From Chiloscyllium plagiosum (lineage: Eukaryota): a DNA stretch of 64,000 nt. This document shows, piece by piece, positions 1-64,000 of the stretch; within the stretch, counting starts at the first letter, position 1; every line of letters starts with the position of its first letter. Below the pieces are notes generated by a model. That model made no database searches and was not told the DNA's origin. It was given only the letters and a program-made list of their open reading frames with translations. A program made the position numbers and the translations under genes. The stretch is taken from NCBI RefSeq assembly GCF_004010195.1, contig NC_057717.1:34749298-34813297 (forward strand), in the 5' to 3' direction.

Positions 1-660
1 ACCAAATCCAGTTTGGCCTCACCTCTTGTTGGCCTGTCTACATATTGTGTCAGGAAACTCTCCTGCACACCTTGAACAAACACTGACCCATCTAACGAAC
101 TTGAGCTATAGCTTTCCCAATCAATATCAGGAAAGTTAAAGTCCCCCATAACAACCACCCTATTACTGTCACTCATCTCCTGAATCACCTTCCCAATCCT
201 TTCTTCAATGATTTTAGGACTATTAGGAGGCCTGTAAAACACTCCTAACAGGGTGAGCTCACCTTTCCTATTCCTAACCTCAGCCCAAACTACCTCGGAT
301 GGCAAGTCCTCATCCATCGTCCTTTCCACCACTGTAATACTATCTTTGACAAGCAATGCCACACCTCCCCCTCTTTTTCCCCCACCTCTCTCCCTACTAA
401 AACATTTAAATCCTGGAACCCGCAACTGCCAATCCTGTCCCTGTTCTAGCCATGTCTCCGTAATAGCCACAACATCGAAGTCCCAGGTACCAACCCACGC
501 TGCAAGTTCACCTACCTTATTTCGTATACTTCTTGCATTGAAGTATACACACTTCAAGCCACTTTCCTGTTTACAGACACCCTCCTTGGAAATTGATGCC
601 ATGTTCCTAACCTCCCTACACTCCAGGCCCTGCACCCTGAAGCTACAATCTGGGTTCCCA
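1..660 (-). mobile_element. CR1-clade LINE fragment, ORF2 APE endonuclease domain (runs off window edge)
   Basis: Minus strand reads GLKCVYFNARSIRNKVGEL...VAITETW...GGKRGGGVALLVK...GDFNFPDIDW...FLTQYVDRPTRGEAKLDL, typical of the CR1 APE domain. Confidence 0.9.
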
Positions 661-861
661 TCCCATAACTTCGGATTGACTGCAATATGGACATGCTAAA
701 TAAGGTTTAAGAAAGAATGTCATTTGGAATAATGATTCGGTGGTGACGAAAATTAATATTAGGATCTCTTGATGCGGATATACCACCAATGGCTCCAGTG
801 GTGGAAATGTTCATTGGGCAGTATTTCTATGATGGTATTGAGGTGTGTGAGCTGCCAGGGA

Positions 862-1482
862 TGGGAGCTCCCACTTCATCTGCAGCAGCGTCTTTTGACA
901 TGGACCAGGGAGCATTGGAACATCAGACTGGGAGATCCAGCCTCACCTGGAGCAGCCTCTATTGATAAGAAGCAGCAGGGAGCATTGGAACATCAGACTG
1001 CGAGATCTAACCTCATTTGGAGCAGCTTCAGTTGACATGGAGCAGGGAGCTTTGCGAGATCCGTCTGGGAGCTCCACTCTCACCTGGAGCAGCTTTTAAT
1101 GGCATGTAGCAGCAGGTAGCGTTGGGACATCAGAGTGATAGACCAACCTCAAATGGGCCTCTTCTATTGACATGGAAGAGGCCCAGTTGCATTTTGACAT
1201 CAGACTGGGAGCTCCAACCTCACAAGGACCAGCTTTTAATGACATGTAGCAGCTGGGAGCATTGGGACATCAGAGTGGTAGATCCAACCTCAACTGGACC
1301 GCTGCTATTGAGATGGAGCAGGGAGCATTGGGACATCAGACTGGGAGCTCCAACTTCAAGTAGAGCAGCTTCTATTGACATGGAGCAGCAAGGAGCATTG
1401 GAACGTCAGGTTGGGAGCTCCAACCTCATCTGGTGCAGCTTGTATTTACATGGAAGAGGAGGGAGGATTGGGACATTAGGCT
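862..1482. repeat. Minisatellite, ~9 copies of a 67-70 bp unit
   Basis: Unit ~GGGAGCATTGGAACATCAGACTGGGAGCTCCAACCTCACCTGGAGCAGCTTCTATTGACATGGAGCA(GCA) recurs at ~908, 978, 1045, 1114, 1256, 1321, 1391. Confidence 0.9.
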
Positions 1483-2066
1483 GGGGGAAAGGATATTCAA
1501 CTATTTTAATCTGAACTAAAATATGTTTCAATGACTCAGATGTTAATTGATTTATGAAGAATCTTTCTCGGGGAAATAATTAATTATTTAGATATTAAAG
1601 ACAAGTCCTGCAAACATTCAACTCAGGAAAACGCATTGTTACAGAGAGAAATGGGAGTGATGTTTCATGTCTTTGTCTTTTCTTTTCTGGCCGACTCTGC
1701 AGTGGATTACATCATCGGAAGGACGTTTTCACTCATTTCATGTTGTTCACTTTCCTGCAAATACGGACAGGTCATTAACGTAATCTGAAACTGAAGATTA
1801 ATGGGAATATGCGATGTTATGATTAGGCTGGAGTTTACCTCAAATTATGGTGAAAACGCAGCCAAGTAAGTTGCAATTTCCTTGATCAGCAGTGACCTCA
1901 TTGATTGGCTGATCAGATTGTGAATGGTCTTTTTTTTAGGACAATTTGAAGTGAATCAATGATGGTGATTATCTTTGTTCTTTGTTCACCTTGTGACTGT
2001 TACTGTTATTGCTCATGTCCTTTTTAACATACAGTTCTGCAGCGTGTAAAACCTCAGCTGTGCATC

Positions 2067-2139
2067 TGGCCAGTGGTACAACCATTCGTATAGCGGGCTA
2101 CGGATCAGGCGGTTGTAATTTAGACTTTTACCTGGTGCA
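2067..2139 (+). pseudogene. Degenerate tRNA-Arg(ACG) pseudogene
   Basis: GGCCAGTGG...GCTACGGATCAG...CTGG is colinear with vertebrate tRNA-Arg-ACG; D and T arms degraded. Confidence 0.55.
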
Positions 2140-2280
2140 AGCGCATTGTGGAGATTTATCACACATCCAAACTAATCATTTTTGTTACGCTGAGGTGGAT
2201 AATATTTGAAATTTTCATCTCCACGAACGAAAATTCTTTCACTATCTTCGATCAGTTAACCATGACCAAGAACTATCAGA

Positions 2281-2672
2281 GTAAAAATCATAGAACCGGA
2301 CTGTACCGAACAGACATATCTGGAAGCACCAGTGTTCCTTGCACTGCTTCTTCATCAGGTATTTGTCAACTGTTGGAATCTAAAATGGCTTTGCGTGATT
2401 TTTAAAATTGTCCAACACAGTCCAAGACCAACACCTCCAAGTCATGGGTACCATCGACACCACGAACGGTTGGTTAAAGAACAGATGATCTTCTAAAAGA
2501 TCGCGCATATTGACACACACGCACAAAAGGTTTCTGCAGAAAAACACCCACCTGATGATGGAGCGGCTCTCTGAAAGCTAGTGTTTCCAAATAAACTTGC
2601 TGGACTCTGCCCTGATGTTGTGTAATTTTTAACTTTGTCTACCTAACTCAAACACTGGCACTTCCATATCAT
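2281..2672. mobile_element. Degenerate Penelope-like terminal-repeat fragments in both orientations
   Basis: Matches the repeat seen at 6584, 7900, 34524 and 48257 (cctgatga...gaaagctagtg...tgttgtgtgatttttaactttgt). Confidence 0.7.
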
Positions 2673-3017
2673 AGACAACATCAGTCATGTCCCAGCACTG
2701 TCAGAGAAGGCAATCCTGGAACAGCCCCACGCATTTCACATAGATACGTTTCGTTTTCAGAAACCAACGCAGTAAATCACTGCAGCTCCTATGTATGAAA
2801 ATCACAGAAAAGAAATGGCTGAGACTCAGTTTTTACAGTATTTTGCAACTCTTTGGGAAGTGGAATCAGAGGAGAATGAAGGATTAACTGTCCGACTGTG
2901 TAGAGAGAGGGAAGGCACTTTTCCCTTCTTTGAAGAGCTGGGGTATTGACTGATCTAAGGCATTAAACAGATTCCTGGTAGAGCTGCGCTCTCTGCATCA
3001 GGAACAAGAAGTCCTGA

Positions 3018-3088
3018 TTTCCTGAACGGTAATGAAACCCAGGCCACTCAGTTAAAACGCCGAATACTAACCACTAGACCACCAGGGA
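3018..3088 (-). pseudogene. tRNA-Glu pseudogene
   Basis: Reverse complement TCCCTGGTGGTCTAGTGGTTAGTATTCGGCGTTTTAACTGAGTGGCCTGGGTTTCATTACCGTTCAGGAAA; 5' half nearly identical to tRNA-Glu, anticodon stem and B box mutated. Confidence 0.85.
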
Positions 3089-3721
3089 TGAGGGCAGAAG
3101 CAGTTGCACCGTTTCTTCATAACACATTTTTTGGAATTATGTCAAGCAGATATTTTTCCCCTCAAAAATGATTGAATTATCGAGTGCTTACAGCACAGAA
3201 TTGGTCCCTTCATCTCATTTCCCAGCACTGGGTCTGTAACCTTGTAAGCTCTGGCATTTCACGTGTTCATCTCAATGCTAATTTCTCTGGAACGTTTTAA
3301 TCCTGTAAGACACAATAAATGGGATTAAAGTTTCAGATGGGAAAAATGTGTTCACACTCAGTCTGGGAACTTAACCCCATTTTTCCCCACAGACTGAAGC
3401 ACGCAGACACATTTCCCCAAGAGTTACACAGTCCTCTGGAGAAAACAAACAGAAAGTAAGATTTCACGTACTTGTCTGATATTGTCCCATTTTAGACTTC
3501 AACACCAGTGTCTGGTTATAGGAGAGAAATGAAGCATTCAGCCCCTCCCGTCCCAGTATTCCTTGCCCATTGTTTCCCCTTCAATCTGTAGTTTGTACTG
3601 CCTCACCTCGTTCTTGCTGTAAAACTTGATCATTGCTCACGCCCGCTATTTCCTGTCCTTCCGAACGGTTTTCCTCAAGTTCTTGGAATGAAAAAGAGGA
3701 ATGGCCTATTTTAAGTACTTT

Positions 3722-3765
3722 TCTAGTTTACAAGGCCAGTGTTATCACCACCGAGCAAGCACATT
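3722..3765 (-). pseudogene. Partial tRNA-Thr(TGT) pseudogene
   Basis: Reverse complement GCTCGGTGGTGATAACACTGGCCTTGTAAACTAG vs canonical GCTCAGTGGTTAGAGCACTGGTCTTGTAAACCAG; 3' half unrecognisable. Confidence 0.55.
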
Positions 3766-3941
3766 TGAAGCTCAGAGAGAATGTCTCATACATTAGAAAC
3801 TGAAATGCAAAGATTATTGGATTGCCTCAGTATTGTAAACCAACCTACATAACCGAAATAGAGCCGAGGGATCATGCACAGAAGGATGAGAGTGTAGAAT
3901 GACTAATCTCATGGTGTCCAGGGTGGTGGTAACAGAAATCT

Positions 3942-3991
3942 TCCCTCGTAGTGTAGTGATGAGGATTCAATGCTTTCACTGTCATGGCTTG
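3942..3991 (+). pseudogene. 5' fragment of tRNA-Glu(TTC) pseudogene
   Basis: TCCCTCGTAGTGTAGTGATGAGGATTCAATGCTTTCACTGTCATGGCTTG is colinear with the tRNA-Glu-TTC 5' two-thirds; T arm absent. Confidence 0.7.
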
Positions 3992-4094
3992 TTAAAGGTT
4001 AACGTTTACAGTCATCAATATGAAATGCTACCTGATATTTCGAAGCAGAATGATGTTGTGCAGCAGACAGAATCGTTTCCCTGCATGACCTAAT

Positions 4095-5975
4095 AAGAGA
4101 GCTCAGAAGATCCAGGGCGTGACTTGAGAGACAGGAGGAGACATGAGACGTTTTTGGCGGATAGGATCAGGGTTAACCCTTAGGCTTTCCATTGGTATGT
4201 CAGGAATAAAAGAATGACGAGAGTTAAATTAGGGCCAATCAAGAATAACAGTGGGAAGTCGTGTGTGGAGACAGAGGAGACACGGGGAAGCACTAAATAA
4301 ATATTTTGCGACAGTGTTCACTATAGAAAATGAAAATGTTAGCGAGGAAGTTAGAGATACTTGCATCTAGACTAGAAGAGATTGAGGTTCATAAGGAAGA
4401 GGTATTAGAAATACTGCAGAGTGTGAAAATAGACAAGTCCTCTGGGCCGGATGGGATCTATCCTAGGATCCTCTGGGAAGCAAGATAAGAGATTGCCGAG
4501 CCTGTGGCATTGATCTTCAAATCATCATTGTCTACAGGAATAATGCCTGAGGACTGGAGGATAGCAAATGTGGTTCCCTTGTTCAAGAAGGGTAGTAGAG
4601 ACAAAACTCTGGTAATTACAGATCAGAGAATCTCACTTCAGTTGTTGGTAAAGCGTTCGAAAAGGTTATAAGAGATAGGATTTATAATCGTCTAGAAAAT
4701 AATAATCTGACCAGGGACAGTCAGCACGGTTTTGTAAAGGGTAGGTCGTGCCTAACGAATCTTATTGTCTTTTTTGACAAAGTGACCAAACAGGTAGATG
4801 AGAGTAAGCAGGTTGATGTGCTGTATGTGGACTTCAGCAATGCGTTCGATAAGGTTCCCCACAGTAGGCTGTTATACAAAATTCGGAGGATTGGGATTGT
4901 GGGAGACATAGCAGATTGAATCAGTACTTGACTCGCTGAAAGAAAACAGAGGGTTGTAGTTGATGTAACATGTTCATCTTGGTGTCCAGTTACTAGCGGT
5001 GTTCCGCAAGGGTCGGTGTTGGGTCCACTGCTATTCGTCATTTTTTATAAATGACCTGGATGAGGGCTTAGAAGGGTGGATTAGTAAATTTGCGGACGAC
5101 ACTACGGTCGGTGGAGTTGTGGATAGTGACGATGGATGTAGTAGATTGCAGAGAGACATAGATAGGATGCAGAGCTGGGCTGAGAGGTGGCAAATGGAGT
5201 TTAATGTGGACAAGTGTGAGGTGATACACTTTGGACGGAGTAATCGGAATGCAAAGTTCTGGGCTAATAAGATTTTGGGAGTGCAGATGAACAGAGAGAT
5301 CTCGGTGTCCGTGTACACAAATCCCTGAAAGTTACCACCCAGATTGACAGGGTTGTGAGGAGCGCATACAGCGATTTGGCCTTTATTAATAGAGGTATTG
5401 AGTTCCGGAATCAGGAGGGTTTGCTGCAGCTGAACACAACACTGGTACGGCTACATTTGGAGTATTGTGAACAGTTCTGGTCACCGCATTATAAGAAGGA
5501 TGTTGAAGCTTTGGAAAGGGTGCAGAGGAGATTTTCTAGGAGTTTGCCTGGTGTGGAAAGAATATCTTAGGAGGAAAGACTGAGGGCCTTGAGGCTGTTC
5601 TCGTTAGACAGAAGAAGATTGAGGGGTGACTTAATGGAGACATACAAGATAATCAGAGGGTTAGATAGGATGGACAGAGAGAGCCTTGTTCCAAGTATGG
5701 GGACGGCAAACACGAGGGGACACAACTTTTAAGTGGGGGTATAAGACAGATGTCAGAGGTAGTTTCTTTACTCAGAGAGTAGTTAGGGTATGGAATGCTT
5801 TGCCTGCAACGATAGTAGATTCGCCAAGTTTAAGTGCATTTAAGTCGTCATCGGAGAGTCATATGGACGTAATGGAGCAGTGTAGAATGAATGGACTTCA
5901 GATTAGTATGACAGGGCGGCGCAGCATCGAGGGCCGAAGGGCCTGTACTGCGCTGTAATGTTCTAAGTTCTATAT
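4095..5975 (+). mobile_element. 5'-truncated CR1/HER1-type LINE (RT + 3'UTR), disrupted
   Basis: [53 protein letters not shown]; 3' end gggccgaagggcctgtactgcgctgta plus ttcta repeats. Confidence 0.95.
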
Positions 5976-7168
5976 GCTACAGTTCCACATCAGCAATTGC
6001 CTGACGTTCAATCAGTTTAAAACAAGAACGGAGGGGGTGTCAGGAAAACGGAAGGGGAATTGTGGTTTGTGAGAGTTGACTGCATGCCTCCTGGAGCCAG
6101 GTTCAATGTAGATACTGAATATCGGTTTTCCTGTTTGCCTTGATATACTGATCACTACGGATCAATTATCCAATATTGTCTGCCCTTTGTGTGTTGTTCT
6201 TTGTATATTTCACCTCGGTTCAGTGCTCCGGGACGACCACGCATTTTTTTTTTAAAATTTGGCACGTTTTACCCAGGTCGGTTTTGCAGCTTCATATTAA
6301 GGCCAACAATTTTAGGAACAGAAAGACACCATTGAGACCATCGAGTCTGCTCCGCTATTGAATGGTTCCATATCTGATCTGATAACCTTGAACTGCACTT
6401 TCTTGCCTTTCCCCATAAGGCTTGATGTCTTTGCTGTTTGAAGATCTCCAGATCTCAGCCTCATTACACCTAATGACACTTTCTCAACAGCCTTCTGCTA
6501 AAAGAAAGTCCACTGATACCGAACTGTCTGACAGAATAAATGCTTCACATCTCTATTTTAATTGTGGGATCCGCATTAGAATACAAAGTTAAAAATCACA
6601 CAACACCAGGTCAGTGTCCAACAGGTTTAATGGAAGCAATAGCTTTTGGAGAGCTGCTCCTTCATCAGGTGGCTGTGGAGTACACAGTGGTAAGACACAG
6701 AATTTATAGGAAAAGCTTACAGTGTAATGTCACTGAAGTTATACATTGAGAAATACCTTGATTGTTTGTTAAGTCCTCCATCTGTTAGAATGACTATGTT
6801 AGGTTCACTTCTTTCTTATGTAAATCGAAAAACTTTGTTTAACAGTTACATTCTCAGGTGAACTTTACCAATTAGTGTCATCACAGATAATATGTTGACA
6901 GTGTTAGTCCCTGTGTGCTGCGTCTGTGCCATAATGTTTAGACTGACGTTAATCTACAAAAAAAAACAACACGCTGCAGGCAAGAATACTTTAAGGCATG
7001 ATACATTGGTGAAACCGAGCAGAGGCTACAGCAACGGAATGAGCACTGCACATCAATAAACAGATAGGTATGCCCCATCCCACTTCAGCGGTCCAGGACA
7101 TTTGACCTCGGACCTTCGAGTGTCAATCCTCCAGGGCGGGCTTCGGAACAGGCAGCAGCTAAAAGTGC

Positions 7169-7385
7169 TGAAAATGTGTTGCAGGAAAAGTAGCAGGTCA
7201 GGCAGCATCCAAGGAACAGGAGAATCGACGTTTCGGCATAAGCCCTTCTTCAGGAATTCCTGAAGAAGGGCTTATGCCCGAAACGTCGATTCTCCTGTTC
7301 ATTGGATGCTGCCTAACCTGCTGCGCTTTTCCAGCAACATATTTTCAGCTCTGATCTCCAGCATCTGCAGTCCTCACTTTCTCCT
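7169..7385. mobile_element. 217-bp fold-back PLE-derived mini-element with 15-bp TSD
   Basis: AGCAGCTAAAAGTGC at 7154-7168 and 7386-7400; palindrome centred at 7256/7257 (ttcttcaggaa|ttcctgaagaa). Confidence 0.9.
7257..7291 (+). ncRNA. Minimal type I hammerhead ribozyme motif
   Basis: UUC-CUGAAGA-A-GGGC-UUAU-GCCC-GAA-ACGU-C-GAUU: full core, 4-bp helix II, palindromic ACGU helix III; predicted cut after C7287. Confidence 0.75.
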
Positions 7386-8286
7386 AGCAGCTAAAAGTGC
7401 CCACGCAGAGGCTGATAGCTAAAGTCGGTACCCATGGGAATTGCCTCAGCCAGGTCCTTGGGTTCATGTCACAGTTCCGGTGATCCCATTGCCCTATCTA
7501 CAAACAGAGACCCTCCTACACACACACACACAAACACATATACGTTTGTGGGGTGAAATTGTACTTGCAGAGTTACAATGTACTTTGCTCAAAAACTGTA
7601 TGAATCCATGTAAGTCTCTGGTAACTCATTTTTATAAATTAGAATCAGTTTAAACATAATGGAACAGACAGCAGCACACGCGGGCAGACATCAGTTGTTG
7701 AATTTCTAACTGAGAATGAAACTTTATAATAACAAGTCTTGCACTTTACATATGAAAGAAGTGAAGCTAACATGGTCATTCTAACAGATCGGAGACTTAG
7801 CAAACAATCAAGGTATTTCTCAATGTCTAATTTCAGTCACATCACACTGTAAACGTATGCTATAAATTCTGTGACTTACAACTGTGTACTCCACAATCAC
7901 CTGATGAATGAGCAGCGGTCCGAAAGCTAGTACTTCCACTTAAGTCTGTTGAACGATAACCTGGTGTTGTGTGATTTTCAAATTTGCATACCCCAGTCCA
8001 AAACCGGCATTTCCAACTCATTCGATGTGAGGCGCTCTGGTTACAGAACCAAACTTTCTGCGACTTTTTAAATCCTTGAAAAAAACCTATATGTTTCAAT
8101 AAGGATCATTTTTGTAGTACTGAGTCTGAGCAGGCAAAGGCAACTGATTTCAGCGTTTCTTCCCATTTGATTTCATCTCCGATATGAAATTCTCACTGAC
8201 TCTGACAGAACTGCTACCTTTGCTGTTTTATAATGTCAGGAACTCATGTTCAATTTAAGATTTTCATAAGGAACAACAAATATTTT

Positions 8287-8357
8287 TTCCCTGACTGGAA
8301 ATCAACATTGGGAAATAGCAATGAGACAGCTGAATTTCAGCACTTTCGCACCAAGGA
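8287..8357 (-). pseudogene. Highly degenerate tRNA-Glu(CTC) pseudogene
   Basis: Reverse complement TCCTTGGTG...TCTCA...GATTTCCAGTCAGGGAA; 71 nt with tRNA-Glu-like ends. Confidence 0.55.
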
Positions 8358-8974
8358 AGCCATATGCAATGCTTGGAACTTTCTTTGATGACTTTGTTTT
8401 TGCCTATTTTGTTCAGTTGAAAAATGGCAGTTTTGGAGTTTTTTAGAGCATGGCGAATGGCCCTTCATCCGATTGCATCAGTATCAGTCATCATACATCT
8501 GGCTTGTAAACACAATTTCCAGCACGTGACTCATCGCCTGGTTTGTTCTAACATTTCAAGTCTTTAGATAAATTGTTAATCAATTTCTTAAGGGCTTAAG
8601 TGGAACAAAAACAACTCTGTGAACTAACAGTTCTGAAAGACAATCTCTTTCTCAGAGCCGTTTGTCAGTTTTCCTCATGATGCTGTGGAAAATGTTTCTG
8701 TGCTCACATCTGAATTGGTTTACCCTGTTTCTTCCTCAGCTTCCTTCTTCTTTCTATTAAATGGTTTAAATTCCAATACCGACATAAGGTGCAGGTTGCA
8801 GAATTCACGTGTTTGTACTTTCACAAACACTCTGTCTCGCCGGGAGCTGCAGTCCTTCCCCACGCTGATTCAGACAGCACTGTCCTTCCTGTGACATGTC
8901 CCATGGAGAATGGAAGGACAGACATTAATTACCCGCACTTGGAAACGGAGCGACAGTTTTAAAACATTTATAGT

Positions 8975-9046
8975 GCCCCCAGCGAGGAATTGCGCTCCTA
9001 TCTCCCGCATGACATACGGCGACACTAACCACTATACTACTGAGGA
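8975..9046 (-). pseudogene. tRNA-Asp(GTC) pseudogene
   Basis: Reverse complement TCCTCAGTAGTATAGTGGTTAGTGTCGCCGTATGTCATGCGGGAGATAGGAGCGCAATTCCTCGCTGGGGGC; B box GTTCGA lost. Confidence 0.85.
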
Positions 9047-9559
9047 CAATACTTTCAAAGGAGACACTTCAGCCCTTGTGGTTGCATTTGTCAAAAGCAA
9101 CTGCTTAACGACCCGAATCGGTTAGCCCATAGCCTTACAGGTATTGGCAGAATATATTACATTTGAATATTCCTTCAGGTTATAAGGGTTGCTGCATCTC
9201 TGACCCTTACAGACAGTGTGTTCCAAATTCGAACACCCGCTGGCCGATGCTGCTTTTCTACACATCTACTTAAGCCTTTCTGTCTCTCTCCTTAAATTTC
9301 TGCCCCCCTGTGAGCGTTCTTTCCAGCGACGGGAAACACTTCTTTCAGTCTACCTTATCTATACCCCACACAAACTCGTCTGCACGGTTACAAACAACAC
9401 CAGCTTGTCCTGTCTCCCTTCATGACTGAAATTCTTCTGCCACGACACTATCTGAGTGAATGTCTCCTGCAACTTTCCCAGTGCGAACTCATCCTTGGAC
9501 AATTCTAGCATTGAGCCGAATGAACATATGTCCGTTCTGTAACAGCATCGGGGGTGGCC

Positions 9560-9807
9560 CTGCAGCATTTATTGCCTTCCGGTTTGGAGTCACGTGGACC
9601 CCAGACCAGACAAGGACGGCAGTTTCCTTTCCTCAAGGACGTCAGTGAAAGAGATGGGTTTTTCAGACAACGTATTCTTAATTCTAGGCATTTATTGCAT
9701 TCACATACTACCATTGTCGTGGTGCGGTGGGAATCCAACCCGTCTCCACAGAACATTACCTGGCTTTGCTGTGTTAACAATCCAGCGATAATACCACTGT
9801 ACTATCG
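9560..9807 (-). mobile_element. Old tRNA-derived SINE with conserved central domain
   Basis: Central motif (minus) cccatct..ttcactgacgtccttgaggaaaggaaactgccgtccttgtctggtctgg; same family as ~11045-11275 and ~12045-12305. Confidence 0.7.
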
Positions 9808-10288
9808 CAGAAAGTCCTCATGGGGGATCTTTTCCAATAGAGTCTCTTTTCCCCAGTTATTCCCTATGCCCTTTTATTGAGCCTCACGCTCTAATAATCT
9901 CTGGTCCATGTCAGTAAAAGCTGCTAAAAGAGAATTGATCGCACAGCCACGATATCCAAACGGATCGAATGATTTGAAGGTGCCAATGAAGAGATTGGGG
10001 CAACAGTGAGTGCAACGGCACAGACTGGATGGTATCTACGTGCAGGTGTATGTTAGATTGTGCAATGCCTCAGTCAAATGGGACGAGGGACGGAAAAGAG
10101 AGCTAGGGAGAGTGCGAGGGAGAGACATCTTCGAGAACTTTTGGGTTTAAATCCTAATACATGAAACGCAGAAATATCAGAGAACAAAATTCGATGGAAA
10201 TCAGATCATCACCTCGAGAATATTATCTTGTAAAAACGATTAAGTTCTGACCGTGTTTCACCAAAAGTAAAACTTTGAGAGAACTGAC

Positions 10289-10360
10289 CGCCAGGATGTG
10301 GATTCGAGCCGAGGTCACTGCAATCACAACGCAGAATACGAACTACTAAACGGTTACAGC
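10289..10360 (-). pseudogene. tRNA-His(GTG) pseudogene
   Basis: Reverse complement GCTGTAACCGTTTAGTAGTTCGTATTCTGCGTTGTGATTGCAGTGACCTCGGCTCGAATCCACATCCTGGCG; 72 nt, colinear with tRNA-His. Confidence 0.85.
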
Positions 10361-10877
10361 ATTCCACAGACTACGCTTGCAAACTGCAACCAGTATGGTA
10401 GCAAAGGAAATGTCAGGAAGAATGTACAATATCAGGACTTAGCGACAGGCATGTGGGAACGCAGAATGAACAGAATCTTTAACTTTAGCGTCCCCAGAGA
10501 ATGTGGAGATTCCATGAATGAGAGTACTGGAGAAATGGATTAATGAAACTCTCCAAACTCTTCGGAGAGTGCAGAATATTGTTGAAACGTATGCTTCAAT
10601 AGCATTATAGTTGAACATCGGCTACTTCATCACTTTGCCCACACAAGGCATTAGCAACTGCTGCATGCAATCACACATAATCCCAGTTCCAGACCCGGAA
10701 TCAGAAAATACTGTGTGAAGCATGCACGAAGATCCAATTGGAAACTGGGATGGAATGACGGGAGAGAGGCGCATGTATTTCCGAGGTTGGGACAGGTCCT
10801 GGTCAAAAGTGGGGCGGAAGGGAATACTTGCCCCCATTTATAATATTATGACCATAAACAGTACATGTTGCTGAGAC

Positions 10878-10950
10878 AGCCGATTGGCGCATCTGAAGCG
10901 TGTGGAGACTTTACCTTTGGGGTGGCAAGGTTCGAAATTTCATTTTCCTG
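10878..10950 (+). pseudogene. Degenerate initiator tRNA-Met pseudogene
   Basis: AGCCGATTGGCGCATCTGAAGCGTG...TCGAAA vs iMet AGCAGAGTGGCGCAGCGGAAGCGTG...TCGAAA; anticodon arm destroyed. Confidence 0.6.
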
Positions 10951-12044
10951 TTTGGATCAGTGGTTTTGACATTGGCATCTGCTTTTGTTCGCATCAGCTC
11001 AGAATCAGCTTCTTGTTTCCAATAAATACTGCAACCTGGAGAAGGTGGTGTTGTGGTTATATAACAAAATAGTCATCCTTGGAGACTCACACACGGAACT
11101 GATAATGTTAAAGTTCGACGAATAAAACTTGGAATGGAAGCCTGACCTCAGGAACAGAGAACATACCTTTAATTTCCTGAAATCCCATTCATGCATGTCG
11201 CTTATAAAGGGGATGTTCTTTACCCAATCCTGCCTACTTGTGTCTCCAGGACCTGAACAAAAATAGCTGACCCTTAATCCGAGAATAACGACCGTGTGGG
11301 AAAGCAGGCCATTCGGCCCTTTCAGTGGACACCAATTCTCTGAAGCACATCGTATCAGACCCACACTCCATACCTATTCCGTTCTTCTTTATTTCCCATG
11401 GCTGATCCCAGTAACCTGCACACCTTCATACTGTGGGAGGAAACTCACACAAGCAAAGAGAGAATCTGCAAACTGCACACAGTCACACGAGACTGGGATC
11501 GAATCCATGTCTTTCGTGCAGCGAGACAGCAGCGAATCAGGAAAAACAACAAATGCTGTCCTGACTAGCGACATCCACACCCTGTGGGTATATCAGGAAG
11601 AATAAAAACACGTTCACAACATGGACAACGGGACTTGTGTCTGCATGGACATGATTGGAACCAATCGTTCATCCTGGGTAGATACAAGGACACCAATATC
11701 ACAGAGAAACCAGCGCAATGGGGGATTCAATTACCTGCTGAAGTGGAAACTCATCTACTCAGTCAAACTGGGGACAGACTATTCAACAGTCCCGTGTGTG
11801 GGAAGGGCTCAATGAGCAAAATAATCTCCAGAGTAACCAGCAAGATTACATATCCCAGAAGGAGATCAATTAAACTGTCAACGCTGCTGTTAATCCAAAC
11901 CAGATGCCAGTTTCATAGCATCAAAGTCATAGACTCACACAGAATGAAAACAGGCCTTTCACTCCTACCAGCTCAGACTGAACATAATGCCAAACTAAAC
12001 GAGTCGCATCTGACGGGTCTTGTAACTGCTGAGGGTTAATAATG

Positions 12045-12305
12045 CCCTTGTGATATTATTACTGCATTGTTAATATGAATGTCCAGATATAATTCTGTGG
12101 GCACGGGTTCAAACCCTGGCATGGCAGATGCTGGAATTTTATTTAAATAAATACCTAGAGTCTAATGATGATGTTGAATCAGCTGTTGTCGATCTGATTC
12201 ACTAATGCCTGATAGGGAAGTAAACTGCCATACCTATCTGGTCTGGCTGGTATGTGACTGCAGATCCATAATATCGTGGTTGATTCTGAACTTCCCTCTG
12301 GGCAA
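12045..12305 (+). mobile_element. Old tRNA-derived SINE (same family as 9560-9807)
   Basis: B box GGGTTCAAACCC followed by atggcagatgctggaattt...atctgattcactaatgcc..tagggaag..aactgcc...tggtctgg. Confidence 0.7.
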
Positions 12306-12339
12306 TAAATTATGTACTAGGCATTAATGAATAGCTTTT

Positions 12340-12900
12340 GTTAATCCCACTGAAACTTTCCAATTCATTTATCGATCCAAATATCCTGTAACTATTGTAA
12401 ATGTACTTTCATTCATCACTGCCTCAGGAAGTGAATTGCACACATAAACCATCCTCTGTTAAAAAAATCCTCTCATGTCTTATTTTAAATCCCTCTTTTC
12501 ACTTTAAACATTTGCCCTCTCGTCTTGAAATGCCCCTCCTTGGAGAAAAGGCAGTTAAAGTTAACTCTAGCCGAACTCTCAATAATTTATAAATTTCTAT
12601 CAGGTCGCCTTTCAAACTCCAGTGCTCGAGTGAAAATATTCTCAGCCTATCCAGCCTTTCGTTACAACACAAACCTTCCCCACTAGCCATACGCTGGTAT
12701 CCCTGTTCTAAACCTACTCCAGCTGAATAACTTCCTTGCTATTACTGGGCGACAAGAACTGGACACAGTATTCCAGAAGACGCATCACCCAATTTCCTAT
12801 TCAACTTCAACATAATGTACCAACTCCTACGCTCAAAGGACTGAGCAACGAAGGCAAGATGACATTTTTTTAAACAATTCTGTCTATATATGAAGCAAAC
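12340..12900 (-). mobile_element. Degenerate CR1 LINE 3' fragment
   Basis: ERLDRLRIFSLEHWSLKGDLIEIYK on the minus strand. Confidence 0.75.
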
Positions 12901-13731
12901 TAAAATGAATTATGTATTTGCATTCCTGGCCTCCGTGTTCCGCAACACGATACAACGCCCGATCATTAATTGTATAAGCCCTACTCTTACTGATGTAGCA
13001 AAATGCAATACTGTGTTATTTTTCCCCACACCTTTTGCCTTTTTCTGCTCTTCTGTGATGTCAAGAAACAAAATGGATACAATGTCGTTCTGTAGCCTTT
13101 CTGTCGTTTCCTCAGTTTCAGTTCCAACATGCCTTCGGTTTCGGGGGCACACGTTAATATTAGTGGCTCTATGATAGGACAAGTCCAGAGCTTCATCTGA
13201 GACTGCAAATTCATCCATTGCTGTTGCGGATAGAGTGAGCCACTGACATGAGAACTACTCCAAAACACGATTCAGGTTTTCGGAAGCTGATTTTCGCACG
13301 TTGAAAAATGGCAGACAGCTTCCAAATGAGGCCCCTTCAGAGACTGCTTTGGCGTACAATTGATAGAGAGGCGACGTTAGGAATCTGTGGTGCACTGTGA
13401 CGCCAGCACATCAGGTTTCTCCTTGGCTTTGAAACGGGCCGCCGGTGCCAGGGAAGCAAATGCGCTATTGCTTTTAGCGGAAGGATCAGAGGACGGTAAC
13501 TACACTCTTCAACAGAATGGTCATCAGTGATGTGTACATCGGTGCATATTCAGGACCAGGGAGGAGAAAAGACTTAACAACGTTTCACACTGTAATTAAG
13601 TGGAATTGTAGTCCTTTTCATCTCTGCAACAGATAACGGTGTCTAAATTCACAAACAGCTTTACTCGTGAAAGCAGCAAGCAAGAAAGCACAGCCTCCGC
13701 CAACACGTGAAAGTACCATACAGAACCACGC

Positions 13732-13804
13732 TGTTTCGGCCCAGTTTCAAACCGGGGACCTTTCGCGTGTTAGACGAATGTGAAAACCACTGCACTGCAT
13801 AAAC
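13732..13804 (-). pseudogene. tRNA-Val(AAC), best preserved of the cluster but probably a pseudogene
   Basis: Reverse complement GTTTATGCAGTGCAGTGGTTTTCACATTCGTCTAACACGCGAAAGGTCCCCGGTTTGAAACTGGGCCGAAACA; invariant U8 and C56 mutated, acceptor-stem mismatches. Confidence 0.85.
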
Positions 13805-13913
13805 CCGCCACGCTGCCAGCTCTTTCTGCTGCTCGGACTCGTTCAGCATTGGAATTTGCAGCCGTTTTATGCTTCACCATTCTGTTCAGGACAGCTGGTT
13901 GTTGACCAATTTA

Positions 13914-13957
13914 ATTGGCATCTAAACCCTGCGGCTTAGACCGATCGACCATAGCCC
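13914..13957 (-). pseudogene. Partial tRNA-Leu(TAG) pseudogene
   Basis: Reverse complement ATGGTCGATCGGTCTAAGCCGCAGGGTTTAGATGCCA vs GTGGCCGAGCGGTCTAAGGCGCTGGATTTAGGCTCCA. Confidence 0.6.
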
Positions 13958-15532
13958 AGACGCAGCAGTCATGCATTTTCATACATTTTGAATGATGCTG
14001 TTCGAAAGCAACCAAAGCAAAGTCACAAGGAAATGGTTCCAGAATCCCTGCCTTCTCGCATTGCTGCTGGGATACACCGAGCTACAATATCAATTTTACA
14101 ACAGATCATGATAGCCCTACAATCCAAACAAAAATCAATGGAAAGCTGATTCTACCTTCTGAGACTCGTCTGAGTGACAAATGTAATGTTTCTGTGAGAA
14201 AGTACATTCGGTTACGATTCGACAAAGAAACCATGAGCTGTACGACAGTACTGGAATTTAGATTCTTCTTTTGGTAAATGATTTCGCCCATTGCTCGAAA
14301 CAGAACAACTTTCGCGATTACACGTAACATGAAAAAACATCGGACTACAGGAAAAATGCACAAAGCTGAGCAGGCCGTGTGCCGGATCATACTGTGCAGT
14401 GTGGTTACACTTACCGCGACTGTTTTGCAGAGAAAGAGTCCCAAAGAATGTTCTCCACCTGAAAAGCTGAGTTACCATTAGAATCTGAGAAGGACAGATC
14501 ACATTGCGAGTCAGTCCGAACCCCCGAGCTGGGACGAGTTGCCAGTTTCCTTCTCTTGCACCTTAACCGTGCAATTTGCTGCAGAGCTGTCCACACCTGG
14601 ACATGAGCCACATGGCTGCCAGCTGAGTTGGAAACCTGTGTGGAAATCGATGAGTAGCGACTCAGTAAAGTTCACTAATTTCCATGGTGCTTATTAGAGA
14701 AGCACAAAACACAGTTTCTGAACATCATGACAGAAGTCAAAAGGCAGTCCCCCCACCCCCACCCTGACGAGATGTCAAGGAGGTGCTAACTGTGCGCGAC
14801 TGCTCTTTGTTCTCTATGTGAAAAGCTCTCCCGACTGTGTCACCTTCACGTCTCTCGCTGCTGACTGAGTCAGCAAGAAGGAGTTTCAGCAGAGCTCAGC
14901 AGTGCCTCGCTGGCACACAATTGTGGGATGGAGGCAAATGCTCATTTAAATAACTTCATTTTTCTATTATGACCAATTGCAGGCATATTAAGTGTGAAAA
15001 TCCAAACTGCGATGGAAATGAAACCTATAGTCTGTCATGAACAACTGGAGAAATTAAAGTGTCAATTTGATCCAAAGTATAATTTAATTACTGATTAATA
15101 CTGTATTTGGAGTAAAGGTTATTGCTGGAGAACAAGCAATTCCTGTGATGTTATGTAGGCATTTCCTTCAGCATACATGCGGGAATAATGCCAAATATGC
15201 TATTCCAGGCCATAGTTAGCACATTACAGAATCTGCTGGGCTCTTCCTCCCAAGTGTGTGTTTTTCCTAGAAGTTAGATGGTGTTTTTTTTAAAACAAGA
15301 CTTTTTCCGTAATACTGTTGTGAATTGTGGTAGAGCCCTGCTCTCTGGACTGAGAGCTGGAGCCGTGCTGCTGTGACTGATGGCACCACTAATGTTGGCA
15401 GGCTGCTGATGTGGCCTGATCAAGAAGCTGTTGCTGGGTCACTATTCCAAAAAAGAAATGGTCCAACCTAAAGAGGTAATGGTGTAATTGGAACGATAAC
15501 AGAGTGGCAAACCTTTCTGTGCCACCATTACA

Positions 15533-17361
15533 GAATGACTAGGTAGGAATAGGTCCAGTCAAGGATAGTAGTGGGAAGTTGCGTGTGGAGGCTGAAGAGA
15601 TTGGGGAGACACTGAATGAATACTTTTCGTCAGTATTCAATCAGGAACAGGACATTGTTGTCAATGTGAGTACTGAGTCACAATTAAGTAGAATGGATGG
15701 CTTTGAGGTATGTAGAGAAGAGGTGTTGGAAATTCTGGAAAGGGTGAAAATAGATAAGTCCCCTGGGCCTGATGGCATTTATCCTAGGATTCTCTGGGAA
15801 GCAAGGGAGGAGATTGCAGAGCCATTGGCCTTGATTTTATGTCCTCGTTGTCTACAGGAGTAGTGCCAGAAGATTGGAGGCTAGCAAATGTGGGGGGTTC
15901 CCTTGTTCAAGAAGGGGAGTAGGGATAACTCTAGAAACTATAGACCGGTGAGTCTCACTTCTGTTGTGGGCAAAATCTTAGAGAGAATTGTAAGGGATAG
16001 GATTTATGAACATCTGGATAGGAATAATGTGATCAAGGATAGTCAGCATGGTTTTGTGAAGGGCAGGTCGTGCCTCACAAACCTTATTGAATTCTTTGAG
16101 AAGGTGACTAAGGAGGTTGATGAGGGGAAAGCGGTAGATGTGGTATATATGGATTTTAGTAAGGCGTTTGATAAGGTTCCCCATGGTAGACAACTGCAGA
16201 AAATACGGAGGTATGGCACTGAGGGTGAGTTGGAGGTTTGGATTAGGAATTGGCTGGATGGAAGAAGACAGATTCATTAATTCTTTTTTTTGAGATCCAC
16301 CAGGCTTCCTGCAAAGCTGGTGAAGACCAAAGGATAGGAGTTGGAGGGCCTCCTATCATCCAGAAACCTGGAAATAATGATAGCAAGTGGAAGTATTCCA
16401 CTAGCGGCACACTGGCTCAGTGGTTAGCATTGCTGCCTCACTGCACCAGGGACCCTGGTTTGATTCCACTGACTGTTTTGAGTCTGCACATTTTCTCTGC
16501 GTCTGTGTGGGTTTCCTTTGGGTGTTCTAGTCCAAAGATGTGCAGGTTAGGTGGATTGGCCATCCTCAATTGTCCAGATTCTCCAGGGATGTGTAGGTTA
16601 GCTGGTTAACCATTTTGTAAGAGTAATAAAAAGATGGGGTACTGGGCTAACGGTCGTATCCTTGGTAGTGTGGATGAGCAGAGGGATCTTGGTGTCCATG
16701 TACATAGATCTCTGAAAGTTGCCACCCAGGTAAATAGTGCGGTGAAGAAGGCATATGGCATGCTGGCTTTTATTGGTAGAGGAATTGAGTTCCGTAGTCC
16801 TGAGGTCATGTTGCAGTTGTATAGTACTCTGGTGCGGCCGCATCTGGAGTATTGTGTGCAGTTTTGGTCGCCATACTATAGGAAGGATGTGGAGCCACTG
16901 GAACGGGTGCAGAGGAGGTTTACCAGGATGTTGCCTGGTATGGTAGAAAGATCGTATGAGTAAAGGCTGAGGCACTTGGGGTTGTTTTAATTGGAGAACA
17001 GAAGGTTTAGGGTTGACTTGATAGAGGTGTACAAGATGATTAGGGGTTTAGATAGGGTCGACAGTGAGAATCTTTTTCCACATATGGAGTCAGCTATTAC
17101 AAGGGGCATAGTTTAAATTAAGGGGGGGAGGTAGGTATAGGACAGATGTTAGGGGTAGGTTCTTTACTCAGTGAGTCGTGAGTTCATGGAATGCCCTGCC
17201 AGTAGCAGTGGTGGACTCTCCCTCATTATGGGCATTTAAGCGGGCATTGGATAGGCATATGGAGGATAGTGGGCTAGTGTAGGTTAGGTGGGCTTGGATT
17301 GGCGCAACATCGAGGGCCGAAGGGCCTGTACTGCGCTGTATTCTTCTATGTTCTATGTTCT
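15533..17361 (+). mobile_element. 5'-truncated CR1 LINE; central RT replaced by a non-LINE segment containing a SINE (~16273-16610)
   Basis: KSPGPDGIYPRIL, NYRPVSLTSVVGK, QHGFVKGRSCLTNL, LVRPHLEYCVQFWSP; (ttctatg)n tail. Confidence 0.92.
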
Positions 17362-17679
17362 ATTACTGTTTGCAATTGCTGAGCCAATATCCATTGATGA
17401 GGAAAATTCAATCCTGTATGTCGATCCAGTATGCAAAGTTCTTTACTGGAGAAATTGGACAGTTAGTTGCCATTCTATAATTGCCCTAAACTCTTTATCT
17501 GAGACTTTTTTTGACTATGCAACATGTGTAAAGTATTGAAGACATGGTTTTGTCCTTCATTTCCATGTTCCAGCTTGACTGTCAGTGGCTTGAAATCCTG
17601 ACACTCCTATTCAAGTTTCTAAAAATGTTTTTATTCTGAACGTAAATGTTTGCTTAAATTGGCTTAATACCATTTGATG

Positions 17680-19240
17680 AACGTGAGGACTGCAGATGCT
17701 GGAGACCAGAGTTGAAAAATGTGATGCTGGAAAAACACAGCAGGCCAGGCAGCATCCGAGAAGCAGCAGAATCGACGTTTCGGGCATAAGCCCTTCTTCA
17801 GGAATGAGGCTGGTGTGCCAGGCGGGCTGAAATAAAAGGTAGGGGAAGCGATTGGGGGAGGGGCGCTGGGAATACGATAGGTGGAAGGAGGTGACGGTGA
17901 GGGTGATAGGCCAGAGAGGGGGTGGGGCAGAGAGGTAGGAAAGAAGATTGCAGGTCCAGAGGGCGATGCTGCATCCGGGGGTTGGAACTGAGATAATGTG
18001 GGGGGAGAGGAAATGTGGAAGCTGGAGAAATTTACATTCATCCCGTGTGGGTGGAGGTTTCCTAGGCGGAATATGAGGCGCTCTTCCTCCAGGCGTCATG
18101 TGGTCAGGGTCTGGCAATGGAGGAGGTCAAGAAACTGCATGTCCTTGGCGGAGTGTGAGGGGGAGTTAAAGTTTGGGTTAGTTGGTGCGGGTGTCCCAGA
18201 TATGTTCCCTGAAACGTTCCGCAAGTAGGCGGCCTGTCCCCCCAATGTAGTGGAGACCACATCGTGTGCAACGGATACAGTAAATGATGTGTGTTGAGTG
18301 CAGGTGAATTTGCGACGGATATGGAAGGATCCATTGGGGCCTTGGAGGGAGGTGACGGGGGAGATTTGGGCGCAAGTTTTGGACTTCTTGCGGTTGCAGA
18401 GGAAGGTTCTGGGAGTGGAGGGAGGGTTGGTGGGGGGTGTGGACCTGACGAGGGAGTCGCGGAGGAAGTGGCCTCTCCGGAATGCTGATAGGGGTCGGGA
18501 GGGAAGTATTTCCCTGATGGTGGGGTCTGTATGGAGGTGGCGGAAATGACGGAGGATGACACGATGTATCCGGAAGTTGGTGGGGTGGAAGGTGAGGACC
18601 AGTGGGGTTCTATTGTGGTGGCGACTGGAGGGGCAGGGTTCAAGGCCGGAGGTGCGGGAAGTGGAGGAGATGCGGTGGAGAGCATTGTCGACCACTTTGG
18701 AGGGGAAATTGCTGTCTTCGAAGAATGAGGCCATTTTTGTTCGGTAGTGGAATTGATCCTCCTGGGAGAAGATGCAGCGGAGGCGAAGGAATTGGGAATA
18801 TGGGATGGCGTTTTTACAGGGGGCAGGATGGGAAGATGTGTAATCTAGGTAGCTGTGGGAATCGATCTGCTGATAGTCAATTTTTGTGTTCAGTCGGTCG
18901 CCCGAGATAGAAATGGAGAGGTCGAGGAAGGGGGGGGAGGAGTCTGAGACAGTCCAGGTAAATGTGAGGTCAGGGTGAAGAGCGCCTCATCTTCCACCTC
19001 GGAACCCTCCAACCACACGGGATGAATGTAGATTTCTCCAGCTTCCTCATTTCCCCTCCCCCTCTCTGGCCTATCACACTCACCCTCACCTCCTTCCACC
19101 TATCGTATTCCCAGCGCCCCTCCCCCAAATCCCCTCTCCCCTACGTTTTCTCTCAGCCCGCCTGGCACACCAGCCTCATCCCTGAAGAAGGGCTTATGCC
19201 CAAAACATCGATTCTCCTGCTCCTCGGATGCTGCCTGGCA
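17680..19240 (-). mobile_element. Penelope-like element: RT C-terminus + GIY-YIG, with a terminal repeat and an inverted partial copy
   Basis: Minus strand CKNAIPYSQFLRL..., IIYCIRCTRCGLHYIGGTGRLLAERFREH; ~18985-19240 is the inverse of ~17745-18090. Confidence 0.9.
17770..17805 (-). ncRNA. Minimal hammerhead ribozyme motif in the PLE 3' terminal repeat
   Basis: AUUC-CUGAAGA-A-GGGC-UUAU-GCCC-GAA-ACGU-C-GAUU on the same strand as the PLE ORF. Confidence 0.75.
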
Positions 19241-22200
19241 ATTAAGAGCACTTGATAATCATTTGCAGCTCTGAAAACGTCAACTCCTGAAAGTGCAAGG
19301 GAGCTGGTGATTCAGGTTCTCCAGAAACTGAGGAGGTCACTGAAAAATAAGCTGAACACAATGTGTGACTGTCCACTAAATGCGAGCAGGTCTGGCTGCA
19401 TCTGTGGAGAGAAAGTAGAGTTAATGTTTTTAGTTGAATGACTCATGTTCAGAACTTCAGATCTCTCTGAAGAAGGGTCACGACTCGATGTGAACTCTGC
19501 TTCTCTCTGCAGATACTGCAAAACATGTTGAGTTTCTTCAGCAACCTCTGTAATTCTTTCAGATTGTCAACTTCCACAGTTTGTTCTTTTACACTAAACA
19601 AATTATTGACTGGCAAATAACCTTTGCTCAATCGTTCGTGTTGTAAAAAGACATTTTAGGTGGAAGCTTGCAGTTAATGCGGCAGACCTGATGCTGGGAC
19701 TGAAACCTGGAGGCTTTGGCCTATGACAATGATAGTATGTTGCCAGCAGTGACCAGTGAAGAGATTCAGTTGATGGTGCGGCTTAGTTTCAAGAGCTGCT
19801 AGTCCAGTAAGAGGGAGGACAGATCATCACATTAGTGAGCCTATTAATCATATTGATCATCGCTGAGACTGCAAAGGTGGGTGCAATCAGAGAAATGACG
19901 GAGGCAGACCTGAGCGCTCATGGGGAGTCAAGATGTCAAAGAGAACCGGTCTTTGTCAGCATGGTTTAGCAATGGGAAGGTGCCAGACACCCTCCCTGTC
20001 ATTTTACCAATTCTCCCACTTCCCAGTCATTTGCCAGTGAATAATTTGCCATGCATTAATTCAATATTTCTTGCCCATCAATGTTCAGGTCATCAGTTGT
20101 TCACTTCTCAGCAATGAGGGTAGACATGTTTAACTCTTTGCTTGCCAATGCTATTGCATGGCTCACCTCCCCTAACTCCATTCCTGAAAAAAGAACAGTC
20201 CATGGTGTCCTGCAAACCTGTGTGAAAGTTGAAAAATATCAACATATACTGCAGTTATATAATTAGAAAATGACTTTTTAAACAAAATGTAATATTAAAG
20301 GAATTTCGGGAGAGCAAGCAGTTTCTGTAAGACTTCAGGAGGAACTTCGTCTTGAAAACATCTCCCAGTGCAAAAACAAACACCACCATTCCAGATCACA
20401 GCTTCTCCCAATATGTGCATTTTTCCTGGTGATTTAGAGTGATTCCTCTTTTTAAAAAAATGCTGTATCAACTCAATAGCGCCTTTTGATCTTCATATTT
20501 TCAATTGCTTTCAAGTCATTTATAGGTGTAAGTACTTTGTTTAATTTGTGCTTCATGAGGACTTGTGGCTGGGGACGTTTCGATTGTCAGGAGCATGGGA
20601 ATCAAAGTTTGCCAGACGTGAGTACAACCATGAAGAAGCAAGTTTGATTTTATCTGACTTTGATGAGTTTTAATTACATTTCGTTTGCAATATAGCTGTG
20701 TGAAAAGGGAATGTTGGAGAATCATTGATTCCTTCAAAATGTTTCGTGCAATGTAATGAAATCCAGTCCAGACAACAGCAGCCACATTAAGTAGGCTGCT
20801 GGACTGCCTCCCTAAGAGTTTAATATTAGAGACAGAGTTGTCTTAAACAATAGTACCAACATTGAAGCATCCAAAACGCTGAGATGGGAAATTGCTTGCT
20901 GATCAATATTGAGGTTCTATTTCTGGACAATGCAGCAATAGCGAAAAAACTGAAGAAATGGGTTCCTCTCCTTCACCCCACTGCATCGCTTCTCTTTGTT
21001 TCTCTTTCCACTTGTCCTCACCACCTCCCCCACCCCAAACTTCCTCCAAATTCGTTGCCATGGTCTCCAACGTTTGGTGAAATTTGAAGAAGTATGGCTA
21101 CAATTAAGAGTGTGACCTGCTCCTGGTCTCCTTGCCTTGGAATTTCTCCATTGAATATTTTGCATTTTTTATAATCTAAGCTGGCCAGATGTCATGTGTA
21201 TCCATGGAGTCAGGCATTTTCCCAGTTAATGGCTATTTGTTTGAATCAAGCTTTCATGGTGAATATAATAGAGGCAACATCACATTCACACCGTTTCACT
21301 GATGTAATCAATTAATAGAAGCCTCAATACTGAGGTCATTATACTTCTCTGGGTTAGACCTCTAATTACCCCTGATTTATTATGGCCAGATCTTTCACTA
21401 AACGTAGAACTATTAAAGTGGCAGAAAAGTAAAAGGAATAAAATTCTCTTTTCAGCAGAACAGCCAATAATGACTAATATGACATGCACATTTAGTGAAT
21501 TTGAGCAATGAGAAATTAATATATTATGTTCTGAATCAAACATTGAGTTACAAGTTGTGCTCTTCAGGGTTAAATTAGTCATAGTTTATGAAGAACTTGA
21601 GCTTCTTTTTCCAAGATAAGGAAGTTAAACTTAAATCCTTGCATTTGGGATGTTTTCCCTCCGTCTCAGTACAGAAATTTATCGTTTGACCTCTTTACTC
21701 CCCAGCCACAAGCTCCTGCCCTCACAGCCAAAAATCTGGATATTGATAAGAAGTACCGAATATTAACTTTGTGATCATGCACATATTTAAAATGTTGTAA
21801 CTGGTACTTTATGACCAGTTGCAGCTGTGAAAATGTCGATAGCTCACCCTGTGAAGTAGGTGGAAACCTAAGTTTGTCAGAAACTAAAGGAAACTAAGTG
21901 GCAAGTAAGTTTGGTCTGATATCAGATTAAACTTGCTGTGTATTTGGGATCCAATAATATGAAAGGGAACTGCTGGCAGTTCTTGTAAGATTATGTCAGG
22001 ATTGCCTCAGGGAGGCATCAACTCAGGCTACAACAATTTCAGAAAACAACTACTTGACTGGTTCTGAAATGTTTGGCTTATTTTGAGAGAGTAGACAATG
22101 TTGAATCAGCATCTAACATCCAAAGTTTTTCAATGGTCAGTTGAATGTTGCTTGTCTTTCAGGGTGAAGGTCTTGCAAAGCCCACAAACGGCTATAAACA

Positions 22201-22344
22201 AGGGTGACAGACTGAAGAAATGGTTTTCTCTTCTATTTATTCTGTACTGTCTCTTCAATGCCCCAACCCCAGGCATGCCTCATTGCCTCATCCTGTGGAA
22301 GTCAAAGGAACCCTATACCCACACGACGATCTTACACAGCCATT

Positions 22345-22434
22345 CCTGATGAAGGGCTCTTGCCTAAAACATTGCTTTTCCTGCTCTTCGGATGCTGCCT
22401 GACTTGCTGTGATTTTTCAGCACTACTCTAATCT
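22345..22434 (+). mobile_element. 90-bp hammerhead-headed PLE-derived insert with 13-bp diverged TSD
   Basis: Starts CCTGATGAAGGGC; flanks TTACACAGCCATT (22332-22344) and TTACGCAGTCATT (22435-22447). Confidence 0.7.
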
Positions 22435-22999
22435 TTACGCAGTCATTGACTAACTTAAGAAAACTAGTTGACCAGGCTTGAAATACTGAATCCCAAGTCT
22501 GTGATTTTTTTTTGTTAAATTGCTTTGGACTTAATTCTGGATACGTTAATAATGTTAAATGACTTAATTTGTGCTCTTTGATCAATTGCTATTCTGGAAA
22601 CATTGTGAGTGCAAACGGTGAGGAAAATGGGAATGCAGGTTCTCCAGGATCAAGTGAAGTGTTTGCAAAGTATCTTTAGTTCCATGCATGACTAAGTTAT
22701 CAATGGTAACAGCTCGGAGGCAATTATTTGATGTGTTTGTACCAGCTCTCAAATAGGAACTTGCCTACATTCACTGCCAAGTCTCTCTACTAAGTACTAC
22801 TGCAAAACGATTCCTTCAGAAAATTGTAGTTCCCTTTTGAAGACCTCAGTTGAAGCTATCTCCATCACTACTCTATTAAGCAGAGCATTCCAGTTCTGAA
22901 CTATGTTATTTTAAGCAAAAACCAATCAAACTGTTGTTTTACCTTTGCTGATCATCTTAAATAAGTGTCCATTTCTTCTCAAGTCTTTTTTAAATAGAT

Positions 23000-23277
23000 G
23001 CCCTACAGTGTGGAAGCAGGCTATTTGGCTCAACAAGTCCACACCAACCCTCCAAAGAGTACCCCTCCAGGTGCATTCCCCTACATTTACCCCTGATTAA
23101 TGCACCTAACCTACACATCCATGAACTGTGTGCAAGTTAACATGGACTGCACAGCCGGAGGAAAGCCATCAGACACGGGGAGAATTTGTAAACTCCACAC
23201 AGACGGCCACCTGAGACTGGTATCAATCCCAGGGCCCTGGCACTGTGAGGCAGTCCTGCTAACCACTGAGCCACCAA
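23000..23277 (-). mobile_element. Degenerate HE1/V-SINE
   Basis: Similar to the reverse complement of 27189-27500. Confidence 0.8.
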
Positions 23278-25090
23278 TCATTTGTTTATTCTTACCTGCT
23301 CTATCCAAATCCCTCATGATTTTGAACACATGTAAAATGTCTTCTTTGTCTTCTCTTCTCCATAAAGAGCAGCCCTTTCTTCTTCAAACTTTTCACATAT
23401 TTATCCAGTTGCTCATCTCAAGTACCATTTTAATGAATTTTTTGTGCATCCTCTCAAATCCCTTCCTGAAGCATACTGCATAAATAGTGGACATGAGGGA
23501 AAAGCTGGATGTTTTATAACCATTTATCATAACTTCCATATTTTGTATGTGAAGGTCCTAATTATAAAGTTCATAATCCTAATAATTTCTTCAACCTTCC
23601 CACCTTCATAATTTGTGTGCACACACAATATGTGTAAAATATATTAAATATCTGACTGGGATCATTTAAGGAAGCATTGATCATTGTATCATAAGATTTT
23701 AGCTTGGGTATAAAATGCTTAAGGAACAATCCAAAATAATTCTGAATTGGAGGAGGGCCGATTTCAATGCGGCAAGAGGACATTTGCAGCAAGTACATTG
23801 AGCATAGGTTTGGGCAAAACTGCAATGAAATAATAGTCTGTCCTCCAAGTGGAGATTGTTCAGCTACAGTCTAGGTTTCCACAAGCAGGAAATTGTGGCT
23901 AAAACAAAACTGTAATTCCCTGCACGATGTAACAAAGGATGAGGATTAGTTTTTATTATGTCAGTGAGAACCGAACTAAATATAGGCAGCTCAGAGGGGA
24001 AGTGAAGAAGTAAATGAAGCTGGCAACTAACATTAAACGGGAATCCAAAGTCATCGTTAGTCATGAACGGAGCTAAAGGTAGCTAAAGAATGAATGGAAA
24101 TGTTTTCTCTGTACCTTCTCTTATCAACCATTTCATAATTTTAGAAGCGTAAGCCTTCTTTTCAAGAGAGAACTGAATAGCATGACACTTCTTCCTTGAT
24201 ATACGCAGCCAGAAACTTGTGTATCATTCTTAGAAATCATCTTTTCTCTCTCTCGTGCTACCGTAGCCATTCTATAGCATGCCAACTGGAACTGCAGGCA
24301 TTACTCTTAATTATTGTTGACCAAATTTTTATAGGGATCTTACTTGCAAATGTAACCTTTTAGAGATAAAGCTTTGAGCTTTGTTTGCGTTTTTATGGCC
24401 TGCAGAACTTATGTTGAAATTGTTAGTGACTGATGTAATTGTCTCTTTACCACAAAGACGATCCCTTTGTTCGTCTCCCCCACTTAGATGTGCATCTTCG
24501 AATAAGTGGCCCGCACATTATCCCTCCCAAGATGTATCACCTTTCATTTCTCTGTGTGGAACTTCATTTGCTAATGATTCGACCCTCCTGTCAATTAATT
24601 AATGTTTTCTTGCAACTTCTTGCAGTCCTCAAAGTTGATTATCTTATTATATTTCTCTTCCAATTTGATGTCATTGAATTACTTTTTTTGTAATAATGAG
24701 AGACAATATTTATTTTGCATTTTTACTTTATTTTGAATTTTAGTTAAGCACTTAGGGAGGTGCAGTAATCCTCATGGTAACTATAACAATTAAATGTAGA
24801 ATGATGGATTGATGAAAATTATTACAAACACAGGAATAATGAATAGGCTCAATTAGCTGCAATGTCAAAGTAGGAAACTTTTTTTTACATGAATTATATG
24901 GTGAGGTTATCTATATTGCAATTACTTTTTGTCCATTTCCTTTCTGTTTCCTTTTATTTCCCCATGTCTTTCTGTGCTACTGGCATCAAATTAAAAAGGC
25001 ACCCATCCACGATTTTAAACCAACTGCAATGAAAATAAAACAACATTTGTATAAAACGCAGCATGATCTATGAAGCACCCCTCTTGGTTA

Positions 25091-26686
25091 GAGCTAAGAG
25101 CAGCAAGGAGAGGACATGAAATGTCCTTAGTTGGTAGGACTAGGGAAAACCCTAAGGCTTTCTATAGGTATGTCAGGAATAAAAGAATGACTAGTGTGGG
25201 AATAGGTCCAGTCAAGGATAGTAGTGGGAAGTTGCGTGTGGAGGCTGAAGAGATTGGGGAGACACTGAATGAATACTTTTCGTCAGTATTCAATCAGGAA
25301 CAGGACATTGTTAACAATGTGAGTACTGAGTCACAATTAAGTAGAATGAATGGCTTTGAGGTTGTAGGGAAGAGGTGTTGGAAATTCTGGAAAGGGTGAA
25401 AATAGATAAGTCCCCGAGGCCTGATGACATTTATCCTAGGATTCTCTGGGAAGCAAGGGTCGTGCCTCACAAATCTTATTGAATTCTTTGAGAAGGTGAC
25501 TAAGGAGGTGGACGAGGGGAAAGCAGTAGATGTGGTGTATATGGATTTTAGTAAGGCGTTTGATAAGGTTCCCCATGGTAGACTACTGCAAAAAGTACGG
25601 AGGTATTGCATTGAGGGTGAGTTGGAGGTTTGGATTACGAGTTGGCTGGCCGGAAGAAGACAGAGGGTAATAGTTGATGGCAAAGGTTCATCCTAGAGTG
25701 CCGTCACTAGCAGTGTTCCGCAAGGATCTGTTTTGGGACCATTGCTGTTTGTCAGTTTAATAAATGACCTGGAGGAGGGGTTAGAAGGTTGGGTGAGCAA
25801 GTTTGCGGATGATACGAAAGTCGGAGGAGTTGTAGACAGTGAGGAAGGACGTGGCAGGTTACAGCGGGATATAGATAAGCTGCACAACTGGGTAGAAAGG
25901 TGACAAATGGAGTTCAATGTAGCTCAGTGTGAGGTGATTCACTTTGGTAAGAGTAACAAAAAGATGGGGTACTGGGCTAATGGTCGGATACTTGGTAGTG
26001 TGGATGAGCAGAGGGATCTTGGTGTCCATGTACACAGATCTCTGAAAGTTGCCACCCAGGTAAATAGTGCGGTGAAGAAGGCATATGGCTTTTATTGGTA
26101 GAGGAATTGAGTTCCGGAGTCCTGAGGTCATGTTGCACATGTATAAGACTCTGGTGCGGCCGCATCTGGAGTATTGTGTGCAGTTTTGGTCGCCATACTA
26201 TAGGAAGGATGTGGAGGCACTGGAACGGGTGCAGAGGAGGTTTACCAGGATGTTGCCTGGTATGGTAGAAAGATCGTATAAGGAAAGGCTGAGGCACATG
26301 GGGTTGTTTTAATGGGAGAAAAGAAGGTTTAGGAGTGACTTGATAGAGGTGTACAAGATGATTAGGGGTTTAGATAGGGTCGACAGTGAGAATCTTTTTT
26401 CCACGTATGGAGTCAGCTATTACAAGGGGGCATAGCTTTAAATTAAGGCGGGGTAGGTATAGGACAGATGTTAGGGGTAGCTTCTTTACTCAGCGAGTCG
26501 TGAGTTCGTGGAATGCCCTGCCAGTAGCAGTGCGGGACTCTCCCTCATTATGGGCATTTAAGCAGGCATTTGGATAGGCATATGGAGGATAGGGGGCTAG
26601 TGTCGGTTTGGTGGGCTTGGATCGGCGCAACATCCAGGGCCGAAGGGCCTGTACTGCGCTGTAGTCTTCTATGTTCTATGTTCTAT
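25091..26686 (+). mobile_element. 5'-truncated, internally deleted CR1 LINE (same subfamily as 15533-17361)
   Basis: RT motifs SCLTNLIEFFE, DFSKAFDKVPH, KFADDT; (ttctatg)n tail; near-identical blocks shared with 15533-17361. Confidence 0.93.
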
Positions 26687-27188
26687 GGTTGTTACATATT
26701 CCCAGCCACGTACAGTAATATAGGAAGAGGCTGAATAGGCTGGGGCTGATTTCCCAGGAGGCTGAGGGGTGACTTTATAAAGGTTTATAAAATCATGAGG
26801 AGCAAAGATATGGTAAACAGACAAGGTCTTTTCCCTGGGGTGGGTGAGTCCAGAACTGGAGAGTATAGGTTTATGGTGAGAAGGGAAAAAGTTGAATGGA
26901 CCGAAGGGGCAACTTTTCATGGAGTGGTGGTGTGTATGGAATGAACTGCCAGGGAAGTGGCGGAGACTGGTACAATTACAACCTTTAGAAGGCATCTGGA
27001 TGGGGAAATGAATAGGAAGGATTTAGAGGGATATGGGCCAATTACTGGCAAATGGGACTAGATTAGTTTAAGATATCTGGTCAGCATGGAGGAGTGAGAC
27101 CAAAGGGTCTGTTTCCGAATTGTACATATCGATGATTCTATTCCTTTTGTTATTTGGATTGTCCTTTACATTATCCAACAAGATTAGT

Positions 27189-27500
27189 GGGCGGCACGGT
27201 GGCACAGTGGTTAGCACTGCTGCCTCGCAGCGCCAGAGACCCGGGTTCAATTCGCCGCCTCAGGCGACTGACTGTGTGGAGTTTGCACGTTCTCCCCGTG
27301 TCTGCGTGGGTTTCCTCCGGGTGCTCCGGTTTCCTCCCACAATCCAAAGATGTGCAGGTCAGGTGAATTGGCCTTGCTAAATTGCCCGTAGTGTTAGGTA
27401 AGGGGCAAATGTAGAGGTATGGGTGGGTTGCGCTTCGGCGGGTCGGTGTGAACTTGTTGGGCCGAAGGGCCTGTTTCCACACTGTAATGTAATCTAATCT
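27189..27500 (+). mobile_element. Full-length HE1-type V-SINE
   Basis: tRNA-like head (A box TGGCACAGTGG, B box GGTTCAATT), V domain TGTGTGGAGTTTGCACGTTCTCCCCGTGTCTGCGTGGGTTTCCTCCGGGTGCTCCGGTTTCCTCCCAC, LINE-like tail GGGCCGAAGGGCCTGT, (taatc)n end. Confidence 0.95.
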
Positions 27501-28299
27501 GATTATTCAATATTCATCTTCTTCCCTCCTCATTTCCCTCTTTAGAATGTCCCTACACCTCTTGTACTCTTCAAGATATTCACTTGATCTCAGTTATCTA
27601 TGTTTAATATATGACTCCTTCTTATTCTTAACCAGAGCCTCAATATTTTTATTCTTCGAGGGTTCCCTCCTCTTTCAAGCCTTACCTTCACTTTAACGGG
27701 AATATAATGCTCTGAACTCTCGGTATCTCATTTCTGAAAGCTTCCCACTTGCTGGCCAACACTTTTGCTGCAGTCTACTTCAATCGACCCTTGAAAGTTT
27801 GTGTCTCATACTATCAACATTTGCCCTCGTCCAATTAAGAACGTTATCTTGTAAACAATGCCAATCCTTTCCGTGGATACTTTACAACTAATCAAATTAT
27901 TATCCCTGGCACTAAATTGTTCCGCTACTGACGCTTCAGTCGCTTGCCCTGCCATATGTCACAACAGTAGGTCATACTTTGCTCCTTCTGTGGTAGTTAC
28001 ATCGACATATTAATGAGGAAACTTTTCATGAACACTTAAGAAATTCGTCAGCATCCAAGCTATTAAGACCATGCCTGTTTTATACTTGTCAGCCATCTGT
28101 TCATGAGTGTTAGCCGTTTCAGAATGTAGGTTGTTTAATTGTGTATGTTCTCGGAGTTCAGTGTTTGGAGTTCTTATTATTTCAACCTGTGTTTTGGTCT
28201 ATAAGACAAAATTACAGAAAAATATTAACAATTTAAAATAAAATATTAGGATATTGGAAGAACAGCTAAGAACTTCAAAGTTTTACCGAGTGTTTGTGA

Positions 28300-31200
28300 G
28301 AAAGGACATGGAAAGCAGCAAAGTTTCCAGTATTTTGATTGCGAGCAGCAGCGTAGGTAAGACGAACCCAAAAGACTGCAGCTAAGGTAAGGCAGTTTTT
28401 TAAAAAAAATTACTTACCGGTGGCGGGCAGCAGTGTTTTCCCTTTCACAGAAGGAGCGGGAGCAGCGGTGGAAGTGACGAGGACCAGAGGGGCAGCCGTG
28501 AAGGAAAGCTGTGACCATATATATCAGCAAGCTTGTTACTAATTTTATCGCAACTTGTACTAAGCTTTCTACTTTAGTACTGAGTGCGTGTTCAGATAAG
28601 CCGGGTATGGATGCTAGGGCAGTTGCTTGCTCTTCCTGCAGAATGTGGCAGGTGGGAGACATGGCACATGTCTCTGCTGGCTACATCTGCGGGAAGTGCA
28701 CCAAACTCCAGCTCCTTGAAAACCGTGTTAGGGAATTGGAGCTGGAGCTATATGAACTATGGATCATTGGGGAGGCTGAGGTGGTAATTGAGAGGAGTTA
28801 CCGGGAATTGGTCACTCATAAGAATCAGGACAAGGATAGATGGGTTACAGTCAGGGGGAGGAAAGGGGACAGACAGAAAGTGCAGAGATCCTCTGTGGAC
28901 ATTCCCCTCAGCAATAAGTATACCGTTTTGGATACTGCAGTGCGGAATGACCTACCAGAGGAAAGCCATAGCAGTCAGTTCTCAGGCACTGAGCCTGACA
29001 CTGTGGCAAAGAAGGGAAGGGGGCAGAATAGAAAAGTACTCGTGGTAGGGGTCTCGATAGTTAGGGGAATCGACAGGAGATTTTGTGGTCAGGATCGGGA
29101 TTCCCGGAAGGTATGTTGCCTCCCTGGTGCCAGAGTCCGGGACGTCTCCAATCAGCTGTATAAGGTTCGAAAAGGGGCGGGCGAACAGCCAGAAATCGTG
29201 TAACCTATTGGCACTAATGATATAGCCAGGAAAAGGATCGAGGATATAAAAAGTGATTCAGGGAGTTAGGATGGAAGCTGCAAAGCAGGACGAACAGAGT
29301 AGTGTTCTCTAGTTTACTACCGGTGCCACGAGATAGCGAGGCGAGGAACAAGGAGCGGGCACAGCTTAACACATGGCTGCACAGCTGATGTAGGAGGGAG
29401 GGCTTCAGATATTTTTTTTTTGATTAGATTAGATTAGATTAGATTACTTACAGTGTGGAAACAGGCCCTTCGGCCCAACAAGTTCACACCGACCCGCCGA
29501 AGCGCAACCCACCCATACCCCTATATTTACCCCTAACACTAACACTACGGGCAATACGTGCAAACTCCACACAGTCAGTCGCCTGAGGCGGGAATTGAAC
29601 CCGGGTCTCTGACGCTGCGAGGCAGCAGTGCTAACCACTGTACCACCGTGCCGCCCACAATGTAGGTAATTGGGATGCCTTCTGGGGAAGGTGGGACCTG
29701 TACAAGAAGGACGGGTTGCATCGGAACTGGAAGGGGACCAACGTCCTGGGTGGAAGGTTTACTCGAGTAGTTCGAGAGGATTTAAACTAGTATGGCAGGG
29801 GCGTGGGAACTTGAGCTCTATACCGGCGGTGAGAGTTGATGCAGATGAGGCAATAGCAAGAGGTAGACCAGCTAGTGGAAAGGATTTTCCTGGGAAAGAA
29901 CCAAGGGATCAGGTAAAGTGTGTTTGCTTTAACGCAAGGAGTATCAGGAATAAAAGTGACGAATTTAGAGGATGGATCAGTACCTGGTGCTATGATGTTG
30001 TGGCCATAACAGAGACATGGGTTTCTCAGGAGCAGGAATGGTTGCTGGATTTAAAAAGAATAGGGAGGAGGGAAAAAGAGGAGGGGGTGTAGCACTACTA
30101 ATCAGAGAAGGTATCATAGCTACAGAAGCTTCTATTGTCTTGGAAGATCTGCCTACCGAGTCAGTATGGGTGGAAATTAGGAACAGCAAGGGAGCAGTCT
30201 CCTCTTTAGGGGTTTACTACAGGCCCCCCAAAAGGAGCAGGGAGATGGAAAAAAGCATAGATCGGCAGATTTTGGAAAAGTGTGGACGTAGTCGGGTTGT
30301 TGTAATGGGTGACTTTAACTTTCCCAACATTGATTGGAACCTCCTTCGAGCAGAAGATTTGAATGGAACAGTTTTAGTCAGGTGTGTGCAGGAGGGTTTC
30401 CTAACTCAGTACGTTGACAGGTATTAGATCTTGTGGTGGGAGAGCATTTTGGTGATAGTGACCACAATTGCCTCACATTCTACATAACTATGGAGAAGGA
30501 GAAGATTAGGCCAAATGGGAGGATATTTAATTGGGGAAGAGGAAACTATGATGTGATTAGACATGAGTTAGGAAGCATGGATTGTGAGCAATTGTTCCAT
30601 GGTAAAGGCACTATAGACATGTGGAGACTGTTTAAGGAACAGTTGTTGCAAGTGATGAATAAATATGTCCCTCTGAGACAGGCAAGAAGTGGTAAGATAA
30701 AGGAACCTTGGAGCTTCTCGTCAAAAGGAAAAAGGTAGCTTACATAAGGTGGAGGAAGCTAGGGTCAAGCTCAGCTCTACAGGATTACAGGCAGGAAAGG
30801 AAGGAGCTTAAAAATGGTCTGAGGAGAGCCAGGAGGGGCCACGAGAAAGGCTTGGCAGAACGGATTAGGGAGAACACAAAGGCATTTTACACTTATGTGA
30901 GGAATAAGAGAATGGTCAAAGAAAGAGTAGGGCCGATCAGAGATAGCGTAGAGAATTTGTGTATGGAGTCTGAGGAGGTAGGGGACCAGGTTTGTCCTCG
31001 GCTGGTTTGGGAAACGAGAAATGCAATTGCTTCGCCACTTGCAAAGGTCTTTGCATCCTTGCTCTCCACTGGAGTCGTACCTGAGGACTGGAGAGAGGCA
31101 AATGTAATTCCTCTCTTCAAGAAAGGAAATAGGGAAATCCCCGGCAATTACAGACCAATAATTCTCACGTCTGTCGTTAGAAAGGATTCTGAGAGATAGG

Positions 31201-32491
31201 ATTTATGACCACCTGGAAGAGTTTGGCTTGATTAAATGCAGTCAACACGGCTTTGTGAGGGGCTGGTCATGCCTCACAAAACTTACCGAGTTCTTTGAGG
31301 ATGTGACTAGAAAGTTTGATGAGGGTTGAGCTGTGGATGTGGTGAATGTGGACTTCAGCAAGGCATTTCATAAGATTCCACATGGTAGACTCATTCGGAA
31401 GGTCAGGAGGAATGGGATACAGGGGAACTTAGCTGTCTTGATACAGAATTGGCTGGCCAACAGAAGACAGCGAGTGGTAGTAGAAGGAAAATATTCTGCC
31501 TGGAAGTCTGTGGTGACTGGTGTTCCACAGGGCTCTGTCCTTGGGCCTCTACTGATGGTATTTTTTATTACTGACTTGGATGAGGGGATTGCAGGATAGG
31601 TCAGCAAGTTTGCAGACGATACAAAGGTTGGAGGTGTGGTTGACAGTATAGAGGGCTGTTGTAGGCTGCAGCGGGAAATTGACAGGATGCAGAGATGGGA
31701 TGAGAGGTGGCAGACGGGGTTTAACCTGGAAAAATGCGAGGTGATGCAATTTGGTCGAATTTGAAAGCTGAGTACAGGATTAAGGATAGGATTCTTGGCA
31801 GTGTGGAGGAACAGAGGGATCTCGGTGTGCAGGTACATAGATACCTTAAAATGGCCACCCAAGTGGACATGGTTGTTAAGAAAGCATATGCTGTTTTGGC
31901 TTTCATTAATGGGGGATTGGGTTTAAGAGTCGTGAGATCTTGTTACAGCTCTATAAAACTTTGGTTAGACCACACTTGGAATAGTGCGTCCAGTTCTGGT
32001 CGCCCTATTATAGGAAAGATGTGGATGCTTTGGAGAGGGTTCAGAGGAGGTTTACCAGGATGCTGCCCGGACTGGAGGGCTTATCTTATGAAGAGAGGTT
32101 GACTGAGCTCGGACTTTTTTTCATTAGAGAAAAGGAGGAGGAGAGTGGACCTAATTGAGGTACACAAGATAATGAGAGGCATAGAGTCAATAACCAGAGA
32201 CTATTTCCCAGGGCAGAAATGACTAACACGAGGGGTCATAGTTTTAAGCTGGTTGGAGGAAAGTACAGGGGGATGTCAGAAGTGGGTTCTTTACACAGAG
32301 AGTTGCGAGAGCATGGAATGCGTTGCCAGCAGCAGTTGTGGAAGCAAGGTCATTGGTGACATTTAAGAGACTGCTGGCCATGCATATGGTCATAGAAATT
32401 TAAGGGTGCAGACATGAGGCTATGTGGTTGGCACAACATCGTGGGATGAAGGGCCTGTTCTGTACTGTATTGTTCTTTGTTCTATGTTCTA
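28300..32491 (+). mobile_element. Near full-length CR1 LINE (5'UTR, ORF1 Cys-rich/coiled-coil/SGNH esterase, ORF2 APE-RT), inactivated
   Basis: ORF1 from ATG 28607: MDARAVACSSC...CGKCTKLQLLENRVRELE...VLVVGVSIVRG...CCLPGARVRD; ORF2 [36 protein letters not shown]; ttctatgttcta tail. Confidence 0.95.
29412..29658 (-). mobile_element. HE1/V-SINE (internally deleted) inserted into CR1 ORF1
   Basis: (attag)n tail plus the reverse complement of the 27189 SINE; LINE sequence resumes on both sides. Confidence 0.92.
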
Positions 32492-33933
32492 CTTCTGATC
32501 TCTGCCTTCTCTGATCGAAATAGACGTGTGATTTATAATTTTTGAGGGTTGTTATACATTAATATTGGTGTGTCAGATAGGTCTCAGTCTCAGGGAGGGG
32601 TGACGTGCTTTTTTGTTTCGTGATGAGCTCAGGGCAACATCGGGTAGTAAGTGTGTAGACCCAAAGAGTGCAGGAGCAGAGGATCCTCCATGTATTTGTG
32701 CACGAATCAGAGAATGTACCATGACATGTGGACAGAAAAGCAAATAAACCCGACTTCATCAATAACGCTGCAGAGAACAAACACAAAACAATTATGTTAA
32801 ACTGAAATAAAACAGTCGCTTGTCTCACCTGGAATATTGCATTCAGGTTCAGGTCCCACAGTTTTGAAAAAATGTAAAGCAATGAGACAGGCTGTGTGAC
32901 TGTACCTCACTGACTTTGAGAAATGGACTTTTCTCCTCTGCTGATAGTTTCCAGACTCTGTGAGCAGTTGCTTTGATTGGTTCTCGATTCCGTCTTGCAT
33001 CATATGGAATCCAATGGCTAAATATTTCCAGTACTTCTGAGCTCTGCCTTGCCTGGTCGACATCGACATCTGATTTATTATTTTTGAGGGTTGCTGTTCA
33101 GTAATATCTCCGAATCAGATATAACTCAGCCTCATTTCCTTGGACTTGACAGGTGTGCTGTATCAAATAGACCCCAGGATTTGTGCTCCATGAGATTTAC
33201 GTATGAGGAAAATCGCCAGTTCTGAGAATCCACCCTGGGATTGTGCATGTGTTGTGAGTTCTACATGAATGCATGCAGTTTTTGAGCAAAGTACAATGTA
33301 ACCCTCCAAGTACAAATTCACCCCACAAAATATGTGCATGTGGGTCTTTGTCTGTGTGTGTGTGTGTGTCTGTTCGGGTTGGTGGTTGTGAGTGTGGGAA
33401 AGTGTATGTGTGTAGTGAGTGCAGAGTGTCTTAAGTCTGTGAGGGAGTGCATGTGGGAGTGTGTGTGTGTCTGTAAGAGTGTGTGTGGGTGTCCGTGTGC
33501 ACGTCTGTGTATATGTGTGTATGTGTATACAGGAGTGCCTCTGTGTGTGTGAGAGGGTGTGTGTGTGTAGGAGTATCTGTGTGCGTGTGTAGTGCAATGG
33601 TGGTCACCTGTAATGTGACATGAACCCAAGGTCCCAGTTTAGGCCCTCCCTATGGGTACCAAACGTAGCTATCAGCCTCTGTTCGGCCACTTTTCTCTGC
33701 TGCCTGTCGCGAAGTCCACCTTGGAGGATGGTCACCCGAAGGTCCGAGGCTGAATATCCTGGATCACTAAAATATTCCCCAACTGGGAACCCTCCTGTCT
33801 GTTGATTGTTGTGCGGTGCTCATTTATTCGTTGTCATAGCCTTTGCTCAGTCTCCCCAATGAACCATGCCTCCGGGCATCCTTGCCTGCAACTTATAAGA
33901 TAGACAACGTTGGCTGAGTCACATGAGTACCTG

Positions 33934-34020
33934 AAGAAGGGTTTATGCCCAAAGCGTCGATTTTCCTGTTTCTTTGATGCTGCCTGACCTGCTGCACTTT
34001 CCAGCAACACATTTTTAAGC
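33934..34020 (+). mobile_element. 87-bp hammerhead-headed PLE-derived insert with perfect 15-bp TSD
   Basis: TCACATGAGTACCTG at 33919-33933 and 34021-34035; duplicates RYSC in the host GIY-YIG frame. Confidence 0.9.
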
Positions 34021-34523
34021 TCACATGAGTACCTGCCATGCGTAAGGTGGGAGGTGTCCCCACGCGTAATAGTGGTATCGATGTCCACACACTGACACGT
34101 CTTGCAGCGCCTACCGTGACAGGGTTGCATGGAGTTGTCCTGAGAGCCGGGCAGCTTGCTAGGAACAACGATCTGTTTGAGGTTTGGCGGTTGCTTAAAG
34201 GCAAAAACTGCATGAATTTATGTAAAACTCCGTTATCTCACTTTTTAGATTAGAATCAATCTCAACATCATGGCATAGACAGAGAACACATGGGGCCAAC
34301 ACCTTCAACATATTGTCTAGCTATCACCATTTTCAACTGCTAAACCGAGACGGCAACATTTTTAAAAAAGGTTATGTGATTTCCACATGAAAGAAGTGAA
34401 ACTATCACTGTATTCTAACAGATGAAAGGCTTAACGATCAATTTTCCAATGTATAATTTCAGTTACCTCACACTGTAAATGTTTACTATAAATTCTGTGT
34501 GTTAGGATTGAGCTCTCCTCTAT

Positions 34524-34558
34524 CATCTGATGAAGGAGTGTCGCTCCGAAAGCTAGTG
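34524..34558 (+). ncRNA. Minimal hammerhead ribozyme motif (second PLE family)
   Basis: CAU-CUGAUGA-A-GGAGU-GUC-GCUCC-GAA-AGCU-A-GUG: core intact, palindromic AGCU helix III. Confidence 0.7.
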
Positions 34559-34805
34559 TGCTTCCAATTAAACCTCCTTGTGTTGTGTGATTTTTAAATT
34601 TGTATACCGTGTGAAAGATGCATTTACATTAGTGAGCCGCATGGGGACACAGCATTAAACTAAATGACTGGATTAAACACAACCAAACAGAACAAGTGAA
34701 AGTACTTGGCTGGGAAAGGAGTAGGACGTGGGAAAATGTATTATTACTGACTGGCCTTGAAGAAAGAATTAAGCAAACTCAAGTTTAGTGCACATTCATT
34801 CAAGA

Positions 34806-34811
34806 TTTATT
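34806..34811 (-). promoter_or_regulatory. Candidate polyA signal for the membrane-form mu mRNA
   Basis: AATAAA on the minus strand ~410 nt downstream of the TM2 stop. Confidence 0.5.
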
Positions 34812-35218
34812 AACCATTTCAGAGAGCATTTTTATCTTGAAGTTTATGTTAATGTTAATAGAAGTGAATACAAAGACTAGATGCCACATTGAGAGGAGAT
34901 CGTGTGTGCTGTGAGCTGTGAATTTTCTGTACATCTGTAACAGTCAACAGAAAGGGAATACAAAGGCTCATCATTAACGGTAGACAACTATTCTGAATAA
35001 GGACCAAATAAAAACAAAATAAATAGGTTTCAAACAACTGCGAAGCTACAAAATTCTTCCAACTACATAAAAGGACAATCCATCAATAATTGTCTCAGTT
35101 ACACGCTGATAAACTGAAGTGATCTCACTGTTAGAGTCAGCAACAGGACAGATTGTAGACTGGGAATTCCCAGACCTTGATAAGCAGATCAGGAAAACCT
35201 ACGGGGTCCACGACTCAT

Positions 35219-35227
35219 TCACTTAAC
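35219..35227 (-). pseudogene. IGHM: IgM TM2 exon coding part (VK-stop)
   Basis: tgctttctttctctcttttccag|GTT AAG TGA gives the conserved KVK cytoplasmic tail. Confidence 0.9.
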
Positions 35228-35362
35228 CTGGAAAAGAGAGAAAGAAAGCAATGACATAGATGTTTATCGTCAGGGGCATTCCAGTTTTGATCATTATTCA
35301 TGCTTAGAGATTTCACAAACATATTGGGCTGCTTGGCGTGTGAAAGATGTGATTATTCTCAC

Positions 35363-35490
35363 CTTCACCAGGGTGATGGCAGTGCTGTAGAAAACACTCA
35401 GGAAGACCAGGGTGATGAATGTGGAAGCGGTTGACCAGATGTTGCCATTATCATCCTCATAATCTTCAATCCAGATGCGATCTATTGAAT
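35363..35490 (-). pseudogene. IGHM: IgM TM1 exon (frame intact)
   Basis: ag|(D)SIDRIWIEDYEDDNGNIWSTASTFITLVFLSVFYSTAITLVK|gtgaga; CART-type antigen-receptor TM motif. Confidence 0.95.
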
Positions 35491-35989
35491 CTACGAGTAT
35501 AAAGCCAAGAGAACGCACTTAAATAGTTTATTGATCAAGTACGATTCATCTGCATCCAAGTCATGTAATTAGAGACTATTACAACTTCATAAAGCAGTCA
35601 GATGTTTCTCAAATGTGACTATCAGTATATATTAGGGCATTATTGACTGTCAGCAAGAACTTGCAAGTACAAACTGCACATGTTCTTTCTTCACTGTGCG
35701 TGTCAGAACATTTTATTTTTTTTTTCTTTTAATCTATTATTGAAGGATATTATTATTTGAGGAATGCCTATTAGGAATGATTATTTTAATTATATCATTA
35801 TATTTTAAACAGCGGCTGTGACAGCAGTTTATTTAAAAATTGTGGCCATCACTGGATAAAAATTCAAATGTGATTCTCATCTTTAGTTATTGGTGACCAA
35901 TTGTTTGGCAGATCATGAATATAAGTTACATCCACAGTAAGGACATTGTTTCATTTATTTGTTTGCAGGGTCTCTATATTTAGGAATAA

Positions 35990-37080
35990 GTTTTTGTGCA
36001 TGTGTCCCTTAATTTATTTGGTCTATTGCTTGATGTGTATGGTTTTCCTTTAATGTTTGTCTATGTGGTTATGAGGTACTCTGACTTCACTCTTGCCCAT
36101 GTTGGAGTCTGTGCATGAATAAACATATTCACGCTCCTTTAATGCTGGTGTGCTCACATGTTTGTGCATGTACATTTTGTTCAATTCACAATTGTAAGCA
36201 TCATCATGCTAATATACCACTTTATTGATGCCTATGTTTATCTCGTAATGTCTTTGTGACTGTTCACTTTTCGTTAGTGCTATCTAAAATGTGTGTTTAT
36301 GTGTCTATTTCAGATCCCACTAGGTTATTTTCATGTTTGTTGTTAATAAACGTTAGCGTGTAACGTCATGTTTTGATGGATGTTTATATTTATGTGATGA
36401 TGTCTGCCTGTGTGGCAATCTATCCTAAACCATATCCTGATAAGCCTGTTTGTGTTATTGTGTGTGGATGGTTGCTCATGCTTGTGCCATTATCCTTATT
36501 TAATAAATGCCACACGTTTTGTTGATCTGTGCATTTGCGTGTCTGAATTTGTGTGTATGTTTGACCCGTTTACATGCCGATCAAAGTGGTTTAAAAATAA
36601 ATAATTAAGATGCCTCTGTCATCATATGCTTGTGATTATGAAAATGGAAGAATAATGATATTAATGTTTATCTCTGTGCACTTATGTGCCTGTGTGAGTC
36701 GACATGCAGGATGGCATTTTTCGCATGTTGTATCTGTGTTCATGCATCTATGTCTGTATGCATTGTGCTGTATGAATGCATATGTATTTGTGTCCATTTG
36801 TGTGTTACCGTGTGTCTATGTTTTTCATGGTTATGTGTGAGTACCCCAGTTCATTTGTGTATGAGCTTTTCTTTTGGTGCATGTGAGAATTTAAAGAGCT
36901 TAGATGAATTTTCAAGTACCATTTGCATGTGTGGCACTGTGCGTGTATTCACATATGACGTCTTATTGAATTACACATCTGTGTGTGTGTGTGTACATAA
37001 ATGTTTCTTTAGATTTGAGCCTGTATGTGTGTCTTCACGTGTGTCATTTGTGAGCATCTCTGTATCTGTGTGTATTTCTG
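35990..37080. repeat. Degenerate (TG)n-rich low-complexity tract in the CH4-TM intron
   Basis: Dense tgtg/tgtatg/tgtgca motifs. Confidence 0.7.
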
Positions 37081-37890
37081 CTATTATACCAGACTGCAAT
37101 TTTTATTATTCTAATTTTGTTGTTCTTATTTTAATGGATTGCCCACAATTTGATCTGACCTTGATGTTGTAGGAAACATTTCCCATCATCGTGAAGAGAT
37201 CAGAGCTTTATGAGCGACTCTTCTGTTGCAGTGAGAGAATTTCTGTCTCTGAGACAAAAGTCCTGAGTTCAAATCCCCACTGCTCCAGAGATAACATTTC
37301 TGACTGTGTGTATTAGAAAATAGCGACTCGTGTTCTGTATTTGAAACAATGCAACATCAGGTGTTCGAATACTATAATTGCTCCCATGTGCTCCAGAAAA
37401 CTGAGACCAGACTATGGAATACAAACCGGGATGATGCAAACACCAGTTTTCGATTATGGGAGTCACCGTTAATCATTTGTTAATAGGGCCAAGCATGTCT
37501 AACATGCTTCAAAGGTATTATTTTGCATGGAAATTTTATATCTTCAAATAGTAAGCAAGAAGCTGAATGTTCCTGTTGGGAACTGGACTCTACTGTGAAA
37601 ACTGCATTGGGGGTAAGAGTACAGACCGTTCATCGTTCCACTGTCCACTTCCCTGTGCTCCACAACAACGTATCTGTTGGTTCTCTTTGGTGTGAAAGTG
37701 AAGATACATTCTGTCAACTCATGCGCTGGTGCAAGATCCCTGGCACTTCCGCAGAAACAACGGTTACATTCAAGTTGCTCTGCACTCTTTACAATTGGAA
37801 TCTGTTTAAGAGATTAAAAGTCTCTTAAATTTACGTTTCCAATTGGTGCAATGTGGCAGTTTAAAACTGACGTCAATTTTGTAAGAATGG

Positions 37891-38084
37891 GTAAAAACAA
37901 GGATTGCAGATGCTGGAAACCATATTCTAGATGAGAGTGGTACTGGAAAAGCCCAGCAGTTCAGGCAGCATCCGAGGAACAGGAAAATCGACGATTCATC
38001 AAGGGCTTTTACCCGAAACGTCGATTTTCCTGCTGCTCAGATGGTGCCTGAACTGCTGTGCTTTTCCAGCACCACTCTAACCTA
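37891..38084. mobile_element. 194-bp fold-back PLE-derived mini-element with 16-bp TSD
   Basis: AATTTTGTAAGAATGG (37875-37890) and AATTTTGTGAGAATGG (38085-38100); inverted arms around a degenerate hammerhead. Confidence 0.85.
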
Positions 38085-38321
38085 AATTTTGTGAGAATGG
38101 TCAATCGGGGAATCAGGGACACGAAGTTCAAAACTCATGGTCTACCTTTGATGTAGAATGGACATTGTCAGATTTCATTACTGTGGGATTTCGGTTAGAT
38201 AAAGTACTTGGTGAAATCCTGCAATGAGTGAGCTTTACTCTGTGTCTCACCCAGGGTGTATCTGAGCGAGAATATTAACTGCACAAGACACGCTTCCCAG
38301 ACCTGTTAATAATCCAGTTTA

Positions 38322-38570
38322 ACTGTGTGGAGTTTGCACATTCTCCCCGTGTCTGTGTGGGTTTCCTCCGGGTGCTTCGGTTTCCTCCCAGAGTCCAAAG
38401 ATGTGCAGGTTCGGTGAATTGGCCATACTAAATTTCCCGTAGTGTTAGGTGCATTATTCAGGGGGAGATGTAGGGGAATGTGTCTGGGTGAGTTGTTCTT
38501 TGGAGGGCCGGTGTGGACTTGTTGGGCTGAAGGGCCTGTTTTCACACTGTATGGAATCTAATCTAATCTA
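38322..38570 (+). mobile_element. 5'-truncated HE1/V-SINE
   Basis: V domain plus (taatc)n tail. Confidence 0.9.
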
Positions 38571-38693
38571 AACTACACAGATGGAACATAAGAGTAGGAA
38601 ATAATTAATTCAGCGGTTGTGTATTTAACTCAAAACTGGAGGAAAAAAGACTTTATTATTTTTGTTGAATTATTAAATGCAACTTTGAGTTAT

Positions 38694-39085
38694 TTATTGA
38701 CTAAAATTAACAGTGTCCATCAGTGCAAGCGAAATGTTTGCAAAACTCGGTTTACCGTTGGATTTATCAACGGTTCTGTTGATGATCTTCAACGGAATCG
38801 CTTAATGTCCCACTACACAGGAGTAAGAAGCACCGCTGGCCCACTCCTCCACTGTAATGGATAACAGGCTGTACATGAAGGAGGAGGTGTTGTCGCTCTC
38901 CGCCATCACCTCGGTGTTCTTGTAGTTACTGGGATGTACAGGCTTGCCATTGTTTGTCCACTTGACGAAGATCTCTCGGGAGGAGAAACCTCTCACTAAA
39001 CAGGTGAGGGAGAGAAACCTTTCAGCGGAGATTTCTTCTGTTGATGGCAGGAGGACCGACACTGATGGCTCCAGCGGATTAATCA
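38694..39085 (-). pseudogene. IGHM: IgM CH4 + secretory tailpiece exon, premature stop
   Basis: ag|[14 protein letters not shown]...[10 protein letters not shown]...[28 protein letters not shown](G|gtaaa donor for TM at 38756)[19 protein letters not shown]; TAA at 38802-38804; AATAAA at 38693-38698 and 38652-38657. Confidence 0.96.
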
Positions 39086-39544
39086 CTGCAGAATATTTGA
39101 GACAAATATAAATCAAGTATAAAAATCCAGAAACAATATCGCGATGTCACTAAATATTAAAATATGCCATTTTTTACTTTGGGATTTATTCACTTTCATT
39201 TTCTAAAAGGAGCAGAATGGTATCCGTGATATTCAGTAAAATATGTAAAAAGTTTAATGTAAAAGTCGCCTCCATGTTTCCAGCCCACAACGAGGGTATT
39301 CTGGCCATTTGTCATTGCTGATGGTGACGTCACAACCCAGGCTTCTTCCCACTTTATCTGACTTCATCAGAATAGAATATCTTTTGGTCTGTCTCTTTCT
39401 TAATCAGCTACATAGCTATCCTGCCATCACAAGCATCATTAATGCTCCCAACGGTGTTTGCTTATTATCAATCAAAGCCTGCCATTGGTGTAACTGGATC
39501 TGGATTATACATGGGATCCTCTGTGTTTTAATCTCACCGCTCAC

Positions 39545-39851
39545 CTTTGTCCTTGTGGATGGAGTTTCAGCGGAGTGGGTAGATTCTGATGGTACAGCAC
39601 ACATTCAAAAGTAACGCCACTCAACCAGGCTTCAGTAGAAATGTCTAATTTGCTGAACACGCTGTCGGGATTCTGTCCAGGCTGGTCACCAATTTCTATT
39701 TTAAGAGGCTTATTTTCTTGTTTCCAGGTGACGCTGACTCCAGAAGGAAGATTGGACACAACGTAAGTTAACGTTACCGTCGCCTCCAGTAAGACCTGTT
39801 CTCCTGGCAGCTGGAGGATTTTAACTGTGTGATCATGGCACACAGTATCCC
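39545..39851 (-). pseudogene. IGHM: IgM CH3 exon, Cys->Tyr and 3' frameshift
   Basis: ag|..[28 protein letters not shown](Y)[15 protein letters not shown]...[14 protein letters not shown]/shift/SIHKDK|gtgag. Confidence 0.95.
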
Positions 39852-41908
39852 CTATGAAACAGAAATCAAAATCAATGAAAAATGCCTCTTTAGGATGAAA
39901 ACACCAACTCTTCAGGTTATTTCCTCACAAGGTGAAGTTACCACCTTCGAAATGGCAACTTCCGACTATTGCTAAAATGATGCTTACTATTGTTTATGTA
40001 TTTTGATCTGTGAAAGCATTCGTGATTATCTATAACATAGCCTGTGCAATTATTCCTAAAGAATACTGGCTTTGTAACAAGTGAGACGGGTAAAAAAAAG
40101 TAAAATCATCGAATATACCATAATGTAATCTATGAAATTACTTTTCTTTCAGAGTTGGTCTCTCACTTAAGACTATCTATTGATACTTGGGACAAGATTA
40201 ATCTGTATATAATGTGTTCATTTCTATGTCCATGAACGTTCCGTGCAAATGCTGCTGGTCACGCTTGAGTGCCAAATCAGATCCAGAATTTTGGACAAAT
40301 TGTAATTAATCATAATTATTCTCTTTGTCTTCATGCATTTGCAGAGGTTCTAAAGTGTTACAGGAGAGGTGAAAGGCCATGGAAATTCTGTTTATTATAT
40401 TTAATGTGATCAAAAATACTTGGCATTATTGGTGTGAGATCATTATTTAATTTATGACATTATTCCTCGTGGACTGAATTTGTGTAGATCTGAAAACAAG
40501 ACACTGAGTGTAGCACTGGACATCATGAAGGACACGCATCCCCTCAAGTCTTTACCCCCATTCAATGAGGTCATGACTGGGCTGTACATTCACTTTCTTT
40601 ACGAAGCTGCATTTTTTAATTTCTTCATTGAACAAATAAACAAGCAGAAGCATCTAAAATTAATCTACAAACTCGATGGAAATGTGCACAGGTTTTATTC
40701 AGATGTCTACTACTCACTGTGTAAACATCTCCATCCCAAATCAGGCTGAATCAGTATGTCTCGACTTCCTAGTTCATTTATCCCAATTGTAGCATTCCCA
40801 CCAGAATTTATTCTCCTGTCTCACTCACTAATCACGGAGAGCGTCTTAAAGTAGATCAGTGAGAGCACGTTTATCCTAATTAATCAAATGTGAAACCCAC
40901 TTGATCTGTGGTCTGATCCCATAAGTGAAGTTAAAGAGCTCAGTACCAGATATAAAAAAATGTGTCGTACAATGCCCAAGGCTAACAAGTCATTCCTGAG
41001 TAGGGAATGAAGTATTGAACGAATTTTGATTTATTTTCAATAGGGGTCATTGCATATTTTTACCATATCATTTTGAGATTAGAAGATCATAAGATAGAGG
41101 ATCAGAATCAGGCTATTCGGCCAATCAAGTCTTCTCCGCCATTCAATTATGGCTGATATGTTTCACAACCCCATTCTCCTGCCTTCTCCCCGTACTAAGC
41201 AAGAGCCGATCTATCTCTGTCTTGAATACACACAATGGCCTGGGATCCACAGCCCTCTGCAGCAATGGGCTCCATAGTTTCATCATCCTCTGGCAGAAAA
41301 AAATCCCTCCCCATTTTAGTTCCAAATGGTGCTCCCTTGGACTCTGAGACTGTACCCTTGGGTCCTAGTATCAACTACCGGTCAAAATATCTACTCCAAG
41401 TTCTCTCAGTATTTTCTAAGTTTCAATCAGATTCCTCGCAGACACATCTGACCCCAAATTATCCTTGAGGTCACTACCAGACAAGGATTCGGAACTCTGA
41501 ATGCCTCTCCCATGAAAGGCTTTTGCCCGAAACGTCGATTTCGAAGCTCCTTGGATGCTGCCTGAACTGCTGTGCTCTTCCAGCACCACTAATCCAGAAT
41601 CTGGTTTCCAGCATCTGCAGTCATTGTTTTTACCTTTTTTTAATCTCCCAGCATGGTCAGCCAAGAAACTATTTAACAAGACTCACTGTCTATATGTCTT
41701 CAACAGAGAGGAAACATGCTTTTCTGATTAGCTAAAGTATTGAATTTTGAGCAATGCTAATGTGACACTCAAACAGAAATAACAGACACATAGCATGTTG
41801 GGAAATTTGAAGCTGTACCGTGCTGTTTACTAAGCCTGATAAATTTGCGTGTTTGATTAACATCTGAGTTCAGAATGATTTGTAGCTCTCTCGGTATGTG
41901 TCTGTTAC

Positions 41909-42220
41909 CCTGGAGTGTGGTGATGTTTTTACTTTGAATGTTCTCTCCATGGGTGATCTGGCAGGTATCGACTGCGCAGTTGAGCCATTCACTATACGGG
42001 ACCAACAGCCGACTTGTCGCTGAGAAGTTCCTGTTCACCTCACACATGGGAGATGTGAAGAAACTAGAATCCAAAAGTCGGCCATTTTTCAACTAACTCA
42101 CAGAGATTGACTTTGGATGGAAATCGATGATTGAACAGACGACGGTTGCAAACCTGCTGCTTGCGATTCCTTCACTGGGTCTCATAGTTAGGAGAAGAGT
42201 TTGAGGGAGAATATCTGGAC
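41909..42220 (-). pseudogene. IGHM: IgM CH2 exon, conserved Trp->TAG
   Basis: ag|[11 protein letters not shown]...[23 protein letters not shown]...[14 protein letters not shown]...TCQITH...KNITTLQ|gtaac; stop at 42093-42095. Confidence 0.95.
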
Positions 42221-42329
42221 CTTTCGGAAACACATATGTAAATTACCTGACGAGTTTGATAACAAATGCAATCAGTTTTTATATATATATCAAAGTCTCT
42301 TGTGGTTAATGGATACTAACCCCGAGATG

Positions 42330-45180
42330 AACAGAATCATAATTGTGCAGTGTGCTGGAGAAGCTGGGATGCACACAGAAAGATCAGCAGGACAACGTGA
42401 AGGGCTAAAATTAGAAGACACAGCAAGGGATTCAAGGAGGCATAGAAATATTAGGCTGGTTAAATCAGAAGGGAGATAGCAACGTTGGATGGTATTGGTT
42501 TTAATGAAAGAGCTTGATGAACAAGACAGATGAATTAACGGCATAAATGAGGAAATGGTGTAGTTGCTATAACGGAGACATGTTGAGAGAGGGGCAGGAG
42601 TTACTATTCAATATTCCAGGATTTAGTATCGTCAGGCGAGACAGGAAAAAATGGAAAAGGATGGGTGGGAGGGGGTGTGTGATCGGGAATGTCGGTTCTG
42701 TCGTAATTCTGGCAGGAGTATTTTCAGCTGGAAAGAGAAATGAAATGATGGATACCTCCTCGAATGAAGGCAAATGGCCAGTACTTCAAAACCGAAATAC
42801 AGCAAACATAACTAGTGGGAAAGTACGACAGATCTTACTGTAGGTCCAAAAGGCTGACAAGTGCAGATACATGGCAAATTTCAGAGAAACGTAAATTAAA
42901 TAGGGGAATGAGAAAGGAGGATTTTAACTTCCTCAGTGTAGGATTGGATATTCATTTTGTCAACCATTTAGAGGCAGCAGAAATCTGAAAATGCCCTAGG
43001 AGAATACGTTCACAGAGTTTGTGTTTAATACAGAGAATTTTAATCCAGACCTTGCAAGACGGGGATGAATCTAGACTTAAACTTAGGTGATAAAGTCGAC
43101 CTAGTGGGTAAAACACCAATGGTGGAGAACTTGGCAGACAGCGATCATAAATCTGTTGGAGTCCAGATTGTTCTGGAAAGGGATAGAAATGTGCCCAAAG
43201 TTCTGAAAGGGGAAGGACAATGTTAATAAGGTCAGGTAATGATTTGACCAGAATTGACTGGAAGCTGACACTTGGTGATAAATCTAAGTCAGAGCAGTGG
43301 GACGCATTTCAGAAAAGAAAAGAAAAGGCACAGAGAAGACATTTCCCATGAAGCCACAGCGTGGAACCAAGAATGCAGCGAGCCTTGAACATAAAAGGGC
43401 ATGGAGGGTGAGATAAAGAGAAACAAGGGAGGCTTCAGGTCTATCCTGAAATCCCAAAACAATAGAAACTACAATGAAGTACAGAACGTGCAAGGGGGTG
43501 TTTGCAAGAAAGAGGAATTTGGAGAGCAAAAGGAACCATGAGAAAGTAATAGCAGTCAAAATAAAGGAATATGTTTTTAAAAGTTACAGGCTCATTCATA
43601 AAAGAATAATTCGGGAAACAGTAATACCCACAAGTGTTATTATTGGCGTGGAGTCAGATGATTAGGTTGCGGTCGAAACAAATGTGTTGTGTCAGTGTTC
43701 ACTACTAAGAGGGACAATGTGGGGACAGAAATCATGAAGGAGTGTTGTGATGTACTTTCAGAAATTAGGACAGATGATGTGATGTTCTGTGTTGTGTTGC
43801 TGGATCAAAAGTGGTTATATTTCCAGGGCAGATGAAATGTATAACAAGCTGTTGAGTGATGCAAAGGATGAAATAGTTGGGTCGCTGACAATAATTTAGA
43901 ATTACTGTCTGGCCACAGGAGATGTGCCAAGTGAGTGTAGATCAGCCAACGTTGCACTGTTATGCAAGACAAAGGAAGGGATATACAATGAAACGACAGA
44001 TCTGTCAAGCTCGTCTCAGTGATAGAGAAACTATTTGAACTATTGAGGAGTGGAATCAGTCTTCATTTGGAAGATCACTCAACAGTTTTCAGCGTGGTTT
44101 TATTGAGAGGAAGTCATGTCTTAACAATTTGATGGTAGTTTTCAAAGAGATACCTCAATGTCCAGATGATAGCAATAATCAGAGCCAGTAGGATCCGAGT
44201 TAATTTGACAAAATGGATCCAGAATTGGCTGAGTGGTGGGGAGAAGGGGATAATGGTCTTAGTGTGTCTACGTGACTGGAAATCTATGTCTTGTAGTGTT
44301 CTGCAGGGATCAGTGTTGATTTCCTTGCTATTTCTTTTATATATCAATGATTAAGGCGAGAATGTAGGAGGGTTTACCAGCAAGTTCACAGATGAAAGGA
44401 AAATTGTCACAGATGAAAGCAAAATCATGACCATGATAGCTTTAGATTGCAGGAGGATATACAAGGGTTACTTATATGTGAAGAGAAGTTGCAAATGGAA
44501 ATCATTCTCGATAAGTGCAAGGTGATGTAATTCGGCAGAAGAAACTATGAGGTATTACATTTTGAGGGTCTTTGGTGTACATGCCCACCAGTCCCCTACA
44601 GTACTGTGTTGGCTGGATAAAGAGGTTAAGTAGGTCTGCAGGATATTTGTTTTGATTAGCCGAGACATTGACAATGAAGAGTAGGGAGATGATACTGGAA
44701 CTTAATAAAACACTGGTTAGGCCATACTGAAGCATTGTGTGCATGTTTTCGAAGGAATGTGATTTTACTGAAGGCAGCATTGATGAGATTTGCCAGGATT
44801 TTTCCTGGGTTGGAGGGTTTTAGTTATGAAACTAGATTAGATAGATGGGGATTTTCCTTGGAGCAGAGGAGAATTGGGGAGAAGATGATTGTGATGTCCA
44901 TGCCTAAAATAATTCCAGACAGGGTAAACTGTACAAAACCTTTCCCCTTTAGGGAGAAATCAATGGTTCAGGGGCACAAGGTGAAGGTAAGGCCAGGCGG
45001 TTTAGGGTGGATCTCAGGGGAAAACAAAATCAAACAGAGGGTCGTGTGAGTCTGGAGCTCAGTGCCGACAAGTCATGTAGAGACTGAGCGCCTCATAACA
45101 TGCATGAAGTATTTAGATGGATACTTGCAAAGGCAAGTCACACAAGGCAATGGGTCAAGTGCTGGCACATGAAACTGGAA
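42330..45180 (+). mobile_element. Old, heavily degraded CR1 LINE in the CH1-CH2 intron
   Basis: Residual GDFNF, KWIQNWLSG, VLQGSVL, RFARIFPGLEGFSYE motifs. Confidence 0.8.
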
Positions 45181-45185
45181 TAGTT

Positions 45186-45502
45186 AGATTAGATTAGATT
45201 ACTTACAGAGTGGAAACAGGCCCTTCGGTCCAGCAAGTGCACACCAACCCTCGAAAGAGCAACGCAACCAGACCCATTCCCCTACATTTACTCCTTCACC
45301 GAACACGGGCAATTTAGCATGGCCAATTCACTTAACCTGCTCATTTTTGGACTGTGCGAGGAAACTGGAGCACCCGGAGGAAACCCACGCAGACACGGGG
45401 TAATGTGCAAACTCCGCACAGACAGTTGCCCAAGGCAGGAATTGAACCCAGGTCTCTGGCGCTGTGAGGCAGCAGTGCTAACCACTGTGCCACCGTGCCG
45501 CC
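45186..45502 (-). mobile_element. HE1/V-SINE
   Basis: Reverse complement of the 27189-type SINE with (attag)n tail. Confidence 0.92.
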
Positions 45503-45652
45503 TATGGTGGCTGTTATTTATAGGCGTGGACTGGATGAACCAAAGAGCCTTTCCCTGTGCTCTATAAATGATTCTGTGAAAAATGTTATAAATAATGCCT
45601 TATTCATGTTAATCACAGATGTTCTGTTTATCTCAGTTCCCACAACACTTAC

Positions 45653-45945
45653 CTGTACATGACATTTCTTTGCTCTTGTGTGACCCGCTGTGTTGAACCT
45701 CACAGTAGATTTTGCTGGGGCAAGCTACTGCTGACGCGGGCAGGGTTAACTGGCTGCTCTGGGTGTAGGTTCCCTTCTTGTTTCTCACTGATGTCTTCAA
45801 TCCAGTCGTGATTAGCTCCCCACCATTCTTCCAGGTTACCTTCCAGGGGAATAGTCCATCGCTAAATAACCAAAGATCACAGAACCGGTGCTGTGGTCCT
45901 GACAGGAGGAGACCAGGCCATAATGCATGGGGGGAGACGATGTCC
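45653..45945 (-). pseudogene. IGHM: IgM CH1 exon, frameshift and Cys->Tyr
   Basis: ag|.[25 protein letters not shown](Y)LAMDYSP/shift ~45843/[32 protein letters not shown]...[19 protein letters not shown]|gtaagt. Confidence 0.95.
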
Positions 45946-46852
45946 CTAGGATAGAATGACCAATTGAACACATTAGTTCCTGTTAATTTGACCTTATCAG
46001 TTACTCAAATGTTTCCTCAGCTGTAAACGTTTGGCAGTATGCTCCTGCTGAAGTCTACAGTATAACTGGCGGTTATTTTTGTTTCTTACCAGTCGCTGAT
46101 CATGATCGATTATTTCCCTCTTCAGAAACATCCCGTCTACCTTGACCATTACCATACAATTTAGGAAGAAGAACATCCTTATCACACCACCAGTAATTGT
46201 TTGAAAATCTCATCAACTGACACTTTCACTGGATTGCAAGTGAAGAGCATAGAGGTTTCACAAAATACAAACTAAGGAAATGCCGCCCCACTATGCACCA
46301 TGCTGCTGGAAATCAGAAACAAAAACAGAAATTGCTGGAAAAATCCAACAGCTGGCAGTATCTCTGGACAGAAATCAGAGTGAACAGTTCAGATCCAGTG
46401 AACCTTCCTCATTTATCAACACAAGTCAGAATGTTCTCTCTGGAAGGAAGGTCACGGCAGCAGCAGCAACACAGGCAGGAGCTGGGCACTGGGACTGGGA
46501 GGATGGCTGTCACAACTGACCTCATGCCAATTGGCTGGAAGTTGAAACTTCGAATTTATAATTATCTTAATTCTGGAGGCCTCTGAAAAATGGAGGACCA
46601 TTAAGGTTCAGAAACCTTGAGCTCACTATGTACTTAAATATGATTTGAGAAACTAACAAGTACTCTTTAACTTTAATAACTATCAAACTGACACGAAGTT
46701 CACCACCAAAACTCTCATCTCTCAGACTAACCACTCCCTCTTTGTCTCGACCTAAATTTTCACCGACATTGACAAACCTTACCCTGTTACTCACCCATTC
46801 ATGCCCGGAGGACACCACCCCTATCACAAGAAACACATCCAAGGCAATCCAT

Positions 46853-47548
46853 ATTGGTAGTGTAGATGAGCAGAGAGATCCTGGTGTCCGTGTACATAGA
46901 TCCCGAAAAGTTGTCAGTCAGGTTGATAGGGTTGTTTGAGTTGGCTTTCATTGGTAGAAGGACTGAGTTTCAAAACCATGAAGTCATGCTGCAGCTGTAC
47001 AAATCTCTGATGTGGCCGCAATTGGAGTCTTGTGTACACTTCTGGTCACCACATTATAGGAAGAATGTGGAAGCTTTGGAAAGAGTTCAGAGGAGGTTTA
47101 CCAAGATGTTACCTGGTATGGCGGGAAGGTTTTATGAGAAAAGGATTAGCGACTTGTGGCTGTTTTTGTTTGAGAGGAGAAGGCTGAGAGGTGACTTAAT
47201 CGAGACATATAAGATTTTCAGAGGGTTAGATGGAGTGGACAGCGAGGCCCTTTTTCCTTGGATGATGATGTCTAGCAGGAGAGGACATAACTTTAAATTG
47301 AGGGCTGATGCATAGAGGACAGATGTCAGAAGTTGTTTCTTCACTCAGAGTAGTAGGGATGTGGAATGCACTGCCTGAAACATTAGTTTCCTCACCAACC
47401 TTAAGGGCATTTAAAATGTCATTGGATAAACATATGGATGAAAATGGAATAGGGCAGGATCGATAGGTTTCAGCTTGGTTCCACAGGGCGGCACAACATC
47501 CAGGGCCGAAGTGCCTATACTGCACTGGAACATTCTATGTTCTATATT
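46853..47548 (+). mobile_element. CR1 LINE 3' fragment
   Basis: LERVQRRFTKMLPG, RRRLRGDLIETYK; ttctatgttcta tail. Confidence 0.92.
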
Positions 47549-47789
47549 CCAGGTAGACATATAATCTCAATTCCTTTCACACAATTCTACTCCTGCCACC
47601 CTGCACCTGGTTCATGTTTAATCTGGCCCTGACTGGACCTGGCACCATCATTTTCATAACTTCTGACAGAACCCCACTCCCCCAGACATGACCTCGGCTC
47701 TTGATCACTGACCTCTCATCTTACCCAAGTCAACCTGTGCACTTTGCATTCTAGTTCTTTTCGCATCTGTCCTTTACCACCTGCCATTT

Positions 47790-48381
47790 CTCACACTCAC
47801 AACCCCCAACCCAGACAGATACACAGACAGACAAAGACCCACATGCACACATATATTTTGTGGGGTGATTTTGTACTTGCAGGGTTCCATTTTACTTTGC
47901 TCAAAAAACTGCATGCATTCATGTAGAACTCTGAGCTCAAACACTGCATGAATTCATGTAAATCTCTCTTATCTCACTTTTTAGATTAGAATCAATCTAA
48001 ACATCATGGCAGAGACAGAGAACATAGGGGGCTAACATTTTCAACATATTGTCTAGTTATCACCATTGTTAACAGCAAACCCGAGAATGCAACATTTTAA
48101 AAAAAAGGTTTTGTGATTTACACATGAAAGAAGTGAAATTATCACTGTATTCTAACAAGGTTTAACATACAATCAATTTTTCAATGTATAATTTCAGTTA
48201 CATCACACTGTAAATGTTTGCTATAAATTCTGTGTTAGGATTGAGCCCTCCACTACCACCTGATGAAGGAGTGTCGCTCAGAAAGCTAGTGTGCTTCCAA
48301 TGAAACCTATTGGACTATAACTTGGTGTTGTGTGATTTTTAACTTTGTACACCCCAGTCCAACACCGGCATCTCCAAATCA
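47790..48381 (+). mobile_element. Penelope-like terminal repeat (solo) with hammerhead-like motif at ~48257-48292
   Basis: Highly similar to 34203-34606 and 7500-8020. Confidence 0.85.
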
Positions 48382-49264
48382 TTTCTTAAAGGGGACAGAG
48401 ACCCCATTCAATCTTTATCTAACAGTTCCGTGTTGATGGAGAAAACTTGCTTGATTTCCTGCAAGCTGTTCAAGTCCCGGGATTAGTATTCTTATCTTTT
48501 CATAGTTTCGGGTGAGATATTGCGCTGGGGAGTGGTGAGTCCACAGTTTGATGAATGACTGAATGAAATGCGGAAGGAGTAAATATGGAGCGATTGTGAT
48601 TGGGTTGGCAAATAAAGGACCTGAATATAAAAATAAAGAAACTTACAGTACAATATCTCACAAAACCATAGAATAAGATGTTTGAAGGTGATTGACTCTG
48701 CATCAGTAAAGACAGGCCAGCTAGCCCACAGAGACATTGGAAATGATTAACTGATATGGGTGAGCAGGGCAGAACCTCAGCAGATCACAGGATATTCAGG
48801 GACAAAGGTTACAAGATAAACAAGTGATCACATCAGCGAACAGACACCGTGTGTTTGAATTTGACTGTTAGATATGTAATACACAGTGACCTGATGGACT
48901 CAAAATGCTGAGTTAATTGGATTATTAATTTGATGTAATTAATTTACAGACCTGATGGAATTATCTTTCTCGTCAACTGATTTACAGACCTGATGAAATC
49001 ATCACCCAGTTGATTGTCTTGTGGACTTTATATGATCAACTGCACAAGAACAGTTAGCTTGCAGCCTGACATAACTTTGATGTCAGAAAGGGTAAGATTG
49101 GTATTGTGCAGGTGTTTGACAGAGAGAGCTCGATTGTCCTGTGTGATGGTCTTGAGTTCCTCTCCTGGCTGTAATCGATTCCCGCTGGAATACACTGCTG
49201 CTCCTGCTGAATTGCCCAGGCCTTCAGAGTCTTCTTGCCTCAGAGACAGCGGTCACTCCTACTA

Positions 49265-50880
49265 TCTGGATTACTACCAGTGCCGTGTCCCAGTAGGAGT
49301 AGGAACAGAAGGGTAGAGCAGATGAATGCGCGGCTGAGGAGCTGGTATTGGGGAGAAGGATTCATATTTTGAATCCTTGGAATCTCTTCTGGGTTAACTT
49401 TCCAAAGCAGAGACTGGGACTACCATAGTGTTAAGGACTTGCTTGGTGAGGAATTTGTTAAGTGTGTACAAGCAAATGTTCTGATTCAGTGTGTGGATGT
49501 ACTTACTAAAGAAGGAGCAAAACTTGACCTACTCTTTGGATATAAAGCAGGGCAGGTGACTGAGGTATCAGTGGGGGAGCATTTCAGGGCCAGTGACCCT
49601 AATTCTATTAGATTTAAAATAGTGATGGAAAAAAGACAGAGCAGGTCTAAAAGTAAAAGATTTTAATTTAGAGGAGGCCAGTTTTGATGATATTAGGCAA
49701 AAACTTTCAGAAGTTGATTGGAGGTGGGTATTCGCAAGTAACGGACGGCTCGAAAGTTGGAAACCTTCAAAAATGAGATAGTGAGAGTCCAGAGACAGTA
49801 TGTTCCTGTTAGGGTGAAGGGCAAGGCTGGTCGGTGTAGGGAAAGATAGATGACCCGAGAAAATGAGGTTTTGTTCAAGAATAAAAAGGAAGCATATGTC
49901 AGGTGTAGACGGCAGGGATTGGCAGAATCTCAAGAAGAGTATAAAGGCAGGAGAAGTATACATAAGAGAGAAAACAGGAAGGTAAAAATTGGACATGAGA
50001 TAGCTTTGGCAAATAGGGTTAAGCAGAATCCAAAGGAATTTTACAAATACATTAAAGACAAAAGGGTAAATATGGAGAGAATATGGCCCCTGAATGATCA
50101 ACAAGACCACCTGTGGAACTGCAGGAGATGTGGGAGATACTAAGCACGCATTTCCCAACAGTGTTTCTTGTGAAGAAGGATATGGAAGCGAGAGAACTTG
50201 TGGAAATAAATATCTGTAATAAGAGCATCTTCAAAATGTCCATATTACAGAGGAAGAGGTGCTGGATATCTTTAAACATAAAAAAGGTTTATATATCCCC
50301 AGGACCTGTCCATGTGTACCCTAGAGCTCTGTGAGAAGCTCGGGAAATGATTACTGGGCCGCTTGCTGAGATATTTATATCATCAATAGTCACTGAAAAG
50401 GTGTCTGAAGACTGGAGGTTGGCGAACGTGGTGTCATTGTTTAAGAAATGTGGGAATGAGAAGTCAGGGAACCATAGATCGGTGAGCCTGACATCGGTGG
50501 TGGGCAAAATGTTGAGGGGAGATCCTGAGGATTTACATAAATTTGGAAGGGAAAGGACTCAATTGAGTTTGACTATATGGTGGGAAATCATGTTTCGTCA
50601 AACGAATTGAGTTTTTTTAAAGAAGAAATGAAGAGGATTGACGAAGACAGAGTGGTGAATGTGATCTATATGTCCTTCAGAAAGGCGTAAAACAAAGTTC
50701 TGCATGGTCAATTGTTTAGCAACATGAGGTCACGTGGAATACAAGGAGAATACTAGCCAGTTTGATATAGAAGGTCGAAGACAGAGGGTGGTGATCGAAA
50801 ATTGCTTTACAGACTGGGGACCTGTGACGATCGGTGTGATACGTTGATTGGTGCTGGGTCCACCTCTTTTCATCAATTAT
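49265..50880 (+). mobile_element. Degraded CR1 LINE (ORF1 esterase end to RT); 3' part probably resumes at 54225-54864
   Basis: GLLPVP.. ORF1 motif, GAKLDLL, EDWRLANVVSLFKK, RSVSLTSVVGK. Confidence 0.85.
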
Positions 50881-50908
50881 GTATCTCCCTCATTGAAATG
50901 TCAGGCTT

Positions 50909-51247
50909 CCCTCTTCCGCGGTTATGTTCGGGCCTGGATGTCCTTGGAGAAGGAGCACACGGTGTCCACCAACACCCTGGAGTTGTTCAGGGAGAGGTGG
51001 GTGCCACGGGGAGTGGAGTGCATTATTTCCCCCTCCGACTCTATTTTGATTTAAACCCTGCACTCCCCTTTACTGTTTGATCACACAGCATTACCCTTTG
51101 ATGTGAAGGGCACTGCTTGTCACTGGCCAGTCGGGTGTTTTCATATCTTCCTGGGGGTGGAAATTGAACAAAGATTCGTACACTTTGTGTCTCTCACTGT
51201 GTCTCACACCTGCACACACACAAAAAAAAAGAAAAAGAGAAAAAAAA
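50909..51247 (+). mobile_element. 5'-truncated Tx1-like (L1 clade) retrotransposon with A-rich tail and 14-bp TSD
   Basis: ORF end LFRGYVRAWMSLEKEHTVSTNTLELFRERW...*; A-rich tail; GAAATGTCAGGCTT at 50895-50908 and 51248-51261. Confidence 0.75.
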
Positions 51248-51499
51248 GAAATGTCAGGCTTGCTCTGACGATGTTCGGCTTGGGCCCACATCCACATCCA
51301 CACCACAAATGGCCATCCGACAGCACTCAGGATCCACGGTCGTTGGCACACTTCCCACAATGCATCACCACTGCTGCCGCTCGACAGAACTCCAGAAGGG
51401 AAGGAAAATATATATGGGAAGGAGAGAAAAGGAAAGGAATATGGTCAGCCTGGAGCAGATGGGATGACTGTGCCTGTTCCACAATCTTGGAAAACTTGC

Positions 51500-54215
51500 T
51501 CAATCTCCCCCTCACAGTGCCGACTCCCTCTCTCTCTATCCCTCACGCTGCCCGCTACCTCTCTCTCTCTCCCTCAAAATGCTGGCTCCAACTCCCTCTC
51601 CCTCACACTGCCTGCTCCCACTCTCTTTCTTCCCAACACTGCAGGCTCCCATTCTATCTTTCCCTCACACTCCCCGCTCCCACTCTCTCCTTCACACTGC
51701 CCACTCACTCTCTCTCCCTCACACTGCTCTAACTCACTCTCTCTCCCTCACTCTGCCCGCTCCTACTCTCTCTCTCCCTCACATTGCCGGCTCCCACTCT
51801 CTCAATCCTTCACACTGCCGGCTCCAACTCTCTCTCTCCCACACACAGCCGGATCCCACTCTCTCTCCCTCACTATGCCAGCTCCCATTCTCTCTCTCCC
51901 TCACAATGCCCGGTCCCACACTCTCTGCCTCACGCTGCCAGCTCCCATCCTCACTCCCTCAACTGCCAGCTCCCACTGTCTCCCTCACACTGCCGGCTCC
52001 CACTCTCTCCCTCCCACACAATGCCCGCTCACACACTCTCTGTCACACTGCCGGATCCAACTCTCTCTCACTCACACTGCCAGCCACCACTCCCTCTCTC
52101 CCTCACTCTGCTGGCTCACACTCTCTCCCTCCCTCACACTGCCGGCTCCCTCCCTCTCCCTCACACTGCCGGATCCCATTCTCAGTCTCTCTCACACTGC
52201 CCACTTCCAACCTCTCTCCCTCACANNNNNNNNNNNNNNNNNNNNNNNNNNNNNNNNNNNNNNNNNNNNNNNNNNNNNNNNNNNNNNNNNNNNNNNNNNN
52301 NNNNNNNNNNNNNNNNNNNNNNNNNNNNNNNNNNNNNNNNNNNNNNNNNNNNNCACACTCTCTCCCTCACACTGCCGCCTCCCAATCTCTCTCTCCCTCA
52401 CACTGCCAGTCCCCATTCACTCTCCCTCACACTGCTGCCTCCCAGTCTCTCTCTCCCTCACACTGCCCGTTTCTACTCGCTCTCTCCCTTCTACTGCCGG
52501 CTCCCACTCTCTCTCACCCTTACACTGCGAGCTCCCATTCTCTCTCTCCATCTCACTGCCGCCTCGCTTTCTCTCTCGCTCCCTCACCAGCCCGTTCCCA
52601 CTCTCTCTCCCTCACATTGCTGGCTCCCACTCGCTCTCTCCCTCACACTGCCCGCCCCCAGTCTATCTCTCCCTCACACTGCCCGCTCCCACTCTCTCTT
52701 TCCCTCACACAACCGGATCCCAATCTCTCTCCCTCACACTGCCGGCTCCCACTCTCTCCCTCCCTCACATTGCCCGCTCACGACTTCTCTCCATCACACT
52801 GGTGGCTCCCACTCTCTCTCTCCCTCACACTGCCCGCCCCCAGTTTGTCTCTCCCTCACACTGCCGGATCCCACTCTCTCTCTCCCTCACACTGCCTGCT
52901 GCCATTCTCTCTCTGCCTCACACTGCCGGCTCCCTCTCACTCCCTCACTCTGCCCGCTCCTACTCTCTCTCTCTCCCTCACACTGCAGGCTCCCACTCTC
53001 TCTCTCCCTCACACTGCCGGATCCCAAACTCTATCCCTCACATTGCTCGCTCCAATCTCTCTCTCCCTCACACTGCCCACTGCCATTCTCTCTCTGCCTC
53101 ACACTGCCGGCTCCCTCTCTCTCCCTCACTCTGCCCGCTCCTACTCTCTCTATCGGCCTCACACTGCCGGCTCCCACTCTCTCAATCCTTCACACTGCCA
53201 GCTCCCACTCTCTCTCTCCCACACACAGCCGGATCCCAAACTCTCTCCCTCACACTGCCGGCTCCCACTCTCTCCCTCCGACACAATGCCCGCTCACACA
53301 CTCTCTGTCACACTGCCGGATCCAACTCTCTCTCACTCACACTGCCGGCCACCACTCCCTCTCTCCCTCACTCTGCTGGCTCACACTCTCTCTCTCCCTC
53401 ACACTGCCGGCTCCCTCTCTCTCCCTCACACTGCCGGATCCCATTCTCAGTCTCTCTCACACTGCCCACTTCCAACCTCTCTCCCTCACACTACCGGCTC
53501 TGACTCTCTTCCTCACACTTCCCGCTCCCACTCTCTCTCTCTCCCTCACACTGCCACCTCCCACATTCTCTCCCTCACATTGCTCGAACTCACTCTCTCT
53601 CCCTCACTCTACCCGCTCCCACTCTCTCTCTCTNNNNNNNNNNNNNNNNNNNNNNNNNNNNNNNNNNNNNNNNNNNNNNNNNNNNNNNNNNNNNNNNNNN
53701 NNNNNNNNNNNNNNNNNNNNNNNNNNNNNNNNNNNNNNNNNNNNNNNNNNNNNNNNNNNNNNNNNNNNNNNNNNNNNNNNNNNNNNNNNNNNNNNNNNNN
53801 NNNNNNNNNNNNNNNNNNNNNNNNNNNNNNNNNNNNNNNNNNNNNNNNNNNNNNNNNNNNNNNNNNNNNNNNNNNNNNNNNNNNNNNNNNNNNNNNNNNN
53901 NNNNNNNNNNNNNNNNNNNNNNNNNNNNNNNNNNNNNNNNNNNNNNNNNNNNNNNNNNNNNNNNNNNNNNNNNNNNNNNNNNNNNNNNNNNNNNNNNNNN
54001 NNNNNNNNNNNNNNNNNNNNNNNNNNNNNNNNNNNNNNNNNNNNNNNNNNNNNNNNNNNNNNNNNNNNNNNNNNNNNNNNNNNNNNNNNNNNNNNNNNNN
54101 NNNNNNNNNNNNNNNNNNNNNNNNNNNNNNNNNCCCACTCTCTCTCTCCCTCACACTGCCCGCTCCCTCTCTCTCCCCCTCACACTGCCGGCTCCTACTC
54201 TCTCTCACCTCTGCA
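51500..54215. repeat. CT-rich minisatellite (~30-36 bp unit CTCTCTCTCCCTCACACTGCCGGCTCCCA) containing N gaps 52226-52353 and 53634-54133
   Basis: Direct tandem periodicity; the long ORFs in the track are artefacts of this repeat. Confidence 0.95.
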
Positions 54216-54917
54216 CTACTCGGGAGTGCTTGTTTTTATTGATTTGTGCATTGATTACAGGAGTTGGGAGGTTACCTCGCTACTGTGAAGAACTTTGGTT
54301 ATGCCACCACTCGAATACTGCATTCAAATTTGTTCTCCCTGCTATGGGACGAATAATGTGAAACTTCAAACAGTTCAGAAAGGGCTTGCAAGTTTTTTGT
54401 CAGGTTTGAAGTGTTTGAACCATAGGGAGGGAATGAATAGGCTGGGGCTAGTTTCCCTGGAGCATTGGTGGCTGAGGGATAATCTTATTGAGATTTATAA
54501 AATCATGAGGGCATGAATAGGTTTAATAGCCAATATTTATTGCCCAGGGGAGAGGAGTCTAAAATTAGAGGTCATGGGTTCAAGTTTAGAGGGGTAAGAT
54601 TTAAGAGGGACCCAAGTGGCATTTTTCTTCTTGCAGAGGGTGATGTGTGAATGGAATAAGCTGCCAGATGAAGTGGTGAAAGCGGGCAGAATTACATCAA
54701 TTAAAAGGCATCTGGATGGGTATATTAATAGGAACGCTTACGAGGGACGTGGGCCAACTACTGGTGAATGGGACGAGATTAACTTCGGATATCTGATCAG
54801 AATGGATGTGTTGAACTGAAGGGTCTGTTTCCGTGCTATACATCTCTATGAAACTATGACTCTACAAAAGCTACCAAGTGCATGGAGCAGATGAACTAAG
54901 CACTGGCCCAGAAAGAG

Positions 54918-56170
54918 TTATCGAGTCATAGACATGTACAGCATGGAAACAGACCATTCAGTCCAACCCGTCCATGCCGACCAGATATCCCAACCCAATC
55001 TAGTCCCACCTGACAGCACCTGGCCCATATCCCTCCACACCCTTCGTATTCATATACCCATCCAAATGCCTCACGTATGTTGCAATTGTACCAGCCTCCA
55101 CACATCCTCTGTCAGCTCATTCCATACACGTAACACCCTCTGCGTGAAAAAGTTGCCCCTTTGGTCTCTTTTATATCTTTCCCCTCTCATCCTAAACCTA
55201 TGCCCTCTAGTTATGGACTCCCCGACCCCAGGGAAAAGATTTTGTCTATTTATCCTATCCATGCCTCTCATAATTTTGTAAACCTCTATAAGGTCACCCC
55301 TCAGCCTCCGACGCTCCAGGGAAAACAGTCCCAGCCTGTTCAACCTCTCCCTATAACTCAAATCCTCCAACTCTGGCAGCATCCTTGTAAATCTTTTCTG
55401 AACCCTTTCAAGTTTCACAACATCTTTCCGATAGGAAGGAAACCCGAATTTCACACAATATTCCAACAGTGGCCTAACCTATGTCCTCTATAGCAGCAAC
55501 ATGACCTCCCAACGTCTGTACTCAATACTCTGACCAATAAAAGAAAGCATACCAAACGCCTTCTTCACTATCCTATCTACCTGCAACTCCACTTTCAAGG
55601 AGCTATGAACCTGCACTCCAAGGTCTCTTTGTTCAGCAATCGACCCTAGGACATTACCCTTAAATGTATAAGTCCTGCTAAGATTTGCTTTTCCAAAATG
55701 TAGCACCTCGCATTTATCTGAATTAAACTCCATCTGCCACTTCTCAGCCCATTGGTCCATCTGGTCAAGATCCTGTTGTCATCTGAGGTAACCCTCTTCG
55801 CTCTCACTACACCTCCAATATTTGTGTCATCTGCAAACTTACGAACTGTACCTCTTATACTCGCATCCAAATCATTTATATAAATGTTGAAAAGTAGAGG
55901 GCCCAGTACCGATCCTTGTGGCACTCCACTGGTCACAGGCCTCCAGTCTGAAAAACAACCCTCCACCGCCACCACCCTGTCTTCTACCTTTGAGCCAGTT
56001 CTATAACTACATGGCTAGTTCTCCCTGTATTTCATAAGATCTGACCTTGCTCACCAGTCTCCCATGGGGAACATTTTCAAACGCCTTACTGAAGTCCATG
56101 TAGGTCACATCTACTGCTATGCCCTCATCAATCCTCTTTGTTACTTCTTCAAAAAAAAACTCAATCAAGG
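54918..56170 (-). mobile_element. CR1 LINE 3' part (RT)
   Basis: [42 protein letters not shown]. Confidence 0.93.
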
Positions 56171-57494
56171 GTAGATCTAATCACTGTTCAACATGTTAAG
56201 AAATGATCTGCCAACAACCACGTCTCACGGTTTTCTTTGTGCTGATGACTTGGAGTTAAATTGTCGTAGACTTGTACAGCACAGAAGCAGACCCTTTCAC
56301 TCAACCGAATCTCCCTGAACAGATTTCGTCCCTTTTGCCAGCATTTGGCCCTATCCCTCTAAATCCTACCTATTCATATACCCATCCAGATGCTTTTCAA
56401 ATGCTGTCATTGTACCAGCCTCCACCACTTCCTTTGGCAGCTCACTACATGCACGCACCAACTTCTGTACAAGAAAAGTTGCTCCTTCGGTTCCTCTTAA
56501 AATTTCCATTCTCAACTTAAATCTATGCGCTTTAGTTTTGAACTCCTCTTCCCTGGAGAAAAGACATTGGCTATTCACCCTATCCATGCCCTTCGTGATT
56601 TTACAAACCTCTGTGAGGTCACCCATCAGCCTTCGATAGCTCAAACCCTCGATCCCCAGCGACATCCTGATAAATCTTTTCTGCAATGTTTAAGTTGAAC
56701 AATATCTTTCCTATAGCAAGGAGACCAGAATCCAATGTAGCATCTCAAAACTGGCCTCACCAATGTCATGTTCAGCCACACTCCTGCACTCAATGTATTG
56801 ACCAATAAAGGCTCTTTACTTCTGCACCCTGGATCAGCTCCTTAATGAAGGTATTACAAAGGTAATGAAATCCTGCACATGGGGTCTTACATCGAATCCC
56901 TCATCAACCATATCCAGTGTATGTCAGCTCCACAACTTCTGTGTCCAAACAGAATTGTTCATCTATATTGATGTCCGACATAATCCCAGCCAACAGCCTT
57001 GCCTGTGACTCGAGCTAGAATGTCAATGATTTCCAGATTGTCCTGACCATTAACAGCAAAGTCTAATTGTTGAAAGTCAGAAATCTTTTGACCGTATCCA
57101 AAAATAAACGTGCAGATGCTTTAAATCAGAAATAAAATCAAAAATTGCTGGAAAAGCTCAGCAGCATCTGTGAAGAGAAATCACAGATAACCTTTCGTGT
57201 CCAATGATTGTTCTTCAATACTAACCCCATGTCCACTTTGATTGTCCAATAAATACAGATGCACCCAATTTTCAGACTGAAATCTATTGAAAACAAAGTG
57301 TACAAACGTGCCTGGATATTCCACCCAAAATCAAATTATTATAAAGTTCAAGCACTTTGAAAATATCTCATTCAGATACGAACTTCCTTACTAAATTATT
57401 TTCATGACAATATTTTAACTGTGTTTTCAAATATTCTTCAGTCCCGATACAAATACATTTTAAATTGCTTCCACCTCTCTCCCGTGTGAGTAAT

Positions 57495-57690
57495 CTGGCA
57501 TATGAGGGTCAGCGTCTCTGTGATGCTACGTATGTAGGCCATACCTCTGAAAGACTGACAGATTGTTCCAAACAGCATTTGTCTTCAGATCTTCACAACA
57601 AACAGGTTACTGCCTGGACCCAACCAGGTTACACTCACAAAACCTAAAACCCAGTGCCCCCCATTGGTTGTGATTGGGTAACATTTTAAA
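57495..57690 (+). mobile_element. GIY-YIG fragment of a third PLE family
   Basis: LAYEGQRLCDATYVGHTSERLTDCSKQH. Confidence 0.6.
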
Positions 57691-57779
57691 TGAATTCTAA
57701 TCCATTCCTGGGTATCGCTGGTTGGGCTGGCAATTATTGCTCATCCCTAGTGGTCGTTGAGAATGTGCTGTGGGTTTGG

Positions 57780-58170
57780 AACGTGCTGTCTACGGAGCTT
57801 CTGTGCACATTTCTACTCCTGCGGGTCAGTGGTGAAAATAACATGGATGTTTGTGAATGTCGTGGTAATCCAGTGGGGTCTTTTATCCCGGCTGGTGCCA
57901 AGCTTCTGAAATACTGTTCGAGCTGCCCCCATCCTGGCCTGTGGGGAGTATTCCATCACAATCCTGACTGGTGTATTGTAGATGGAGGACGGTCTGTGGG
58001 GGATCAGGAGGTAAGTCATTCACTGCAGTATTCCGAGCCTCTGACCTGCTCTGTTGTCACTCTATTTATATCGCTAGTACAATTCATTTTCTGGTCAATG
58101 GTTACCCCAACACGTTGAGAGTTGAGGATTCAGTAATGGTAACCCCATTGAATATAAAAGGATGATGGTT
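57780..58170 (-). mobile_element. L2/CR1-group LINE 3' fragment (distinct family)
   Basis: IYNTPVRIVMEYSP..., TITESSTLNVLG. Confidence 0.65.
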
Positions 58171-58189
58171 TGATACTCTGTTGTTGGAG

Positions 58190-59155
58190 GTTATCTGGGA
58201 TAAGGTGGGGGATGGCAAATGATGAAACTGGTGAAATCGACATTGATCCGATTTGGTTGGAGGGTCCCAAGGTGGAAGATAAGGCACTCTTCCTCCAGGC
58301 ATTGGGTGGCTCAAGTTTGGAGGCGGAAGAGACCCATGGCTTGCATATCGTTGACAGAGTGGGAGGGGGAGTTAAAGTGTTCAGCTCCAGAGTGGTGGAG
58401 TTGTTTAGTGCGTGTATCCCAGAGATGTTCTCTGCAACATTCCGCAAGTCGGCGTCCTGTATCCCTAATGTAGAGGAGACCACACCAAGAGTAATGGACA
58501 CAGTGGATGATGTGTGTGGAAGTACAGGTAAATCTCTGCCCGATTTGGAAGGATCCTCTGGGGCCTAGAACAGAGGTGAGGGGGGAGGTGTGAGTGCAGG
58601 TTTTGCACTTTTTGCAGTGGCAAGGGAAGGTGCCGGGAGAGGAGGGTTGGTTGGTAAGGGGTGTGGACCTAACAAGGGAATAGCAGAGGGAATGGTCTTT
58701 GCAGAACGTTGAAAAGGTGTGGGGAGGGAAATATATCCCTGGTAGTGGGGTCTGTTTATAGGTGGCAGAAATAGCAGAGGCTGATGTGTTGTATCCGGAG
58801 GATGGTGGAGTAGAATATGAGCAGCAGAGAGGTTCTGTCCTTGGTTTGATTGGAGAGATGGGGTTCAAGAGCGGTGGTGCAGAAACTGGAGGAGATGCAC
58901 TGGAGGGTATCATCAGCCATGTGGGAGGGGAAACTGCGGTCCTTGAAGATGGAGGCCATCTGGAATGTTCGATGGTGGAATTGGTCCACCTGGGAGCAAA
59001 TGCGGCTGAGGCGGAGGAGTTGGGAATAAGAGATGGCATTTTTACAGGAGTGGGGATGGGAGGAGGTATAGTCCAGGTAGCTGTGGGAGTCTGTAGGTTT
59101 GAAATAGATGTCCATGTTGAATCTCTCTCCAGAAATGGAGATGGAGAGGCCCAGG
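58190..59155 (-). mobile_element. Penelope-like element, RT C-terminus + GIY-YIG
   Basis: DIYFKPTDSHSYLDYTSSHPHSCKNAISYSQLLRLSRICS; CKKCKTC...IIHCV..CGLLYIRDTGRRLAE. Confidence 0.9.
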
Positions 59156-59639
59156 ACTGAAGAAGGGTAAAGATCCCTTCCTAATCTGATGCCATTATTT
59201 AAGAAAGGGGATAAGGAAAAGCCAGGGAACTATAGACTGGTGAACCTCTTGTCAGTGGTGGGTGAGTTTTGAGAAAGAAATCAAGTTAAAAATGTTCTTG
59301 ATGAACGACCGATTGTTTACACACGGAGCTTGGGGAGAGGCCCGAATAGGGACGGCTCGGGAGAGGATTTTGTATCCAGACAGTGAAAGCTGAATGTTGG
59401 ATTATTTGAGGAGGAGTTTGTTTTTTCATTTGTTCAGTTAAGTGTTTGATTTCGTTTTAATATTTATGTTTTTAATTTTTCTTTGCATGTTTCATATTAA
59501 ATCTGTGGGTAAGGAAAGATAGTTTAATTTAATATTTAAGGTGCTATTAAGAGATCTTTTTTGGATGAATGTTACTGATGGCCTGTAAGGGATATTGAGT
59601 GTGATGACTCGTACATATAGTGAAGTGATTACACAGCAG

Positions 59640-62600
59640 GATCATGCAGATCGATAACTGTCTGTCAGGAAGGGTATGAAGGTGGTTTAGAAGTCTCCTG
59701 TGGCTATTCCTCTCTCAGACAGATATTCCATTTTGGATATTGTTGAATGAGAAAAGTAGAAGTAGTCATCAGACTTTGGGCGCTAACAGTGAATTTTATG
59801 TTAAATGGGTTTGTCAAGATTTAAATGAATTATTGTTTGTGGGAACTCTCCTGCGAGGGGCACAGACAGGAGATTCAGTGGTAGTGAGTGTGAATCGAGG
59901 ATAGTACGTTGCTTTTCTGGTGTCAGGGTGAAAGATGTCTTAAAATGTTTGAAGCAGATTGTCAAAGGGGAGAGTGAAATTATTGTACATATTCATAGGA
60001 TTGACATAGTCAGGGAAAGTGTAACTGGTTGGGTAGAAAGTTAAAAAAATAGAATATGAAAATTAATAATCTCTGGTTTACTTCTGGTGCCAAGTTCTAA
60101 TGAGGGAAGGAATAAAAGGACAGGGCAGACACATCAATGGTTGACGAGGTGCTGCAATGTGCAGGAAGTCACTTTCTTGGAGCATTGGGATCTCCTCTGG
60201 GACAGAAAAGACCTGTTTAAAAGGATGAGTTGCACCTGAACTAAACCAATATCCTGGTGGGGAGATATGCTCTCTCTATTTCAGGAGATTGTAAGATTTG
60301 AGAGAGGTGGGGTGGGGCTTTCTGAACAACAGTGAAAATAGAAAGAATGATGACTGATTCTAAATCAGAAAACAGCAAGTTATTGAGAAAAGACAGACAA
60401 GAACAAGTCAGAGAACAAAGGAACACTGAACACTTAAACTGCATTTATTTCAATGCAAGAGGTCTCATGGATAAGGCTGATGAACTCAGGGCCTGTAAGG
60501 GAACATGGGCTTGGGATGTCATTGCTATTACAGAAACATGGCTGAGGAATGGAAAAGACTGGCAGCTCAGTGTTCTGGGTTTTAGATAGTACAGGAAGGA
60601 CAGAAAGAGGCAAGGCAGGAGAGGACTGGCATTTTTGATTAAGAAAAATATTACTCCTGTATCGAGGAAAGATATTTCTGAGGGATCATTTTGTGAAAAT
60701 ATATGGGTTGAAATTAGAAATAAGAAAATGATAATCACCTTGATGGGATTGTACTATCAGCTCCCCAATAGTCAGAGGTCAATTGAGAAACAAATATTTA
60801 GAGAGCTATGTTCGAATAATAAGGTTGTAATAGCAGGGGATTTTAATTTTCCAAACATTGACTCAGTCTGCCATGGTATCAAATGTTTTGATGTGAATAA
60901 TTTGTTCAATTGCAAGAAAACCTTTTTTTATCAATATATAGATGTTCCTATGAGAGACGGATCAAAACTTGGCCTTCTCTTGGGAAATAAGGCAGGGCAA
61001 GTGACTGAAGTGTTAGTCAGGGAACATTTTTGGACCAGTGATCATAATGCCAGTAATTTTAAAATAGTTATATAAAAGGATACGTCTTCCCTCAAAGTTA
61101 AAGTTCTAAATTGGAGTAAGGCAAATGGGTATGAAAGGGTATGAAACAAGACCTTTCAAAAGTTGATTGGAGTAGATAACAAGAGTTCAGAAGCATTCTG
61201 TTTCCTGTTATAGTGAAAGGCAAGGCTGGTAAGATTAGGGAACAATGGATGAATAAAGATGTTGAAGTTCAAGTTGAGAATCAAAAATTATCATCAACTA
61301 GAGAGACAATTGAGATCAACAGAATGTCTTGAAGATTATAAAGAGTATAGGGGCATACTTGAGAAGGAAATGAGGAAGGCAAAGAGGGGACCGGAGATAG
61401 CCTTGGCAGGTAAGGTAAAGATAATCCAAAGAGATCCAATAAATACATTAACCGTGAGGGAGCCACTGGAGAGAATATAACACCTTAAAGACCAACGAGA
61501 TTGCCTTTGTATTGAACATCAAGAGATGGGAGAGATATTTTGAATATCTTGCATCAGTTTTTATTGGTGGGAAAGAAATGGAAGCGAGAGAAATCAGGGA
61601 AATAAATATTGATATTTTAGAAACAGTTCACAGTCCAGAAGAGGAAGTGCTGGAGATGTTAAAAAAAAAACAAAAGATAGATAAGCCTTGAAGACCTGAT
61701 CAAGTGTGTCCCAGGACATTGTGGGAAGTTAGAGAGAAAATTGTATGGCACCGAGCAGCAATATTTGTATCATCTATAAACATGGATAAAGCACTGGAGA
61801 ACTGGGGTGTGGCTAATATGTCATTGTTTAAGAAGGGATGGGAGGAGAAGCCTGGGAATTATTGACTTGCGGGTCTGATTTTGGTCGTGGGTAAGCTTTT
61901 GGAGGTGATTCTGAAAGATAGGATTTACACCGGTTGAAGAGGAAAGGATTGATTAGAGATGGTCAGTATAGTTTAGTGTGAGGAAAATCATGTCTCACAT
62001 ACTTGATTAGGTTTGTTTTTAGAAGTCACCAAAATTATTGATGAGGACATAGTGTTAGATGCTGTTTGCTTGGGCTTTAGAAAACCTTTGATAAAGTATT
62101 GCATGGTAGACAGTTTAATAAAGTTAGATCACATGGATTTCAGGGTGGACTTGCCAATTGGATATGTAATTGGCTTGGTGGTAGAAGACAGCAGGTGAAG
62201 GTGGATCATTGTTTTTCAGACTGGAGGCCTGTGACCAGTGGTGTCCCACAGGGAGCGGTACTGGCTCCACTTCTGTTTGTCATCCATACAAAGGATTTGG
62301 ATGAGAATTTAGGAGGCATGGTTAGTAAGTTTGTGGATGACATCAAAGTGGTAAATCGGACAGTGAAGAATGTGACCCAAGATTACAAAGAGACCTTGAT
62401 CAATTGGGTCAATGGGCTGAGGAGTAGCAGATGGAATTTAATTTGGATAAACATGAGACATTGCATTGTGGTAATACAAACAAGGTCAGGACTTAACAGT
62501 CGGGCCCGGGGTAGTGTGGGAGAGCAGAGAGAGACATACTTCAGGGACATACTTCCTTGAAAGTTGCATCCCAATTAGACAGGGGTAGTTAAGAAGGTGT

Positions 62601-63195
62601 TTAGCATGCTTTCCTTCATTGCTCAGGCCCTTGAGTATAGGAGTTCTGACATCATATTAAACTTGCACAGGACAGTGATGAGGTCTCTTCTGGATTAATG
62701 CGTGCAATTTTCATCGCCCTGTTATAGGAAGGATATTATTAAACTGGAGAGGGTTCAGTAAAGATTTACCAAGATGTTGCCAGGAATAGAAGGTTTTGAT
62801 ATAAAAATGGACTGTTGCATTGGATGATGAGGAGTGATCTTATGTATATTAAAAAAATCATGAGGGTATAGATAAGGGAATGACAGGGGTCTTTTCCCTC
62901 GGGTGGGGGAGTTTAAACCTGAGAGGTGTATTTTTTAAGGTGAGAGGAAAAAGAATGAAAAGGCCATGAGGGGCAGCATTTTTCGTTGTTCATGTGTGGA
63001 ATGCACTACCAGAGGAAGTGGTGGATGCAGGTACAGTTACAGTGTTTAAAATACATTTGGATAAGTTCATGGATAGGAAAGGTTTGGAGGGATATGGGCC
63101 CAGCGCAGGCAGTTGGGAATAGTTTAGCTTTGAAACATGGTCGGTGTGGCCTGGTTGGTCCAAAGGGTCTGTCTCCGTGCTGTATGACTCTATGT
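59640..63195 (+). mobile_element. Long degraded CR1 LINE (ORF1 remnant, APE, RT, 3'UTR)
   Basis: CIYFNARGLMDKADEL, AITETW, AGDFNFPNID, SGVPQGAVLAPLLF, FVDDIK; tatgactctatg tail. Confidence 0.9.
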
Positions 63196-63409
63196 CTCCA
63201 TGACATTACGGTACGCAGTCAAAAGACATGTCAGTCTCTGCACACGCTCACGTTTCCCTCCAGCCCAGGGGCTGGGTCACAGCAGGGGGAAGGCTATTGT
63301 TGATGGATGGAGATACCGAGGGACCTTTATATACAGTGGGTGTATAATGGAGGAACTACAGAGGGACAGTTCAGGGGAGATGAAGCTGCAAAGGGAGGGG
63401 CAAATGGAC

Positions 63410-63830
63410 AGAGGCCTTGGAGGGGTCAGGGGCCATGGAGGGGGACAGGGGCCATGGAGGGGAACAGGGGCCATGGAGCGGGACTGAGGCTAAATGTGCT
63501 TTGGGAGGGGGAGGGTGTCCAAAATTGAAGGGGATGGTGCTGTTTCAGGATTGAAAACAGAAATAGGGAAGAAAAGGAAAAAAAGGAAAGAGAGAGAGAA
63601 AACAAGAGAAGAAGAAACAGCAAAAGAGTGTGAATGGTGGGAAGTGGATGCAGGAGAGAAAAATGCAAATGAAGAAACTGTCAGTAACAGAGAGAGAGAG
63701 ATAGTGTGAGAGACAAAGGTTGAGAGGGAGAGAGAGATGTAGAGTGATACAGACAGCGAGTGAGAGATAGAGGCAAAGAGAGAGATAGAGAGAGGGAAAA
63801 AAGGAAACATCAGACAGATACAAACAGGTG
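63410..63830. repeat. Short 19-20 bp tandem repeat (GGGGCCATGGAGGGGGACA x3-4) followed by a GA-rich tract
   Basis: Direct inspection. Confidence 0.8.
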
Positions 63831-64000
63831 ATAAGGAAAGATATGGCAAGATTAAAGAGGTGATATTCACCTTTTCAGTTGGCCCAAGCTCTCTCCCTCT
63901 CTCCCATTTGGGACAGACTCAGCTCCAGGGGCTTGCTTGAGGAGGGATTGTTTAGGGGAGGGGTTGGGGTTAATGGATCAAAACTGGAATTGAGGTTCAA

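Follow-up and report, generated by a model that had tools for sequence, protein, structure and literature searches.

In our study, the 217-bp insert was found to have the ordinary architecture of a Penelope insertion and is not a new ribozyme element. It likely consists of two head-to-head copies of the 5′ end of a Penelope-like element (PLE), built anew at each insertion, and not of a ribozyme element that spreads as such. The fold point between the two copies likely marks the RNA start of the parent element, a start site and cap being suggested by the sequence of the copies. The insert is one of very many likely dead insertions, and its value is mechanistic. Positions refer to the window, that is, the whole 64,000-nucleotide stretch of Chiloscyllium plagiosum DNA that was analysed. 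Papers are cited by PMC number.

Structure of the insert

The insert extended from nucleotide 7169 to 7385 and was bounded by a perfect direct repeat, AGCAGCTAAAAGTGC, whose left (7154–7168) and right (7386–7400) copies were identical at 15/15 positions; the last GC of the left copy also matches the arm end. The palindrome centre, GGAA/TTCC, was located at 7256/7257, between arms of about 88 bp (7169–7256 and 7257–7347) that were about 91% alike, followed by an unpaired, one-sided tail of 38 nt (7348–7385). An earlier note on this DNA had claimed a 217-bp insert with a perfect 15-bp target-site duplication and a palindrome of about 88-bp arms with an extra tail, and both were confirmed. The hairpin had a folding z-score of −18.7, and none of the 200 shuffled sequences was as stable. 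In a paralogous copy of the host element (33617–33763) the duplicated motif was present once, and duplications of 12–17 nt, variable in length, flanked 35/58 fold-back relatives of the insert; therefore the repeat at 7154/7386 is a true target duplication. A search for the empty site in four contig sets from other animals gave, among the matches listed, no joint from which the insert was missing.

Element coordinates were counted from nucleotide C3 of the plus-strand hammerhead, with window position 7260 as 0 and the predicted cut after +27. The short arm (7169–7256, minus strand) is an inverted copy of the 5′ end of the element RNA, and would span from a putative start A out to the inner of two reverse transcriptase (RT) start sites, about +90 from C3. 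Its outer end fell between +81 and +97 in 47/58 relatives. The paired part of the long arm (7256–7347, plus strand) is a sense copy of the pseudo-LTR from the putative transcription start A(−4). The arms meet in a head-to-head junction (7253–7260) with an AT overlap, at which both would reach the start A (7256 on the plus strand). The tail (plus strand, ending at about +125) corresponds to the Penelope tail, the segment between two RT start sites as defined in PMC11167929.

Hammerhead motifs and predicted folding

The plus-strand core, CUGAAGA-A-GGGC UUAU GCCC-GAAACGUC, was located at 7260–7287 (C3 at 7260). By the motif definition of PMC4209133 it is a minimal PLE hammerhead, containing the conserved core, the extra base before helix II, G10.1-C11.1 and a palindromic helix III. 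Cleavage is predicted after 7287, helix I would pair 7256–7259 with 7288–7291, and helix III is the palindrome ACGU. The minus-strand core (7253–7227) was devoid of one helix II base, and the earlier description of one motif per strand, with a 1-nt helix II deletion in the minus copy, agrees with the sequence. Subfamily changes in the hammerhead were confined to loop II and position 7. In Rfam, no hammerhead family matched the insert; 11 sub-threshold hairpin matches were obtained, none at gathering score. The pairing probability of the plus-strand helix II was 0.0 in the full fold-back RNA versus 0.96–0.98 in a single arm, and the finished hairpin is predicted by this folding model to disable or bury the plus-strand ribozyme. 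An ATG in hammerhead loop II (7274–7276 in the window, also in relatives) starts a short reading frame that lies upstream of the main ATG (+163); in the anole element, the ORF start was reported at stem II (PMC11167929).

Host element and other copies in the window

Not mentioned in the earlier note is that the insert lies within an older PLE of a different family (6581 to about 8023, plus strand), whose endonuclease end it disrupts and which comprises a GIY-YIG-like end and a 3′ arm. This host is itself an inverted-arm insertion with unequal arms of about 300 and 1,100 bp; the inverted arm lies at 6581–6879, and a decayed hammerhead was found at 7901. No target duplication was found around the host element, and a Pfam scan of a 36-aa host piece gave no match. 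The host-family hammerhead differs in helix II and has AGCU as helix III. The family has the same two outer ends as that of the insert and a G-marked inner wall, described below. A 1.3-kb 3′ fragment of the insert's parent family, containing the RT end, the endonuclease and the same arm, was present on the minus strand at 17677–18980. Further copies of the insert family in the window were observed at 17677–19239, 22341–22434, 33930–34022, 37889–38086 and 41512–41634, and included that 3′ fragment together with an inverted partner, arms on their own and an older fold-back flanked by a duplication.

Parent family

A 34-nt tail sequence had 29,654 exact matches in the 3.56-Gb genome, which is a lower bound on the number of tail copies. 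Sixty position-chosen 10-kb stretches (571,934 called bases) contained 111 scored arms, which extrapolates to roughly several hundred thousand arms, old subfamilies included. Upstream of the arm, a 3′ UTR was found, preceded by an ORF with RT and GIY-YIG matches, the arm following the endonuclease. A 561-aa open stretch in this ORF matched RVT_1 at 35.1 bits (cutoff 29.6; E 1.4e-8) and GIY-YIG at 20.7 bits (E 5e-4), just under the Pfam cutoff of 22.6. Downstream, rare copies run past the tail into the ORF, with its ATG at +163. The arm is thus joined to an RT/GIY-YIG ORF on one side and to an ORF start on the other, and is therefore the pseudo-LTR of an autonomous PLE, serving both as the 3′ repeat and, as pieced together from the sequences of separate copies, as the 5′ end of the mRNA. 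The parent is an endonuclease-positive PLE with one ORF that encodes RT and, C-terminally, GIY-YIG, and separate copies place its hammerhead-bearing pseudo-LTR on either side, behind the ORF in some and ahead of the ORF start in others. The Penelope origin of the insert and its mobilisation by a Penelope RT/GIY-YIG, proposed in the earlier note, were borne out.

The RT-endonuclease linker of the parent protein was Cys-rich. Neptune elements are defined by a Zn-finger-like Cys motif in this linker, common to Nematis (PMC8557442), together with their phylogenetic placement; the Cys-rich linker makes the parent a candidate member of the Neptune clade. Among 32 long-copy loci, in which assembly gaps were many, none held an intact full-length element. 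Long copies (L181–L192, L240–L259) very often adjoined such gaps, so full-length elements are probably under-assembled. At one long-copy locus (L246:4641–6776, G000:C38), about 82 head-to-tail matches with 26-bp spacing were observed, expanded from a short piece inside the ORF. A minor third outer end was also observed, about 7 nt beyond the tail (L210–L239); the extended pattern had 498 exact matches, and most of 30 loci with it end right after it.

Fold-back copies in the genome

The fold-back copies were tabulated in a tail-anchored sample, unselected for the centre, most of which came from a single contig, within its first 9 Mb. Its 96 rows were reduced to 95 (L074 being the same as L073) and then to 87, after removal of 8 with N at the junction. 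This sample and the position-chosen one replaced the top 30 BLAST matches, which had been selected for likeness to the query. The 87 tail-anchored arms comprised 58 fold-backs and 29 arms without an adjacent inverted arm. The query thus shares with many relatives an inverted 5′-truncated copy and a one-sided tail of 30–40 bp, with a target duplication, an architecture already published for PLEs (PMC3846280, PMC8557442).

The earlier note had proposed that the insert is mobilised as a discrete, non-autonomous fold-back, similar to a MITE or retrozyme. Such a unit would be copied from master palindromes, and its centres would be eroded later, palindromes being unstable. The top 30 BLAST matches were uniform at both ends, the exact 30-nt centre of the query had 696 copies in the genome, and one complex junction was common to two loci 114 kb apart, all of which would fit a copied unit. 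However, even the top matches, selected for query likeness, already differed in their centres, and against the fixed outer ends the 58 fold-backs had 57 distinct junctions, the inner end of each arm varying independently. Fifteen loci with the exact centre of the query represented four or more subfamilies, and their arms matched; the same centre on several subfamilies indicates that it recurs and is not descended from one master. Parent bases beyond the query's centre were kept in 14/58 fold-backs, and centre loss was unrelated to arm divergence (rho 0.08, p 0.61, n = 49 of the 58). The fold-back arms share their stopping place with solo and direct-tandem copies, which also have the extra G described below, and long copies have the same outer ends. 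The shared complex junction occurs only twice in the genome. Copying as a unit is largely refuted by these findings, and we consider it very improbable. In the tail-anchored sample, the outer ends were fixed, and the centres and the duplication lengths varied. The claim of non-random inversion points did hold, as the inner ends pile up just 5′ of the hammerhead.

MITEs are uniform units with symmetric terminal inverted repeats and a constant interior. The copies in our study had a one-sided tail, differing centres and duplications of variable length. In retrozymes, same-strand repeated hammerheads release a unit-length circular RNA (PMC6155905, PMC6765202), whereas here the cores lie on opposite strands and the copies end away from the cut sites. 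For a non-autonomous PLE family similar to MRC1, a lineage of its own copied from non-coding masters, it was found that junctions were not inherited and that diagnostic variants were also present on ORF-bearing copies; one-arm non-coding sources may exist.

The two loci with the shared complex junction, L073 and L077 (G000:C1:1800956 and 1914770), may reflect local copying, conversion or an assembly artefact, and L073 was observed to carry tails at both ends and to be devoid of a duplication. The junction was rejected as a sign of a master copy, having only 2 genome copies. Direct partial tandems were also observed (L216, L217, L224, L230, L145), in which a copy reaching the ORF start is followed by an arm beginning at the wall. 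A G immediately precedes the start A in 4/5 of them, and their arrangement suggests template jumps or repeat insertion.

Inner ends of the arms and the extra G

The inner end of the further-reaching arm was located between −12 and +10 in 55/58 fold-backs, and arms without an inverted partner ended in the same region, which we call the wall. The stopping rate at −9 to 0 was 0.053 per nt in the 111 position-chosen arms and 0.086 per nt in 145 tail-anchored arms, versus 0.003–0.009 per nt further upstream, a 10–20-fold pile-up. The ends were spread over −8 to −4, and many arms had lost further bases. If the ends arose by ordinary random 5′ truncation or were set by hammerhead cleavage, the minority of arms that are scattered or reach into the ORF (26/111 beyond −10) would be accounted for, as would ends at the cut site, which numbered 358 versus 256 one base further on, a 1.4-fold excess confounded by microhomology. 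The pile-up itself, however, is not random, and 32 nt separate the wall from the cut site downstream of it. Matches to the start-site pattern outnumbered those to the cut-site pattern about 20-fold (6,863 versus 358), a rough ratio since the patterns differ, and many of the listed cut-site joins were GA microhomologies. As the main source of the ends, random truncation or cleavage is refuted, and its probability as a full explanation is minimal; a small share of cleaved templates may be present.

The parent sequence at the wall is CCTC-ATTC-C3, where A is nucleotide −4, in a pyrimidine-A context which we take to be initiator-like. Among the matches listed, the non-parent base at −5 was G in 59/100 by hand tally and in 63/100 once the main arm-derived context (G at −6) was excluded. 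With a longer context it was G in 49/100 of the matches listed, and in 24/47 joins to host flank, a subset sorted by hand. The expected share of G is 0.26, and the strictest set gave p 2e-4. In the local loci the excess was modest (19/39, p 0.03; 9/14, p 0.03), and no excess was found there for ends at −6 to −9 (3/13). Some of the extra Gs may derive from the other arm or from the choice of microhomology, and a cap G would be mimicked by a C added without template at the end of any RNA. The host family offers an independent test: its arm ends, too, accumulate immediately 5′ of the hammerhead, and the base before A(−8) is G in 64/100 among the matches listed and in 63/76 of those without read-through.

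The wall could instead be a stall of the RT at a folded or protein-bound hammerhead on a longer RNA, the mechanism being otherwise the same. The wall of the insert's family falls on the 5′ strand of helix I, and stopping is already raised at +1 to +10 (0.03 per nt). RNA reads gave no start site but were uninformative: one raw run contained 2,260 reads on both strands without a start or end peak, confounded by intronic genomic copies, and a second run contained none. A stall would nevertheless have to explain why each of two families has its extra G at one single position. In the host family, A(−8) is 5 nt past helix I, a position that fits an RNA end better than stalling at the ribozyme, and both walls fall at an A in an initiator-like pyrimidine-A context. 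We consider a stall improbable.

Origin of the two arms

The arms were concordant at subfamily sites (26/27 and 41/44 C/T pairs), and rare variants were common to both arms in 18/108 cases versus 3.7 expected, which indicates that both arms come from one source. This concordance could alternatively reflect later gene conversion. In 29/58 fold-backs the 5′ reach of the short arm exceeded that of the long arm by more than 5 nt, and the tail was present on the long arm alone, so neither arm is a simple copy of the other. A directional asymmetry between the arms, suggested by the top hits, was not reproduced, except for 7 versus 1 at one CpG site.

For rotifer Penelope elements, a single cDNA was proposed to form the mirror arm by priming itself (snap-back), with an antisense template as one example (PMC3846280). 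The shared rare variants and the short fold-back inserts at junctions would agree with this. However, the short arm often holds 5′ sequence absent from the long arm, and its outer ends are fixed and recur on non-inverted copies. The extra G, moreover, points to a sense, capped template and was found on both arms at C1:22812384–22812429. Snap-back is therefore an unlikely origin.

We consider it probable that the arms are twin-primed run-off cDNAs from the capped, uncut 5′ end of the mRNA, end-joined at insertion. The protein would bind the 5′ repeat of the capped mRNA, and a staggered cut about 15 bp apart would generate the target duplication, a product that was observed. Both nicks would prime, one strand starting at the tail end (+125) and the other about 38 nt inside (+90), if the fixed outer ends correspond, by analogy, to the pair of RT start sites in the anole element. 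Both start sites would be close to the 5′ end of the mRNA and upstream of the ORF, whose ATG is at +163, so that a unit-length mRNA would give cDNAs of only 90–130 nt, and long copies would need the same start sites in a read-through 3′ repeat. The cDNAs would end at the initiator-like A(−4), where the pile-up and the extra G were observed, this G presumably being read from the cap. Repair would then join the cDNA ends; at the junctions, variable loss, microhomology and small templated inserts were observed, the query being the cleanest. The product would likely be a dead end, with its hammerhead locked in the hairpin.

Previous studies reported that both target strands are cut and extended by the anole protein, which starts at two internal sites bounding the tail and prefers uncut RNA (PMC11167929), that L1 insertions bear an extra G at capped 5′ ends, their twin-primed junctions being end-joined (PMC11702581), and that Penelope has an internal promoter with an initiator (PMC2377424), a similar motif being noted in PMC3846280. 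We lean towards the broader view that a strong-stop-like pair of run-off cDNAs from capped sense mRNA is the main insertion product of these vertebrate PLEs. The cap G would then map promoters from genome sequence, and twin priming would explain the inverted repeat plus tail, arguing against antisense self-priming and against template preparation by the ribozyme.

The formation of PLE inverted repeats and tails was called undefined in PMC8557442. The copies described here yield base-level predictions, namely the RNA start, a capped sense template, two primings and no need for ribozyme cleavage, and make the question of Penelope insertion directly testable, for which the existing anole in vitro system is suited. 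If true, the mechanism would explain the thousands of lone or opposed minimal hammerheads versus few full elements in genomes. It also cautions against the annotation of such palindromes as MITEs or microRNA hairpins.

Comparison with known systems

Adineta Pen2a/Pen2 (PMC3846280; scheme in PMC8557442) have, like the copies in our study, a head-to-head inverted terminal repeat, a one-sided tail of 30–40 bp and a target duplication, and their repeat includes the ORF start region and an initiator-like motif. Unlike the Adineta elements, most copies here have no ORF, the duplication mode is 14–16 bp instead of 8–10, the copy number is tens of thousands or more, and the inner ends pile up at one G-marked position; the self-priming proposed for the rotifer elements also differs from twin priming.

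Poseidon PAc of the anole in vitro (PMC11167929) likewise has two internal RT start sites that define the tail, cutting and extension of both strands, a hammerhead at the repeat-ORF junction and uncut RNA as the main template. PAc belongs to the Penelope/Poseidon clade and its ORF runs from stem II, whereas here the ATG is at +163 and the RT-endonuclease linker is Cys-rich (Neptune-like). Fold-back products or cDNA 3′ ends are not described in the main-text passages of PMC11167929 that were compared.

The minimal hammerheads of metazoan PLEs (PMC4209133) share the core, the extra base between 9 and 10.1, G10.1-C11.1, the palindromic 15.2-16.2 and the short helix I. Opposite-strand hammerhead pairs 100–700 bp apart were regarded there as probable truncated elements; the pair in our study is spacerless, and its position would be set by the RNA start. 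The available text of PMC4209133 mentions no shark genome. No report of the start-site wall, the cap G or twin priming for PLEs was found in the open literature, with subscription papers, supplements, Repbase and Dfam outside the search.

Retrozymes and MITEs are similarly small, non-coding, very abundant and flanked by duplications, and retrozymes carry hammerheads. The copies here differ from them in lacking direct tandem hammerheads that would define a unit, as well as a constant interior and symmetric ends, and in sharing their sequence with the terminus of an autonomous element. In L1 twin priming (PMC11702581), as proposed here, the second priming takes place on the other target strand and the inversion junction is end-joined; discrete duplications of 12–18 bp and an extra G at full-length 5′ ends are also common to both. 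The second priming of L1 occurs at variable internal sites and the upstream sequence is inverted, whereas here both starts are fixed and adjacent, and the product is therefore palindromic.
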